DNA of 64,000 nt from Candidatus Bathyarchaeota archaeon (GTDB taxonomy: Archaea; Thermoproteota; Bathyarchaeia; Bathyarchaeales; Bathycorpusculaceae): NCBI GenBank assembly GCA_963811105.1, contig CAWEPZ010000002.1, forward strand, positions 160,001 to 224,000, written 5' to 3'. This document shows, piece after piece, positions 1 to 64,000 of the stretch; position 1 is the first letter of the stretch, and the number at the start of each line of letters is the position of its first letter. A program made the translations under genes and the position numbers. A model generated the notes under the pieces. It had not been told where the DNA came from and made no database searches. It was given only the letters and a program-made list of their open reading frames with translations.

Positions 1-65
1 TGCCTCCAGGAGGAATGGGAGGTATGGGCGGCATGGGCGGTATGGGCGGCGGAATGCCCTACTAA
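1..65 (+). CDS. 3' end of group II chaperonin (thermosome) subunit, partial
   Basis: Frame reads ...PPGGMGGMGGMGGMGGGMPY* (stop 63-65), the typical GGM chaperonin tail, followed by a T-rich terminator. Confidence 0.75.
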   Translation, partial: PPGGMGGMGGMGGMGGGMPY

Positions 66-190
66 GCCAAACCTTTCTTCTTTTTTGTTATCTTCAAAAC
101 AAATTTTGCGTTGGATTTTGTTCAGCGTCGTTTTTAAGTAAGCTTATTATTCGAACACATAGACATTATTCGGTATCTTGGAGATCTGCT

Positions 191-928
191 ATGAAGCATG
201 TCAAGGTTACAGCGTTCGATTGTCCAGACGCGTGGTTTAAAGTATTAAACAGCATTTGGAGTGAAGGCGACGCTTTCCAGGTTGGCTACGGCTCGGAAGA
301 GACAGAGACAAAAAAACTCAACTTAACATTAGAAATCAATCATCCTGAAAACCGACCTCTCGTAAGCGACAAAGCACCCTGCGACATGAAGTATGTGCAG
401 TGGTATGCGTTAACGTATCTTTGGTGTGGAGAAGGAAAGCAAGATGAAACTTACACTTATGGTAGCAGGCTTCGTGAACCCGTTGACCAAGTTGAAGAAG
501 CCATCAAAAATTATGTGAAAGAGCAGCGAGATAGGCAAGTTACTATGGTTGTTAGGCTACCTGAAGATATCTACAAAACTAATCCAAAAACAAACGAAAG
601 GCACGAACCGCCCTGCTTAAGCCTAATCGATACAGAAATTTTTGAGAACAAAATTCACCTAACATGTTACTTCCGTTCCTGGGATGCCTACGCAGGCTTA
701 CCAGCTAACATTGCAGGGTTGCAGATGTTTAATGAAGCTTTTGTATCCGAGATTAATGAGCGGAGCAATCTCGGCTTAGAAACTGGCAAATTAATTTTCC
801 ACTCAAAAAACTGCCACATTTATCAGCGACAATTCAAACTTGTCAAGGAACTATTGGGACCTAAGGAAACCTCCAAGAATCTGTCCTCTTCATTTAAGGT
901 AATGAAGGAACTTGAAAAAGAGGAGTAA
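191..928 (+). CDS. thyA: Thymidylate synthase (archaeal ThyA type)
   Basis: YTYGSRL, catalytic PPCL, YFRSWD, ANIAG and HIY motifs. Confidence 0.85.
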   Translation: MKHVKVTAFDCPDAWFKVLNSIWSEGDAFQVGYGSEETETKKLNLTLEINHPENRPLVSDKAPCDMKYVQWYALTYLWCGEGKQDETYTYGSRLREPVDQVEEAIKNYVKEQRDRQVTMVVRLPEDIYKTNPKTNERHEPPCLSLIDTEIFENKIHLTCYFRSWDAYAGLPANIAGLQMFNEAFVSEINERSNLGLETGKLIFHSKNCHIYQRQFKLVKELLGPKETSKNLSSSFKVMKELEKEE

Positions 929-958
929 ATCAGGAAAAGTTTTGAGGCGCTTGAGCGG

Positions 959-2341
959 CTATCTTTTTGTTGGGTAACCAAGGTTTGTCCAGGCAGTTGT
1001 GCCTCCGAGAACGTTGCTTACGCTTTTGAAGCCTGCCCTCTCAAGTAAGCTTGCGGCTATGCTGGAGCGGTTGCCCACTGAACACGTCACCGCTACGGGC
1101 TTGTCTTTTGGAATATTACCCGTTTTTTCGGGTAAGTCAGCGAAAAATATTTGCTTTGAGCCTTCTATGGTGCCTTCTTCTTTCCACTCGCTCGGTTCAC
1201 GCACGTCCAAAAGCATAACTTCATCTTTTTCCAGCTTGCTTTTGAGCTCAAGAACTGAGATTGTGTTTACGTTGGTAATGGGGTTGCCTGCTTCTTGCCA
1301 TTCGTTCATGCCGCCGCACAGGTAACCGCACATATTATCAAAACCTAATCTACGTAGCCGAGGAGTTACAATGTCGATGTCACTTGGTCGTTCAAGAACA
1401 AAAACGATGTATTGTTCGGGGTCTAGCAGCCAACCTGTGTAAACACTGGTTCCGCCAAGCCACATGCTCAGCGAATTAGGAATATGCGAACCTGCAAAAG
1501 CGTAAGGCATCCGAGTATCCATTACTATTACTTTTGACTCTTGCATTTCTTCCTCAAAAGCCTCCAGAGAAAGCGCAGATGGATAAGACAACTCACTAAG
1601 CAAAGTAGGCCCGTTCAGATTATAATCTTCCATCTTGCGGAAGTACCGCGGTACAACCAACTCTTCATTACAAGATTTTTGAACAAAGTCTTCTTTGTTT
1701 GGCTGTAAGTACGGGTTGGTTTTTTTCTCATAGCCAATAGTGGTTGGTTCCTGCCCGCTTATGTCGTGTCCGCAAACGCTTCCTGCACCATGTCCTGGGT
1801 AAACAAGAACGTGGTCACCAAGATTCAGCAACTTTTCGTGGAGGCTGCTGTAGAGTTTTTCTGCCTGCTCTGGTTGTGCTGTCTTGCCGTACAGGTCTGT
1901 TCTTCCCACAGAACCAGCGAAAAGCGTATCACCGCTAAAAACTATCAATGCCTCTTTACTGCCAGAAGAATAGACAACGTAGCATAGGGATTCATCTGTG
2001 TGCCCTGGCGTGTAGAGGGCTCTGATTTTAGTGCTGCCGAGGTTTAATGCGTCGCCGTCGGTTAAGTTGTGTTCTCCATATTTGAAAGCTAAGGCGTTGC
2101 TGTGGCCGATTTCGGCTTCGGTCATGTTTTGCAGTTCCAATGAGCCTACCACGTAGTCTTCGTTCCTATGTGTTTCCAAAATGTACTTAATACGTGCGCA
2201 CTCTTTTTCCGCAAACTTAGTGTAGATTTCGCAATCTCGGCGAGGATCAATAACAATGGCTTCGCCTTGATCCGACAGATAATAGCTGTTGTGGGCTAAG
2301 CCTTCCGACTTGACTATTTCAATCTTCATTTTTTCAGCCAA
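959..2341 (-). CDS. MBL-fold metallo-hydrolase with two rhodanese domains (persulfide dioxygenase/sulfurtransferase-like)
   Basis: ETHRNEDY, TPGHT, GDTLF and PGHGAGS motifs; rhodanese DVREPSEW and CSVGNRS. Confidence 0.9.
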   Translation of the reverse strand: MAEKMKIEIVKSEGLAHNSYYLSDQGEAIVIDPRRDCEIYTKFAEKECARIKYILETHRNEDYVVGSLELQNMTEAEIGHSNALAFKYGEHNLTDGDALNLGSTKIRALYTPGHTDESLCYVVYSSGSKEALIVFSGDTLFAGSVGRTDLYGKTAQPEQAEKLYSSLHEKLLNLGDHVLVYPGHGAGSVCGHDISGQEPTTIGYEKKTNPYLQPNKEDFVQKSCNEELVVPRYFRKMEDYNLNGPTLLSELSYPSALSLEAFEEEMQESKVIVMDTRMPYAFAGSHIPNSLSMWLGGTSVYTGWLLDPEQYIVFVLERPSDIDIVTPRLRRLGFDNMCGYLCGGMNEWQEAGNPITNVNTISVLELKSKLEKDEVMLLDVREPSEWKEEGTIEGSKQIFFADLPEKTGNIPKDKPVAVTCSVGNRSSIAASLLERAGFKSVSNVLGGTTAWTNLGYPTKR

Positions 2342-2440
2342 ATTACCTATACACTAATACAGAAAAGATTTAATGATTTATTCCTTTCCAAGATCAACAT
2401 TTATAGCCTCTAAAGCTTAACTAGAACGATAGGGAAAAAC

Positions 2441-2956
2441 ATGGGTCACAACGCAACATGGAAAGTTCTTGAACAATTAATGCTAGACCTGAGAAAAAAA
2501 GGTGCAGCCATACCGCCAAATATTATTAACGACTTAAGAAGCGCAAAACTAATGATAAAGATTTCAGAATCAGGGAGCATCGAAGGTGAATCAGCGCCTA
2601 AAGTAGATGAATTCCTCGGAAACGTTGAATCAAAACTGCTGGCGGAAGCCCAAAAAACCTTCGGCGAAGAATACGTTGACCAATGGCTTAGACGTTTAGA
2701 CGCAGCCAATGTTCAATGCGAGGTATGCGAGGAAAAATCGGAAGACAACAAATTCATAACTGCCGTCCCCAGAGACCAGAAATGGGTTAGAGTTGAACCC
2801 AACGGCAAGCTCACTTCCGAACGGCTAAAACTTATCGCCAATCAAAGCAAACTCTCGGTAAATCCGCAGAAGGACGGTCGGCTAGTGGTTTTTGGTCAAC
2901 AGGAAGACATCAAAGAATTCCTCAAAAAAATGACTGCAGAAACGGCCAAAAAATAG
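2441..2956 (+). CDS. DUF2096-like conserved archaeal protein
   Basis: W-x-VL..L..DL, DLRSAK and VES.L pattern typical of DUF2096. Confidence 0.65.
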   Translation: MGHNATWKVLEQLMLDLRKKGAAIPPNIINDLRSAKLMIKISESGSIEGESAPKVDEFLGNVESKLLAEAQKTFGEEYVDQWLRRLDAANVQCEVCEEKSEDNKFITAVPRDQKWVRVEPNGKLTSERLKLIANQSKLSVNPQKDGRLVVFGQQEDIKEFLKKMTAETAKK

Positions 2957-3115
2957 ATTTCGATAGTTTGCCCAACTGGTGAGATAGGCTGAAACTTGTT
3001 TTGAGGCATTATCTTACTACTTTTACTCAAGCAATAACTAAAAATCATTGTAAAAGAGTTAAATTATACTAATGTTTTTTATTGAAGCTATAATATTTAT
3101 AAATAGTGAATAATT

Positions 3116-3361
3116 ATGAAGTTTGCTGAAATCGCTATTTTGCTGAGGGAAATTGTTGACAGGTGTCCAGGTTTAGATGGAAGCACCATCACATTGATAC
3201 CGCAGAAAGCCATGTATCCATTGTTCAAAGGATACCACATTAACATTAAGGCAAATATTTCTAAGGAAAGTATGGGTAACTTAAGAAAGATAGTTGAAGG
3301 ACACGACCTTGTTATGCAAATAAAGACTGATTCAATAACAGTCTACGAAACCAGATCCTGA
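3116..3361 (+). CDS. Small hypothetical protein
   Basis: 81-aa ORF with ATG after an AT-rich TATA-like region. Confidence 0.6.
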   Translation: MKFAEIAILLREIVDRCPGLDGSTITLIPQKAMYPLFKGYHINIKANISKESMGNLRKIVEGHDLVMQIKTDSITVYETRS

Positions 3362-3432
3362 TCACTTTTTTGACTAGTTACTTGTTTTCACCGGTTTTGA
3401 TTTCGATATGTTTTTTACAATAAATCGCTAGT

Positions 3433-4692
3433 GTGCTGTGTGGGACCGTTTTGGTGAAACTGAAAGGATTTCAAAAATTAACATTAATAGATCAAGCGTT
3501 GCAGAGCTGGCTAGCAGCATTGCAAATTGGGGCGCCTAAAGCGGAGACAGTGCCTTTGCAAGTTGCATTAGCGCGTGTTTTAGCTGAAGATTTATTTGCG
3601 CAAGATGATTTGCCAAGGTTTGATAAGTCAGCAGTTGATGGATATGCATTAAAATCCGCTGATTCTGTTGGTGCTTCACAATTCAAACCAGCAACTTTTC
3701 AATTGACGGAAAACCGAGCAATAAGCGACAACCAGGCTAAGCAAGTCTGGACTGGAAACCCCATCCCGATGGGTGCAGATGCAGTAGTTATGCTTGAAAA
3801 CACTGAGAAGCATGAGCGGAAACTGGAAGTTTGGAGTCAACTTGCGCCGGGCGACAACATTTCCAAAAAAGGTGAAGACATCAAAAAAGGCGATATCATT
3901 GCTAAGGCTGGCATTCGCTTGAGCCCTTACCACATTGGATTAGCCGCCGCATCAGGCTATAGCCAACTATCAGTTACCCAAAAACCGAATATTGGCATTT
4001 TAGCCACGGGAAACGAACTTACAGAAATAGGCACTTCACTGTCTGGAAACCTAATTTATGACTCCAACAAAATCATGATTTCGGCTATGTGCAGAGAACT
4101 TGGCGCAGAAACAACCGATTTTGGCATAGCCAAAGATGATGTGGATGAAATCGCAGAGAAAATCCAAAGAGCCCTGAAAAACAATGACGCAGTAATTACT
4201 ACTGGCGGGACAAGCGTCGGTGGATTAGACTTAGTGCCTGATGCAGTTAACAAGATTGGAAAACCAGGAGTGATAATTCATGGAGTTGCATTGCGACCAG
4301 CGATGCCCACTGCACTTGCGGTTCTGGAAGGAAAAAAGGTTTTGATTTTGTCAGGTAACCCGGTTGCGTCAATTATTGGTTTTGAAGTTTTCGGTAGACC
4401 AATGGTTTGTAGCCTGCTTGGAATGAGTAAAACAGAGCCTAGACCAATGTTGAAGGCTGTATTGTCAAGAAGGGTTGTTAGTGCATTGGGCAGGAAAACC
4501 TACGTGCGTGTTTATGTCATTTTGAAGAACGGTGAGTTTTATGCTGAGCCAGTTAGTGCGAAAGGTTCAGGAGCTATATCTACGATGACGCAGAGCAACG
4601 GTTTTCTGATTGTTGATGAAAACCGAGAGGGTGTAAGCGAAGGCGAAACCGTCTTGGTTCACATGTTTGGTAATTTGAAGGTTGAGGACTAA
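3433..4692 (+). CDS. moeA: Molybdopterin molybdotransferase MoeA (probable start ~3454)
   Basis: PRFDKSAVDGYA, TGNPIP.GADAVVM.E, TGNEL, TTGGTSVG and LSGNP motifs. Confidence 0.93.
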   Translation: MLCGTVLVKLKGFQKLTLIDQALQSWLAALQIGAPKAETVPLQVALARVLAEDLFAQDDLPRFDKSAVDGYALKSADSVGASQFKPATFQLTENRAISDNQAKQVWTGNPIPMGADAVVMLENTEKHERKLEVWSQLAPGDNISKKGEDIKKGDIIAKAGIRLSPYHIGLAAASGYSQLSVTQKPNIGILATGNELTEIGTSLSGNLIYDSNKIMISAMCRELGAETTDFGIAKDDVDEIAEKIQRALKNNDAVITTGGTSVGGLDLVPDAVNKIGKPGVIIHGVALRPAMPTALAVLEGKKVLILSGNPVASIIGFEVFGRPMVCSLLGMSKTEPRPMLKAVLSRRVVSALGRKTYVRVYVILKNGEFYAEPVSAKGSGAISTMTQSNGFLIVDENREGVSEGETVLVHMFGNLKVED

Positions 4693-4693
4693 G

Positions 4694-5944
4694 ATGTTTA
4701 GGAAGCTCATGACGTTTGAAGAAGCACAAAAAACTATTGAAAAGCAGTTTAAACCTGCATTTGTTGGCGAAGAAGAAGCTGTACTGCTTGAAGCTTACAA
4801 TCGAGTTCTAAACGAAGACGTAATTTCATCAATTGACATTCCACCGTTTAACCGTTCAACCGTTGACGGATACGCTGTGAAAGCGGAGGAGACTTTTGGT
4901 GCAGAAGAAAATCAACCTGTCACTTTGAAGGTTTCTGGCGCCGTTAATGTTGGTGAAAAGCCAAAAGTTGTCTTAGAGAAGGGTGAAACAGTTGAAATTG
5001 TTACTGGTGCACCCATGCCTGAAGGAGCAAATGCTGTAGTTATGGTTGAGGATACCGAAAGAGAAGATGATATCTTGCGTGTCTTCAATGCCGTAACCGT
5101 GAATGAAAATGTTATGCAGAAAGGATCAGATATAAGGAAAGGCGTAACTGTCCTAAAAAAAGGGCAGGTTTTGGGATCTTCAGAGATTGGTGTTTTGGCA
5201 GCTTTAGGTTTGACGACTTCTAAAGTACTAAAAATCCCCATTGTTGCTGTTTTGTCTACCGGCGGGGAAATAACTGAACCAGGTAAACCCCTGCCTGAAG
5301 GAAAAATCTATGATATTAACGCTTACAGCATAAGCACAGCAGTCATAGAAAGCGGTGGAAAACCTGTCTATTTCGGAGTTGTTCCAGACGACAAAGAAGC
5401 CTTATCCAAAGTTTTGCAAACTGCTGTAGCCTCAGCAGATATGGTGATCACCTCAGGCGGAGTCTCCGTTGGTCCACGGGATTATACCCCTCAGATTGTG
5501 GATTCGCTGGGAAAGCCCGGAATTGTTGTATACGGTATCGCTGTTAAGCCTGGGAAACCGACGACTGTCGGGTTTGTTGGAGATAAACCTGTGTTTTCTC
5601 TGCCGGGTCATCCCACGTCTGCGCTGTTGATTTTTTACTTGCTTGCTAGGCCCTTGCTTCAGCGGTTAGCTGGCAGACCTGTGATTGGCATGAAGATAGT
5701 TAGGGCATTTGCTGGTGCTCGGCTTTTTAGTGCTAAAGGCAGGCGAACGTTTGTTATGGTTAAGTTAGAATTTGAAAAAGATTCCAGGTTGATTGCTCAA
5801 CCCGTTGAAACAGGCGCTTCTGGAGCAATTACCACTTTGGTTAAAGCTGATGGGTTTGTTGAAATTCCAGAAAATGAACAATTCGTTGATGAAGATCAAG
5901 AGGTTGCTGTTTTGCTTTTCCGAAGCGTCCAACGTTTAGCTTAA
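4694..5944 (+). CDS. moeA: Molybdopterin molybdotransferase MoeA, second paralogue
   Basis: PPFNRSTVDGYA, TGAPMPEGANAVVMVE, SGGVSVG, KPGKPT and LPGHP motifs; tandem with the first moeA. Confidence 0.93.
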   Translation: MFRKLMTFEEAQKTIEKQFKPAFVGEEEAVLLEAYNRVLNEDVISSIDIPPFNRSTVDGYAVKAEETFGAEENQPVTLKVSGAVNVGEKPKVVLEKGETVEIVTGAPMPEGANAVVMVEDTEREDDILRVFNAVTVNENVMQKGSDIRKGVTVLKKGQVLGSSEIGVLAALGLTTSKVLKIPIVAVLSTGGEITEPGKPLPEGKIYDINAYSISTAVIESGGKPVYFGVVPDDKEALSKVLQTAVASADMVITSGGVSVGPRDYTPQIVDSLGKPGIVVYGIAVKPGKPTTVGFVGDKPVFSLPGHPTSALLIFYLLARPLLQRLAGRPVIGMKIVRAFAGARLFSAKGRRTFVMVKLEFEKDSRLIAQPVETGASGAITTLVKADGFVEIPENEQFVDEDQEVAVLLFRSVQRLA

Positions 5945-6298
5945 GGTCTCAGTTGGTTTTCTTTTCAATAGATTATAGTATGCGAATACCCAAGTGAGGG
6001 CGGTGTACGCAATCATTTCTATGACTATTGGTATGTTGCTGAATCCTATTGCGATCAATGTGTAAATTGAAAATGTTGATGCTCCAACAAACAGTATGAA
6101 CAATAGCCATGGTGCCCATTTTCTTTTTGTTAAGACACCGTAAGCTGTGATTAAACTGAGGATTCCTATGAAACCTACTTGAGGCGGGAAACCAGTTAAG
6201 AACAGAAATACCAGTAGGATTATTCCGCTGACGGCATAGAAGCCTGTGGATGTGAGTTCTATTCGGTTGTAACTTTTCAGTTTAGATGCTATGGACAT
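5936..6298 (-). CDS. Small 4-TM membrane protein
   Basis: Four hydrophobic segments in 120 aa. Confidence 0.7.
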   Translation of the reverse strand: MSIASKLKSYNRIELTSTGFYAVSGIILLVFLFLTGFPPQVGFIGILSLITAYGVLTKRKWAPWLLFILFVGASTFSIYTLIAIGFSNIPIVIEMIAYTALTWVFAYYNLLKRKPTETLS

Positions 6299-6392
6299 TT
6301 ATGCTCGCCTTTACCCTATGCAGTAGGGGTTTAACTAATAAGTTTTTGGAGTTTGGCTCCAGTAATCTAAATCTATTAAGGAGGGTTATCTA

Positions 6393-6560
6393 ATGACTTC
6401 CACAATGGTGGATTTAGGGCTTAATGCAATAACGATTTCAACCTTTGAAGATGTGGAAGCCAAGAAACTTGATCTAAACAAAACCGTTGATGAATTAGCT
6501 AAAGCTTATGAGAAAAAAGACTTAGAAAGAATTTTAAAAGAAAATGGAAACGGTGAGTAA
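6393..6560 (+). CDS. Small hypothetical protein (55 aa, below the ORF-track cutoff)
   Basis: ATG preceded by aggaggg; reads MTSTMVDLGL...KENGNGE*. Confidence 0.35.
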   Translation: MTSTMVDLGLNAITISTFEDVEAKKLDLNKTVDELAKAYEKKDLERILKENGNGE

Positions 6561-7251
6561 TCTCACCTTGTTTATCATTTTTGTGACTTCAATGACTTTA
6601 TATGTGCAAGAGAATACAAAACAAGTCCTCCAGTCTTTTATCTAAATACGACTTCGATCTTTTTCGGTCAATCATTGCATTCTAAAGCGACTAAAGCAAA
6701 AAACCTGTTATCTAAACATTATTGGATGAACACTCCATTAATGCAAAGTTCTTAACCATATATTTTCCCAAACCTTAACCGATCAACTACACGGACATCC
6801 AACCCCACCCATGCAACAATCCGAACACCCATAACTAACCCCAATACACCAAATCAAACCCAACACAGACCCCATTACCCCCGATGGATCAGAATCCGCG
6901 AGAAGTAACCCGAAAACAATACCCATTTTATGTAGCTATAGGTGAATGTTTGGTTTTCTAAGGAGATTGGGATTAAAGCTTGCAACTACTGGCTCCTTCA
7001 GCATATTCATGACTTGCTGTCTATCCGAGTGTACGTTCTCTATCTCCCCATAATGATTAAACGGAGTACCTAACCGTCTAAGGGGGGACACCCACAGTTT
7101 TCCCCTTTTTGAAAAACAATGAGACTTTTTCTCTCGCCTTCTCAAATTCCAAAAATCTTCCGCAAATAGCAAATAGTAGGAAACAAGTATAGCATATGGT
7201 TAGCTGATAATAGATTGGGGGTAAGCTTAGCCAAGAAGGGAAAATGAAACA

Positions 7252-9000
7252 ATGAGAATTATTCCTACAATTCTACTTCTGGTCTTACTGTTAATATCAA
7301 GTATGGGATTAGTACAATGTTGGAGTAATGGTGGTTACTCTACTGATGACCCGTCAAACCCAAAGTATGGGACACATGATTGGATTGCTCAACATGCCTT
7401 AGATTGGCTGCCAAACCAAGAGAAACAGTACATAACAGATAATCTTGCAGCTTACCTTTATGGAACGGAGCTCCCAGACAACAACGATGCTTTAGCTCCA
7501 GGACACATAGGCGATACTTCAAAACACCATATATATTTTTATTCAAACGGGACATTGCAGGATGACAGCGCTGCAGTTAGGGCATCAACTGAATACCAAA
7601 CAGCACTAAACTTACTCAACTCAGGAAACTATTCAGGCGCTGCGGAAACTGCTGGAACAATGAGCCACTACATCGCTGATGTGGCAGTGTGGGCTCACGT
7701 TATGGGTGCAACCACGGACTGGGGTGCTGAACCAGATAACGTTCATTCGAACTATGAGTCTTATGTTAACACGAGAACATCAAGCTACATAGATACCTAC
7801 AACAGCTATTTAGTCTATGATGGCAGCCTTGTTAACTTGTCTGCATATAATGCAGCGATAAACCTTGCCAACGATAGCACCTTTGACCATGGTGGAATCT
7901 ACACTTGCGTTTGGATGAACAATAGCTATAGCACATCTAACCCTACTTACTGGAACCGTGCTGGAGAATCACTTAACCTTGCAGTAAATGCCCTTGCAGA
8001 CGTCCTTCACACTCTCTACATTAACTCTATCGCTCAACCAACGCCCTCTCCAACGCCTTCACCTACGCCTACAGCATCACCAACAACAACTCCGAGCCCT
8101 CCTCCTCCTACCCCAACAGCAACAGACCATATAGTAATCAATGAAATGGAACAAAACCCTCCTGGAACCGATGCTGGAAACGAATATATTGAACTTTATA
8201 ACCCCACCGCAAACAGCGTAGATATAAGCGGTTGGACTGTATCCACTACAGCTGGAGACATTGTTACCCTGACAATTTCGTCAGGAACAATAATTCAATC
8301 TAATGGATATTATTTGGTGGTGTCTGGTTCACAATGGTTAGATAACCAAGGTGAATCTGCCATTTTAAGAGGTTTTAGTGGGACTGAAGTAGACCGAACT
8401 CCTTCTTTTAGTGATACGTATGATGACAGCAGGAGTTGGCAGAGATATCCAAATGGTCAAGATACAGATTTAGCAGCCGATTGGGCGTTCTTGTCATCTA
8501 CAAAAGGAGCTTCTAACGGCGGGATACCAATTCCAACACCTTCGCCTACTCCGACAGCGACTCCAACTCATACACCTACTCCAACTCCAAGTCCTACGCA
8601 AACGCCAACCCCAAGTCCTACTCCTTCACCTTCTCCGACTCCAACTCCTTCACCTTCTCCGACTCCAACTCCTTCACCTTCTCCGACTCCAACCCCTTCA
8701 CCTACACCAACAGCGACTCCAACACCTACCCCAACGCCAACACCCACAGCAACTCTTGCACCTACCAATGCACCTACACAAGCACCAATAGCAACGGCTT
8801 CACCAACTCCACACGCAATCTCAACACCAACACAAGCTCCGACAGCTACGCCTTCTTCTTCCTCGAACCCAACTCCTACGCCCACAGTTCCAGAGATTCC
8901 AACTTTAATTCTGTCACTTTTTGCAGTAGCAATTCTTCTATCCGTTGTATTTATCAAAAAGAAAACTACAAAAAAAGCACCCATCCTTCTGTTTTTTTAA
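7252..9000 (+). CDS. Secreted Zn-dependent phospholipase C/S1-P1 nuclease-fold protein with lamin-tail domain, Pro/Thr linker and PEF-CTERM-like anchor
   Basis: Signal peptide then W...THDWIA, ELPDN, SHYIAD...AH, HSNYE; LTD motif [12 protein letters not shown]...EYIELYNP; C-terminal VPEIP + TM + KKK. Confidence 0.8.
8623..8703 (+). repeat. 24-bp tandem repeat (x3.4) encoding PSPSPTPT
   Basis: ccttcaccttctccgactccaact repeated at 8623, 8647 and 8671, within a longer PT-rich linker. Confidence 0.9.
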
Positions 9001-9577
9001 CTTTTTCAAGCCTTTTCTTTTTTTAATAGTGATCAACGTTATAATTGGAATGCTTGAATATGAAATGATATTATGTCAATCGCATTTGGACAGCACTATT
9101 ATAGCGGTTATTGTTTCAGCGATTATTTCCGTGGCAGTACTATTAGTTTCAAACTATTTTATCCAACCCAGAGGGTTTAGATATAACTTGATGGTTGAAA
9201 ATTTAGAGAAAAGGCTCGAAGTATATGGAACATTAATTACCATTATTGATTCTATGCAAGCAAAAAGACAACGTTTTCCAGCAGATAAAATTCCTGAAGA
9301 AGCGAAAAAATTTGCTTACGAAATGGAAAGTCCATTTGATTATAATCGACTCTTGGCGATCTTAGAAAAGAAGAATTATCTTTTTTCAAAAGAAATATCA
9401 CGCTTATGGTTTAAAGTGTTAAAGGAAGATGGTAATTTTCTTATTTTTTCATCCTTGAAGAAACCTGACAATCTAATATCTGTTGACTTCAAAGAAATGC
9501 AAGAGAAAGCTAAAATGGAATATTCAGAATTAAAAGCACAATATGAAAAGCTAACTTGTGTTAAATTGCCTAACTAA
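8945..9577 (+). CDS. Hypothetical membrane-anchored protein (true start probably ~9065-9085)
   Basis: N-terminal [19 protein letters not shown] followed by a helical soluble region. Confidence 0.6.
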
Positions 9578-10201
9578 TGGTTAAAAATAATAACCCCCCT
9601 AAACTAAGCCCAATAACGCAGAATCAACAATATTGACGTTTATTACCTAAAATAGTGAGAGTGTTATGCCAGAATTGCCTTCCAAACTGTAAAACTTGCG
9701 GAATTAGTGAATAGGGCTTAAAATAGGCTTATTTTTACAACTTCCTGTGGCTTAAACCTTCGATTTTTAGCGGGGCGGTTTGAATCCGTGCCTAAAAAGC
9801 CGATGCCACACAGCGCACATAGTCTATAATATATGCAAGTGGAATCCGCATGTTTCTTTGCTTCTTTCGCAATTCGAGAAGAAATCCATGAAAAAAAGCG
9901 TGACAGTGTCTTGTCATGGTGTCAAATACTTACATTGAAAACCACTCGAAAAAGTTTTTGAAGATCACGAATTTTGAATCTTGGATTCATCTTGTTTGCA
10001 ATGTTTCCTTCAGCATTTTGCGCGCTTGAATCTTAATTCCGCCACTTGGTTTAATTGGGGTATTATCATATTGTGTCCAAAACAATATTTTTGATTAGCT
10101 TTGGATTGGGATGGTTGAATCCTTTTTGAATACGCCTAAGTGACTATTGTTAATATTTTATAAGCTAATAGAGACAATAACAATGTTTTGAATGCGAGGA
10201 T

Positions 10202-11623
10202 GTGCTGTTTTTGGCAAACGAGGATCATCTTGCGATTCTGAAAAAGGGAGTTGCGGTTTGGAACCAGTGGAGACAAGAAAATCCTTCCATTAAACCAGAC
10301 CTTAGCTATGCAAGACTTATTCAAGCAGATCTTATTGGAGCAGATCTTAGCAATTCAGATCTTGCCTATGCGATCCTTACGGAAGCAAACCTTGTCGATG
10401 CAGACCTGAGAGAAGCCCAGCTTTTCGGAGCACACCTCAGCAAAGCAAACCTTACCAGAGCAAACCTCACTAAATCAAACATTGGCGACGCAGACCTTAG
10501 GAAGGCAAATCTCACTCAAGCACACCTTGAGGAAGCAGACTTTGGATATGCAAACCTTAGTGAAGCAAACCTCAGCGGAGCATACCTTTATGGGGCATAC
10601 CTTGGTGGAGTAGACGAAGGATTAACAAACCTAAGAAAGATAAACCTTAGCAAAGCCTCGCTTGACGGAGCAGACCTTAGCGGGTCAGATCTTACGTATG
10701 CAAACTTTACTGAAGCAAAGGTTAGAGACGCACGTCTTTTTGGAGTAAACCTTAGGAAAGCAAACCTTACCAAAGCAGACCTTAGCGGGTCAGATCTTAC
10801 TGATGCTTGCCTTGTAGAGGCGGACCTTACAAAAGCTAACCTTACCGAAGTAAACCTTAACGGAGCAAACCTTAACAGAGCAAACCTTAACAGAGCAAAT
10901 CTAACCAAAGCAGACCTTAGCAAAGCATACCTTAGATATGCAAACCTCAGTAAAGCCAATCTAATTGGGACAGTAATAGTTGGAGCAAAATTGAACGGGG
11001 CAAAACTAACTGGTTGCAAAGTTTTTGGCATTTCTGCATGGGGGCTAAGAGGTTTGGAAGAGGCAGAGCAATCAAATCTTGTCATCACCCCTGTCGGCGA
11101 GCCTAAAATTACTGTTGATAATCTTGAAGTGGCTCAGTTTATCTACATAATGCTTCATAGCGAAAAAATTCGTTCAGTACTTGATACAATAACATCCAAA
11201 GTTGTTCTTATACTTGGTCGCTTCACTCCAGAACGAAAAGCGATATTAGAAGCAATTAGAATCGAGCTTCGCAAGAGAAACTATTTGCCTATATTGTTTG
11301 ATTTTGAGAAACCTAAAAGCAGGGACTTAACTGAAACAGTCTCAACTTTAGCTCATATGGCTCGGTTTGTTATTGCTGATATTACAGATGCGGCAAGCGT
11401 ACGTGAGGAATTGGGAAGAATTGTTCCTGATCTTCCATCGGTTCCAGTTCAGCCGATTCTTCGGTTTTCTGACAAAAAATACGCTATGTTTGAACACTAT
11501 GAGCGATACCCTTGGGTTCTTAAAATACATCGATACAATGACTTGGCTGATCTGCTTAATTCTCTTGTAGAAAAAGTCATTGCTCCTGCCGAAGAAAAAG
11601 CAAAGGAACTGCAAAAACGATGA
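10202..11623 (+). CDS. Pentapeptide-repeat protein with C-terminal TIR/NDT-like Rossmann domain (probable TTG start at 10211)
   Basis: Long run of A(D/N)Lxx repeats; MANEDHLAILKKGVAVWNQWR N-cap; C-terminal VLILGRF...LPILFDF...ARFVIADITD..SV.EEL. Confidence 0.9.
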   Translation: MLFLANEDHLAILKKGVAVWNQWRQENPSIKPDLSYARLIQADLIGADLSNSDLAYAILTEANLVDADLREAQLFGAHLSKANLTRANLTKSNIGDADLRKANLTQAHLEEADFGYANLSEANLSGAYLYGAYLGGVDEGLTNLRKINLSKASLDGADLSGSDLTYANFTEAKVRDARLFGVNLRKANLTKADLSGSDLTDACLVEADLTKANLTEVNLNGANLNRANLNRANLTKADLSKAYLRYANLSKANLIGTVIVGAKLNGAKLTGCKVFGISAWGLRGLEEAEQSNLVITPVGEPKITVDNLEVAQFIYIMLHSEKIRSVLDTITSKVVLILGRFTPERKAILEAIRIELRKRNYLPILFDFEKPKSRDLTETVSTLAHMARFVIADITDAASVREELGRIVPDLPSVPVQPILRFSDKKYAMFEHYERYPWVLKIHRYNDLADLLNSLVEKVIAPAEEKAKELQKR

Positions 11624-11699
11624 AAAAGTGATTGCAATACAATGATGTTGTTTGTATCCTCAAAAAAATCAATGAAGAAAATGTTAGATCTCGAAAGAA

Positions 11700-12045
11700 A
11701 AGTGATTGTTTGAGCCTTAGAACTTTTGCGCGTAGATTCTCTTCTGTAGAGGTGTGTCTGCTTAGAATTGAATTTAAGAATGTGCCGCCGAAAAAACAAG
11801 AGAATCTGCTTTTCAGTTGCGACTATGCTTTTGTTCTGAACGTTTTAATCGATCTTCAAGTTTTCTTTCCCGTTATTTCTTCTCAAGCCCAGCTAATGGA
11901 GCCATAGCAAGAACAGTAAGACCCCGCTCAATTTTCTTGAATACGTCCATTTGCATTGCGCCTCTGTCAAATCTTACGATTTCAAATTCATAAAGCAAGT
12001 TTCCAAAATTGAAATATATATCAAGAATCGGAATATCCCGTTAGA
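11700..12045 (-). pseudogene. Degraded coding remnant
   Basis: Protein-like frame DIPILDIYFNFGNLLYEFEIVRFDRGAMQMDVFKKIERGLTVLAMAPLAGLEKK*RERKLEDRLKR interrupted by stops. Confidence 0.35.
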
Positions 12046-12630
12046 GTCCTCAATCGATGAAGACGAAATAGCAAAATCTACCGATGAGCATCCTCAAGCG
12101 CGCCTAAACAACTTTAGAAAACAAAAATTACTCTTCTAGAGACTTTCCCATTAGCTTTTTTCTGCTAGCGAAAATCAAAACCCTACGTCTCTAAGAAATT
12201 GCTATCTTGACTATTAATTCAATGTGCTAAGACATAAACTCTCACTACTTATAATTCGTTGAGGATACGAAAAATAAATCCCTGCATCAATCACTACATT
12301 TTGTCTACCCATTATAACCCAAGACGTTTAGCATAAGTTGAAGCACTTAAGCAAAGTACGAATGACAAATAGGAAAGAAAGTGGAAATTAGATAATATTA
12401 CGAAGATGCGCAAATTGGAAACGTTGCACCTGACATTCAAGAACATTTTGGTTGGTTATCGTTTCGACAAAACGGTTGGAACGATCCTTGAAGAGAGTCA
12501 TGTTATGTCCATTGCCTAGTTAAGGGAAAGATATGCTTACCATAAGACTTTACGACACCAGACAATGTTGCGTGTTCATTTTTGCAGAAGGTTAAGGCAG
12601 ACCCATCGTTGCACTAATCTGCATGATTTG

Positions 12631-13413
12631 CTAACGATTCGTTTTTTTTGCAGGAACAGCATTTAGGTTTTGTGCTGCACTCCCACTTTCAGTTTCTGTT
12701 TTTCCTATTTTTATTAATGCTGAAACTTGGTTAAGCAAATTAATTGCCCATACTGCACTATATCCACCAAGTCCGCATAACAGCATTACAAAGTACAGTT
12801 GTTGGTCTTGCGCAAACTGTGATTGCCCTGTAGCTGCAATAAACCCAGCATAGAAAATAAAGTATACTAATGCCCCCAATATGGCACCAATGAGTGGTAA
12901 TGAAATATACCAAGTATACCATACTCTTCTGAAAGCTTGGTTGTTTATGTTCTGCCAGTGATACCAGAACCCTTGCAAAACACCTCCTGTGGAACCCCAG
13001 ATAAACGCCCACGTTGGAACCCAAAGTATTGAACTGGATAGCATCCAATTCGTCCAACCAAACCAAATTACTAAGTTAAAAATAAATACTGAAATTAGGT
13101 ACGTCAATGCAAGTCCCCCATAATACTCCACGAATCGCCACCAAAAACCCTTACCGTCTATAGCCTGACTGAATTCCATGCGCGCAGAACTGTACGCCAT
13201 AGAGGCATTGTCAATATCTGGGGGGTCCGTGCGTAAGAACTTGAAAGCTGCGATTATGTTTGTTTGAATATTATCGTGCATGGCGGTAGTGGAGCATCCT
13301 TGCTTTGGTTTGTTTGCAGCACAAAATAATCCATTCTCAGTGGAAGTGTCAAAATGAGTTTGTAAATCCGTAATTTGAGAATATAAATAATCGAACTGAG
13401 GCTGTTTAGACAA
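12631..13413 (-). CDS. Multi-pass membrane protein of unknown function
   Basis: Four to five TMs with WGSTGGVL, W-Y...P-LIGAILG and LCGLGGYS motifs. Confidence 0.7.
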   Translation of the reverse strand: MSKQPQFDYLYSQITDLQTHFDTSTENGLFCAANKPKQGCSTTAMHDNIQTNIIAAFKFLRTDPPDIDNASMAYSSARMEFSQAIDGKGFWWRFVEYYGGLALTYLISVFIFNLVIWFGWTNWMLSSSILWVPTWAFIWGSTGGVLQGFWYHWQNINNQAFRRVWYTWYISLPLIGAILGALVYFIFYAGFIAATGQSQFAQDQQLYFVMLLCGLGGYSAVWAINLLNQVSALIKIGKTETESGSAAQNLNAVPAKKTNR

Positions 13414-13504
13414 AATTTTCCCTCGGCCGTATTTTAGCTATTACAACTTTTTTTATAGCTTAATATGTGTACTTTTCTTTTTAACTTTTGTCCTACGACA
13501 GAAG

Positions 13505-13666
13505 ATGGATACTTTAGCGAAGTGTAACTTTAGCAATAAAAGAATAATTGGAGTAAAATTGAATGGAGCAACTCTTACTGATCATAAAGTCTTTGCTATT
13601 TCTGCTGTCGCCAAGCTGCAAAATCCAAGAATACCGTTAAACAAATTAGGTGCCTTCTTTAGTTAG
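13505..13666 (+). pseudogene. Remnant of a pentapeptide-repeat gene paralogous to 10202-11623
   Basis: LAKCNFSNKRIIGVKLNGATLTDHKVFAISA aligns with LSKANLIGTVIVGAKLNGAKLTGCKVFGISA. Confidence 0.7.
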
Positions 13667-13827
13667 TCTCAAATACGGTTACGCGCATACTCAGAGTTAC
13701 AAAATATAGCGAAGAAGAAAGGGGATTATAGCTCCAAAAAGAAGCACAATGATTCAGAATGTCATGTTTCAAGGCTTAATGACAGAACAACAAGTGAATT
13801 AGGGATACGCAAACTTAAAAAAATCAA

Positions 13828-14193
13828 TTGAGATTGTCGATATTTGGAGCGACGAGTTTGACCGAGCAAGAAAAAGTAGCTTATTTGCAAAAGAAAATCA
13901 AAGAAGCAAAAAAATGGAAGACAACTGGGACAATAGTTATCCTTATAGGAATTGTCAGTATTTTTCTTGGAATAATGCTTGATAGTTTCTCGGAATTTAC
14001 TATTGTTGCATTTTGTCTTGCTTATGGAATTTATCTTTTTGTGCGCCATACTGGACAATCCAATAATCTAGTAAAAGAACTGGAAAAAATGAATCGAACA
14101 ATCCCTAACCCACCATGCCTTAACTGTGGAAAGGAACTACCAAACAAAAACTATGGATTTTGTCCATTCTGCGGAGCATCACTCAAACACTGA
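13828..14193 (+). CDS. 2-TM protein with C-terminal zinc ribbon
   Basis: Two TMs; CLNCG...FCPFCG. Confidence 0.75.
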   Translation: MRLSIFGATSLTEQEKVAYLQKKIKEAKKWKTTGTIVILIGIVSIFLGIMLDSFSEFTIVAFCLAYGIYLFVRHTGQSNNLVKELEKMNRTIPNPPCLNCGKELPNKNYGFCPFCGASLKH

Positions 14194-14245
14194 ACCTTTC
14201 AAATTCCGAAATATCCATCTATCTCATTTCAGTCGGTTACTAACT

Positions 14246-14431
14246 TTAAAAATATTCAAATTTTCCACCGCACATAAGGCATTCAGTTGGAAACGCCTTT
14301 TGACTACGCATCAGTTGATATGAGCACAAAAAGCAGAAGTAAATCTGGCATTTGTAACAGCATTTGAAGCCTCCTGCAATCATCCTACCGCAAGCATCGC
14401 ATGGTCGAGTTAAATCAACCATAATTGCCAT
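14246..14431 (-). CDS. Small Cys-rich zinc-finger protein
   Basis: CDAC, CYKC, CFLC and CLMC (four CxxC pairs); start MAIMVD. Confidence 0.7.
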   Translation of the reverse strand: MAIMVDLTRPCDACGRMIAGGFKCCYKCQIYFCFLCSYQLMRSQKAFPTECLMCGGKFEYF

Positions 14432-14602
14432 ATAGCTAAAAATGCGCATAAAAGGCAAATGTTGAAGAGACATCTTGGATTAGTGGAGGGCTAAATTAAA
14501 GTGATCAGAAGAAAAGTAACAAATCTTAAGAACAAATTCAACCTTTAATGCTTACTCATACTATTTGATGATAGCGCCGAGCAAATTTGAAGGAAAAGAT
14601 GA

Positions 14603-15475
14603 ATGACCGATTTTACTTATAAATTACCCGATTCTTCAAGTTTTCTTGAAGCACTTTTAATTTTGTTAAGAGAAAAAAACAATTACACAATTGCCAATTG
14701 GCTTTCTGAGACTAAGTTATCGCTTACAAACACAGGTACATTTTCACGGTATAAAGGAGGAAAAATTTGGAATGCATATGCCATAATTGCAGATTTTGCC
14801 ATATATCGCTTTGAGTATCTTGACCTAATAAAATACTTCAAAGAAGAGGAAATGGAAATCGTAAAGTTAAGATGCAATGAAGTTATGCCCCAAGATTCTG
14901 GATATGAGGTAACAGAAGTTAAGCTATCAATTTCTGTGGAAGATAGAAAGCAAGGTCGAGATGCAATGCAGGATATAAAGAAAATCACCGAGGAATTGCC
15001 ACAGAAGATGATGGTTGCAGTAATACCCGATGAAATTGAAGTTAAAGCTAAGGAAATGTCTGAAGTCTATCTTTTTACCTATTGCATTGAAAATTCTTTG
15101 AGGGCATTCATCGAAAAAATTGCTTTGGATAACTATGGTGATAAATATCTTGAGTCTTTGATTTTATCAAAAGAAATGAAGGATAAAATCAGAAAAAGAA
15201 AAGAATCAATAGGAAAGAAGAAATGGCTTAGTGCAAGAGGAACCTCTGACATATTCTATTTGGATATTGAAGACTTAGGTAATCTGATTCAAAATAATTG
15301 GACCATTTTCAAGGATTACTTTGAAAGCATTCAATGGATTACAACAAACATTAGTGAAATTGCGGATTGCAGAAATACAGTTGCACATCATGGATATTTG
15401 CAAGCACACGAGCGAGATATAATCAGAATAAACTTCATAAAAATACTTAAACAAATAAGTGACACTTTCAAATGA
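14603..15475 (+). CDS. Swt1-like HEPN domain protein (putative RNase, defence)
   Basis: Y...Y.IENSLR.FI, YLDIEDL..LI..NW..F and the Rx4H motif RNTVAH. Confidence 0.75.
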   Translation: MTDFTYKLPDSSSFLEALLILLREKNNYTIANWLSETKLSLTNTGTFSRYKGGKIWNAYAIIADFAIYRFEYLDLIKYFKEEEMEIVKLRCNEVMPQDSGYEVTEVKLSISVEDRKQGRDAMQDIKKITEELPQKMMVAVIPDEIEVKAKEMSEVYLFTYCIENSLRAFIEKIALDNYGDKYLESLILSKEMKDKIRKRKESIGKKKWLSARGTSDIFYLDIEDLGNLIQNNWTIFKDYFESIQWITTNISEIADCRNTVAHHGYLQAHERDIIRINFIKILKQISDTFK

Positions 15476-15624
15476 AGACTAAACTTAGACTGAAGTGCAA
15501 ATCTTGCGGTCACTGGAATAGAACAGAAGTTGAAAAGTTATTCTTTAACATAGATAGCCAAGAGCCTTAAGGTGCAATTGTTTTTGCCTTCATATTTATC
15601 TCTTAAAACTGAAACATGCTCTAA

Positions 15625-16401
15625 GTGCAAAAGTGTGATGGCAGAACCAAAAATAGCAATCAAGATTGTGAAAAATTGAGCAAACAAGAGAAAAGGGCAA
15701 AAGCAATTGCCAACCTTAAAATGGAATTTTGCAAGATCATAAAAGGTATATTTGAATTTAAGAAGGCTTTTTTATTTTACTTCATTGTTTTGCTCATTAG
15801 CGTAATTATTTTTGGCATCTCTCAGTTTTACTCTAATTTAGAGAACATACTTTCAGCATCCAGAGCAACTCAATGGGGTATCATTACCTCTATTTTTGTT
15901 CACTCTAACCTTGCGCATTTGGCTTTTAATATGGGAAGTTTATTTGCATTTATTTTTTTCTTTGCATTTTGCAATTCTACATTCAGTCTTCAAATCAAGA
16001 GGAGAATAGAAAACTTTTTTTTAGTTTCAGTTTTTGTATTTGCTGTAACCTCTAATATCTTATGGATAGCTCTTGCTTCAAAGGGCACAATTGGGGCTTC
16101 AGGATTAGTTTACGCAGTTGAAGGTGACCTCATAGGCTTTTCACTTGTCAATAGCTTGCAGTTGCACAGTCTTTCTAAATTTAAGGTTCTGAACATTACA
16201 ACAAGGTTAGTAGTTTTTATGAATATTGTTGTTTGTTTTGCTGTGATAGCTGAAGTTTTCCTAAATACAGATATTTTTCTTGGTGTTGGACAAGGTGTGA
16301 ACATAATTTCTCATGGTTTGTCTTTTCTATTGGGACTTTTTATTAGCTTTATCTGGTGTTACGCTATTGCAAAGGTATCTATTCTGAACCGAATGGCTTA
16401 A
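15625..16401 (+). CDS. Rhomboid-family intramembrane serine protease
   Basis: TSIFVHSNLAHLAFNM, GASG catalytic Ser, SHGLSFLLG His. Confidence 0.85.
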   Translation: MQKCDGRTKNSNQDCEKLSKQEKRAKAIANLKMEFCKIIKGIFEFKKAFLFYFIVLLISVIIFGISQFYSNLENILSASRATQWGIITSIFVHSNLAHLAFNMGSLFAFIFFFAFCNSTFSLQIKRRIENFFLVSVFVFAVTSNILWIALASKGTIGASGLVYAVEGDLIGFSLVNSLQLHSLSKFKVLNITTRLVVFMNIVVCFAVIAEVFLNTDIFLGVGQGVNIISHGLSFLLGLFISFIWCYAIAKVSILNRMA

Positions 16402-16444
16402 ACTTTTATGTGCATACAAATCAAATACCAACGTAGGTAAGAAT

Positions 16445-16888
16445 ATGAGTGAATTAATTGGTCCTCTTGCAGGTATCCTTATTGGATTTGGTCTAGATAG
16501 AACATACACTGGCTATAAAGACCGCAAGCATAGGCGAGAGTTAAAAGTAAACTTGGAAACGGAATTAAAGAAATGCAAAGAACTCTTAACTGGAAAAGGT
16601 AACTTATTGCCTACAGTAATGTGGAATTCAGCTATTTCAAGTGGCGATATTGGGCTTCTTTCTTTTACTGATAGAACTAAACTATCATCACTTTATTTTG
16701 AAATCGACAATTTTAATTATGAAGCAAAGAGAGTAAGAGATGTTGCAGTTATAGTAAATTCTTCACATGGCAATGATGCCATAGCATATTGGAAAGGTCT
16801 AACCGTTTCTATTATGAATAATGAGTTACTATTAAAAGAAAAAATAGATAAAATGCTTGAGGAACAACTTTGGAACAATAGAAGTTAG
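16445..16888 (+). CDS. Hypothetical protein with N-terminal TM
   Basis: LIGPLAGILIGFGL followed by a helical domain. Confidence 0.7.
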   Translation: MSELIGPLAGILIGFGLDRTYTGYKDRKHRRELKVNLETELKKCKELLTGKGNLLPTVMWNSAISSGDIGLLSFTDRTKLSSLYFEIDNFNYEAKRVRDVAVIVNSSHGNDAIAYWKGLTVSIMNNELLLKEKIDKMLEEQLWNNRS

Positions 16889-16924
16889 ACTTAAAAGAAT
16901 AGTTGAATTAGGTTTTACGTCTCA

Positions 16925-17366
16925 ATGTCTGTGTATGACACTTTTTCTCCTTGACAGGGAGTGAAGATTGCTAAGCCAATTCTGTTATCTATGATTGCTA
17001 ATGAATGGTTCTTTACAATTATCTAATTTGCTCTATGCAATATTTGGATAAACCTTTGAATTGTATTGCATAACCTGTTTGTGGGGATTATTGGGTTCAT
17101 TTTCTATTGTAGACATGGCTTGAGATCCCAACTCTGGACTTTTGAATGCAATTTCTTTAAGAAGATTCATAGCTGAACTTTATTCAAGGAAAATAACCCT
17201 TCTTGCTTTAGCGTTGCTAATTCTCCTTAGTTTTTGACAGTTTTTTGTTCATGAAATAAATGTAGATGTCAACGTTGTAGCTTTTGTTTTCAATAGGAGT
17301 TTTATGGGTGTTCATACTTTTACTTTGCATAATTTACCTTCTATGCGTACAGTTAAAAGAAAGTAA
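16925..17366 (+). pseudogene. Degraded membrane-protein gene, possibly a rhomboid remnant
   Basis: Hydrophobic fragments broken by stops and frameshifts; SNLLYAIF and VDVNVVA resemble SNILWIAL and QGVNIISH of the upstream rhomboid. Confidence 0.25.
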
Positions 17367-17548
17367 TCCTTATTGCCAAATAACACTTTTTGAGTACACT
17401 AATTCGTTAATTAAACCAAGTACAGTTTGCTTTTCGAGAATTTCACTCCTGCAGGCTTAGAAACTTTTCTTTCCTTCAAAGCAGACTGGTTCAATCAAAC
17501 TTGGACATAAAATGTAAGGACATAGGATTAAGTGGTCAAAAACAGGCA

Positions 17549-18517
17549 TTAGACGGAATGTCTTTTTCTCAAAATCCATGTTCCTTTTAGGGTACCAGAT
17601 TCAGGGGGTTTAATACGCATTGCGGATATTTTTTTATTGCCATTAACTCTATTTATGCTCATTGAGGGTTCATTTGAGAAACTGCTAACTTTTAGGAAAA
17701 TCCTTGATGGTCCTGAAAAGGAAACATCTGAAGAATTAGAATCTAAAATGAAGTGAATAGTCTCACTTGGGTCTATATTTGAGAGTAAAAGGAAAATAAT
17801 CTTATAACCCTTTTTGTCTAGAAAGTCAATTCTAAGTACGTCTCCTGAAAATACAATGTTACCCATGCCAATGTCTAAAAGGTCCCTTGGTTTAGCCAAA
17901 TTAACTCTAATTTGATTATAAGTAATTGATGGTTCTTCAAAAGTCAATTTTACCCAGATTTGAAAGTAACAGTTTTCAGACCTGTTATAGACACTGAATT
18001 GAGTCCTTACATTCCATTGTGAAAAGTTGAGTGTTATACTCTCAGGCACTACAATTATTGGGTCGTTTTTAAAGATGTCCTTTTTTTTCCTAGCTTCCTC
18101 AAGAAGTTTTCCAACTATTGCTACAAACTCTTTGTCCACAAATTTAGGTTCAGATAGTATTAGCTCACCATTAATCATATCAGGTATTTGTACTCCACGT
18201 TGTATTTCACTCATCTTTGACTTAACAAATTCTCTACACAATCTCTCTTTGTGCAAGATTTCAGGGTTGACAATTACTATTTTTATGTCTGCTGGAGAAT
18301 TATGCATGATAATAAGGTCATGTTCAAAATCTGCTTTCCATATGACTTCAACAAAAATCTTGATATTATCAGGTGTTAAAACACAAATGTCATTTACTTG
18401 TCCACCATCAGCATACTCTGTAAGACCTGTTCCATAAACTTCTTTCAGCTTGCTTAGGACAATCTCTTTTATCTTTTTATGCTGGCTTGTTTCGTGAGAC
18501 ATGTCTTTATTCAACAT
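17549..18517 (-). CDS. Hypothetical protein, possible N-terminal PD-(D/E)XK-like domain
   Basis: ETSQHKKIK...VNDI...IFVEV pattern; beta-rich C-terminal half. Confidence 0.55.
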   Translation of the reverse strand: MLNKDMSHETSQHKKIKEIVLSKLKEVYGTGLTEYADGGQVNDICVLTPDNIKIFVEVIWKADFEHDLIIMHNSPADIKIVIVNPEILHKERLCREFVKSKMSEIQRGVQIPDMINGELILSEPKFVDKEFVAIVGKLLEEARKKKDIFKNDPIIVVPESITLNFSQWNVRTQFSVYNRSENCYFQIWVKLTFEEPSITYNQIRVNLAKPRDLLDIGMGNIVFSGDVLRIDFLDKKGYKIIFLLLSNIDPSETIHFILDSNSSDVSFSGPSRIFLKVSSFSNEPSMSINRVNGNKKISAMRIKPPESGTLKGTWILRKRHSV

Positions 18518-18695
18518 TTCTTGGTATTCAAAGATATTAAAGAAACTAGCTATTGTTTCACCTATTCTTTGATGTAAGTTAGTCTTTACCTCATAGTAAC
18601 CTTCATTCAGCTCCTAAATTTACCAACATTTTCCTTGAAATAGTGCCCCGCAAATCCTTAATCAAGGCTTCTTATTTCCGTCAAGGTCTTACGTC

Positions 18696-19274
18696 TCAAT
18701 ATCGTTCAAGATACTTTTTCGTATTTGACCTTAAGCTCTGAATTCTTGATTCTGTTGAGATGGCAGTGCTAAACCGATTTATCTTAACAAAGGGGAATTT
18801 ATCATTGCTTTTTGGTGGATAATCAAAAGTTGGATCATGTAAAATATCATCCATCACGTAAGGTTCACTCGATACGCTTTTTTTGTTCTCGAAAAAGCTG
18901 AAGCTATCGTAGGTTTCCCGTGCACGTTTAAGATCAGCTTGCAGCAGCTTAGAGACTTTGTCTCTTGTTAGCTTAACGGGTTTCTCACTCCAAAACCCTA
19001 ACGGCAAACTTAACGCTGCTTTGTTTTTTGTTTTTGAGCGTGTGCTTAACTTCAATACGTGTGGTGAAAGGAAATTCGGGTTTATTCCATAAGCGAAAAT
19101 AGTCCTCAATAAAGTAATGCAAGCATGCCTTCCATAAACGCGGATAGGTTTCCCTTCTTCACGCATCATGTAAGTTTTTGCTCTAAAACTTGCAAGCTCG
19201 CCTTTCCCCTTCACTTCCATAATAACAGGTAGACTAAACTCGCCATTAGATAATTCCGCATGTTTCCCTGACAT
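18696..19274 (-). CDS. Hypothetical protein (ORF track extends to 19418)
   Basis: Open frame with probable start MSGKHAE; no recognisable motif. Confidence 0.55.
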   Translation of the reverse strand: MSGKHAELSNGEFSLPVIMEVKGKGELASFRAKTYMMREEGKPIRVYGRHACITLLRTIFAYGINPNFLSPHVLKLSTRSKTKNKAALSLPLGFWSEKPVKLTRDKVSKLLQADLKRARETYDSFSFFENKKSVSSEPYVMDDILHDPTFDYPPKSNDKFPFVKINRFSTAISTESRIQSLRSNTKKYLERY

Positions 19275-19434
19275 ATCCGATTCGCTAAAGATTGAATCGG
19301 TGGCGAGGAGGCAAAAGTAATCTCTGAAATGCTCTGTAAACTGTAAAAACCCACGCAAAATTAGGTTTGTAACACTCCTTTTTGCGACAAAAGTCGTTGA
19401 TTTCTTATATTTTGTCATTGCATAATAAGAACTA

Positions 19435-20031
19435 TTGAAGGCACGTAATTTGGGTCAGACTTCGGAATTAATTATCTACACAATCGGGCACTCAATAAGA
19501 ACTATTACTGAATTCACCGAGTTGCTCAAAACCTACGGTATAACCTTAGTTATTGATGTGCGCACAGTTCCAAGAAGCAGACATAACCCCCAGTTTAATA
19601 AGGAAACCCTGCCCAGCAGCCTCAAAACCCACGCAGTAAAATACATTCACATTCCAGACATCGGCGGTTTACGCCGACCCAAACACGACTCCATAAACCT
19701 AGCATGGAGAAACAGCAGCTTTCGAGGCTACGCAGACTATATGCAGACCAAAGAATTCAACGACAACCTACTAAAAATTACCGCGTTGGCACGAGAGAAC
19801 TGTTTGGCGTTAATGTGTGCTGAAGCCTTGCCTTGGCGGTGCCACCGAAGCCTCATATCAGATGCCCTCGTGATTCGAAACGTTAAGGTGCAGCACATCA
19901 TAAGCTCGAATAGTTGTATTAATCATGCACTTAATGAGATGGCGCATGTGGAAGGAAACCAAATCACATACCCATTATTCACCAAAGAAACACCCCAGAG
20001 AACGCTTGGGGATTTTGGTTCAACCGAATAG
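19435..20031 (+). CDS. DUF488 family protein
   Basis: IYTIGHS, IDVRTVPRSRHNPQFN, GGLR and LMCAEALPWRCHRSLI motifs. Confidence 0.9.
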   Translation: MKARNLGQTSELIIYTIGHSIRTITEFTELLKTYGITLVIDVRTVPRSRHNPQFNKETLPSSLKTHAVKYIHIPDIGGLRRPKHDSINLAWRNSSFRGYADYMQTKEFNDNLLKITALARENCLALMCAEALPWRCHRSLISDALVIRNVKVQHIISSNSCINHALNEMAHVEGNQITYPLFTKETPQRTLGDFGSTE

Positions 20032-20036
20032 TTGCA

Positions 20037-21383
20037 TTATTGTTTTTGGAGTTTTGCTATGAAGAAGCCGTTGCATTGGTGAATGTGCGGATAGAGTCGC
20101 TGACACTTGTTTAAGTCTCGCATTCCTGGTAACCCAATTCTCGGTTCAATTTCCGCTAATGAGAATTCTGGATGCACTTTTAGGAACCGCTCAATAATCA
20201 TCTCATTCTCTTCTAAAGTAATGCTGCATGTGGAGTAGGTTAATTCTCCTCCAGCCGCCACTTTTTCGGCGCAGCTGTTAATCATCTGCCATTGAATAGC
20301 CGCCATTTTCTCAACTGAGCTGGGTCTTAGACGCCATTTTGCTGAAGGTTGCTTGGCGAAGACACCGGTGCTTGTGCACGGAGGATCCAAAATCACCAAA
20401 TCTGCTTGCGGTTTGAAGGGTAAAGGCGCGCATGCATCAGCGATTACTGGTTCTGCAATTTTGGCTCCCATGCGAGCAGTCTCTTTTTTCCACACTTTCA
20501 TCCTTCGGTTAGAAAAATCAACCGAGACTATGGTCCCTTCGTTTTGCATAAGTTGGGCTAAATAGGTTGTTTTTGCTCCAGGTGCAGAACAAACATCAAA
20601 AACGATGTTGCCCGGCTTGGGGTTTGCAGCTTGGGCGGCGAAGCAGGATGCTTTATCTTGGATGTAGAATAAGCCTCCTTTGTAGCTGGGCAAGGTGTTT
20701 AATGGCTGTTTTGCCTGTATGATTTTGTAAGTGTGTTTTAGCGGTGGGGCTTTTTCTGCTTTGACGCCTTCTATTTCAAGTTTTTGCACGATTGCCTCTT
20801 CTGTCGTGGCAATGGTGTTTACTCGGATGTAGGTGGGTGGGGGAGTTATACTTCCCTCTAAGAAAGCGATGGCTTCATTGCGTCCCATTAATCTAAAACA
20901 GTATTTAACGAACCATGAGGGGTGGAAAGTCCGAAGGCTAACCTGCTGCTCATCGGGTGCCGCCTTTAAAATTGGCTCCAGCGGTCGTGTAAGGAAAAAG
21001 CCCAGAAATTGCTCAACTTCACGAAGGGTTTCCCAGCCTAGAATTGCCCTGCCTAAGCTGGCGATGTGTGTTGCTTCTTGAAAGTTAATTTTACTCCAGT
21101 TCTTAGACACCCTTGTTTGGTAAACGTAAAGCCTTAGGAAAGATTGGATGCCTAGGTTGTACTCGGTAATTTTTTTGGGTACTATGATAGTATTTACGAA
21201 TTTGTCTATGAGGTTTTTGCGTCTTGTGGTTTCAAGCACTAAACCGTATCCGTAGCGTATGGCGTTTGCATCATTTATACGGACTTCCGTAAGGGTTCTT
21301 GCTAACGCTAAGCGCTCACTTAGTTTCTCCATATCCATCCAGCTTAGGGTTTCAATAGCTATTGTCCAAGCATCCTTAAGCAA
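20037..21383 (-). CDS. RsmB/NOP2-family RNA (cytosine-C5) methyltransferase
   Basis: IQDKAS, DVCSAPGAKT, LDPPCTSTG and YSTCS...ENE motifs. Confidence 0.92.
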   Translation of the reverse strand: MLKDAWTIAIETLSWMDMEKLSERLALARTLTEVRINDANAIRYGYGLVLETTRRKNLIDKFVNTIIVPKKITEYNLGIQSFLRLYVYQTRVSKNWSKINFQEATHIASLGRAILGWETLREVEQFLGFFLTRPLEPILKAAPDEQQVSLRTFHPSWFVKYCFRLMGRNEAIAFLEGSITPPPTYIRVNTIATTEEAIVQKLEIEGVKAEKAPPLKHTYKIIQAKQPLNTLPSYKGGLFYIQDKASCFAAQAANPKPGNIVFDVCSAPGAKTTYLAQLMQNEGTIVSVDFSNRRMKVWKKETARMGAKIAEPVIADACAPLPFKPQADLVILDPPCTSTGVFAKQPSAKWRLRPSSVEKMAAIQWQMINSCAEKVAAGGELTYSTCSITLEENEMIIERFLKVHPEFSLAEIEPRIGLPGMRDLNKCQRLYPHIHQCNGFFIAKLQKQ

Positions 21384-21666
21384 ATTCTTTCACGTATTAG
21401 AGAAGATGTAGTGCTTCTAAATAAGAATTCAAATTGGACGGTTGTACATAAATGACAACAGCCACATATCTTTAAGAATCATTCATCAGTGCGGATTATC
21501 TGGTATCTAACCAAAACAAATTTCATGATAGAGGAAGGCTTCACATGGAAAATATCTGAAGAAGCTCATGCAAATATACCCAAAAAATTATTTTAGAACA
21601 CACTATCTTTCAAATAAAAGACATATTAGATTGATAGTTTTTTGTCACTAAAGATTTTTAGTCTCC

Positions 21667-24399
21667 ATGTGCCTTAGAGAAGCTAAGGTCATATTGGGGA
21701 TGGCGCGAACTCTATTAGACTACTGCGACAGGGAACAAACTAAACCTGCCATAACAGAACAAGCCAAAGCGGAAGCTTCAACATCTCCAACACAAATTAA
21801 CATCGAAAAAATTAAGCAGAAAAAGAAGCCTCGGGTATTTCCGCCAGTAGCTCCTAAAAATCTGCCCCCGTCATATTTTGTTTCAGCTTCTTATGATGGT
21901 CGACAAAAAAAAGTTATAATCAAATTATATGAGCCAGAATCAGAACAACTTTATTTTTGGTACGATAACACTGGCCATAAGCCCTACTGTTTGACAAATC
22001 TGTCCCAAGCGGAACTGCAGAAGATAGAGCGCTTAGTTAGGCATGAAGGTTTTGACCGTTTTGAAATTCTGGATAAGTTTGACCCTTTAAACGATGAAAA
22101 AATTCAGGTTACCAAAATAATTGCAAATGACCCCCTAGCCATCGGAGGTAGACCGCAAGGTACTATCAGAGACATAATCCCTGAAGATGCACCAAAAATC
22201 TGCAATACGCCTGCTGAAGTTATCAAGGTTTGGGAGTCAAAAATAAAATATTATCAATCGTACATTTATGATCGCCAGCTTCTTCCGGGGATGATATACG
22301 AAGTCAAAGATGGTAATCTGGTATATAGAGTGCTTGAAGAAGCAACTGAAAACCTGGACAAAATTAAAGGTTTATTTAAGGACTGCACAAGCGAAGAACG
22401 TGACTATGCTGAAATGTGGGCCAAACTCCTAGAGTATCCCGCGCCAAAGTTTCGTAGGGCAGCCATCGATATAGAAGTATATTCACCATTATCGACAAGG
22501 ATGCCTGATGCTCGGGAAGCAGCATGCCCAATTATCGCAGTTTCTGTTTACAGTTCAGATGGGGAAAAAAGAGTAATTATTCTTAAACGTGAGGGCGTTA
22601 GAGAAGGCAACCAGCACCTGACTCTGGACACCAAAATCGACTATTGTCAAACAGAGGAAGAGTTGCTCAGAAAAACCTTTGATGTCCTGGTAGATTACCC
22701 TTTCATTTTAACTTTCAACGGCGACGACTTTGACCTTCGATACCTTACTCACAGAGCTATGAATTTAGGCTTTGGCAGACGTGAAATTCCAATAGAAGTA
22801 GGCAAACAAGTTTGTCTGCTGAAATACGGTATTCACATTGACCTGTACAAGTTCTTTTTTAACCGATCCATTCAAATTTATGCTTTCAACAACCGATACC
22901 GCGACGTAACCCTCAACGATGTAGGTAATGCGCTGATAGGATCAGAAAAAATCCATTTAGAAAAAACATTCGGAGACCTATCCTACACAGAACTTGCACA
23001 ATACTGTCTGCGCGACTCAGAAATCACCTTCAAACTGACCAGTTTCGAAGACGACTCAGCAATGAAACTAATCCTTGTCTTGGCAAGAATAAGTAGCATG
23101 CCTATGGAAGACGTAAGTCGCCAAGGCGTAAGCCGCTGGATACGCAACTTCATGCACCGTGAACATCGAAAAAGAAACCTTCTCATACCGAACGCAGATG
23201 ATATACTAAAGAAAAAAGGCAAAACTTCTACAACCGCTATAATAAAAGGCAAAAAATACAAGGGCGCCATAGTCGTCGAACCCACGCCAGGAGTGCACTT
23301 CAACGTTGCCGTCATGGACTTTCCTAGCCTGTACCCTTCTATCATCAAGGTTTGGAATTTGGGCTATCAATCCATCTGCTGTAGCCACCCTGGATGCAAG
23401 GGGCACCTTGTTCCAGACACTCAGCATTGGGTCTGTACAGAAAAACGGGCACTCGAAAGCCTTCTTATCGGTTCATTACGCGATTTGCGTGTGCGATGGT
23501 ACAAGAGTCGATCTAAAGACAAAACTTTGTCTCCAGAGCTTAGAAGTTGGTATAACATCACACAGGGAGCACTCAAAGTTATTTTAAACGCCAGCTACGG
23601 GGTATTCGGCGCCGATAGTTTCGACCTTTATTGTCCCCCAGTAGCCGAAGCAACAGCAGCCATCGGCAGATACTCTATCACCCAAATACTCAAACACGCT
23701 GAATCAGTGGGTATTCAGGTTCTATACGGCGACACTGACAGTCTCTTCCTTAAGAACCCATCTAAGGAGCAAATTGAAGACGTTGTCCATTATACCGAGC
23801 ATGAATTAAACATGGGGATAGACGTTGACAAAGTCTACCGCTATGCCGTTTTTAGTTCCCGCAAAAAAAACTATCTTGGCGTATTGGAAGACGGCACCGT
23901 TGACGTAAAAGGCTTAACGGGGAAGAAAAAACACATACCCATTTTCATTAAAGAGGCTTTTAACAAAATGAAGGTGGCTCTTGCAAAGGTTAAAAGTCCA
24001 GCTGACTTCGAAAAAGCAAGGAAAGAAATTGCAGACATAATTCGTGAGCGCTATACCCGCCTAAAACGTAGAGAATGGGCTGATATTAGTGAGCTTGCGT
24101 TCCATGTAGCTTTGGGCGATGAACTTGCAAGTTATACTAAAACGACTCCTCAACACGTTAAGGCGGCCCGAATCCTTCAGGACAGCGGAAGAGAACTGCA
24201 TACGGGCGATTTGATTAGTTTTGTCAAAGTTATAAGAGAGCCGCGCGTGAAACCAGTTGAGTTGACTTCAAGAAACGAGGTTGATGTTGATAAATACATT
24301 GCCTATTTGCATTCTACTTTCGATCAGGTTTTGGATGCTTTGAGCTTAAGCTTTGACGAAATTATTGGGTTAACGAAACTTGAAAGGTTCCTAGCTTGA
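21667..24399 (+). CDS. polB1: Family B DNA polymerase, crenarchaeal B1 type
   Basis: Exo I DIEV, FNGDDFD, DFPSLYPS, KVILNASYG, YGDTDS and KKNY motifs; no intein. Confidence 0.95.
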   Translation: MCLREAKVILGMARTLLDYCDREQTKPAITEQAKAEASTSPTQINIEKIKQKKKPRVFPPVAPKNLPPSYFVSASYDGRQKKVIIKLYEPESEQLYFWYDNTGHKPYCLTNLSQAELQKIERLVRHEGFDRFEILDKFDPLNDEKIQVTKIIANDPLAIGGRPQGTIRDIIPEDAPKICNTPAEVIKVWESKIKYYQSYIYDRQLLPGMIYEVKDGNLVYRVLEEATENLDKIKGLFKDCTSEERDYAEMWAKLLEYPAPKFRRAAIDIEVYSPLSTRMPDAREAACPIIAVSVYSSDGEKRVIILKREGVREGNQHLTLDTKIDYCQTEEELLRKTFDVLVDYPFILTFNGDDFDLRYLTHRAMNLGFGRREIPIEVGKQVCLLKYGIHIDLYKFFFNRSIQIYAFNNRYRDVTLNDVGNALIGSEKIHLEKTFGDLSYTELAQYCLRDSEITFKLTSFEDDSAMKLILVLARISSMPMEDVSRQGVSRWIRNFMHREHRKRNLLIPNADDILKKKGKTSTTAIIKGKKYKGAIVVEPTPGVHFNVAVMDFPSLYPSIIKVWNLGYQSICCSHPGCKGHLVPDTQHWVCTEKRALESLLIGSLRDLRVRWYKSRSKDKTLSPELRSWYNITQGALKVILNASYGVFGADSFDLYCPPVAEATAAIGRYSITQILKHAESVGIQVLYGDTDSLFLKNPSKEQIEDVVHYTEHELNMGIDVDKVYRYAVFSSRKKNYLGVLEDGTVDVKGLTGKKKHIPIFIKEAFNKMKVALAKVKSPADFEKARKEIADIIRERYTRLKRREWADISELAFHVALGDELASYTKTTPQHVKAARILQDSGRELHTGDLISFVKVIREPRVKPVELTSRNEVDVDKYIAYLHSTFDQVLDALSLSFDEIIGLTKLERFLA

Positions 24400-24405
24400 T
24401 TGAGT

Positions 24406-25278
24406 CTACAATAGGGTAAGAAAGCCAAGAAACGTGAAAAGGGCAACAAGCCCAGCAATTATTATAACCACTTGCCGCTCAGTTAAAGGGCGGTGGTAGG
24501 TTATCAGAGTAATCAAGCTTTTTCTATGGTCAGATGAAAGCCTTTTCCCATCATAGGAAACTTTAGCTCTTTTTCGGGTAAAGAAAATTGTAAGTAATAT
24601 TAGTGATGAATTAAAAATAAAAGGTAGGATAGAAACTAGAAGGCTCGATTTTAAATCTGAGATGACAGCGAAAGAGGCTACAGTTATTCCTATGGCAAAG
24701 GATCCTGAGTTTCCTACAAAAATTTTGCCTCTAAAGTTCAAGTATCCCAGAATTAGCCAAAACATTAAAGGTCCAATCATTAGAATATATGCTGGTGACA
24801 ACTGGTAAAGTGAACCAGCCATTAATCCTAAGATAACTATAGCTGGACATAGTGTTTCTAAACCATTCAAGCCACCAAGCATGTTTACCGTGTTTGTGAC
24901 AATCATGACGATTAGCGGAATAATTACATAGAAGTAAAGTGCACCGAAATGTATCGTTCCAATGAATGGTAATGCTATATCGGTTCTTGCTTGAGCTGCA
25001 AGGGCATAAGATATGAGCGGCAAAGCTGCTATTAAAGGCATGAATGCTTTGTAACGCCATTTTAAGTCCATCCAGTCGTCTAGTAAGCCCATGAAGCCGC
25101 CGAAAAGAATGCATGCTGCAAGGGTTAGTGCTGCTGACAGGTTAGATGGGTTTTCACCAAGTTTAAGGAAATAGAGGACAAAAAGGTAAACGGTCGTAAA
25201 TAGGACGTAAAGTACGCCTAGACCGTTGCGAATTAAAGGTTGACCAACTTTGTGCTGATCTGGAACCTTTGGGAACAC
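24406..25278 (-). CDS. aglH: UDP-GlcNAc:dolichyl-phosphate GlcNAc-1-P transferase (MraY/GPT family)
   Basis: D.HK, GLLDD, NTVNMLGGLNGLE and KIFVGNSG motifs; directly downstream of aglB. Confidence 0.85.
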   Translation of the reverse strand: MFPKVPDQHKVGQPLIRNGLGVLYVLFTTVYLFVLYFLKLGENPSNLSAALTLAACILFGGFMGLLDDWMDLKWRYKAFMPLIAALPLISYALAAQARTDIALPFIGTIHFGALYFYVIIPLIVMIVTNTVNMLGGLNGLETLCPAIVILGLMAGSLYQLSPAYILMIGPLMFWLILGYLNFRGKIFVGNSGSFAIGITVASFAVISDLKSSLLVSILPFIFNSSLILLTIFFTRKRAKVSYDGKRLSSDHRKSLITLITYHRPLTERQVVIIIAGLVALFTFLGFLTLL

Positions 25279-25300
25279 AGAGTCTCTTCCTGCGTCATTT

Positions 25301-27607
25301 TTAGCCTGAACCAGTTGCGCCTGTTGCTGCGTAGTATTCTGCGTAGTTGATTTTGTAGATGGCTACGATTGGTACTAATCCGCCGTACTGGAATGGATTT
25401 GTTTGTTCGCCAGAGAAGTATTCCTTGGTGAAGTATGTGGGGATTGTTGTCGATGCATCTGGTGTAATGCTGTATCCTACTCCCATCTGGTTTATAGTAT
25501 TGCAATAGTCTACTTCTGCGAAGTTCAATAGCTCGTAAATTGTGCTGTTTTGCCCTTGGTCATTCCATACCCATCTTGAAGTTTGGTTGTCTGCCGCGCC
25601 GAATGTTGTTTCATCAGTCCATGCGGTTGCTGGATTCATGTACCCTTCTTGTATCAGTCTGTTTTTTGCTTCTCCTGAAATTCTTGCCATCCAGCTCCAT
25701 TTTCCTTCGTCCCCGTATCCTGATGGGCTTGCGATATATGTTGATGTGCCGGTGCTTGATTGGCTAATTTGGAGGACAGTGAATATCATGATGTATTTGA
25801 CTTGTCCAGGATTATTGTAGCTGTCATAAGTGTTGAGCATATGCATTGATTCGTTTTCATTGCCCATGAACATGAAGCCCAAGTTTTCAAGTTGGGTGCT
25901 ATTAACTGTAGTGTTATCGGCAAATGATGTGACGTTGCCAAGGTCAGCTAGCCAGTTTCCGTAGTCCCACCAAGCTACTACTACATCTGTTGAATGAAGA
26001 TTTGTGTTAAGATAGCTTATTGCATTAAGCCATGCATCTACTGGTTGAGTTAGTTGTGATCCACCTAATGGAAGGCTCGAATCACTAATTGCTGTTGGTA
26101 TGTAAGCCTGACCGATGGATCTTGGTACTCCACCCGTTTGTGGTGAGAAAGCAAAGTTTGTCACTAATATCATAAATATCAGAAAGACCGCGACACCGCT
26201 GTATTCTTTACTTACGCGAGCAAGCTTGCGTTTTGTTTTTGCGAGGTTACGCGGTGTTTCTTGTAGCAAAGTATAGAATGGTTTTATGACGCTTATGATT
26301 CCTATTCCTGCTATGATTGCGTAGGCTGGAGCAAAAATTACTAGTAACCGTATCATTGAAGCTGAGAAGTATAATGAAGTAACCGTGAAGAGAAGCAAGA
26401 AAATGTTCCTATTTGTGGGATTTCTCAATGTGAAGTATAAGCCCATAAGGAAGAACAATATTGCTATGCCTAATTCAGTGTAAATGTTGCCCCAAGCTGA
26501 AATTCTTTGCTCAGCTACTGAATTAATAAGTGGTGACGTAGCTCGAATAAAAGGATCCAAGACTGTGTTGAATTTTCCAGCCAACCCTTCAAATAATCCA
26601 GTTAGTCCTAATGCAGCAAAAACGACTACAGCGGCAACTATTGCTGTAACAGCGACAGTAGCTTTGTTTTTCACTGATATGTTGTTCCGTAGAACTTCTG
26701 CGATAAGTAGAACTACGAATACTCCCGCGACTGGAATTACTGCGCCGTCAAATACATAGTTAATTCCAATGTAAGGCACCTTTGTTGCAATAAATAACGA
26801 TAAGCCAAAGGTTATGCTGTAACTAATCAATAGACGTTGACTATATCTTCGCATAATCACCATTACAAAGATGAATAGTGCAGCCAAGTCAAGCATATAG
26901 TAGGATGCACCCCAGCCGGCTATGAAGTAGGCTAAAGAAGCGGCTGCCCCTAAAGAGTAGATTAGGGATGCACGCAAGGACCTCTTGCTATCGATTGACC
27001 TTAGAAATAGGAACATAAATAAAAGAAGACCAAGAACCCCTGGAACTTCCGTGTCAAAGAATCCAAGGGAGCTTCTTTGCAGAAAAGATGGTGCTAACGC
27101 CAAGAATAATGCGGCGAATAAACCGATCGCTTTTCCTCCATAATCCTTGCCGATGAAATAAATTATTATGCAATCAACCACTGCAATTATTGCAGGTAGC
27201 ACTGAACAGAACGTCATTAAATCAATGTTTACGCCAAACAAATTGACTGTTTCATATAGTACTGCTGCTGTCAATGGCAAAGATGGTAGGGCGCCTTGCA
27301 TATTAAGGCCCCACGGATACCATTTTTGCATGTTTACCCACCCTGAACCTAAAAAGGGTGAAAGCAAACCATCGCTAATCATGTGCTTTACAATACTAAA
27401 TTGGTAATATGGATCAAATTCGTTGAGAAACGCTGTCCCGCCGGATAGATTTTCCCAGCGTAAAGGTAGAATACGTACAACAAACGCAACAAAGAGGATT
27501 AAAGCTAACGCGGATATTGCGATTATCGATCCGTGAGTTACTTGTATGCGTAATCTACCGAAAGGTTCTAAGCGATTACTGAGCTTTTCTTTAATTCCTT
27601 CCCCCAC
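25301..27607 (-). CDS. aglB: Oligosaccharyltransferase catalytic subunit STT3/AglB
   Basis: EFDPYY, GFFDTE, SVAEQ, WWDYG, DNTT.N and DEGK motifs. Confidence 0.95.
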   Translation of the reverse strand: MGEGIKEKLSNRLEPFGRLRIQVTHGSIIAISALALILFVAFVVRILPLRWENLSGGTAFLNEFDPYYQFSIVKHMISDGLLSPFLGSGWVNMQKWYPWGLNMQGALPSLPLTAAVLYETVNLFGVNIDLMTFCSVLPAIIAVVDCIIIYFIGKDYGGKAIGLFAALFLALAPSFLQRSSLGFFDTEVPGVLGLLLFMFLFLRSIDSKRSLRASLIYSLGAAASLAYFIAGWGASYYMLDLAALFIFVMVIMRRYSQRLLISYSITFGLSLFIATKVPYIGINYVFDGAVIPVAGVFVVLLIAEVLRNNISVKNKATVAVTAIVAAVVVFAALGLTGLFEGLAGKFNTVLDPFIRATSPLINSVAEQRISAWGNIYTELGIAILFFLMGLYFTLRNPTNRNIFLLLFTVTSLYFSASMIRLLVIFAPAYAIIAGIGIISVIKPFYTLLQETPRNLAKTKRKLARVSKEYSGVAVFLIFMILVTNFAFSPQTGGVPRSIGQAYIPTAISDSSLPLGGSQLTQPVDAWLNAISYLNTNLHSTDVVVAWWDYGNWLADLGNVTSFADNTTVNSTQLENLGFMFMGNENESMHMLNTYDSYNNPGQVKYIMIFTVLQISQSSTGTSTYIASPSGYGDEGKWSWMARISGEAKNRLIQEGYMNPATAWTDETTFGAADNQTSRWVWNDQGQNSTIYELLNFAEVDYCNTINQMGVGYSITPDASTTIPTYFTKEYFSGEQTNPFQYGGLVPIVAIYKINYAEYYAATGATGSG

Positions 27608-27707
27608 GTCAAGCCATCTCTTTTAATTGAGTTTTTATCGATTAATCTTAGTTTATACACATTGGAGGTTTATTTATGGCTTTCCAAAATGAATTGGTAT
27701 GGAGTAG

Positions 27708-28388
27708 CTACGAAAGTTTAGTTATTTGCATGATTACCCAAGGGCTAAACCTTGGAATTCTTCTTAATCCAAAAACTTTCTCAATACCTGCCAAGACTGG
27801 TACTAGATTATTCTGAGAAGTTCTCCCGAAAGGCAACCAACTGTACCCAGTTTTCTTCTTTATAGAAAATCCTGTTTTAGTTAAAGTCTCAATAACGTTT
27901 TTGTAAGAATGCATATAGGATTGTCCACGCATCTGCCTAAGTTTAGCTTTAATGCTAGACTTATTTCCGAAAGACAAAAAGCATGGAGCGTTCGGTTTAA
28001 GCGTTCGCTTGCATTCTTCAAAGGCTGATTCCAACTCGAGAATATAGTCTAAGACCTCAATCATGAAGACGGCATCAAATACTTCATCTTTCAGTGGTAG
28101 TTTTCTTGCATCAGCCTGAATAATATTTACTTCTCTGTTTTTAGACTTCAACCTTTTCAAAGAATAAGAATCGATGTCCAAGCTTACGACAGTACCTTTG
28201 CTTCTTGTTGCCAATAATGAAAAACGACCTGCTTCAGCGCCGACATCCAGTATAGTAGTTTTTTCTTGTTGTATGTTGAACGATTTAGAAATAAAATCCG
28301 TTTCAATTCGGGTTAGATACTTACCCATTTTGGTCTTGGCTGCTTTTTCCCAATGGGTTTCTTCCTGAGTATCAATTGACGGCTTCAT
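27708..28388 (-). CDS. Class I SAM-dependent methyltransferase
   Basis: ILDVGAEAGRF and ADARKLPLKDEVFDAV motifs; start MKPSID. Confidence 0.85.
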   Translation of the reverse strand: MKPSIDTQEETHWEKAAKTKMGKYLTRIETDFISKSFNIQQEKTTILDVGAEAGRFSLLATRSKGTVVSLDIDSYSLKRLKSKNREVNIIQADARKLPLKDEVFDAVFMIEVLDYILELESAFEECKRTLKPNAPCFLSFGNKSSIKAKLRQMRGQSYMHSYKNVIETLTKTGFSIKKKTGYSWLPFGRTSQNNLVPVLAGIEKVFGLRRIPRFSPWVIMQITKLS

Positions 28389-28404
28389 CGGTCTGCCCAA
28401 TTTT

Positions 28405-28575
28405 TTAACGTTTACTTGCAGGCTTAACGTCAATCTCTATAGGTAACAATGAAAGCTTTCGGCTGCAGTTTGGGCATTTCCCACCATGTTGCGAAATAAT
28501 TTCATCTGGCGGTCTAAGCTCAGGGCCTTCATATAAAACATGATTGCACCCATGACAAATAACGCGTTGCGGCAT
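28405..28575 (-). CDS. Small zinc-ribbon protein (56 aa, missed by the ORF track)
   Basis: MPQRVICHGCNHVLYEGPELRPPDEIISQHGGKCPNCSRKLSLLPIEIDVKPASKR*. Confidence 0.8.
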   Translation of the reverse strand: MPQRVICHGCNHVLYEGPELRPPDEIISQHGGKCPNCSRKLSLLPIEIDVKPASKR

Positions 28576-28695
28576 CCCAAATCCCCCGAATTATACATGA
28601 CTCTGGAATATTTATTGATTGCTAACAAACTAACTTTCCTTTTGAGATAATGGATTTGAACTTTAAGTAAAGGTTATTCTGGGAGAAGAATACTT

Positions 28696-30802
28696 TTGGA
28701 TATTCAAGTGTGTTCACTTTTGTCTTTAGGAAAATACACGCTGATTATAACAGAAAAACCTGATGCCGCAAAAAGAATAGCGGCCGCTTTAGATAATGAT
28801 GGGAATGCCAAAAAATTAATTGATAATGGTGTTCCATTTTATCAGGCTAATCGAAACGGCGAAATTATCGTTGTGCCAGCGCTCGGGCATCTATATACAA
28901 TTGATAGTAAAGAGCGAAATAGTCGGGACTACCCAGTTTTTGATTATCAGTGGGTCCCAAGGTATTTAGTTGAACGAGGGGCATCAAGGATCCGGGTTTG
29001 GTTAAAAGTAATTGCTAAGCTAGCCAAAAATGCTGAAGTTTTCATAGATGCCTGCGATTTTGATATTGAAGGCAGCATTATCGGATATTGTATCCTCAAA
29101 TATGCATGCGGGAGCAAAGAAGAAACTGCCAAACGGATGAAATATTCAACGTTAACAAGAGAAGAACTTCAAGAATCATACGATCAAGTGTTGCCGCATT
29201 TGGACTTTCCTTTGATTAATGCTGGTTTGGCAAGGCATGAAATCGATTGGCTTTATGGAATAAACTTGTCCAGAGCCTTGACGACAGCTGTCAAAAGCAA
29301 CAGTGGGCAATACGCTACAATCAGCACTGGCAGAGTTCAAGGGCCAACTCTCAAATTTCTAGAACACCGCGAAAAAACCATAAAATGTTTCGTCCCTACC
29401 CCTTATTGGAATATAGTAGCCAAAATCGCGATAAACAATACAATCATCGCGGTTGAATATGAAAAAATTCTTGAAAGCAAGCCAGAAGCAACCCTAGTTT
29501 TGGATTCTTGTAAAACCAAGGAAGCGAATGTGGAAGAAGTTGAGGTAAGAGAGTTTAAGTTGAGTCCACCTTTCCCCTTTGACTTGGGCGCCTTGCAAAA
29601 TGAAGCGTACCGAATTTTCCATTACACGCCAATACGCACTTTAAACATAGCTCAACATCTGTACCTAGACGCATTAATCTCATATCCAAGAACAAGCAGT
29701 CAAAAACTTCCACCAGCAATTGGCTATATGGACATTTTGAGAAAGATAGGTAAAGCTTCTCTTTATTCGAAACATGCCTGTAAATTACTTTCTAAACCAA
29801 CGTTAGAGCCAAATGAAGGCGAAAAATCCGATCCAGCGCATCCTGCCATTTATCCCACAGGAAACCTGCCTGAAAAACCAATTGGCATTCCTGAAAGAAA
29901 CATTTTTGATCTTGTCGTGCGTAGGTTCATCGCCGTTTTCGGTGAGCCAGCAATTAGATCAAACAGTGACATTAGTTGTAAGCATTAATGGAAACCATTT
30001 TCAACTAACTGCAATACGAACATTAAGTGATGGGTGGCTTGAATTTTACAAACCCTATGTTGAGCTAAAAGACGTAACTCTGCCAGCCTTAACAAAGGGA
30101 CAAAAAGTAGCTGTTAAGAGGGTTGTCCTGAAGGATAATTTTACTAAACCGCCTCCACGGCATAATCCTCGCAGCTTGCTTATGAAAATGGAAAAAGAAG
30201 AAATTGGAACTAAAGCAACTAGAGCAGGAATCATACAAACATTATGCGACCGCAAATATCTCAACGGAACTAGTAGTCTTGTTGTTTCTGACCTTGGTTT
30301 TGAAGTCATCGAAATATTGGAGCGGTTTTGTCCAACAGTTGTATCCTCTGAGTTGACAAGGGAACTGGAGCAGGAAATGAATCAAATTCAGTTAGGAGCA
30401 CAAACGAAACAAACAGTTCTACAAAATGCGATTAAAATTCTAAAACCAGTTATATCAGAACTTAAAGCAAAACAATCAGCAATTGGTTCACAACTAAGCG
30501 ATGCATTGAAAAAATCACGGATAGATGAAAAAACAATTGGTGCATGTACCAAATGTGCTGACGGAAAACTAGTGATTTTGCGTTCGAAAAAAACGGGAAA
30601 ACGCTTTGTTGGCTGCACAAACTATTTTGAAAAAAAATGCAACCTTACTTTTCCGCTACCACAAAATGGTACAGTAAAACCCTTATATAGCGCCTGTAAA
30701 ATCTGCGGTTCACCTACAATTTACTTGCTGACAAGATTGAAAAAGCCCTTGAAATTGTGCATTAATCCTAATTGTTTATCAAAAGGAGTTAGGAAGGGAT
30801 GA
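28696..30802 (+). CDS. topA: DNA topoisomerase IA, split by a +1 frameshift at ~29959
   Basis: TEKPDAA, DACDFDIEG, STGRVQGP, catalytic ISYPRT and AHPAIYPT in frame 1; GTKATRA, SSELTRELE and C-terminal Zn fingers in frame 2. Confidence 0.9.
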
Positions 30803-31023
30803 AATGCAAGATTTGCAACAAAACTGCGATTAAGCAGGAATTTTGCCTTTTACATTTGCAAGCATACCAAAATATTTTGGAGAAATTTGAGAAGTGGAAG
30901 ATTGCATCTGATGTTTCTTGGACTGAGTATTTGGGTATGATTCAGAAAAATTCATTAACAGGAGAATGGGCTAAAGATGTAGCAAAGCACTTAATGATGG
31001 AAGGGAAAGAGAATGTCAAATAA
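30799..31023 (+). CDS. Small CxxC/CxxH zinc-binding protein coupled to topA
   Basis: MKCKIC...FCLLH...SWTEYL...TGEW; ATGA overlap with the topA stop. Confidence 0.7.
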   Translation: MKCKICNKTAIKQEFCLLHLQAYQNILEKFEKWKIASDVSWTEYLGMIQKNSLTGEWAKDVAKHLMMEGKENVK

Positions 31024-31438
31024 AATCAAGAAAAGTTCTTCATCTTTATCCTTTTCGCTGAGCCGATGGTTCCGCAGAATCTCTTCAAATGCTCCTTCAA
31101 TAACCATAATTACAGTAGCCACAATTTCATATGTTATTTTCATTCTTGGTGGGGGTTTGTACACTCTTATTAATCGTCCTCTTCCATCTGCTTACGTTAA
31201 CAATAAATTCTATTTCCTTTACCCACAACTCAGTAATCAATTCATTTCAGACACTGTAATTGCAATCATTTTGTACGCTCTAGGCTTCGCCGGTCTGCTA
31301 ATTATTTACCAAAGTACAAAAAGTGCTTATAATCCAAGACAAGCTTATATGATGCTGGTCATTGGTGTAACATTCATGCTGCTATCATACATATTCTTGG
31401 AAGGCGCGATATCCTTCAAATCAACTGGTGGGCAGTAA
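31013..31438 (+). CDS. OST3/OST6 (DC2/OSTC)-like membrane protein
   Basis: Three TMs; GGGLYTLINRP...FLYPQLSNQFISDTVIAIILYALGFAGLLII resembles the OST3/OST6 C-terminal signature. Confidence 0.6.
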   Translation: MSNKIKKSSSSLSFSLSRWFRRISSNAPSITIITVATISYVIFILGGGLYTLINRPLPSAYVNNKFYFLYPQLSNQFISDTVIAIILYALGFAGLLIIYQSTKSAYNPRQAYMMLVIGVTFMLLSYIFLEGAISFKSTGGQ

Positions 31439-31805
31439 ACCCGCCTTTTTCCTTTTTCAAATTCATGCCACCGAGGTTTCAGTCTCTGTCTCTAAATGCT
31501 TTTTGATAGAACTTTAGGTTGTAAACAACATCAGTTATGAACTTTCCAATACTTTTGGTTTATGAAATGTTGCCTTCTGTCTGAATCGTCCACTTGAAAC
31601 CTAACATTAGAGTTAGCTCAACTTGAACTGTATTTTTCCAGACCCTTTGTTTACGCTTTGAGGGTACATTAAAGTAATTTTGGTAGACAACCTGCAAACA
31701 CTTCAAACCCGATTTTGTAAAATCTTAGGGTAATAAAAGTTAAATAGGAACGACAAAACTTTTTAGCTGTAAAAGTTTAGGAAAAAACTAAAATTTGCTT
31801 AAGGA

Positions 31806-32558
31806 ATGCCTTTGAAACCGTTTGATGTGTGGATGTGTACCCATAATAGCGAAGAATTGTTACCTGTAGTTCTACCTCAGATTAGTCGAGTTATCCCAAT
31901 CATAAACAGAAAGTTCATCGTTGATGATTTTTCTACCGATAACACAAAAACAGTTGCGAAAAGTTTAGGCTGGCAAGTTTTTGGCAATATGAAGAGAGGA
32001 CTAGGTAATGCGAGACGTTATGCTTTCTCTTTAGTTGAAACTGAATATTGTGCAAGTTTTGAACATGACTTGTTCCTTGCCAATAATTGGTATCCTACTA
32101 TTCCAAACATAGTCCAGCAGTCTGACAAATATGATGTTGCTCAAGGTATAAGAATTAGGGATATTGGAGGTTTTCGAGAAGCTGACCTTTATGACTACAG
32201 GCATCGATTTGTCACAAGTGAGGATAATACGTTTTACAAGATGAGTGCAAAAGCATGGGAGCAAGCTTCCCAAAACAATAAAAGGTACTGGGTTGAAAAG
32301 AATGTTTGTTCTCGCCATCTTCGCGGCAGTGTATCAAAAAGTCTACGGCATGACTACTACATTTATCGCGAAGTAAATACTGCCAGCATTTTTTCTCTTT
32401 TAAAATCCTTGGCTAAATCGCCCTTTCTTTCCATAAGGATATTCAGAGAAACCAAAGGCGGGATAGTTCTATTTGCCTATCCCATGGAACGCTTACTAAT
32501 ACTTAATGGAGGATTAATACATAAGATGAAAAGAGGAAACTTACAGTCGAAAAGTTGA
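31806..32558 (+). CDS. Glycosyltransferase family 2
   Basis: CTHNSE, VDDFSTDNT, GLGNAR and an EHD variant of DxD. Confidence 0.8.
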   Translation: MPLKPFDVWMCTHNSEELLPVVLPQISRVIPIINRKFIVDDFSTDNTKTVAKSLGWQVFGNMKRGLGNARRYAFSLVETEYCASFEHDLFLANNWYPTIPNIVQQSDKYDVAQGIRIRDIGGFREADLYDYRHRFVTSEDNTFYKMSAKAWEQASQNNKRYWVEKNVCSRHLRGSVSKSLRHDYYIYREVNTASIFSLLKSLAKSPFLSIRIFRETKGGIVLFAYPMERLLILNGGLIHKMKRGNLQSKS

Positions 32559-32735
32559 TGCCCGCACCAAAGCAAATCGATTTATTAGCACCTCAGTTTA
32601 CAACCTGAAAAGTTAAGGGAGCCTCAGAACCTTAACCAAGAAAACAACTTAGAACAGACTAAACAAAAAAATGGCAACACAACTGCTGTTGGTTTACCCC
32701 ACTGATAAACAGTGACAGAATTAGAGACAAAGGAG

Positions 32736-33245
32736 TTACCAGGGGTTTCTTTTTAAATTCATTTTATACGCTAAGAAATTGGTGAATAAATGAATAGGCG
32801 GCGTAATTAGTAGAACTGTTGCCGCCAACTCCCAACTTACAATAGCCAATGGAATCGCAAAAACAAGTGCTCCTACGACAAAATCAATTTGATCAACAAT
32901 TGGAAGCAAACCTCCGGGCGCAATGCCCATTCTTCTTTTGAAAAAAGCACCCGTTAAATCACCCAAAAGCGCCCCTAAAGGAGTTAATAATAAGAATAGA
33001 ATCGGGAAACCAAAAATAACAACATCAACTAATCCAACTAACATGCCTATTGCTAAGCCAAAAAGAAATCCTCTGAAAGTTTTGTTGTTTCCAAAAATGC
33101 GTCTTCCATCATAAAAATTCTTTCCGAAATCCATTTTGGTTCCTCCTCCAGCAAGCACCGGGGTCGCATTTGCGCAATAAGCCGGGAATATAAATTTCAA
33201 CGCTTGGATGACTAGAAGGGCAATGTCCATGCGATCAACCATCAT
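32736..33245 (-). CDS. carS: CDP-archaeol synthase
   Basis: PAYCANATPV, DGRRIFGNNKT.RG, GDLTGAFFKRR, DQIDF and KRNPW motifs. Confidence 0.92.
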   Translation of the reverse strand: MMVDRMDIALLVIQALKFIFPAYCANATPVLAGGGTKMDFGKNFYDGRRIFGNNKTFRGFLFGLAIGMLVGLVDVVIFGFPILFLLLTPLGALLGDLTGAFFKRRMGIAPGGLLPIVDQIDFVVGALVFAIPLAIVSWELAATVLLITPPIHLFTNFLAYKMNLKRNPW

Positions 33246-33937
33246 TCTTGGAATTCAGCGTCTAATATGCCCGCTTCCTGTATTTGTACATAACAGGTAA
33301 TTTCTTGAGTGTTTTCCCGTGATTTCTCAAGAACAGCTTTAATTCTTTGCGAACAATCTGTGGGTTTCAAAGCAATTATTGTGTCAGCCCAGAACTTCAG
33401 AACTCTTGTTGCCACAGGCCTAACACTTATGTTTGCGTCATCAAAAACGCTTCGGACCTGGCTTGTTATAAGAACAGGGATTTTCCGGATTTTTGCCGTT
33501 TGCGCCAAAATAGCCAATTGTCTGTTTAACTCGCGATTTACACTGAACGCCTTTCCATTTTTTTCAGCGACCTTAGCTCCATATAAAGACGTGAAAGTGT
33601 CAATTATTATTAAGCCGAAGTTTTTAGCAGTATAATCTTGAATGCGGTCAATAACCGCCATTTGCTCTCTAAAATCTTTAGGTTTAATCAAAATGATTTG
33701 TTCGGCGACCGAGTCAAATTTGTCTCTTGAAAGTTGAGAGAGCCTTTTAGCTGAAAAAGTGTTGTCGCAATCAACAAAAAATATCTTGTGTTTCTGCAAA
33801 GCACAGTTGACGGCGGTTTGAATGGTCAATGTTGTTTTTCCAGTTTCCGGTTCACCATAAATTAAAGCAACGCTTTCTGGCGAAATGCCTCCGTCAATGC
33901 TACTGTCGATACATTTGCAGCCTGTGCTGATTTTCAT
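33242..33937 (-). CDS. radB: DNA repair and recombination protein RadB
   Basis: ISTGC..ID...GG, Walker A GEPETGKT, IIIDT, TSQVR; no N-terminal RadA domain. Confidence 0.8.
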   Translation of the reverse strand: MKISTGCKCIDSSIDGGISPESVALIYGEPETGKTTLTIQTAVNCALQKHKIFFVDCDNTFSAKRLSQLSRDKFDSVAEQIILIKPKDFREQMAVIDRIQDYTAKNFGLIIIDTFTSLYGAKVAEKNGKAFSVNRELNRQLAILAQTAKIRKIPVLITSQVRSVFDDANISVRPVATRVLKFWADTIIALKPTDCSQRIKAVLEKSRENTQEITCYVQIQEAGILDAEFQE

Positions 33938-34015
33938 CGTTTTTCACGGCAATGTTATAAACTTGAAACTAGTAATCTGTTTTGCACTTAAACGTATACT
34001 ATTAAGGTTGATTTA

Positions 34016-34669
34016 GTGAGCGAAAAAGTTGCTGTGGCAACGGTGGAGGGAAAAGCGTACTATCTAATTGTTAACGATTTAAGAGAGCAAAATATCTCAT
34101 TTGTGAGTTTGGTGCCTGGAAAGCCTGTGCCTGCTGAATTGAAAGTTGTTATTACAACGGAGAAAGAAAAAGACAAAGTGAAACACAAAAAAATATTGAT
34201 TTTTCATGATGAGATGGAGCTTGATGATTTAGCTAACGAAGTGAAAAAGATTCTTCGTGGAAAAGAAGACTATGAAAAAATAGTTATTGGCGTTGACCCC
34301 GGGACAGCAACTGGGTTGGCGGTAATTGCTGACGGAAAAGTTATTGAAGAGGGTAATTGCTTTAGCATAAAAGAGGTAATTAACAACATTACTAAAACTT
34401 TAAGAAACGTTAATTTCACAGTGACAAACGTTTCAGTTAAAATCGGAAATGGTATTCCAATCTACAAAGAACTGCTCCAAGCGCTAGATGAAATTTTGCC
34501 GTATCATGTGTTACTTGAAGTGGTAAGTGAAGCAGGAACTAACAGACCTTTAAGAGAAAACAGGCGCAGCCGAAGAATTAGGCACATCTCTTCAGCCATA
34601 AGGATAGCTGGCAGAACAGGCAGTATCATACCTAGGAGCAATGGAATTGCAGCACACAGTCGAATCTGA
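34016..34669 (+). CDS. RNase H-fold (RuvC/YqgF-like) domain protein
   Basis: IVIGVDPG.ATGLAV, VKIGNG, VSEAGT and HISSAIRIA motifs. Confidence 0.65.
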   Translation: MSEKVAVATVEGKAYYLIVNDLREQNISFVSLVPGKPVPAELKVVITTEKEKDKVKHKKILIFHDEMELDDLANEVKKILRGKEDYEKIVIGVDPGTATGLAVIADGKVIEEGNCFSIKEVINNITKTLRNVNFTVTNVSVKIGNGIPIYKELLQALDEILPYHVLLEVVSEAGTNRPLRENRRSRRIRHISSAIRIAGRTGSIIPRSNGIAAHSRI

Positions 34670-35732
34670 CAAGACAATGTTAGTTGAGGGTCCCGCCTCT
34701 GCGATGGTCGTTTCTGGCAAGATAGAAGTATTCGGCTACCAGCCCAGAGCATCAGCAACAATCCTTGTTCGTGAGGGCAAACGGGTGCCTTTTTTTGCTG
34801 TAGAGAGAGCAGTTTTAGATGTTTCGTTGGGCGCTAACGCTAGCATTCAAGAAGTTGCTGGCAATACAATTCCATCGTCTTGGAATAAGACTGTTGAAGC
34901 AGTTTTAGGCTTGCCGAAGAAGCCAGTGACTGTTTTGATTTTAGGCCAAATAGATTCTGGAAAAAGTAGCTTCTGCACTTACCTATTGAACAAACTCTTT
35001 AAGGTAAAATGCCGTGTCGCAGTTTTAGATGGTGATTTAGGTCAATCGGACATAGGCCCATCAGGCACAGTGGGCTATGGCTTAATCTCCAAGCCAGTGG
35101 CGCAGTTGTCAAATCTGAAGTTGCAGAACGCCTTTTTTGTAGGTGTTACTTCGCCTAACGTAGCGATAGCTGAAATCATTGAAGGCTTAGCTGCCTTGAA
35201 AACTGAGGTACTGCAGACGTCTGTTGATTTTGTGGTGATTAATACTGATGGTTGGGTTACTGGCGATTTAGCCATAAGATACAAAACGGCATTAATTCAG
35301 AAGCTTAAGCCTGATGTCATAGTTGGCGTTCAAGTTAAGGATGAACTTGAGAAGTTGATTGCAAACTTAGATATTCCAGTTATTACAGTTGAACCTTCTC
35401 CTTTTCTTAGCCCACGGACCGCTGAAAACCGCAAAAGACTGCGCGAAATGACTTACTCAAGATATCTAAAAGGCGCAAAACTGGAATGTTATCCCCTAAG
35501 CCAAGTCACAGTTGAGCCAAGAAATGCTATTCCGAAGACTCAACTGCCAGAAAAAGGATTACTCGTAGGATTATATGGTAAAACAAATATTTTTTTAGGA
35601 ATTGGTGTTTTGAGAAAAATTAATCCGTTAAGAAAAATATTAAAGATTCAAACGGCAGTTTCAGCTAAGCCATTAAGAATTGTTGTCGGAAAAGTTTTCT
35701 TAGATCGAAAGCTACGAGAAATTCAGGATTGA
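34641..35732 (+). CDS. Clp1/Nol9-family polynucleotide 5'-kinase
   Basis: GQIDSGKSS, DGDLGQSDIGP, INTDGW and R...R...R lid. Confidence 0.9.
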   Translation: MELQHTVESDKTMLVEGPASAMVVSGKIEVFGYQPRASATILVREGKRVPFFAVERAVLDVSLGANASIQEVAGNTIPSSWNKTVEAVLGLPKKPVTVLILGQIDSGKSSFCTYLLNKLFKVKCRVAVLDGDLGQSDIGPSGTVGYGLISKPVAQLSNLKLQNAFFVGVTSPNVAIAEIIEGLAALKTEVLQTSVDFVVINTDGWVTGDLAIRYKTALIQKLKPDVIVGVQVKDELEKLIANLDIPVITVEPSPFLSPRTAENRKRLREMTYSRYLKGAKLECYPLSQVTVEPRNAIPKTQLPEKGLLVGLYGKTNIFLGIGVLRKINPLRKILKIQTAVSAKPLRIVVGKVFLDRKLREIQD

Positions 35733-37657
35733 ATTTTAAAGAAATTGCTTATTTCTGCAGCTAAAACATTTCTTTCATTAGGCAGAGTTTTCATGCCTTT
35801 ATTTATCCATGACGGCAGAAAGCTTCGACAATAATTTGTTGAGAAGCGGTAGTCTAAGAAAACTATAGCTCCACGATCCTCCAAAGTTCTTATGGGTCTG
35901 CCCGCAGCTTGTGAAGCTTTCTTCATTGCTGGTAAAACATAACCATATTCCCGTCCAAACCCTGGAAAACGTTTTTCGTAATATTCAATTTGTGCTTTCA
36001 CTCTGGGCGTCGGCTCCGCATAAGGAATACCAACAACTACAACGGAGTTCATTTGGTTGCCTGGAAAATCCACACCCTCCGAAGTTCTTCCTCCTTGAAC
36101 ACCTATGAACACGGCGCCACTTCGGCCTCCGCATGCTTTGAAATCCTGCACCATTTTCTCATTAGCCTTAGATGACATCCCTTTTCGTTCATAAAACAGC
36201 GGTTTCTCCAAGGCATTTTCTAAGCCTTCAGCTAAAAGCGAATTTAATACTCCATATGAGGCTGCGAAAACTCCAGTATTAGTGGGCGTATTAGCAGCAA
36301 CCTCGTTTATTCGTTCGATCATTATTTGGTACATTGATGGGGTTCTTTTCTCCATGGCGGTGGTGACGCCTAAGCAAACAGCTGAGAACACGTGTTCCTT
36401 TGGAAAAGGTGATGGTACAATGCATTGGACTGTGTTTTGCGGAAGCTTTGTTATCCTTGAGAACGCTTCAAGAGGTTGAAGAGTACCCGACATTATGACA
36501 TTGGCATACGTTGATGAGAAAACGGGCTCGGTGATTTTCGAAGGGTCAAGCGCAACAATTTCAAGCTTTGCTGTTTTGTTTTTGTCTTTGTTTAGGTAGC
36601 GACTTGCCACATTAATGTACGAGTCATTACCCACTGTTTCAAGCCATTTAAGCATAAACTCGCTCATCGCGTGAAGATAAGAACGGGGATTTTTTCCTTC
36701 TGCCAACAGAGTTTTCTTAATTGCCCCTCCAGCTTCATGCATTCGCTCAAAAAAATCCTGAGGGTTTTTCATGTTGCCTTGCTTTTGAATAATTTCAAGA
36801 ATTCTATCAGGGGAAATTATTTCTTCTCTATCTACATGGTCGGTTAATTTTTCCACTTCAATCCTGAAGAACTTTGCAAAAGCTTCAACATCTTTGTTGC
36901 CAAATCTATTTGCTTCCATCTCCGCCTGCTTCATAACAAAAAGTGACAGTGTGCAGCTTGAAATGTCAATTGCCGTTTCAGGCAAATTGTGAGCTTCATC
37001 GACAATCAAAATTATTTTTTGAGGCTCAGTTTCCAAGTTTTTTAAAAAAGCATTACGAATTGCAGGGTCAAAAACATAGAGGTAGCTTAGGGCAATCACT
37101 TTAGCCTCTGATAATGCTGATTTGACTAGTTCATATGGGCAGATTTCCTTTTTCTTGCAAATGCCCATTAGTTCTGAAGCCATGTATGGGCGAGCTGCAA
37201 CTTGCTGTTGAAGTTGAATGTAATCGTAAGTTCGATCATCCACATTAATGTAATAGGGGCAGCGGCTTTTTGCTTTCAGTAGCTCGCAAACTTCCATTAG
37301 CGATTTGGAGTCAAAAGAGCCTCGGGCGGCGAAAACGTTAAGGCACATTTCACCTCGCCCACGAATAGAAACGCCTGTCACATGGTGCCTTTTGTAAATT
37401 GCCCTCAGTTCTTCTATTACGCGATCATGTTGGCGGTGGGTGCGTGCAACATAAAGTATTTTCAGTTTTTTCTCTATCGCCACTGGTAAACAAGCAGATA
37501 GAGCTGAGATGGTTTTTCCTAATCCGTTGCTGCCTTCAATCAAGACCGAGCGTCTTTCGTGGACTGCGTTGTAGACTGTTTTGACGAAGTCATCTTGATG
37601 TGGTCGCACGTTAGAGTATGGGAAATACTCTGTAACTTCTTGGGGTACCTTAATCAT
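35723..37657 (-). CDS. xpd: XPD/Rad3-like Fe-S DNA helicase
   Basis: Q motif RPHQ, GSNGLGKT, four Fe-S Cys, DEAH, SGTL, SEGVDF and QAAGRPIR. Confidence 0.9.
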   Translation of the reverse strand: MIKVPQEVTEYFPYSNVRPHQDDFVKTVYNAVHERRSVLIEGSNGLGKTISALSACLPVAIEKKLKILYVARTHRQHDRVIEELRAIYKRHHVTGVSIRGRGEMCLNVFAARGSFDSKSLMEVCELLKAKSRCPYYINVDDRTYDYIQLQQQVAARPYMASELMGICKKKEICPYELVKSALSEAKVIALSYLYVFDPAIRNAFLKNLETEPQKIILIVDEAHNLPETAIDISSCTLSLFVMKQAEMEANRFGNKDVEAFAKFFRIEVEKLTDHVDREEIISPDRILEIIQKQGNMKNPQDFFERMHEAGGAIKKTLLAEGKNPRSYLHAMSEFMLKWLETVGNDSYINVASRYLNKDKNKTAKLEIVALDPSKITEPVFSSTYANVIMSGTLQPLEAFSRITKLPQNTVQCIVPSPFPKEHVFSAVCLGVTTAMEKRTPSMYQIMIERINEVAANTPTNTGVFAASYGVLNSLLAEGLENALEKPLFYERKGMSSKANEKMVQDFKACGGRSGAVFIGVQGGRTSEGVDFPGNQMNSVVVVGIPYAEPTPRVKAQIEYYEKRFPGFGREYGYVLPAMKKASQAAGRPIRTLEDRGAIVFLDYRFSTNYCRSFLPSWINKGMKTLPNERNVLAAEISNFFKIQS

Positions 37658-38336
37658 TTTTATCCCCTGAACCGTTTGAAGGACAATATTTGTTCACTGG
37701 GCATTGGTGGCAAATTGGTTTTCTTGCTTTGCAGTATTTTCTGCCATGAGCAATCAATAGAAGATGAAGAGCTAAGTAATCTTTCGGCTCAAAAAGTGAC
37801 TGAAGACTCAAACGTACAGTCTCGTAGTTGCTGTTTGCAGGCGCCAAACCAAGACGTTTAGCTACACGATTTACATGTGTATCAACAGGAACGGTAGGCT
37901 TGTTTGCAGAGAAAAGTAAGACGACATCAGCTGTTTTCGGTCCAACCCCCGGTAGCTCAAGCAGTATTTTTCTTGCTTCATCCAAAGGCAAAGACAAAAT
38001 TGGCTTCAGTGAGCCGTCAAATTTTTCAAAAACTATTCTTGAAACTGATTGTATTGTTTTGGCTTTGCTTCTGTAAAGACCGCCAATGTGGAGGCATGCT
38101 TCGAGGGCACATGTTTCCGCTGAAGCCAGTGCTTGAGGGGTTATTTCGAAGTGTTTCGAGAGGTTTTGGAAGGCTCGCTCAGTGTTGGTGTCAGCAGTGT
38201 TCTGTGACATAATAGTAACAATTAACGTTTCGAAGGGGTCGGTTTGCGGCTTCACCAAGCTGGGCACGTTTATGTTTTTGCGTAATGTTTCCAAGATTAT
38301 TGCCCCATACTGGTTAGCCATCATCTTTGCCTTCAA
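37650..38336 (-). CDS. nth: Endonuclease III
   Basis: SQNTAD, HhH LPGVGPKTA, VDTHV and C..RKP.C..CP....C cluster. Confidence 0.93.
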   Translation of the reverse strand: MKAKMMANQYGAIILETLRKNINVPSLVKPQTDPFETLIVTIMSQNTADTNTERAFQNLSKHFEITPQALASAETCALEACLHIGGLYRSKAKTIQSVSRIVFEKFDGSLKPILSLPLDEARKILLELPGVGPKTADVVLLFSANKPTVPVDTHVNRVAKRLGLAPANSNYETVRLSLQSLFEPKDYLALHLLLIAHGRKYCKARKPICHQCPVNKYCPSNGSGDKND

Positions 38337-38690
38337 ACTCTCGAAAATATAGCCGAACTATTGATTATTCATGCTATAAATACCATCGGTAATAAAATGC
38401 TTAAACCTTGAAACGGATAGAGCGATTAAGAAAGCTTTTCAACTAATCATTCTTTCGCTAAATTTTAGTAATTTTTGAAACGAAAGTAGTATTGTTGTCG
38501 GAGCAAAAGCAAGCGAATAAGAGTATATCGATTAATGTCCGTATCTTAGTTTTTTGTTCTTTTCACATTTAGAATTAACATTTAACTCTTGGAGCGTTTG
38601 AAAGCAGGATTTGCTTTTATAGGAAAGGTTTTTAGTATAGTTATTATATGAATCTGTGAAACTGTGAATAGGATAAAGTGAGGTTAAGTT

Positions 38691-39419
38691 ATGTCAGTGT
38701 TTGCAGCACCAGGAGCATATGACCGTGCTATAACCGTTTTCTCGCCTGACGGTCGACTCTTCCAAGTAGAATACGCGATGGAGTTAGTAAACCGTGGAGC
38801 TACGATTATAGGTATTCAATGTCCCGAAGGTTTAGTGCTTGGTTCCGAAGAAAATATTGAAGTCCTTGAAGAAGCAGGTTTCTCATGGAAAATCTTCAGG
38901 GTAGACGATCACATTGGCGCAGCCATTGTTGGTTTAAGTTCAGACGCCAGAATACTAATTGATCAAGCTCGGATATACGCTCAAAGTAATAAATTAACTT
39001 ATGATGAACCCATAGATGTAGAAGTCGTAACCAAACGTATATGTGATATCCAGCAAATGTACACGCAGCATGCAGGTGTAAGACCCTTCGGAGTTTCCAT
39101 AATTTTCGGGGGAGTAGATAAAACCGGCACCAGAGTGTTCGGCACACATCCAAGCGGAACATACAGAGGATACAAAGCCACAGCTTTAGGAGCAGGTAGA
39201 GAAACAGTCCTTGCAGTTCTAAAAGATGAATACAAAGAAGACTTGACGTTGGACAAAAGCATCAAACTCACTGTGAAATGCTTAGTGAAAGCCTTGGAAG
39301 CAAGACAGTTACCGCCGAGAATAAAAATCGCAGTCATACCTGTAACCACCAAGAAGATGGAAATGTTGAGCGACGAATCTGTGGAAGGCTACGTTCAAGA
39401 GATGGGCTCAAGCAAGTGA
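38691..39419 (+). CDS. psmA: Proteasome alpha subunit
   Basis: [20 protein letters not shown] and GVRPFGVS motifs. Confidence 0.97.
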
Positions 39420-39426
39420 AAACCTA

Positions 39427-40116
39427 ATGAGTGAAAAGTTTACTGTTGCACGACTAACAAAAGATAACGAGCATTTTGAAATCTTAGTCAAACCGCAAAA
39501 AGCACTTGAATACCGCAACGGCAAAATCCCAGGAATAACCGAAGTTTTAGCTGCTGAACTTATATTTTCTGACGCAAACAAAGGCACCAAAGTTTCCGAA
39601 GAAGCAATGCGCAAAGCCTTCGGAACGATCGATCCCTTAAAAGTTGCTGACATAATACTTCATAAAGGGACGCTTCAACTAACAACTGAACAAAGACGAA
39701 AAATGGTTGAAGACAAAAGAAAGCAAATAATTGATTTTATTGCACGGCAAGCAGTTGATCCAAAAACAAATCTGCCGCATCCTCCAATGCGGATAGAGAA
39801 TGCGATGGAACAAATTCGTTACCCAATAGACCCATACAAACCCGTGGAAGAACAAGCTAAAGATATAGTGAAACTCTTAAGGCCAATTTTGCCTCTAAAG
39901 ATAGAGCAAGTGGTAGTTGCTGTAAAAATTCCTGCCCAACACTCAGCGAGAGCTTATGGGTCAATCAAGACTTTGGGAACTATAAAACGGGAAGAATGGC
40001 GTGGAGATGGTTCATGGTACGGCGAAATAGAATTGCCTGCAGGATCATACGCCTCGTTGCTAAACAAACTTGGCGACGTAACTAAGGGAAGTGGAGAAGC
40101 AAAAATAATCTCATAG
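39427..40116 (+). CDS. Ribosome maturation factor SBDS/Sdo1
   Basis: [14 protein letters not shown] and [11 protein letters not shown] motifs. Confidence 0.95.
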
Positions 40117-40128
40117 AAATAAAATTGG

Positions 40129-40860
40129 ATGGTGAAAAAATTAATGCCAGTGTTCTTTGAAAAAAAACAGCTTGTTACACCAGGAGAATTGCTTGCTGAA
40201 GGCGATTACTTACCTGGCGAAAACACATACGTTGAGCAAAACAAAATTTACTCTTCAAGAATTGGTCTCGTAGATACTGATGTTAAAAAAGTGAATGTGG
40301 TTGCACTTCGGGCTTTTTATGTGCCGAAAATGGGTGATATTGTCATAGGAACCGTTTTGGAAGTTGGATTTAACGGTTGGACAGTTGATATTAAATCACC
40401 CTACTCAGCGCTCTTACGTGCATCGGATGTTTTAAGCAGACCTTTCAAACCCCAAAACGACGAGTTATCAGCGGTTCTAAATGCAGGTGACTTAATTGTT
40501 GCAAAAATCGCATCTTACGACAGAGCTCACGACCCACAACTTACCGTTGGTGAGCCAGGGTTAGGAAAAATAACTCGCGGCCAAATTCTTCAAGTAACGC
40601 CAACAAAGATTCCTCGCGTAATCGGCAGAAAAGGCTCAATGATATCTATGATAAAACAAGAAACAAACTGCCAAATAATTTTGGGACTAAACGGCGTCGT
40701 CTTGGTCACAGGTAAATCCCTTGAAGATGAGGAACTTGCAATAACAGCAATTAAAAAAATTGAAGAGGAATCCCACACAAGTGGCTTAACAGACCGCATA
40801 ACACAGTTACTCAAAGAAAGCAAAGTTAATGTTAAAGTGGAGGAAAACAAGAATGAATGA
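40129..40860 (+). CDS. rrp4: Exosome RNA-binding subunit Rrp4
   Basis: [16 protein letters not shown] and KH motif [11 protein letters not shown]. Confidence 0.95.
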
Positions 40861-41590
40861 AAAACCTGAAAAATTAATCGATAAAAAAGGCATTAGATTA
40901 GATGGTAGAAAAGCAGATGAACTTCGACCCCTAAAACTTCAAGTCGGTGTCTTAGGAAACGCTGATGGATCTGCTTATGTTGAACATGGGAAAAATAAAA
41001 TTCTCGCAGCGGCATTCGGTCCAAGAGAAATGCATCCAAAACATTTGTCTCAACCAGACAAAATGGTTCTACGATGCCGTTATCACATGGCTCCCTTTTC
41101 AGTTCAGGAACGAAAATCTCCTGCACCTTCCAGAAGAGAAGTCGAGCTCTCTAAGGTGATACGAGAATCATTAGAACCAGCTTTGTTCCTGGAGCTTTAT
41201 CCTCGAACAGGCGTTGACGTTTACATCGAAGTATTGCAAGCTGATGGTGGAACGAGATGTGCAAGCATCACCGCTGCTGCTTTAGCTATTGCTGACGCTG
41301 GCGTTCCTATGCGTGACTTAGTAGTTGGTTGTGCAGCAGGAAAAATTGATGACACAGTCGTTTTAGATTTATACGATGCTGAAGACAAACTTGGCGCTGC
41401 AGACGTTCCAGTAGCTTATATGCCTAATTTGAACGCGGTTACTCTGCTTCAGATGGATGGCCTGCTTTCAACCGAAGAATTTGAAAAAGCGATGAACATG
41501 GCAATAGATGGATGCAAGAAAATTTACGAAATGCAGAAGGAAGCATTAAAAACGAAATACATGGTTGTTAAAGAGGTAGGTGAAGAATAA
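40853..41590 (+). CDS. rrp41: Exosome catalytic subunit Rrp41
   Basis: RLDGR..DELRP, GPRE, RREVELS and ADGGTR motifs. Confidence 0.96.
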
Positions 41591-42381
41591 TGTCATCATT
41601 AGTTACTAAAGTTAGACTAAAGCAAATTGAGCAGCTTATAGAAAAAGGAAAACGCCTAGATGAACGAGGCTTACACGATTACAGACCCATCAAAATTGAA
41701 CAAGGATTAATAGAGCGCGCTGAAGGCTCAGCAAGAGTTTTACTCGGCAAAACCGAGGTTCTTTGCGGAGTAAAAGTCGAAACGGGTGAACCATTCACAG
41801 ACACACCAAACGAAGGAGTATTAACTGTAAATGCTGAACTTGTGCCTTTAGCTTCTCCGAATTTTGAGCCAGGACCGCCAAATGAAGACTCTGTTGAATT
41901 AGCAAGAGTTGTTGACCGAGGTATACGTGAATCAAAAACAATTGACAATGAAAAACTTTGCATTGAACCGGGCAAAAAAGTCTTTGTTGTCTTCGTTGAC
42001 GTCTATGTGCTGAATCATGATGGAAATTTGATTGACGCTTCCGCTTTGGCTGCTATGGCTGCACTGCTAAACACAAAGATGCCTAATTACGAAATCAAAG
42101 ACGGCGAGGTAAAAATTAAACAAGGATATACGCCGTTGCCTCTAAGAAGTCACCCAATAACAGTGACAACAGGCAAGATCAATGGTAATTTGATTGTTGA
42201 TCCTTGGCTGGAAGAAGAGCAAGTTATGGACTCACGGATATCAATGGCTATCAAAGAGGACGGTACTATTTGCGCCATTCAAAAAGGAGGCTCAGGCTAT
42301 TTCACACCACAACAGATTTTAGAGGCCTCAAAGATCGCCCAGGAGAAAGCTGCAGAACAACGCAAGAAGCTTGATTGGTGA
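41590..42381 (+). CDS. rrp42: Exosome subunit Rrp42
   Basis: AEGSA.V.LG.T, ELARVVDRGIRES and DGNLIDA motifs. Confidence 0.96.
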   Translation: MSSLVTKVRLKQIEQLIEKGKRLDERGLHDYRPIKIEQGLIERAEGSARVLLGKTEVLCGVKVETGEPFTDTPNEGVLTVNAELVPLASPNFEPGPPNEDSVELARVVDRGIRESKTIDNEKLCIEPGKKVFVVFVDVYVLNHDGNLIDASALAAMAALLNTKMPNYEIKDGEVKIKQGYTPLPLRSHPITVTTGKINGNLIVDPWLEEEQVMDSRISMAIKEDGTICAIQKGGSGYFTPQQILEASKIAQEKAAEQRKKLDW

Positions 42382-42713
42382 AAAAAGTGCCAAAAACAAA
42401 GAAAGTCGGTCCAACAAGAGGTTTAGGCCCACGTTACGGTTCCACAGTTAGGAAACGCTATATTAAAGTAATCACTGAACTCAAAAAGCCGCACAAATGT
42501 CCAAACTGCGGCTTTGTTAGAGTAAAACGTGAAAGCGTCGGCGTTTGGAAATGTACTAAATGCAGCTTTACCTTCGCGGGAGGCGCTTACACCCCTGCAA
42601 CAAAACTGGGCATTGTGGCTAAACGTGCAGCAAAAGGTTTCCCAATAGAGGAAGCAACCAAAGAAGCTGCAAAAGCCGCTGTCGAGCCGGTAACCGAAGA
42701 AGAAACTGAGTAA
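42375..42713 (+). CDS. rpl37ae: 50S ribosomal protein L37Ae
   Basis: GPRYG..VRK, CPNC and GVWKCTKC.FTFAGGAY motifs. Confidence 0.95.
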   Translation: MVKKVPKTKKVGPTRGLGPRYGSTVRKRYIKVITELKKPHKCPNCGFVRVKRESVGVWKCTKCSFTFAGGAYTPATKLGIVAKRAAKGFPIEEATKEAAKAAVEPVTEEETE

Positions 42714-42869
42714 CCTCTTCTCCTCAATTTTATTTTCTTTATTTTAATTATTAAGTTACAGATAGATGTTTTTAGCCTAATTTATGAACCTAAAATGTGC
42801 GCTTCTTCTACACATCGTTTCAGGCTCCAATTTATTACTCCGGATGTTGTGTTTAGCTCGGGAATCTTC

Positions 42870-43130
42870 ATGGCAGTGGGGGCAAAGGCGAATATACGTT
42901 TAAAATTCCATTCCGAAAAGCAGGTAAACACTCTGCTTGATGCACTAACACCTGAAACCAAAGCGACCGTAACCAAGCGCGCTAATGTAGAGTTAGAGAA
43001 GGATGGCTTGTTTTTAGTGCTGTTGATTGATGCGGACGACACTGTAGCTTTGCGCTCAACTTTGAATGCATATTTGCGCTGGATAAATTCAGCCTTAAAC
43101 ATTATTGGCTTAATAGAGCATGAAACATAG
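42870..43130 (+). CDS. pcc1: KEOPS subunit Pcc1
   Basis: ALTPE...DADDTVALRSTLNAYLRWI; canonical position in the exosome superoperon. Confidence 0.85.
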   Translation: MAVGAKANIRLKFHSEKQVNTLLDALTPETKATVTKRANVELEKDGLFLVLLIDADDTVALRSTLNAYLRWINSALNIIGLIEHET

Positions 43131-43270
43131 TGGACGCTTAGTCAAGAAATTTGGATTATACCATTGGCATTTACATTTCGTTCCGAAAACAAAATTTTGT
43201 TCAAGAAAAAAGAAAAAATGTGGTTTCAACATTGACGATTGATGGACGCTTTTGGAAAGGAAGGTTCAAA

Positions 43271-43334
43271 TAAAAAAAGGAAATGTGGTTGAAGTCTCCA
43301 TTGGAGGAGCGTTCAAGTCCCACCCCCGGCATCA
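43271..43334 (+). repeat. tRNA-Leu-derived direct repeat, copy 1 (att-like remnant)
   Basis: Ends GTTCAAGTCCCACCCCCGGCATCA (T-loop plus acceptor 3' strand); 27-bp core identical to 44128-44154. Confidence 0.8.
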
Positions 43335-43356
43335 ATCACAAATTTTAATGAATAAA

Positions 43357-43977
43357 CTAACCACTGGTACCCATTTCTGCAGTATAGTTGGATTCACCCA
43401 TTAAGTAGGTTCCTAAACCAAGCGTCCAGAGCCATAATGGATAGACTATTAAACGTTCTAATCCACCCATGCCTAAGCTTAAAGCGAAACTGGGACTAAC
43501 ACGTTGTGCTAAAAGAGAAAGAAACAACATCAAAAGCGATACAGAACCTAAAGTAACCGATACGTAAGAAAAAGGTGACTTAACCAATTTATAGGACAAT
43601 AGAGCAGCAACCGCCCAAGATACAAACATAATCAGGGCAAAAAGGCTATGCACAGACGGAATAACGTTTTCTGCAACCACTCCTACCATAACGTTACCGA
43701 CACCTGCTATTGCTAATAGGGCGGTGAAGCCTCTGTTCTTGGAACCTTGCATATTGAAATAAGCACCAGCTATAATGAATACACCCAACAAAATAGATGA
43801 GGCAGCGAAAACTGCAGCGAAATTACCTGCTAAACCCCAGTTACCCAAGTCACTTATAACCTGTTGCCCGACAAGGTAATCTGGATAGATTGTTTCACAA
43901 ACGATTTGGGTGAGAATAAATTGGACCAAGCCGACAAATAGCAGCAAACCCGCAATTTTTTTATTATCGTATTTCAT
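43357..43977 (-). CDS. DUF998-like membrane protein
   Basis: YPDY.....ISDLG, H..FA and GGLERLIVYP motifs. Confidence 0.75.
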   Translation of the reverse strand: MKYDNKKIAGLLLFVGLVQFILTQIVCETIYPDYLVGQQVISDLGNWGLAGNFAAVFAASSILLGVFIIAGAYFNMQGSKNRGFTALLAIAGVGNVMVGVVAENVIPSVHSLFALIMFVSWAVAALLSYKLVKSPFSYVSVTLGSVSLLMLFLSLLAQRVSPSFALSLGMGGLERLIVYPLWLWTLGLGTYLMGESNYTAEMGTSG

Positions 43978-44104
43978 AATTGAGAAAAGAATCAATTGAT
44001 TAATAAAACTTTAGGGGTGTGCATTATTCCCCTGAAAACTTGTTTAATTAACATTAAAATTAGAAATCCAAGTACAAAACTCAACAACCTTGGTAAACCT
44101 GCTC

Positions 44105-44169
44105 TAAAAAATGGGAATGCGGTTGAGGTCTCCATTGGAGGAGCGTTCAAGTCCTACCCCCCGGCACCA
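44105..44169 (+). repeat. tRNA-Leu-derived direct repeat, copy 2 (att-like remnant)
   Basis: GGTTGAGGTCTCC (anticodon-loop-like, GAG) ... GTTCAAGTCCTACCCCCCGGCACCA; no 5' acceptor strand or D arm. Confidence 0.8.
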
Positions 44170-44246
44170 TTATAAGCATAACTGTAGGGGATAGTCAAAT
44201 AAGTACAAGTCCACTAAATTAACTACTTAGAGTTAGGGATAAGATT

Positions 44247-44417
44247 ATGAGCAAACCTGAAGTGTCATCTTATACTTGTCCACAATGTAATTGGATGATT
44301 ACAACACCTTTTGGTGCAGAGGATAACGCTGACCACATTAAATTGCATACAGAAAAACATCATAGCAAACCCTCAAGAGAGCGTGCTCATTTCAGAGTGA
44401 TTAAAGTAAATAAGTAA
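44247..44417 (+). CDS. Small C2H2-type zinc-binding protein (56 aa, missed by the ORF track)
   Basis: MSKPEVSSYTCPQCNWMITTPFGAEDNADHIKLHTEKHH... Confidence 0.7.
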   Translation: MSKPEVSSYTCPQCNWMITTPFGAEDNADHIKLHTEKHHSKPSRERAHFRVIKVNK

Positions 44418-44497
44418 AACGTAACTAAATTCATATTCTTCATTTTATTATCTAGACTATGATTTTCTAAAAGCTTAGAAGATAATTTTAAATTTGA

Positions 44498-44524
44498 ATG
44501 AAAAGCTTGATAAACTTAACTTTA
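44498..44524 (+). repeat. 27-bp dispersed repeat, copy 1
   Basis: ATGAAAAGCTTGATAAACTTAACTTTA, identical to 62230-62256. Confidence 0.9.
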
Positions 44525-44685
44525 TTCAAGTTCTAAAGAATTAACTAAGAAGGGGAACTGTGGGTAATTAGTTCCTGAAAAGAATTTAAACGTGCTCTAA
44601 ACGATTACCTTGATAAAGGAAGGTTTAAATAAATATCGACTCATTTCGTATATGCTTTAAATTAAAAAATGGATGATAACTTAGC

Positions 44686-45177
44686 ATGTCACAGGAATAT
44701 CGCTATATACTTCGTATTATGGGTACGGACGTTCAAGGTACCCTTAAGGTTTCTTACGCAGTAGCACAAGTGAAAGGTGTAAGCCTCAGTCTCTCAAACG
44801 CAATTCTAAAAAAGGCGGGAGTTAACCCTGACCTTCGCGTAGGCTACATAACGGAATCAGATGTTTCGAAAATAGAAGATGTAATCAAAGACCCGGCAAA
44901 ATATAGTCTGCCAATATGGCTTTTTAACAGGCGAAAAGATTCTGACTCAGGGAAAGACCTGCACCTTTTAAGCGCTGACCTTGTTTTAAGAACAAAAAAT
45001 GATATTGATGAAGCCAAAAACATTAGGTCTTGGCGTGGATACCGTCATGCTTACAGCCTGAAAGTTCGTGGGCAACATACAAAAACCACCGGAAGAGCAG
45101 GCAAAGCCTTAGGCGTCAAGAAGAAGACTCTTCTGCAGAAGCCTGGTGGAGCACCCGCAGGTGAAGGAGGCAAATAA
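44686..45177 (+). CDS. rps13: 30S ribosomal protein S13
   Basis: WLFNRRKD and [23 protein letters not shown] motifs. Confidence 0.97.
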
Positions 45178-45179
45178 AC

Positions 45180-45767
45180 ATGGGAGATCCAAAGAAGCAG
45201 CGTAAAAAGTTTGATACGCCAAGATTCCGATGGCGTAAAGACATCCTCCAAGAAGAGCTAAAACTTCTGGGCCAATACGGCTTAAGAAACAAACATGAAC
45301 TTTGGCGTCTCAAAACGACTCTATCAAAAACTAGAGGCATCGCCCGTTCACTTATCAGTAAGACTCCTGAAGAACGAGCAAAAATGGAAAACGAGCAGCT
45401 AATTAAACTTAAGAAACTTGGCATCTTGCCAGATACCGCTGTGTTGGATAACGTTTTAGACTTAACAATCGAAGACATCTTGGAACGCAGACTGCAAACA
45501 GTTGTTTTCCGAAAAGGCTTAGCGCGAACAATTTTCCAATCACGTCAACTAATTAATCACGGGCACGTGACCATAGACGGTCGTCGAGTAACAATCCCAG
45601 GTTACATAGTTCCAAAAGCAGATGAAACCAAAGTTATATATTCACCAGAAAGTGCAGTTGCAAGCCAAGCCCACCCATTACGTGTAGGACTTTCAGTTGT
45701 AGCTAAACAACCAGAAGTTAGACCACCTAGCAGGGGCAGGCGAGGCGGAAGAGGCGGCGGATTTTGA
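45180..45767 (+). CDS. rps4: 30S ribosomal protein S4
   Basis: [16 protein letters not shown] and ERRLQT...[11 protein letters not shown] motifs. Confidence 0.97.
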
Positions 45768-46168
45768 GCGCTGGAAATAAAAGAAATGATAGATGGGCTA
45801 TCGTTCATATATTTAGTTCTTACAATAACACGCTAATCCACATAACTGACATTTCAGGTGCGGAAACAATCGCTCGCACAAGCGGCGGTATGTTCGTCAA
45901 AGCAGATCGCATGGAATCATCACCTTATGCCGCTATGCGTGCAGCAACAGGCGCTGCTGAAGTAGCACGAGACAAAGGAATCACAGCCATCCACATTAAA
46001 GTACGGGCGCCAGGCGGTTCAGGGCCAAGAACTCCGGGACCAGGCGCACAAGCAGCTATACGTGCGTTAGCAAGATTTGGTTTCCGAATTGAACGCATTG
46101 AAGAAGTTACACCAATTCCCCACGACGGCACAAGAAGACCAGGCGGCAGAAGAGGAAGAAGAGTCTAG
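45764..46168 (+). CDS. rps11: 30S ribosomal protein S11
   Basis: [24 protein letters not shown] and [16 protein letters not shown] motifs. Confidence 0.97.
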
Positions 46169-46272
46169 TCTCAATTTCCCTTCTTTATTAACAGAAAAAT
46201 TGAAATAATCCCCCTATATCTCTATTGAAACGCAAAACCAGTTATAGTAATCTTATTGGAGTGTCCCAGCAA

Positions 46273-47088
46273 GTGAAAATTGAAATCCTTGAAAAAAACG
46301 ATACTAACCTGCGCATAATTGTGAAAGACGCGGACGTTCCGATAATGAACGCTCTACGTCGAATAGCACTTGCTGAGGTTCCAAGCATGGCAATTGAAGA
46401 GGTTGTCATGATAGAAAACTCGTCAATTCTACAGGACGAAATTATCTCGCATCGATTGGGACTTACACCATTGAAAACTGATTTAGACGCTTACAACCTT
46501 CCTGAAGAATGTGAATGTAAGAGCGAATTCGGTTGCCCTCAATGTCGAGTAACGCTTACTTTGGACGCTGAAGCTAAGGATGGAACAAGAACCGTTTATT
46601 CGGGCGAACTAATATCTGACAACCCCGAAATAATTCCTGTCTCAGATAAAATCCCAATAATTAAGTTGGCTAAAAATCAAAAATTGAAACTTGAAGCTTA
46701 TGCTCGTCTGGGAAGAGGCAAAACCCATGCAAAATGGCAACCAGTTTCAATGTGTGTTTACAAATATTTCCCAAAAATCACCGTTCCTGCAGAGAAATGT
46801 GACGAGTGCTCAAAATGTGCTGACATTTGCTCTAAGAAAGTGCTGTCAATTAAAGATGAACAAGTTGATGTACGTGATTTATTATCATGTAACCTTTGCA
46901 TGGATTGTATTGAAGCTTGCCCAACAAAGCCTTCTCCACTAAAAATAGAATGGGAGAAGAACGCATTCATAATGACTATAGAGTCAACGGGCGCACTTCC
47001 GCCTGAACGCATACTTAGAGAAGCCACCAAAACGCTAGACAAAGAATTAAACGAACTTGAAGAATTATTAAAGGCTGAACCGCAATGA
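46273..47088 (+). CDS. rpoD: RNA polymerase subunit D (Rpo3) with Fe-S domain
   Basis: NALRR, DEIISHRLGL, HAKWQP and two ferredoxin-like Cys clusters; GTG start. Confidence 0.95.
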   Translation: MKIEILEKNDTNLRIIVKDADVPIMNALRRIALAEVPSMAIEEVVMIENSSILQDEIISHRLGLTPLKTDLDAYNLPEECECKSEFGCPQCRVTLTLDAEAKDGTRTVYSGELISDNPEIIPVSDKIPIIKLAKNQKLKLEAYARLGRGKTHAKWQPVSMCVYKYFPKITVPAEKCDECSKCADICSKKVLSIKDEQVDVRDLLSCNLCMDCIEACPTKPSPLKIEWEKNAFIMTIESTGALPPERILREATKTLDKELNELEELLKAEPQ

Positions 47089-47447
47089 AAGATACCAAAA
47101 CCACAAACCCGGAATTAATCTCGCTTATTCGTCTCCTAAAGAAGGAAAGCAGGGAAAAGCAAGCAGCAATATGGTTAGATTTAGCTGAATACTTATCCAA
47201 ATCAAGAAGCCAACGTGTAGCCGTTAACCTGAGCCGAGTAAACAGGAACACAAAACCAAGCGACATCATTGTGATTCCAGGCAAGCTCTTAGGTTCAGGC
47301 AGCATAAATCATCCAGTAACCGTAGCGTCATTTAGCGCTTCTGAGAAAGCAAAGGAAAAACTTACAGCTGCCAAAGCTAAATACATTTCAATCCCTGAGC
47401 TCTTGGAGGAAAATCCTAAGGGTTCAAACGTAAGAATTATTCGGTGA
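47085..47447 (+). CDS. rpl18e: 50S ribosomal protein L18e
   Basis: TTNPEL, VNLSRVNR and PGKLLGSG motifs. Confidence 0.95.
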   Translation: MKDTKTTNPELISLIRLLKKESREKQAAIWLDLAEYLSKSRSQRVAVNLSRVNRNTKPSDIIVIPGKLLGSGSINHPVTVASFSASEKAKEKLTAAKAKYISIPELLEENPKGSNVRIIR

Positions 47448-47453
47448 GAAAAG

Positions 47454-47903
47454 ATGCAAACAACTAAAAATACATCTATTACACTCGTTAACGCTGAAGG
47501 ATTAATTGTTGGCAGAATGTGCAGCAAAGTTGCCAAACGATTACTGAACGGCGAAGAAGTAATCATTCTCAACGCAGAAAAAGCGGTGTTTTCAGGTAAA
47601 AGGAAGAGCAAAATCTTAGAAGGTCACATATTCCTTGAAGTTGGCGCTCCAGAGCGCGGTCCATTCCATTATCGAAGGCCAGACAAATACCTTCGTAAGG
47701 TCGTAAGAGGTATGGTTCCGTATAAGCAGCCTAAAGGTAAAAATGCGTATAAAAGGCTGAAAGTATTCATGGGTGTACCTATCGAACTTAAAGATAAAGA
47801 AATGATAACGTTCGATGAAGCTTCATCTGCCGACCTGAAGGGTCCACATATTACCCTTGGCGAATTGGCAAAAGAAATCGGATGGAAAAATAGGATGGAA
47901 TAA
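47454..47903 (+). CDS. rpl13: 50S ribosomal protein L13
   Basis: GRMCSKVAK.LL and RGPFHYRRPD...VRGMVP motifs. Confidence 0.95.
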   Translation: MQTTKNTSITLVNAEGLIVGRMCSKVAKRLLNGEEVIILNAEKAVFSGKRKSKILEGHIFLEVGAPERGPFHYRRPDKYLRKVVRGMVPYKQPKGKNAYKRLKVFMGVPIELKDKEMITFDEASSADLKGPHITLGELAKEIGWKNRME

Positions 47904-47905
47904 TT

Positions 47906-48316
47906 ATGCCCGCAAAAAAAGTCTTAGTTGTTAGTGGAAAAAGAAAAACAGCAGTCGCCCGCGCCATAGTTAAACAAGGCGTTGGTAGAGTACGAATAAA
48001 CATGACTCCGGTTGAAATTTACGAGCCAGACATCGCTCGAGCAAAAGTAATGGAGCCTCTATTGCAAGCAGGTTCAGACATTTGGCAGCAATTAGATATG
48101 GATGTTAAAACTAGCGGCGGAGGCTATATGGGACAGGCGGAAGCTGCGCGTATGGCGGTTGCAAACGCACTTTTGAAATGGACGAAGAGTACACATCTGC
48201 GAACAGTATTTAGCGAATATGACCGAACCATGATTGCTGGGGACTCAAGGGCTAAAGAGACCAAGAAGTTCGGCGGAGCAGGTGCAAGAGCAAAAGAACA
48301 GAAAAGCTATAGGTAA
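47906..48316 (+). CDS. rps9: 30S ribosomal protein S9
   Basis: [18 protein letters not shown] and QKSYR motifs. Confidence 0.97.
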
Positions 48317-48330
48317 GGTGGAAAAAACAA

Positions 48331-48561
48331 ATGATTATTCCCGTAAGATGCTTCACCTGCGGCAAACTGGTTGGAGACAAATGGGAAGAATTCACACGCC
48401 GCATCAAAACAGGCGAAAATGCAAGCGACATATTAGATAGTTTAGGCTTGAAACGGTACTGCTGCAGACGAATGTTGCTTTCAAATGTAGAAATAGTAGA
48501 TGAAGTCCTACGGTTCTACGAAGAAGCAGAGAAGCGAAAAGAAGCGCGCAACTTTTACTAA
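48331..48561 (+). CDS. rpoN: RNA polymerase subunit N (Rpo10)
   Basis: [12 protein letters not shown] and RYCCRRMLL motifs. Confidence 0.97.
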
Positions 48562-48583
48562 TTTTTCCCTTTTAGCACGGTCA

Positions 48584-49144
48584 TTATTTCGGCTTTTCTT
48601 CATTTTGGTTATCTTTACCGAAACGATTCTCAAGCCAAGTGTTTGCCCATTTATCAACCAAGGTATCTAGAAGGCTTGATTGATAGGCGATTAAAATCTT
48701 TGCAATTCTATCCTCATCTTTAATAGTATAAATATTTTCGTAGCCTACCTTAGTTCTTTCAACAATTCCATTTTCTACCAAGCACTTTAAGTAAAAAGAA
48801 GCTGTTGAGGTAGGTATTTTTAACTCTTCAACTATTAATCGATACTTTGCCTTTTTGTTTACTGAAATTATCAGAACAAGTTCTCTCAGTCTCTTATGTC
48901 TCAAAACGGATAGAAGCTTTTTCTCCTCAGGATCAAGTGGATTGGAATAATACCTCGTGTAATGTTCAGATTTTTCCTCAACAATAACATTTCTTCTCGA
49001 CATGTAGTTTAGGTGGTATTGAAGGCTCGCTAAAGGAATATCCAATATTCTTTGGAGTTCTCTTATATGTATACCTGGATTTTTCTTTATGATCGCATAT
49101 ATTTTTTGTCTTCTGGCGTTTTCCAGAATTTCTTCTTTGAACAT
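48584..49144 (-). CDS. Tandem winged-helix transcriptional regulator
   Basis: R.KIY..IKKNPGIHIRELQR.L....ASLQYHL and a second wHTH STASFYLK.L...GIV. Confidence 0.85.
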   Translation of the reverse strand: MFKEEILENARRQKIYAIIKKNPGIHIRELQRILDIPLASLQYHLNYMSRRNVIVEEKSEHYTRYYSNPLDPEEKKLLSVLRHKRLRELVLIISVNKKAKYRLIVEELKIPTSTASFYLKCLVENGIVERTKVGYENIYTIKDEDRIAKILIAYQSSLLDTLVDKWANTWLENRFGKDNQNEEKPK

Positions 49145-49149
49145 TCTTC

Positions 49150-49419
49150 CTATTCCTTTAAAGCTCCATAAAGGATAAACAAAAGTGCTATTGCGTCTAA
49201 CAGAAGATGCCAACTGTCAGTGAATTCTTTGTTATAGGTGCTGCTTAACAATTCAGGGATAGAGAGCAAACCGTGAGTAAAGAACAATCCAAACCCAACG
49301 GTTAATAGAAGTGTCTTTTTGTTTCGAAGACGAGAAAAAGTCAACAAAGCGATAGAGAAAATCACTGTTGTCACTATAATGAACACTATTCTTACCAAGT
49401 AGGCAATTGCTGGTAACAT
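49150..49419 (-). CDS. Small 3-TM protein co-transcribed with the wHTH regulator
   Basis: Three TMs; RLRNKKTLLLTVGF; 5-bp gap to the regulator. Confidence 0.75.
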   Translation of the reverse strand: MLPAIAYLVRIVFIIVTTVIFSIALLTFSRLRNKKTLLLTVGFGLFFTHGLLSIPELLSSTYNKEFTDSWHLLLDAIALLFILYGALKE

Positions 49420-49884
49420 TTCTAACACCTTTTCTGGATATAGCAATCATCATACTTAGCTAATATAATTTTAGCAAAATAACGTAAAGTGATTTATTAG
49501 CTTTTAATATTCCGAGTTTTATTAGAGTGGCCTGACAAAACTTCTGAAATGATAAGAATGCAACCAAAATGGGTTCCGTAATTGTTTGGACTCTCCAGCT
49601 TCTAATACTATTATGGTCTATCTGGAAAAAGAAATAATTCTTGCTTTTTAACAAGTTTTTGTAAAAAAAATGCTATTTCATTTCTTTGAGAGCGAGTTTC
49701 AGAATTCCATCTTAGAATAGACAATGACAAACCTAAGTTTTGATTGATTTGCAAACTTTTATGGTAAATGCTAATTTGGCAATAAATTTAAGAACATGGT
49801 CTTGTATGCTTGGGTTAAGAGAAATGTAATTCTGTTAGCTCAACTAATAGTTTTGCACCCTCTAAAAATTAAGGAAGATAAAGA

Positions 49885-52575
49885 ATGAATCTAAATAAAA
49901 AAAACCTAACTTTTGCAATATTCGTTTCAGCTCTAATGATAGCTTCTATGATCGTTATTATCGTACCAGTAAGAGCGCAACAAGGAGTAACTATTGGAAC
50001 AGCACAAACTCCCACTACAGGCGGGCCTGTACCAGCAGGCGTAACTCCAAGCTTATCACTTAATACAATAGCATACATGAGTTTCTCACCGAACCCGATA
50101 GGCGTTGGACAGCAGTTACTAGTAAACATTTGGCTGCAACCGGCAACTCAGGTCAATCGAGCACACACCGGATACACCGTAATAATTACAAAGCCAGATG
50201 GAACAACTGAGACTGTTGGACCCTTGGTTTCTTTCCAAGCAGATACAACAGCATGGTTTACCTACTCGCCTGATGTAGCAGGTAACTATACACTTCAATT
50301 CTTCTTTGCAGGTGACTATTATCCAGCAGGATACTATTTCCAAGGACTCAAGGCCAATACAACCCAATCTGGAACCATCATTGTCTCAGCTGGCACAAGC
50401 ACCAACACCGGTTTCAATGCTACCCAAGATGTCTACTATATGCCTTCAAATACCGACAAATACACTCTTACCGTCCAACAAGATCAAGTGACTAGTTGGC
50501 AACCCACACCGCTCCCAGGGCTAGGGGATTACTGGACAAGACCAATCCACCCAGATAACAGAGAATGGTGGGTAATCGGCGGAAACGACCCTAATAACGA
50601 AGTCGGAGGCGGCACAGGAACACCAGGCTGGCCAGACAACACTAACGTATACTCTAGCAACTACAAATTCGTGCCCTATGTTACAGGCCCAACCAGCGCA
50701 CACGTAGTATGGAGATTACAAGGTGCATTAGACGGTATATTTGGCGGACTAATTGACGGAGCTTACACCACAGCCCAAGCACCAGACGTGGACTTTTCAG
50801 GTGCAGCCTTTACATTCGGATACACTGGTCCAAGCAACGGAGGAAACCCGGCAATTGTATTTGACGGAAGAACTTACAATTCAATCGTAAAACAGGTCGA
50901 CGGCGTAACACAAACCGTCTGGGAATGCGCTGACATACGTACAGGACAAGTCTACTGGGATCTAACAAACGTTGCTCACCCGCCAACACTGATTTCATAC
51001 GCTGAAAATTCGCCGCCAGTACCAGGAGGATTAGGACGAACCGACAGAACAACTGTGAGTCTCTTATACTTAGGCTCAAACCTTGTTACAAAATACAACC
51101 CAATAACAGGCGCAATCACACTTAACGCGACAATTCCAAGTCTCGGATCCAGCACTCTATACGCTGACCCATATGTTCTATCAGTTCAGACACTTGGAAG
51201 CGGAGCAAGCACACAATATCGCTTAATAAACTGGACACTCCAAGGACTTGGTACAAACACCACGGCATTTCCCACTAGCAACGTAATAAGCAACATAACT
51301 TTCCCGTTCAACAGCATAGGCACCGCAGACTTTGAAACCATGATAGCCATCCAGTCAACAGCCAGTTCTCCAGCTGCAACCGGAGTAGCCTCGGACGTTT
51401 CAATAATGGGCGTTTCCTTGACATCAGGAAAATTGCTCTGGAATGAATCATCAGGCGTTGGTTACCCAATCTTCAGCGGACTAGGACTTGCAGATCACGG
51501 AAAATACGCAAACCGCTTTGACGATGGTCACTTCTATTGTTATGACGAAGCAACAGGCAAACTGCTCTGGAAGAGTCAAATCTCAAGCATCCCATGGGGA
51601 ACATTCGGCGCGTACCAAGATGAATCAGCTTACGGCCTCATATTCTACAACCAATATGACGGCATCGTTGCATACGATTGGAATACAGGAAATGTAGCTT
51701 GGCACTATGAAGCACCCGCAGTACCCTTTGAAACCCCGTACCTGACAAACGGCGTTGGAAACCCAACCAACTCAAGTCAAGGGCAATCCTTCTTCAGCGG
51801 AAGTGTCATCGCAGACGGAATGGTATACACCTATGCAGTTGAGCACTCACCTACTGCTCCATTGACCAGAGGCTGGGACACATATGCAATTAACGCTACA
51901 ACCGGTGCTCTTATATGGAAAACCTTAGGTTCGATGATTCCAGGCGTTGTCGCAGACGGCTACTTAACAGCAACCAACTACTATGACGGATACATGTACA
52001 CCTTTGGCATGGGACAAAGCGCAACTACAGTAACAGCACCACTCAACCAAATCGTTGTAGGACAAAATGTTGCAATAACAGGCACAGTGTCAGACAAATC
52101 TCCATCAACTCTGCAAACTCCAGAATATGCACCAGGCACAAACGTTCCTTGTGTTTCACACGATTCAATGGGTGACTTTATGGCATACCTATTCCAGCAA
52201 GCGCCACGACCAGCAAACCTCACCGGAGTTCCTGTCTCAATCGACGTTGTTGATCCTAACGGAAACTCAGTGCACATTGCTACCCCAACAAGTGACGGCA
52301 ATACAGGTGTTTTCGGCTCCACGTGGACTCCAACAATCCCAGGTGAATACAAGATATACGCAAGCTTTGCAGGTGATGATTCATACGGGTTCTCAACAGC
52401 TGCTACCTTTGCAACAGTAACGCAAGCCCAAGCCTCTCCAGCACCAACAGCAACAACAACAACTCAAACAACAAGCGTAACCATGAGTGACTTCGTATCA
52501 TACTTCGTTGTAGGCATAATAGTGATAATAATCGCAATCGCAATAGTCGGCGCATTAATCCTAAGAAAACACTAA
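49885..52575 (+). CDS. Secreted PQQ-like beta-propeller surface protein with C-terminal TM anchor
   Basis: Signal peptide; PNPIGVGQ Ig-like domain; repeated (D/N)A.TG.L.W blades; C-terminal TM + RKH. Confidence 0.85.
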   Translation: MNLNKKNLTFAIFVSALMIASMIVIIVPVRAQQGVTIGTAQTPTTGGPVPAGVTPSLSLNTIAYMSFSPNPIGVGQQLLVNIWLQPATQVNRAHTGYTVIITKPDGTTETVGPLVSFQADTTAWFTYSPDVAGNYTLQFFFAGDYYPAGYYFQGLKANTTQSGTIIVSAGTSTNTGFNATQDVYYMPSNTDKYTLTVQQDQVTSWQPTPLPGLGDYWTRPIHPDNREWWVIGGNDPNNEVGGGTGTPGWPDNTNVYSSNYKFVPYVTGPTSAHVVWRLQGALDGIFGGLIDGAYTTAQAPDVDFSGAAFTFGYTGPSNGGNPAIVFDGRTYNSIVKQVDGVTQTVWECADIRTGQVYWDLTNVAHPPTLISYAENSPPVPGGLGRTDRTTVSLLYLGSNLVTKYNPITGAITLNATIPSLGSSTLYADPYVLSVQTLGSGASTQYRLINWTLQGLGTNTTAFPTSNVISNITFPFNSIGTADFETMIAIQSTASSPAATGVASDVSIMGVSLTSGKLLWNESSGVGYPIFSGLGLADHGKYANRFDDGHFYCYDEATGKLLWKSQISSIPWGTFGAYQDESAYGLIFYNQYDGIVAYDWNTGNVAWHYEAPAVPFETPYLTNGVGNPTNSSQGQSFFSGSVIADGMVYTYAVEHSPTAPLTRGWDTYAINATTGALIWKTLGSMIPGVVADGYLTATNYYDGYMYTFGMGQSATTVTAPLNQIVVGQNVAITGTVSDKSPSTLQTPEYAPGTNVPCVSHDSMGDFMAYLFQQAPRPANLTGVPVSIDVVDPNGNSVHIATPTSDGNTGVFGSTWTPTIPGEYKIYASFAGDDSYGFSTAATFATVTQAQASPAPTATTTTQTTSVTMSDFVSYFVVGIIVIIIAIAIVGALILRKH

Positions 52576-52703
52576 ACAAAAAAAGCTCAAAAATAAATTT
52601 CCTTTCTTTTCTTTTTTTTGATTTAATTGCCTACAAATTGAAGCAAGTATTCAAACAAAAACGTTTTATAAACAAACAAACATTTCTTTATTTGGAATCA
52701 ACC

Positions 52704-53000
52704 ATGAAATTTTTGATAGTTCAAAAAGTAAAACGTGAAGTTCCACTCGAAAAATGGTCGAAACTGCTTCCGCTGCAATTCAAATATTTTGAAAAGCTCG
52801 AGAAGGAAAAAACGATTGAGGCAGATTACCATCTTGTAGGGCATCAGGGCACCATGCTCATAGTGAATGTTGAGTCAGATGAGCAACTTTCAAAAGTAAT
52901 CGGTCAAGACCCCTTGTTTTTTGAATGCGAAAGAGAAATCTACCCGCTCACAACACGTCAGACACATGAGAAACAAATAAGAGAACTAATCAAGCCATAA
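52704..53000 (+). CDS. Muconolactone isomerase/DUF3303-like small ferredoxin-fold protein
   Basis: MKFLI...G..GTMLIVNVESDEQL...DPLF...EIYPL. Confidence 0.6.
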   Translation: MKFLIVQKVKREVPLEKWSKLLPLQFKYFEKLEKEKTIEADYHLVGHQGTMLIVNVESDEQLSKVIGQDPLFFECEREIYPLTTRQTHEKQIRELIKP

Positions 53001-53017
53001 CACCGACGGTTTTAAAT

Positions 53018-53578
53018 ATGGGTTGCCACGGCGGTTTCTCACTAGACGAAACAACAAGACGTTCATGGTACAAACCAGAAAACATCTTACGAAACCTAAG
53101 CGCAGGTATGGTTTTTGCTGACATAGGATGCGGCGACGGATTCTTCAGCATTTTAGCTGCAAAAAAAGTCGGCGTAACAGGTAGAGTATACTCTGCAGAT
53201 ATTGATGCGTCAGCGATAGAAAAGCTCAAGCGGAAAGCGGAAAATGAAGGTTTAAAAAACATCACCGCCGAAATTGGTGTTGCTGAAGAAACCGTTTTGT
53301 GCACCGAATGTGCTGATTTCGTTTTCTACAGTATGGTGCTTCATGATTTCGCTGACCCAGCAAAAGTGTTGCAAAATGCTCGAAAAATGATTAAGCCTAC
53401 TGGTAGGTCTAGTTAATTTGGATTGGAAAAAACAAGAAATGACTTTTGGTCCACCCGTTAAAATTAGATTCAGCCAAGAACACGCGTCAACTCTAATTCA
53501 GGAGGCAGGCTTCCAATTAGTCAGTCTTAAAGATGCTGGGAAATATCATTATATTTTGACTGCTAAGCCTTTGCCGTG
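53018..53578 (+). CDS. Class I SAM methyltransferase, split by a +1 frameshift at ~53408
   Basis: ADIGCGDGFF and LHDF.DP motifs; the +1 frame continues LVNLDWKKQEMTFGPP...YILTAKPLP*. Confidence 0.8.
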
Positions 53579-53583
53579 AAAAG

Positions 53584-54189
53584 TTAGGTTGATTCAGCTT
53601 TTGCGTAGAGCTCAAGTAGATCTCGTTTGAACAGTTCAGGGTCGTTTTTGTAGGCGGAGTGTCCTGCTCCATTATAGATTAAGAGTTTAGAGTTAGGCAG
53701 CTTGCCAGCTAAAGTTCTCATATCTTCTCCTGATATGATGTTGTCGTTTGAACCCCAAATTACCTTAACTGGAAAGTTGAAGTTGCTATAAGCTTTCACT
53801 AGTTCTTCATCAAGTATTCTAGAAGGTCCAATTAAAAGCAAGCTTTTAACAGGAAACCTTGCAGCATACTTCAATGCGATGTGACCGCCCAAGCTGGCGC
53901 CTACAATAAAAGGCACCGTTGTTCCGAACACGCTCTTTATTGCGTCAGCGGCAAATGTAACGTTAGTTTCGACGTTTCTGGTTTTGGGTTGGCAGCTGCT
54001 TCTTAGCCCATACGGCATATCTAGAGCCAAAAATGGTATACGCTTTGCAATCAATAAATCTGTTACTCCAATCTGTTGCCAAATGTCCATTGTATAAGAT
54101 AATCCATGCAGAAAAACGATTGGAACTCCTGGTGAATCGAAATACAAAGCATTGCATTTACGGCCAGCCAAAGTTAATGTTTTTTCCAT
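53584..54189 (-). CDS. Alpha/beta hydrolase
   Basis: VFLHG, nucleophile elbow GASLGG, WGSND and GAGH motifs. Confidence 0.9.
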   Translation of the reverse strand: MEKTLTLAGRKCNALYFDSPGVPIVFLHGLSYTMDIWQQIGVTDLLIAKRIPFLALDMPYGLRSSCQPKTRNVETNVTFAADAIKSVFGTTVPFIVGASLGGHIALKYAARFPVKSLLLIGPSRILDEELVKAYSNFNFPVKVIWGSNDNIISGEDMRTLAGKLPNSKLLIYNGAGHSAYKNDPELFKRDLLELYAKAEST

Positions 54190-54287
54190 GAAATTTAGTT
54201 ATTCTTCGTTTCTTATAACATTTGACCGCCGCAAAAACGTCGAAAAGGATAATAGCTCTTTATGAACTCTTTAGTTTGGTGATTTTT

Positions 54288-54767
54288 TTGAGTGTTAAGG
54301 TCGGCGACAAAGCCCCAGACTTCAAGTTGCCATCACAAATGGGCGACGATGTGATGCTTTCAGAATTTTTCGATAAAAAAAATGTAGTTTTATATTTTTA
54401 CCCTAAAGATGAAACCCCCGGTTGCATCAAAGAGGCTTGCACGTTTAGAGACAGTTATGAAGAATTGGCGAATTTAGGTGCCGAGGTGCTTGGTGTTAGC
54501 GGTCAAAGTGTTGCGTCGCATAAATCTTTCGCAAGCCATTATGGTTTACCCTTCATCCTGTTAAGCGATGAGAATAACAAGGTTCGTAAACTGTATGGTG
54601 TTCCATCAACCATGGGTCTAATTCCTGGACGCGTAACCTACATTATTGATAAGAAAGGCATTGTCAGGCATATTTTCTCCTCGCAAGCGCAGTCGCAAAG
54701 GCACGTGGAAGAAGCGAAGAAAACGCTTCAGGAGCTTGAAAAAGAAGAGAAGGTTACCTCTGTTTAG
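54288..54767 (+). CDS. bcp: Peroxiredoxin, BCP/PrxQ type
   Basis: GDKAPDF and YFYPKDETPGCIKEAC.FRD motifs. Confidence 0.92.
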   Translation: MSVKVGDKAPDFKLPSQMGDDVMLSEFFDKKNVVLYFYPKDETPGCIKEACTFRDSYEELANLGAEVLGVSGQSVASHKSFASHYGLPFILLSDENNKVRKLYGVPSTMGLIPGRVTYIIDKKGIVRHIFSSQAQSQRHVEEAKKTLQELEKEEKVTSV

Positions 54768-54786
54768 GTGAATAAGTCGGGTACGC

Positions 54787-56023
54787 ATGTTGAATTTATT
54801 TAATACTCTTACGCGAAAAATCGAGCCATTCAATCCAACTGAAGATATGGAAGTTAAAATGTACACTTGTGGTCCCTCGACTTATCAGCGAGCGCACATA
54901 GGGAATTACCGTACTTTTGCTTTCGAAGATATTCTTCAACGGTACTTGGAATACCTGGGCTATAGTGTTAAGCGGCTTATGACATTGACAGATGTGGAAG
55001 ACAAAGCAATAGCTCAGGCAAAAAAAGAAAAATTGACTGTTGAAGAATTAACGAGTAAAAACGAAGCCGCTTTCTTTAAAGATTTTGAACTTCTAAAAAT
55101 CAAGGCACCTGATTACCCCGTAAGAGCTTCCTCAGCTGTGGATCAATCAGCAAAACTAATCGCTCAACTTTTGAAGAAAGGATATGCGTACTGGTATACT
55201 TATGAGGGCGTGAAAAACGTTTACTTTGATCCCTTAAAATTCGGTGGTTTCGGGAAACTTGCTCATCTGGACTTGAGCAAATGGCCAAAAAAGAAGCGAC
55301 GTTTCCACAAAGACACATACCCAGGAACCCCATGGAACATGGGTGACTTCATTGTTTGGCATGGCTGCGGACAGGACAACGTGTGCTATCAAACGCCAAT
55401 TGGGAGCGGTAGGCCAGCATGGAACATTCAGGATGCAGCCATAGTGACTAAGCATCTCGGTTTTTCGATTGATGTTGGTTGTGGAGGAATTGACAATTTA
55501 GTTAGGCATCATGACTATACGCTTGCCATCTCTGAAGCTGTAAGTGGTAACCAGTTTTCGCGTTATTGGCTTCATGGCGGTCACCTGTTTGTGAACGGCA
55601 AAAAAATGTCCAAAAGCGCTGGCAACGTGTATTATCCAAGCGACTTATATACCAAGGGTTTTAGCGGTGTCCAGCTAAGATTCTTCCTCATTTATGGACC
55701 TTATAGAAACAAACTAAATTTCACATTTGAACGGCTTATCAAAACTAGTCAGAAGCTCGATTCCTTCAAACGCATGATTAAGGACTTGGAGGAACAGAAA
55801 TCAGAAGGTTCCAGTTCAGAGGCAAATAAGCTCGCCGAAACCATTCTTCCCGTCTTTGAAGCTGCAATGGATAACGATTTGGATGTAAAAACTGCTTTCG
55901 ATAACCTGTACGAAACAATCAGTGAAATACACAGAAAGCGTGAAACATTAAATTAAGAAAAATATAAAAAATGTAATGAATAATTTGCGCATGATTGATT
56001 CTGTATTTCAATGTATCTTCTGA
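54787..56023 (+). CDS. Cysteinyl-tRNA synthetase-like paralogue (divergent; +1 frameshift near 55953)
   Basis: CGPS, HIGN and KMSKS retained; WHIEC replaced by WNIQD and HHENE by HHDYT; the +1 frame adds KKNIKNVMNNLRMIDSVFQCIF*; no anticodon-binding domain. Confidence 0.8.
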
Positions 56024-56036
56024 CAGTTTTATTTGC

Positions 56037-56276
56037 TTACGTTAAGTCGCCGACCAGTTTGACTCTCTTAAAATTTTCTTCTCTATGTGGAGCCATCTCT
56101 AATTCTTCGGTTAAGTCTTTGCCGGCTTCATGCATTCCCAAGTGGTCTCCATCAAGCCAAAAACTGCTCTGGGATACATCGTAGACTTTGCCTTTGTAGG
56201 CTAAGTAAGCTGGTTTACCGTTTTTTCCGTTATTTGTTTCAAGTTCTTGCCTTGTTACTTTTTTTATTTCAGTCAA
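56037..56276 (-). CDS. Cytochrome b5-like heme/steroid-binding protein
   Basis: ELETNNGKNG.PAYLAYKGKVYDVS...W..G.H...HEAGKDLT...APH. Confidence 0.88.
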   Translation of the reverse strand: MTEIKKVTRQELETNNGKNGKPAYLAYKGKVYDVSQSSFWLDGDHLGMHEAGKDLTEELEMAPHREENFKRVKLVGDLT

Positions 56277-56343
56277 AAAGATTCCTTCTCTACACTTAGG
56301 AAAGTTAGAAACTTGTATTTTAAATGGTTTACGGCTTAGTTAC

Positions 56344-57402
56344 TTATGCTGAGATGGTTGTTGATTGGTAAGAAGCGTTTATGTTGATTGAGCCGATGTT
56401 GGTTTTTAGGGTTATTATGAAGTTGCTTTCAGCTGGGTAGTTGTTTGATTGTATAGGTGACTTGTTTCCTGAAAAGTTGTTCACGTTGGTTCTTATTGAT
56501 CCAATGTCTGTTCTCGATTCGATTCTTGCTGCAACACCATCATCAATAATCATTGATAAGTCAACTGAACCAGTATTTGTAGAAGCGTTCATTTGCACGT
56601 TTCCTGGTAGCGTTTGTTTTTCATTTATGTCCATGTTTACTTTGCCCGTATTTGTTTGAAGGTTAAATGTACGGTTACCTTCCACGTTTGCTTGGTTCAT
56701 GCTAAACATGACGACTCCCGTTGAAGTTTTAAGTGATATGTCACCTTCAATTACGGTTCCATTTTGCAGGTCTGCTTGTACTTCGCCTGTGTTGGATTTG
56801 AGGTTTAAGGATTCAAAGGTTGCATGTTGAGTTTCATTTAGCTTGATTAAACCAGTTTGCGTAGTTATGTTAAGGTTCAGAAGCATTGATGGGTTCAGAT
56901 AAATGTCGCAGATTACTCTCTGTGCCCTTGTGAAACGGTCAGTTATGGCGATCTTCGCGTTAACTGTTAACACTTTTCCCAATGTTTCATTAGTGAAGCT
57001 TATTTGGACTGGATTTTTTGAGCCGAAAATACCTGTTGAAACATTGCCAGATGTATACATAACGATTGTTCTATCACTTACGTTTTGAGCAATAATATTT
57101 ACTTGGGCAATGTCAGCGTAAAAATTTAGATTTAGAGTCTTAACGTTTGGCTGATTTATTTCATTTGTTTGCCCTAAATTTACTACATTAATTGGAGCAA
57201 AAATTAAAATGCTGATAATTACTGCTGAAATTAATATGGCAACCAGGACGATGCCCGCTATAACGAGTGGTTCACTTCTCATTGGTCTGTGCGCTGGAGG
57301 CGGTGCAGGCGGATAGGTGTAAGTGGCAACTGGTGTTCCGCAGTTAGGGCAGAACTGTGCGTTTTCTTCAAGTTTAGTTCCGCATTTTCGACAATAAGGC
57401 AA
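56344..57402 (-). CDS. Zinc-ribbon + TM + DUF4097/adhesin-like beta-repeat membrane protein
   Basis: YCRKCG...FCPNCG; one TM; repeated T.TG.V units. Confidence 0.8.
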   Translation of the reverse strand: MPYCRKCGTKLEENAQFCPNCGTPVATYTYPPAPPPAHRPMRSEPLVIAGIVLVAILISAVIISILIFAPINVVNLGQTNEINQPNVKTLNLNFYADIAQVNIIAQNVSDRTIVMYTSGNVSTGIFGSKNPVQISFTNETLGKVLTVNAKIAITDRFTRAQRVICDIYLNPSMLLNLNITTQTGLIKLNETQHATFESLNLKSNTGEVQADLQNGTVIEGDISLKTSTGVVMFSMNQANVEGNRTFNLQTNTGKVNMDINEKQTLPGNVQMNASTNTGSVDLSMIIDDGVAARIESRTDIGSIRTNVNNFSGNKSPIQSNNYPAESNFIITLKTNIGSININASYQSTTISA

Positions 57403-57527
57403 CTGTGAAACCTCAAATACGGGTATTGTATGTTGGAAAATTTAAGCGTTACCGCGAAATCCAATCTTTAACTATTGTTATAGCAATTTTAATAAGGTCG
57501 GCACTAAACGATTTGTTGGAGATACGT

Positions 57528-59228
57528 TTGCCTGAAAAAGTTTTAGTTACATCCGCTTGGCCATACATTAACGTCACGCCTCACCTCGGTAACCTTGTCG
57601 GCTCAGTTCTATCAGCCGACGTAGCAGCCCGATATTACAGGCTAAAAGGTGATGATGTTTTGATGGTTAGCGGTTCGGATACGCATGGTACACCTATCGA
57701 GGTGGAAGCAATAAGGCAAGGCATAAGACCTAAAGAATTAACGGATCGTAACCACGCTCGCGTGGCCGAGCTTTTCCGTAGATGGGCCGCTTCCTTTGAC
57801 AATTATACCAGCACCGAAAGCCCCATACACAAGGAATTTGTTCAAAAAACCCTGCTTGAAATTCAAAAGAACGGCTACCTCTTCGAGCAAGACACACAGA
57901 TGCTTTACTGTGAGCATGACCAGCGATTTTTGCCCGATCGATTCGTGGAAGGCAAATGCCCCTACTGCGGCTGCGAAAAAGCCCGAGGCGACCAATGCGA
58001 TATATGTGGAAGGCTTCTGGAACCAACAATGCTTATTGAGCCTTATTGCGTAATCTGCAAAAATAAGCCCACAGTAAAGACTACTCGTCACTGGTACATA
58101 GATCTCTCAAAACTCTCTGACCCTTTAACAGAATACCTAAAGAACAATCAGCAGTTGCCGGTTAATGTCAAAAATTTCAGCTTAAACTGGATAAAAGAAG
58201 GCTTAAAACCAAGGGCCGTCACCCGTGATGTAGAATGGGGCATTCCAGCACCTTTCCCTGGTGCAGAGGGCAAAACTATCTACGTTTGGGTAGACGCCGT
58301 CTTAGGTTACATTTCCGCCACCATTGAGCAATCAGAGCGCATGGGGCAGCCGGAGATGTGGCGTGAGTTCTGGTTTAACAGGGAAGCCAAAACCCTCTAT
58401 TTCGTGGGAAAAGACAACATCCCATTCCATACTATAATCCTCCCAGCTCTGTTGTTGGCTTCAGGCCAAGGCTATAACTTGCCATGGAACGTTTCCGCTA
58501 CCGAATTTCTCCAGTTCAAAGGGCAAAAAGCGTCAAAAAGCCAAAGAGTCGGCATTTGGATAGATGAAGCTCTCGAAATGTTTCCCGTAGATTACTGGCG
58601 CTTCTTCCTCATTGCTACAAGACCTGAAAGCAAAGACACCAACTTTACGTGGGCCCTCTTTACAGACAAAATTAATGCTGACCTAAATGACACCTTTGGC
58701 AACTTTATCCACCGCACCCTCAGCTTCATAACTTCAAAATTCGATGGCGCAATTCCTCAGCCGACAAAGTTGGATAAGGATGATGAAGCAATACTTCAAG
58801 CATTAAAGGCGAAGGTTGAACAAGCTGCCAAAGAAATAGAAGATTCATGGTTGCAATCTGCTGCAAACACGCTCATTTCGATAAGTCGTCTTGGTAACCA
58901 ATACCTCAATACTAAGGAACCATGGAATCTCATGAAAACTGACAAAGAAAAAGCAGGCACAATATTTTACGTTGCCGCACAAGTAGTCAAAGCGATCACA
59001 GTGGTCTCTTCGCCCTTCATTCCACAGACGGCTGAACAATTATGGCAAACACTGCAGCTACCTGGAAGCGTGGAAAAAAAGAGTTGGGCAGAAGCTTTGA
59101 TGCCGCTTGAGGCAGGGCACAAAATAGCCAAGCCAAAACCGCTCTTCCACAAAATAGAAGCTGATGAGGCAAAACTAGACGAGCAGTTAGCAGAAATCAG
59201 AGCAAAACTAGGAACCCAACCAAAATAG
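57528..59228 (+). CDS. metG: Methionine--tRNA ligase
   Basis: TSAWPY, HLGN, Zn-knuckle Cys motifs, YVWVDA, GKDNIPFH and KASKS; TTG start. Confidence 0.96.
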   Translation: MPEKVLVTSAWPYINVTPHLGNLVGSVLSADVAARYYRLKGDDVLMVSGSDTHGTPIEVEAIRQGIRPKELTDRNHARVAELFRRWAASFDNYTSTESPIHKEFVQKTLLEIQKNGYLFEQDTQMLYCEHDQRFLPDRFVEGKCPYCGCEKARGDQCDICGRLLEPTMLIEPYCVICKNKPTVKTTRHWYIDLSKLSDPLTEYLKNNQQLPVNVKNFSLNWIKEGLKPRAVTRDVEWGIPAPFPGAEGKTIYVWVDAVLGYISATIEQSERMGQPEMWREFWFNREAKTLYFVGKDNIPFHTIILPALLLASGQGYNLPWNVSATEFLQFKGQKASKSQRVGIWIDEALEMFPVDYWRFFLIATRPESKDTNFTWALFTDKINADLNDTFGNFIHRTLSFITSKFDGAIPQPTKLDKDDEAILQALKAKVEQAAKEIEDSWLQSAANTLISISRLGNQYLNTKEPWNLMKTDKEKAGTIFYVAAQVVKAITVVSSPFIPQTAEQLWQTLQLPGSVEKKSWAEALMPLEAGHKIAKPKPLFHKIEADEAKLDEQLAEIRAKLGTQPK

Positions 59229-59383
59229 CCGAGGTTAATTAATGCAGATCAATGCCGACCTCCTTCTTCTCTTCAGTCACACCATTCATTCCCCATACTC
59301 CACAGACTTTTTCCATACGTCTGCCGTATCCGCTGTCTTATCAAGCCTACCAATATTGACAAAATAAAAGTATTTTTTTTATG

Positions 59384-59453
59384 GAAGGCATCGAAAAACC
59401 GCCAAGCAAATCGGTCAAGAAAATTTGACTAAAACCATTCAAGAATGCTTGAC
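59384..59453 (+). repeat. Orphan surface-gene 3' tail plus paired palindromes
   Basis: 19 bp identical to 62180-62198, followed by GTCAAgaaaatTTGAC and TTCAAgaatgcTTGAC. Confidence 0.75.
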
Positions 59454-59584
59454 TGCATCAAAAGTTAATGCCCTTCAAGTAAAAGTTGGACAGGTTAGAG
59501 TTTGAAAGCTCTGGATTTTTATGCTGGAAAACTAGGAATTCTAGATATTAGCAAATCTTTAGAAAATCAGGAATAATAATGATT

Positions 59585-60284
59585 TCAAGGATAGCTTATT
59601 ACATAAACTTTGGTTGCTGTTTCTAAAACAAGTTTGGTATTTACAATTTCAAGGAACGGTATATTTTTCTGAATGTTTGGGATATGAATTTCTTGCAAGT
59701 AAATTTTGCCAATGAGATCCATTTTTCTTTCAATACCCTCACCAGTTAATCTTATGAAAATATTTAGCATGGGCTTAATTGATTTTATTCTAAGAGCTAG
59801 AAGCGTTTTTTGGAATCGAATAGATTCTTGAAAAAACAATGTCGTTTCTTGATAGCTCTTTGACTGTTATAGCTACTCCATTTTCCGAATTCATTTTTTG
59901 ATCTATGTTATATATCACGTTTTGACGTTTCGATAGTTCATTAACGTAATCAAAGGTTAGCTCGTAAGGGCAAAACCAACTTGGGGGATCTCCAACTAGC
60001 AGTTTCTTTTTCGCAACTCTTGATTTATCTTCATTCAACCAATCATATCGGTTAGAATTACAATACACTTTCGCATTATCTATATCCTTTCCTTGTTCTA
60101 AATCTAAACCAAAATATATGACCGTCAAATTTCGCACTGGTGTCTTAATGATTGTTTCGACTGAGGGAAGTATTTCAAACCTCAGTCTTTTCCGATAGTC
60201 GTTTATATAATCAGCAACAACTTTGGACAATAACCCGACCAGAAAGCTCGAGAGTGCAGTAAGCGCAAATTCCAAACTAGACAT
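59585..60284 (-). CDS. Hypothetical membrane-anchored protein, probably one gene split by a +1 frameshift (~59790-59815)
   Basis: N-terminal TM; overlapping ORFs 59790-60284 and 59585-59839. Confidence 0.5.
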
Positions 60285-60607
60285 ATAGGACTTGTTGTTT
60301 AGAATTACTATTAAGAGTTTGTTGAAACCCCTTTTTAATTTGAAAAAAAATTTACTTAATATTCAACAATAAAACTTGCACATAAGAAGAACAAATGTTT
60401 GTGTGCTTTGACTTTTCTGCACAAACCCTCTTTTTCGAGTCTTCATGTGTAGAATAATCAATGTAAAGTTGGTCAAGAAAGGAGCCTGTGTGAGAACTCG
60501 GTTAGTTTTCAAAAGATTGCTAACTTGCTGTTAAATAGAAAGGCTGACAAGGGTTATTATTGACTTGATGATAGTAACTTTCCAACGATAAGTTGACTTT
60601 TTGCATA

Positions 60608-60646
60608 GTCTCAAAGTTTGACTAACCCCAGTCAAGAATTCTTGTC
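60608..60646 (+). repeat. Paired palindromes upstream of the NosD-like gene
   Basis: 60617-60644 matches 59424-59451 at 24/28 nt; GTCAAGAATTCTTGTC is a near-perfect palindrome. Confidence 0.7.
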
Positions 60647-60669
60647 GATAAACCTTTTATTGCCAATGC

Positions 60670-62217
60670 ATGGCAAGAATAAGTATGGGATATTTACGTA
60701 AGAGTTTAGCTTTAATGCTTATAATTTTATTTGTCACCCCACTGATTACTTTTCAATCTATAAATGTTAAAGCTGAATCCTCAAAAACAATATTTGTACC
60801 AGATGATTTTTCTACTATCACATTAGCGATAGGAAATGCTTCAAATGGTGACTTAATTTTTGTTAAAAAGGGAATATATGAGGAGCATTCTCTAACTATT
60901 AACAAAAGCATCACAGTTATTGGAGAAAATAGCGATAACACGATAATTAAAGACATAGACCAGCCAACTCAGTTTTTTGACTCTTCTCTATTTATCGGAC
61001 CTACTGCAATAAGCATAAGTGCCGATTACGTAAGGATTTCAGGTCTGACTATTTTAAGTAATGGAACTGCTATTGGTGGCGGCGGCTTCAAAACTTTGAT
61101 AACTGATAACAAATTAGATAGCATTAACTTAGACAAGGGGTCTTATCAAACTATTGCAGATAACATTGTTTCATCAATTAATTGTAGAGTCCCTTTTACT
61201 TACATTGTTAATAATACTCTAAAGGCTTCATACAGTGTAATAACCATACAAACCCCAAGCAATGATAACGTGATATACAATAACAAAGTAAAGGGTGTCA
61301 ATACAACCAGCAACTTAGATGTAGCTGGCATTAATGGGATTTATGTGTCCGATTCAAGCAACAACCTCATAGCTGAGAATGTTATTTCAAATGGTGGAGT
61401 CGGTATTCTTATTGATTTGTCAAGTTCGTCAAATAATGTTGTCGCCAACACAGTCTTCAATGGATTTGTTGGCTTAGCGGCAATCCGTGAAAGCAGACAT
61501 AACGTGTTTTATGCAAATACCGTTGAAAATAACACCTCTGCCATCTCAATCGCAGGTTCAGGAAATCTATTCTATGACAATAATTTACTAAATAATTCAA
61601 AATTACTAGAAGATGCAAACAAGATTGTAGGTCCTAATCCATCGACTTCTAACACATTTTGGAATAATGGGAATCAAGGTAATTTTTGGAGTGACTACAT
61701 AACAAAATATCCAGAATCAGTAGAAATTGACAAGAGAGGCATAGGCAATACCCCTTATGTGATAGATGCAAACAATGTAGACAAATATCCGTTATTTTCC
61801 CAATTTGACCAAGAAGCAATAATTAGTTTTCCTCAATGGCTTCCGCCCTTAATCAGCATTGCATCCCCTGAATACCAAAAATACAACGAAGACAAAATTA
61901 ATGTGATATTTACAGTAAACAAATTCTCTTCATTAAGTTATAACGTTGATTGGAAAGAAAACGTTAGCATTGCAGGCAACACAACCGTTGAAAATATGAC
62001 AAACGGTTTGCATAGTATTACCCTGAATGCGAATGATACCTTTGGTAATACTTTCAGTAAAACAATCATCTTCACGGTTGAAAAATCACTGGTAGAAAAC
62101 TTGGGTAATGGTCTGATAATCACAACGATAATAATTCCAGTACCCATATTACTTTTAGCAGTCGGTCTACTGCTTTTCAGAAGGCATCGAAAAACCGCTT
62201 CCAAGCCAAAAGTATAA
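60670..62217 (+). CDS. Secreted NosD/CASH-like beta-helix surface protein with C-terminal TM anchor
   Basis: VPDDFSTI..AI..A..GD.IFVKKGIY.E, parallel beta-helix repeats, GNFWSDY...GIGNTPY.ID.NN.DKYPL; TM + RRHRK. Confidence 0.88.
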   Translation: MARISMGYLRKSLALMLIILFVTPLITFQSINVKAESSKTIFVPDDFSTITLAIGNASNGDLIFVKKGIYEEHSLTINKSITVIGENSDNTIIKDIDQPTQFFDSSLFIGPTAISISADYVRISGLTILSNGTAIGGGGFKTLITDNKLDSINLDKGSYQTIADNIVSSINCRVPFTYIVNNTLKASYSVITIQTPSNDNVIYNNKVKGVNTTSNLDVAGINGIYVSDSSNNLIAENVISNGGVGILIDLSSSSNNVVANTVFNGFVGLAAIRESRHNVFYANTVENNTSAISIAGSGNLFYDNNLLNNSKLLEDANKIVGPNPSTSNTFWNNGNQGNFWSDYITKYPESVEIDKRGIGNTPYVIDANNVDKYPLFSQFDQEAIISFPQWLPPLISIASPEYQKYNEDKINVIFTVNKFSSLSYNVDWKENVSIAGNTTVENMTNGLHSITLNANDTFGNTFSKTIIFTVEKSLVENLGNGLIITTIIIPVPILLLAVGLLLFRRHRKTASKPKV

Positions 62218-62229
62218 ACCTAGATTTAG

Positions 62230-62256
62230 ATGAAAAGCTTGATAAACTTAACTTTA
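62230..62256 (+). repeat. 27-bp dispersed repeat, copy 2
   Basis: Identical to 44498-44524. Confidence 0.9.
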
Positions 62257-62276
62257 CCTTAGCTTCAGGCTTTGAT

Positions 62277-62525
62277 TTAATTAATTCCAAACGTCATAAA
62301 ACTCTTGCTTGATTGTCGGCTCCACTCGGCAGCGACAAATTGACTCTTTTGTAAAAGGTCGATGAGTTCCTTTTCATAATCTGTTGGCTCCACACCTAGG
62401 ATCTGACGAAAAAACTCAAGCGGATCTGTCTTAAGCGTTTCAACCTTGCTGAGCCTATCCGTCTGTAAAGAGTCAATGTCCTCGCGTGTCTTAGCACGGG
62501 TGTCAATGAAGTTATTTGGCTTGAG
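62277..62525 (-). pseudogene. Truncated terminase large subunit (N-terminal stump)
   Basis: DPLEFFRQILGVEPTDYEKELIDLLQKSQFVAAEWSRQSSKSF*, a degenerate Q motif and Walker A (RQSGKS); no start codon. Confidence 0.7.
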
Positions 62526-62970
62526 GGTTCGTGGATTTTTTTGTAAGGTCCGAATACTTCTCCCTCCATTCTAACAATTCAGCCTCAAGACCCCGATAAT
62601 CAACGTACTCTGCCACGAGATCCTGATACACTTTCACGCCCATAATGATGGTGCGTAAACGCAAAACATCAAGTTTATTTAGTTTTAGTTTGCCCGTTTC
62701 AAGCTGCTGCAGGGCTGCAACTAAGGTCTTGAGTTCTTCCTCAACTGAAGGTAACTCATCGGGCAAAACTAACTTCTCAAGGGTAGATGATGATGGCGTG
62801 TTATTTTCACTCCGATCATCATCTTCTAAGCCTAAGCGCGATCTCTTCATCCGTACGGAAGTAAGGCTTTTGCCCAGAATCTTTGCGATTGATCGCGTGG
62901 ACTTTTTTTCTGTTACGAGCTGTCGAAGTTGCCGTTCCTCTTCAACGGTCCAAGGTTTGCCCTTCGCCAT
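62512..62970 (-). CDS. HTH protein, putative terminase small subunit
   Basis: MAKGKPWTVEEERQLRQL...SIAKILGKS..SVRMK..RLGL HTH plus coiled-coil; overlaps the TerL stump. Confidence 0.65.
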   Translation of the reverse strand: MAKGKPWTVEEERQLRQLVTEKKSTRSIAKILGKSLTSVRMKRSRLGLEDDDRSENNTPSSSTLEKLVLPDELPSVEEELKTLVAALQQLETGKLKLNKLDVLRLRTIIMGVKVYQDLVAEYVDYRGLEAELLEWREKYSDLTKKSTNPQAK

Positions 62971-63398
62971 TAAGATCTTCCTGTCCTGCTGCAGACGTCT
63001 CAAGCTACTGGTTTTCCGCTGATAATTCTGTTCCACCTGTTCCAAGTGTTCCAGACTTTCTGAGCTATTGTTTTAAGATTTTTCCCACAAATAACCCGAT
63101 TATGATTCCGGTTAGGCCTGTAATGGTTGCACCAATCAACTGAAAGGGCATTTAGATAGATGGACAAAATAAGTGGAAAACACTAATACAGAACGCTTGC
63201 AAAAAGGAAGTAGAAACTAGACTGTGGGTGTGTCGATACAGTCACATATTTTCTTAAAACTACATTACATTAGACTACAGCATGTCGAAGGGAACTTGGG
63301 AATAGTTTTATCTACTGGCGATGGGTGAATCTATATTCCTGAGTACTTAAGCTTATAAAGGCATATCTTGACACATAAGACATTGGGAATAAGCGAAA

Positions 63399-63620
63399 AT
63401 GAGTCCCAGAAGCCAAAAAAGGCACAGTAAAGCCTTTAAACAAACGGCAAGATATAGAAGCGAAAAGGTGCTAAATGTGAAGCCTTATCCTATTCCAGAT
63501 CTTGAAGGGCAACCTGCCCGCGTCTTTGAAGAAAAGATTAGGAAACCCCCTACTCCTACTCAGAAACGAATCATGCAGGAAGCATCTGTCGTTTTTAGCC
63601 AAACCAAAAGACGGGAGTAA
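63399..63620 (+). CDS. Putative antitoxin of a GNAT toxin
   Basis: C-terminal L.G..A..FEEKIRKPPTP...MQEA resembles the toxin-binding tail of DUF1778-type antitoxins; 30 bp upstream of the GNAT gene. Confidence 0.5.
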   Translation: MSPRSQKRHSKAFKQTARYRSEKVLNVKPYPIPDLEGQPARVFEEKIRKPPTPTQKRIMQEASVVFSQTKRRE

Positions 63621-63650
63621 GGAACTTAAGTAAGCAACAAGAGCCCAAGA

Positions 63651-64000
63651 ATGTCCCCTACGAAGTTTGCGCCTAATGATTTTTCAGTCAAAAAACTTGA
63701 TGCACAAACAGATCTTGCAGGGTTTGATTGCAGTGAGAATGATAATTTAGGTTTGGACGAGTTTATCCATAAAGAGGCTTTAGATTACCAAAAAGAAAGC
63801 ATGGGTATCACCTATCTGTTTTACAATAGTGATAAAATTGCTGGATACATAACAGTCGCCATGGGCTCTATCGGCTTAAAAATGACCACACTGCGTTTGG
63901 ACATTTTTGGCGACAAAATTCGATATCCAGCGGTTTTGCTGGGAAGACTGGCGGTGCAGAACGGACTTAGGCGACGCGCTGTTGGAAAATGCATGACCCT
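63651..64000 (+). CDS. GNAT acetyltransferase, TacT/AtaT-like toxin (runs off the window)
   Basis: FDCS...LDEFI..EA, IAGYIT and YPAVLLGRLAV...RRRAVG motifs. Confidence 0.8.
   Translation, partial: MSPTKFAPNDFSVKKLDAQTDLAGFDCSENDNLGLDEFIHKEALDYQKESMGITYLFYNSDKIAGYITVAMGSIGLKMTTLRLDIFGDKIRYPAVLLGRLAVQNGLRRRAVGKCMT

Follow-up and report, generated by a model that had tools for sequence, protein, structure and literature searches.

A conserved cysteinyl-tRNA synthetase offshoot in Bathyarchaeia with a rebuilt amino-acid pocket and a probable role as accessory adenylate-forming ligase

The window analysed here, a stretch of 64,000 nucleotides from a Candidatus Bathyarchaeota genome, encodes a paralogue of cysteinyl-tRNA synthetase (CysRS) that we consider, with a probability of roughly 0.85, to be a neofunctionalised accessory adenylate-forming ligase. 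Judged by sequence comparison, it is a member of a conserved and undescribed offshoot of CysRS, and no paper describing this family was found in the literature search. The paralogue accompanies the housekeeping CysRS and does not replace it, and its job is probably other than routine protein synthesis.

The features of the locus are collected in Table 1. A preliminary description of this DNA had placed a bcp gene 19 bp upstream of the paralogue and a cytochrome b5-like gene in convergent orientation, and both placements were borne out; being convergent, the cytochrome b5-like gene is not co-transcribed with the paralogue. The peroxiredoxin scored 107.7 bits against NCBIfam PRK09437, under the cut-off of 140. 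Neither a tRNA gene in the window nor an Rfam match near the paralogue was detected. The 389-aa reading covers the Rossmann catalytic domain, the CP1 insertion, the stem-contact fold and most of the helix bundle.

Table 1. Coordinates of the CysRS-like paralogue, its motifs and the neighbouring genes in the window
Feature	Position	Strand	Evidence and remarks
Alpha/beta hydrolase, divergent from bcp	53584..54189	-	PF00561 E 2.3e-13
Bcp/PrxQ-type peroxiredoxin, 159 aa	54288..54767	+	PF00578 AhpC-TSA E 1.6e-39; 19 bases upstream of paralogue
CysRS-like paralogue, 389 aa as read	54787..55956	+	PF01406 E 3.3e-74; ATG at 54787
C28 in YTCGPS	54868-54870	+	Zinc ligand; CGP intact
HIGN	54895-54906	+	Adenylation motif intact
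Rebuilt CP1 acceptor loop WPKKKRRFH, residues 166-174	55282..55308	+	Conserved; replaces canonical L-K-A-G-A-R-V type loop
GRPAWNIQDAAI with WNIQD	WNIQD at 55420-55434	+	Replaces WHIEC (E. coli W205, H206N, I207, E208Q, C209D)
HHDY within VRHHDYT	55507-55518	+	Replaces HHEN; next residue T at E. coli E238 zinc-ligand position
KMSKS loop	55603-55617	+	Adenylation motif intact
Conserved C-terminal tail of the family, 23 residues ending SVFQCIF	55952..56023, stop 56021-56023	+	+1 frame; three-frame reading and family alignment
Cytochrome b5-like (heme/steroid-binding fold) small protein, convergent	56037..56276	-	PF00173 E 8.7e-10
Zinc-ribbon membrane protein	56344..57402	-	PF13240 E 9.1e-10

The frame of the paralogue stops at 55954-55956, and three-frame reading placed the break at one extra T at 55953/55954. 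Read through this frameshift, which the preliminary description had also recognised with a repaired length of about 410 aa, the protein comprises 411 aa, the modal length among its relatives. An independent metagenome contig of run X4 (1017 nt, spanning 55740-56300 and differing at four other letters) was without one base at 55953, leaving the frame intact; contigs of three further runs (X1, X9 and X11) stop short of bridging this position. Two similar breaks occur in the canonical cysS of the same assembly and one in a methyltransferase. Because the metagenome contig is without the extra base and the cysS of this genome has two similar breaks, the extra T is a probable assembly error.

The amino-acid pocket was mapped by alignment of an orthologue from the same genus (L037, 76% identical) to E. 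coli CysRS (1li5). The corresponding pairs, paralogue first, were C28=C28, W212=W205, N213=H206, Q215=E208 and D216=C209 in the first part of the pocket, and H241/H242=H234/H235, D243=E236, Y244=N237 and T245=E238 in the second. The CysRS pocket residues C28, W212 and H241 are kept, along with the parts facing ATP and the backbone of the L-alpha-amino acid (HIGN, KMSKS, GG.D, G29, S31 and T68); in the alignment, S31, T68 and G29 of the alpha-amine cage correspond to T46, T83 and G44 of MshC, as these residues are named in the account of PMC9736012. HIGN is read by the canonical CysRS copies of the class Bathyarchaeia as well. Among the zinc ligands C28 and H234 are kept, C209 is replaced by Asp, and E238 is replaced by Thr here and by T, N, S, I or V across the family. 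The intact HIGN, KMSKS and CGP motifs and the swaps to WNIQD, DVGCGG and VRHHDYT, all of them pointed out in the preliminary description, were recovered in place.

Compared with canonical CysRS (TIGR00435, PF01406; 8qhp, 1li5/1u0b), the family shares the whole-length fold, a HIGN-type HIGH motif, KMSKS, C28, W205, H234, the alpha-amine contacts, the stem-contact fold and the helix bundle, but differs in C209D, the loss of E238, H206N, E208Q, E236D and N237Y, in the rebuilt CP1 loop, in the absence of the C-terminal alpha/beta domain and in a score under the cysS cut-off. True full-length CysRS forms reading WHIEDTA were only L126 (Thermoplasmata), P0166, P0220 and P0242, and they retain both H and E. 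It should be added that L072 and L129 were ruled out as CysRS with Asp209, since the alignment shows Cys at 209, and that a genome with a WHIEDTA form as its best cysS match (419 bits) also holds a second divergent copy (242 bits). Because the WHIEDTA forms keep H and E, an Asp at 209 does not by itself call for H206N and E208Q, and this comparison suggests that the amino acid of the paralogue may not be cysteine.

The alignment to 1li5 reaches as far as residue 391 of the 461 in E. coli CysRS, and the match of the paralogue and its intact orthologues to TIGR00435 ends at model position 377-404 of 466. The C-terminal alpha/beta anticodon domain was absent from all 76 complete family ORFs (381-439 aa) and present in the canonical Bathyarchaeia copies (471-481 aa). 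An AF2 model of the L037 orthologue (pLDDT 93.9) gave TM-scores of 0.90 to CysRS 8qhp, 0.88 to 1u0b and 0.82-0.83 to MshC, and its helices 314-407 correspond to the helix-bundle domain, which is kept. As AARS Online, in its published account (PMC11580382), counts the helix-bundle domain too as anticodon-binding, the earlier wording of a protein with no anticodon domain holds for the C-terminal alpha/beta extension and not for the helix bundle.

The rebuilt loop pattern of CP1, whose motif reads the first acceptor-stem pair according to the description in PMC5389517, was found in 85 of 93 family ORFs. For 10 of 11 family rows the charge of this loop lies between +4 and +6, and its counterpart in MshC is acidic to neutral. 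Net charge of whole proteins, which is an indirect sign of nucleic-acid binding, was +4 to +25 in the family (11 rows), -18 to -24 in MshC (4 rows) and -24 to +7 in full-length CysRS (10 rows). Over the 76 complete family ORFs the median was +12, six of them being at or under 0, and the clade of the window's own protein is mildly basic (+4 to +7).

Relatives of the paralogue formed more than 120 clusters at 73-82% identity, most of them of 411 aa, and a pattern scan of metagenomes returned at least 120 contigs with the family. Its carriers include 17 of the 301 Bathyarchaeia-class genomes sampled, and also spirochaetes and Thermodesulfovibrionales; a motif-pattern scan of genome contigs was dominated by the generic KMSKS pattern, and 5 of the 80 listed loci were family members. 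WNIQD and HHDY, whose conservation the preliminary description had left to be checked, are conserved across this large family: N213, Q215 and D216 were invariant in 24 of 24 aligned family rows, where canonical rows (n=50) read H in 100%, E in 100% and C in 94%, and the swapped pocket residues were invariant in relatives down to 42% identity. The residue after HHDY was T in 53, N in 18, S in 11, I in 9 and V in 2 of the 93 family ORFs, and the pattern [KP]MSK[SRKN] matched 90 of them.

The preliminary description had allowed for the paralogue being the only route of charging with cysteine, and this failed: the source genome (96.65% complete) holds a canonical cysS (460 bits against TIGR00435), and no SepRS was found in it. 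The paralogue itself reached 309.1 bits over model positions 1-377 of 466, under the cut-off of 340, and intact orthologues in five other genomes scored 239-316 bits. Furthermore, a second, canonical-type match was present in 17 of 17 carriers among the 301 Bathyarchaeia-class genomes and in five of five further carriers (three of them bacterial), so that all 22 carriers examined have a full cysS.

The neighbourhood was surveyed in 93 family loci from 52 lineage groups, and no universal operon partner was found among them. The linkage to bcp is therein real, although partial, with a peroxiredoxin immediately preceding the paralogue (-1) in the same orientation in 21 loci from 6 of the 52 groups. 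The cytochrome b5-like gene was the next gene (+1), on the opposite strand, in 18 loci and lay no more than four genes away in 21 (6 of 52 groups); the alpha/beta hydrolase was near the paralogue in 20 loci (5 groups), the zinc-ribbon membrane protein in 19 loci (4 groups), a Y-family polymerase at +1 in 10 loci (3 groups) and MatE at -1 in 5 loci (4 groups). The recurrence of damage-response genes (peroxiredoxin, Y-family polymerase, MatE) suggests a role in the damage or oxidative-stress response. Zur-regulated CysRS paralogues of proteobacteria are likewise accessory CysRS copies linked to a stress regulon in the account of Haas et al. 2009 (PMC2770081); they are described there as keeping the zinc ligands, which are changed in our family, and no COG0523, znuABC or zur neighbours occurred in the 93 loci.

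In the tree with CysRS and MshC that the preliminary description had proposed, the family formed one clade, found in Bathyarchaeia and some anaerobic bacteria. Its nearest relatives, with support of 98/98 in the 44-row tree, were short CysRS forms without the C-terminal domain (P0133, P0138, P0147 and P0173), one of which carries the name cysteine--tRNA ligase in a Micrarchaeia MAG. These forms have the same length and end point and are basic as well (net charge +1 to +43 in the larger alignment), and S31, A74 and S115 are common to the family and to five of eight short-form rows. Unlike the family, they have the canonical C ligand in eight of eight rows, keep N237 and mostly keep H206 and E208, with some rows deviating; they may be working CysRS enzymes.

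As to the acceptor, we tentatively favour an RNA recognised without its anticodon over a small molecule, a preference somewhat short of even odds. A metal held by Cys28, Asp216 and His241 would contribute to the choice of cysteine, or of a small polar amino acid nearly isosteric with it, and the paralogue would then form the aminoacyl-adenylate. From there the amino acid would be transferred to an RNA at its 3' end, be it tRNA-Cys itself or some other RNA with a tRNA-like end, and the paralogue would recognise this RNA by its acceptor stem alone, the anticodon being unread; the reaction would be part of a damage or oxidative-stress response, as the recurrent neighbours suggest. We lean to RNA because of the family's basic charge and its conserved, basic CP1 loop, in contrast to the acidic MshC, because the family groups at 98/98 with domain-less short CysRS that keep the full cysteine pocket, and because the published CysRS* (PMC5389517) offers a precedent as described there, while no MshD and no MshB/LmbE-type gene was found in the source genome. 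The proposal is decidedly more doubtful when specified in full: an aminoacyl-RNA ligase, linked to stress and blind to the anticodon, whose metal site is Cys/Asp/His, whose amino acid is possibly not cysteine, and whose acceptor is an RNA or another nucleic acid, but not ordinary anticodon-read tRNA-Cys.

Several observations speak against an RNA acceptor. No tRNA gene was coupled to the family in 101 loci, where three unrelated tRNA genes (Asn, Gln and Thr) were seen, none of them adjacent. The source genome has a single ordinary tRNA-Cys(GCA) (G1:C72, U73), and ARAGORN and the tRNA-Sec model returned no spare or odd tRNA and no UCA tRNA in it. HHDY[T/N/S/I/V] resembles HHE[F/Y]S of MshC, and the point of truncation is that of this tRNA-independent enzyme; moreover, the paralogue's own clade is just mildly basic and the family includes the six ORFs that are not basic.

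MshC, the cysteine:GlcN-Ins ligase of mycothiol synthesis, acts without tRNA. An enzyme of this kind would let a small-molecule amine attack the adenylate, for instance an amino sugar or a different precursor from the synthesis of a low-molecular-weight thiol or redox cofactor. This is a somewhat unlikely but serious alternative, and it would explain the place of the paralogue behind the peroxiredoxin, with bcp directly upstream in the 21 loci mentioned. MshC (3c8z, 8hfm) is also a CysRS derivative of about 410 aa with the same end point, its C-terminus reading ...ALLGVxL and that of the family ...VLQxIF. Both are without the E238-type ligand and have an aromatic residue at position 237. The zinc site of MshC has three ligands (C43/C231/H256) in the account of PMC9736012; the failure to find a dedicated tRNA in the source genome and the 101 loci fits this alternative too. 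On the other hand, MshC reads WH[IV]EC where the family reads WNIQD, and it is acidic with a non-basic CP1, set against the basic family with its K/R-rich loop. Against the MshC model TIGR03447 the paralogue scored 175.3 bits, the cut-off being 485.1, and true MshC of four actinobacterial genomes scored 672-745 bits. The best MshD match in the source genome was 22.2 bits (cut-off 163), no MshB/LmbE-type match was found there at E <= 0.001, no sugar-pathway or acetyltransferase partner recurred among the 93 loci, and the bcp link extends to 6 of 52 groups.

Phylogenetic placement of MshC depended on sampling. Quick trees set it apart from the family; in the 75-row set a joint clade of family and MshC was not rejected (lnL 2.7 higher, p-AU 0.538), and in the 44-row set with actinobacterial CysRS added MshC grouped with the latter (93/88), the split of MshC from the family's side had support of 100/99, and the joint clade was 44.3 lnL worse with p-AU 0.029, a marginal rejection. 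On these trees, the family probably had an origin separate from MshC. The analogy with MshC drawn in the preliminary description thus survives for the truncation point and the HHDY-type motif, whereas the charge, the rebuilt basic CP1 loop, the lack of MshD and MshB matches and the better-sampled tree go against it.

A further possibility, quite unlikely in our view, is that no acceptor is involved, the protein making dinucleoside polyphosphate alarmones or, as reported for CARS, cysteine persulfide, or serving as a cysteine/metal sensor-regulator under stress. The ATP motifs are kept, stress-gene neighbours recur, and Asp at 209 is natural in the family. However, the PLP-linked second lysine of the KIIK type is not kept, the family reading DKAIAQAK, and if there were no acceptor, the conservation of the stem-contact fold, the helix bundle and the CP1 loop would be difficult to account for. 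The reviews on CARS enzymes (PMC7563103) describe them as making cysteine persulfide, with C28D/C209D lowering protein synthesis.

Very improbable is a synthetase of the CysRS* type, charging a dedicated tRNA-Sec-like tRNA-Cys so that UGA selenocysteine codons are read as cysteine. CysRS* of Desulfobacterales (Mukai et al. 2017), likened here to the family by its published description (PMC5389517), is similarly an additional CysRS, devoid of the anticodon-binding domain and altered in the CP1 motif, and is tied to a tRNA; its CP1 motif is given there as PTVS, against WPKKKRRFH in the paralogue, and it adjoins selC* tRNA-Cys(UCA) and selB*, neither of which was found as a neighbour in the 101 family loci. 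No SelB-like neighbour cluster was found in the 93 surveyed loci, and the source genome, with its one tRNA-Cys(GCA), had no SepSecS match, a best selD match of 79.7 bits (cut-off 125) and a best tRNA-Sec match of 40.8 bits (cut-off 47). For the source genome, this reading is close to refuted.

Equally far-fetched is a decaying cysS duplicate: the window copy is frameshifted 22 codons before the family's end and the copy of one other carrier genome is split in two with a TGA, but the paralogue is not decaying, because its changed residues stay invariant in relatives as distant as 42% identity and the pN/pS ratio is near 0.2. In addition, the near-identical contig has the frame intact, and the assembly of the window has breaks in other genes too. 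This ratio comes from near-identical metagenome contigs with 33 listed differences, 19 synonymous and 14 not, over 245 and 922 sites, respectively; within residues 171-249 all 11 listed differences were synonymous. Simple decay with unconserved substitutions, for which the preliminary description had allowed, is contradicted by these data.

Aminoacyl-tRNA synthetase offshoots with new chemistry include MshC, GluQRS, cyclodipeptide synthases and CysRS*. The present family, which is widespread and under purifying selection, couples a natural Cys-to-Asp swap in the cysteine-selecting zinc site with the loss of an anticodon reader, and its basic CP1 loop and net charge offer a testable way of telling an RNA acceptor from a small-molecule one. 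If the more doubtful, fully specified reading as an anticodon-blind aminoacyl-RNA ligase is true, it would represent a new synthetase-derived activity common to Bathyarchaeia and anaerobic bacteria. The substrate and acceptor of the family would bear on the rewiring of amino-acid and tRNA specificity, and also on soil and sediment archaea under oxidative or DNA damage.

Direct reading of the window recovered every motif named for the CysRS-like paralogue (P0001) in the preliminary description, namely YTCGPS (with C28), HIGN, GRPAWNIQDAAI, DVGCGG, VRHHDYT and KMSKS. The catalytic domain of CysRS was detected with Pfam (PF01406, E 3.3e-74). With NCBIfam models, P0001 scored 309 bits for cysS (under the cut-off of 340; model positions 1-377 of 466) and 175 bits for MshC, the cysteine:GlcN-Ins ligase of mycothiol synthesis (cut-off 485). 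The listed start of the neighbouring MetRS lies about 40 codons ahead of that in relatives (...PEKVLVTSAWPY), probably an artefact that comes from choosing the first start codon.

Features around the CysRS-like paralogue in the window
Feature	Position	Strand	Remarks
896-aa ORF	49885-52575	+	just upstream of the cluster; N-terminal hydrophobic segment, C-terminal membrane anchor
SAM-dependent methyltransferase, first part	53018-53416	+	132-aa ORF
SAM-dependent methyltransferase, second part	53418-53579	+	53-aa ORF, different frame
Bcp/PrxQ-type peroxiredoxin	54288-54767		upstream, ends 19 bases before the ATG of P0001
CysRS-like paralogue P0001	54787-55956	+	ORF, 389 aa
Conserved C-terminal tail of the paralogue	55952 to stop at 56021-56023		readable in the next frame
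Cytochrome b5-like protein	56037-56276		79 aa; convergent, downstream of P0001
MetRS	57405-59228	+	after the cytochrome b5-like gene

Relatives of P0001 are mostly of 411 aa and carry a conserved C-terminal tail missing from the window ORF. Contigs from four public sequencing runs were compared with this stretch: a 1017-nt contig of run X4, spanning 55740-56300 with four other letters, has one base fewer at 55953 and thereby restores the frame of 411 aa; the site was not bridged by contigs of X1, X9 and X11. The assembly (G000; 15 contigs, 3.49 Mb) also splits the methyltransferase, a single ORF of 185-187 aa in relatives. Its canonical cysS (C2:404697-405914, minus strand, corresponding to L001:1465-2745, outside the window) reads as 426 aa, with the letters of its C-terminal domain for anticodon binding downstream in two other frames; these two apparent frameshifts suggest indel errors of the assembly. 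Since the X4 contig restores the frame, and the same assembly breaks canonical cysS twice and splits the methyltransferase, the break in P0001 is a probable assembly error, though the strain could truly carry this lesion; genome G175 likewise has a split copy.

The paralogue is not the housekeeping CysRS. A genome search for canonical cysS and SepRS, as earlier suggested, found the former (460 bits, GRPGWHIECSAM, FPHHENE, 37% identity with P0001) but not SepRS. Close relatives of P0001 occurred in 17 of 301 genomes of the class (53-100% identity with scores of 457 bits or more, and in addition the broken G175 copy), and the remaining matches were canonical CysRS (34-42% identity), so that the match distribution has two clear modes. 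Carriers comprised 8 of 15 genomes in the window's genus, 6 of 7 in g30, 1 of 6 in g6 and one genome each in g46 and g79. All 17 had a second match (among the matches listed, ten at 36-39% identity), and five further carriers found by way of other loci (two Bathyarchaeia and three bacteria) each possessed a full cysS (424-509 bits) together with the paralogue (239-316 bits), giving a second CysRS-type match in 22 of 22.

Neither is the paralogue decaying. Residues N213, Q215, D216, R240, D243 and Y244 did not vary among 24 family members with identities down to 42%; the same columns in 50 canonical rows hold H, E, C, P, E and N at 100, 100, 94, 92, 78 and 76%, respectively. Other family-specific states were S31, S115, F155, W166, P167, T177, an inserted G180, W183, G186 and Y283. 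Among the differences listed in near-identical metagenome contigs, 33 single-letter ones (8 more lie outside this listing) comprised 19 synonymous and 14 non-synonymous, which, with 245 synonymous and 922 non-synonymous sites, corresponds to pN/pS of about 0.2; within residues 171-249, 11 of 11 listed were synonymous. Overall, the earlier observation of a rewired CysRS paralogue is confirmed.

A search of 1.84 billion representatives added P0121-P0124, P0128 and P0132 to the family, with lengths of 400-425 aa and identities of 42-57%, and a scan of genome contigs assigned 5 of 80 loci to the family (two Bathyarchaeia, two spirochaetes and one Thermodesulfovibrionales). The best representative hits also included P0129 (768 aa), P0254 (783 aa) and P0148 (858 aa), with the CysRS-like part in the C-terminal half; P0129 and P0254 keep WH[LI]EC and were ruled out as members. 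The nearest protein-atlas cluster (190 members, 426 aa) is mostly bacterial, with Spirochaetota the commonest. Scanning metagenome DNA for WN[IV]QD, 72 bases and HHDY yielded at least 120 stretches; 102 loci fished by this pattern, which therefore lend no independent support to these two motifs, contained 93 family ORFs in 52 groups at 70% identity. A KMSK-type motif was present in 90 of the 93. The 76 complete ORFs measured only 381-439 aa from the common start; thus, none of them has the C-terminal domain.

An AlphaFold2 model of L037, the same-genus orthologue (76% identical to P0001), was built with 83 aligned sequences (mean pLDDT 93.9, pTM 0.93) and comprises a Rossmann domain, the CP1 insertion, a stem-contact fold and a four-helix bundle to residue 407. 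Foldseek placed CysRS on top (8qhp, TM 0.90; 1u0b, 0.88), with MshC at 0.82-0.83, and the phmmer alignment of L037 to E. coli CysRS (1li5) stops at residue 391 of 461. The family lacks only the small C-terminal alpha/beta extension. The claim that the anticodon domain is absent therefore holds for this extension but not for the helix bundle, which in class Ia enzymes is counted as an anticodon-binding domain in passages of AARS Online (PMC11580382).

The phmmer alignment equates C28, W212, N213, Q215 and D216 with C28, W205, H206, E208 and C209 of 1li5, and H241, D243, Y244 and T245 with H234, E236, N237 and E238. At the fourth-ligand position of E. coli, T is found in 53 of the 93 family ORFs, N in 18, S in 11, I in 9 and V in 2, so this residue is not a ligand in the family. 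According to passages of PMC9736012, zinc in MshC has three protein ligands plus the substrate thiol, and the alpha-amine is contacted by T46, T83 and the G44 carbonyl. By analogy, C28, D216 and H241 could form a three-ligand metal site in the family. The contacts align with S31, T68 and G29, all kept, so an L-alpha-amino acid is still the likely substrate, with cysteine the simplest candidate. Full-length CysRS forms with WHIEDTA (L126/L136 of a Thermoplasmata MAG, P0166, P0220 and P0242) have Asp for zinc ligand C209 and HHE[A/C]EI; L126 and the three proteins keep H206 and E208, which makes H206N and E208Q extra changes of the family that may reflect a changed substrate. In genome G301 cysS is matched best by the WHIEDTA form (419 bits), beside which a second divergent copy (L141, 242 bits) keeps Cys and has no recognisable C-terminal domain.

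Each of the three trees recovered the family as monophyletic (SH-aLRT 100 for both quick trees; 100/100 in a careful 44-row tree, the bootstrap of which was not fully settled), and the nesting of bacterial members among archaeal ones suggests horizontal transfer. In the careful tree the family joined short CysRS forms at 98/98, with P0133, P0138, P0147 and P0173 the nearest relatives. These forms also lack the C-terminal domain but, unlike the family, keep the canonical cysteine ligand; one, from a Micrarchaeia MAG, is annotated as cysteine--tRNA ligase. The short forms P0133, P0138, P0147, P0153, P0162, P0171, P0173 and P0207 are of 405-417 aa and mostly strongly basic. MshC grouped with actinobacterial CysRS (93/88), a 100/99 split separating the MshC side from the family. 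The tree earlier proposed with CysRS and MshC thus set the family and MshC apart in the 44-row set, where a joint clade was 44.3 lnL worse (AU test, p 0.029), whereas in a 75-row set without actinobacterial CysRS the joint clade was not rejected (p 0.538), with an lnL 2.7 above that of the quick free tree. Taken together, an origin separate from MshC is likely, but not firm.

A different substrate or acceptor, as the preliminary description proposed, is a reasonable inference, but its specific version, an MshC-like ligase of thiol-cofactor synthesis, is no better supported than an RNA acceptor, and the signals pull opposite ways. We slightly prefer RNA. The CP1 loop, by which CysRS reads the first pair of the acceptor stem and which is changed in CysRS*, the tRNA-linked second CysRS copy of Desulfobacterales (passages of Mukai et al., PMC5389517), is rebuilt in the family as conserved basic WPKKKRRFHKDTY (charge +4 to +6 in 10 of 11 rows), in contrast to -2 to 0 in MshC. 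For whole proteins, net charges ranged from +4 to +25 among family members, from +1 to +43 among short forms without the domain, from -24 to +7 among full-length CysRS and from -18 to -24 for MshC; over the 76 complete ORFs the median was +12, with six at or below 0. The MshC-like reading draws on an identical C-terminal end point and on the resemblance of HHDY[T/N/S/I/V] to MshC HHE[F/Y]S, yet genome search found no MshD and no MshB/LmbE-type gene in G000. A dedicated tRNA is opposed by the single ordinary tRNA-Cys of G000 (G1:C72, U73), by the absence above cut-off of tRNA-Sec, SepSecS and selD there, and by only three tRNA genes, unrelated and non-adjacent, in 101 family loci.

No universal partner gene was found among family loci. 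The expected linkage to the peroxiredoxin holds at position -1, same strand, in 21 loci, but these represent 6 of 52 groups. The convergent cytochrome b5-like gene was found in 21 loci (six groups), an alpha/beta hydrolase in 20 (five), a zinc-ribbon membrane protein in 19 (four), a Y-family DNA polymerase on the same strand at +1, after a gap of 11-15 bases, in 10 (three), a MatE efflux pump at -1, same strand, in five (four), and a class I/II aminotransferase and a PF0610-like small protein in four each (four groups each). In one Bathyarchaeia clade (L045-L051, e.g. L047:9263-16284), the paralogue is followed in turn by the Y-family polymerase, DUF2153, formylmethanofuran dehydrogenase-like subunits (molybdopterin, amidohydrolase and GXGXG types) and methenyl-H4MPT cyclohydrolase. 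The window's genus has a uracil-DNA glycosylase at a distance of four genes.

Known CysRS offshoots, as passages of PMC9437257, PMC5389517, PMC2770081, PMC2922099 and PMC8762117 describe them, are MshC, CysRS* and Zur-regulated copies; a full-text literature search, with most subscription journals outside its coverage, found neither a family of the WNIQD/HHDY type nor a CysRS paralogue of Bathyarchaeia described. The family belongs among aaRS paralogues with non-canonical roles, where the WNIQD/HHDY variant is new, and the damage-response types among its neighbours (peroxiredoxin, translesion polymerase, MatE and glycosylase) hint at a role in stress.
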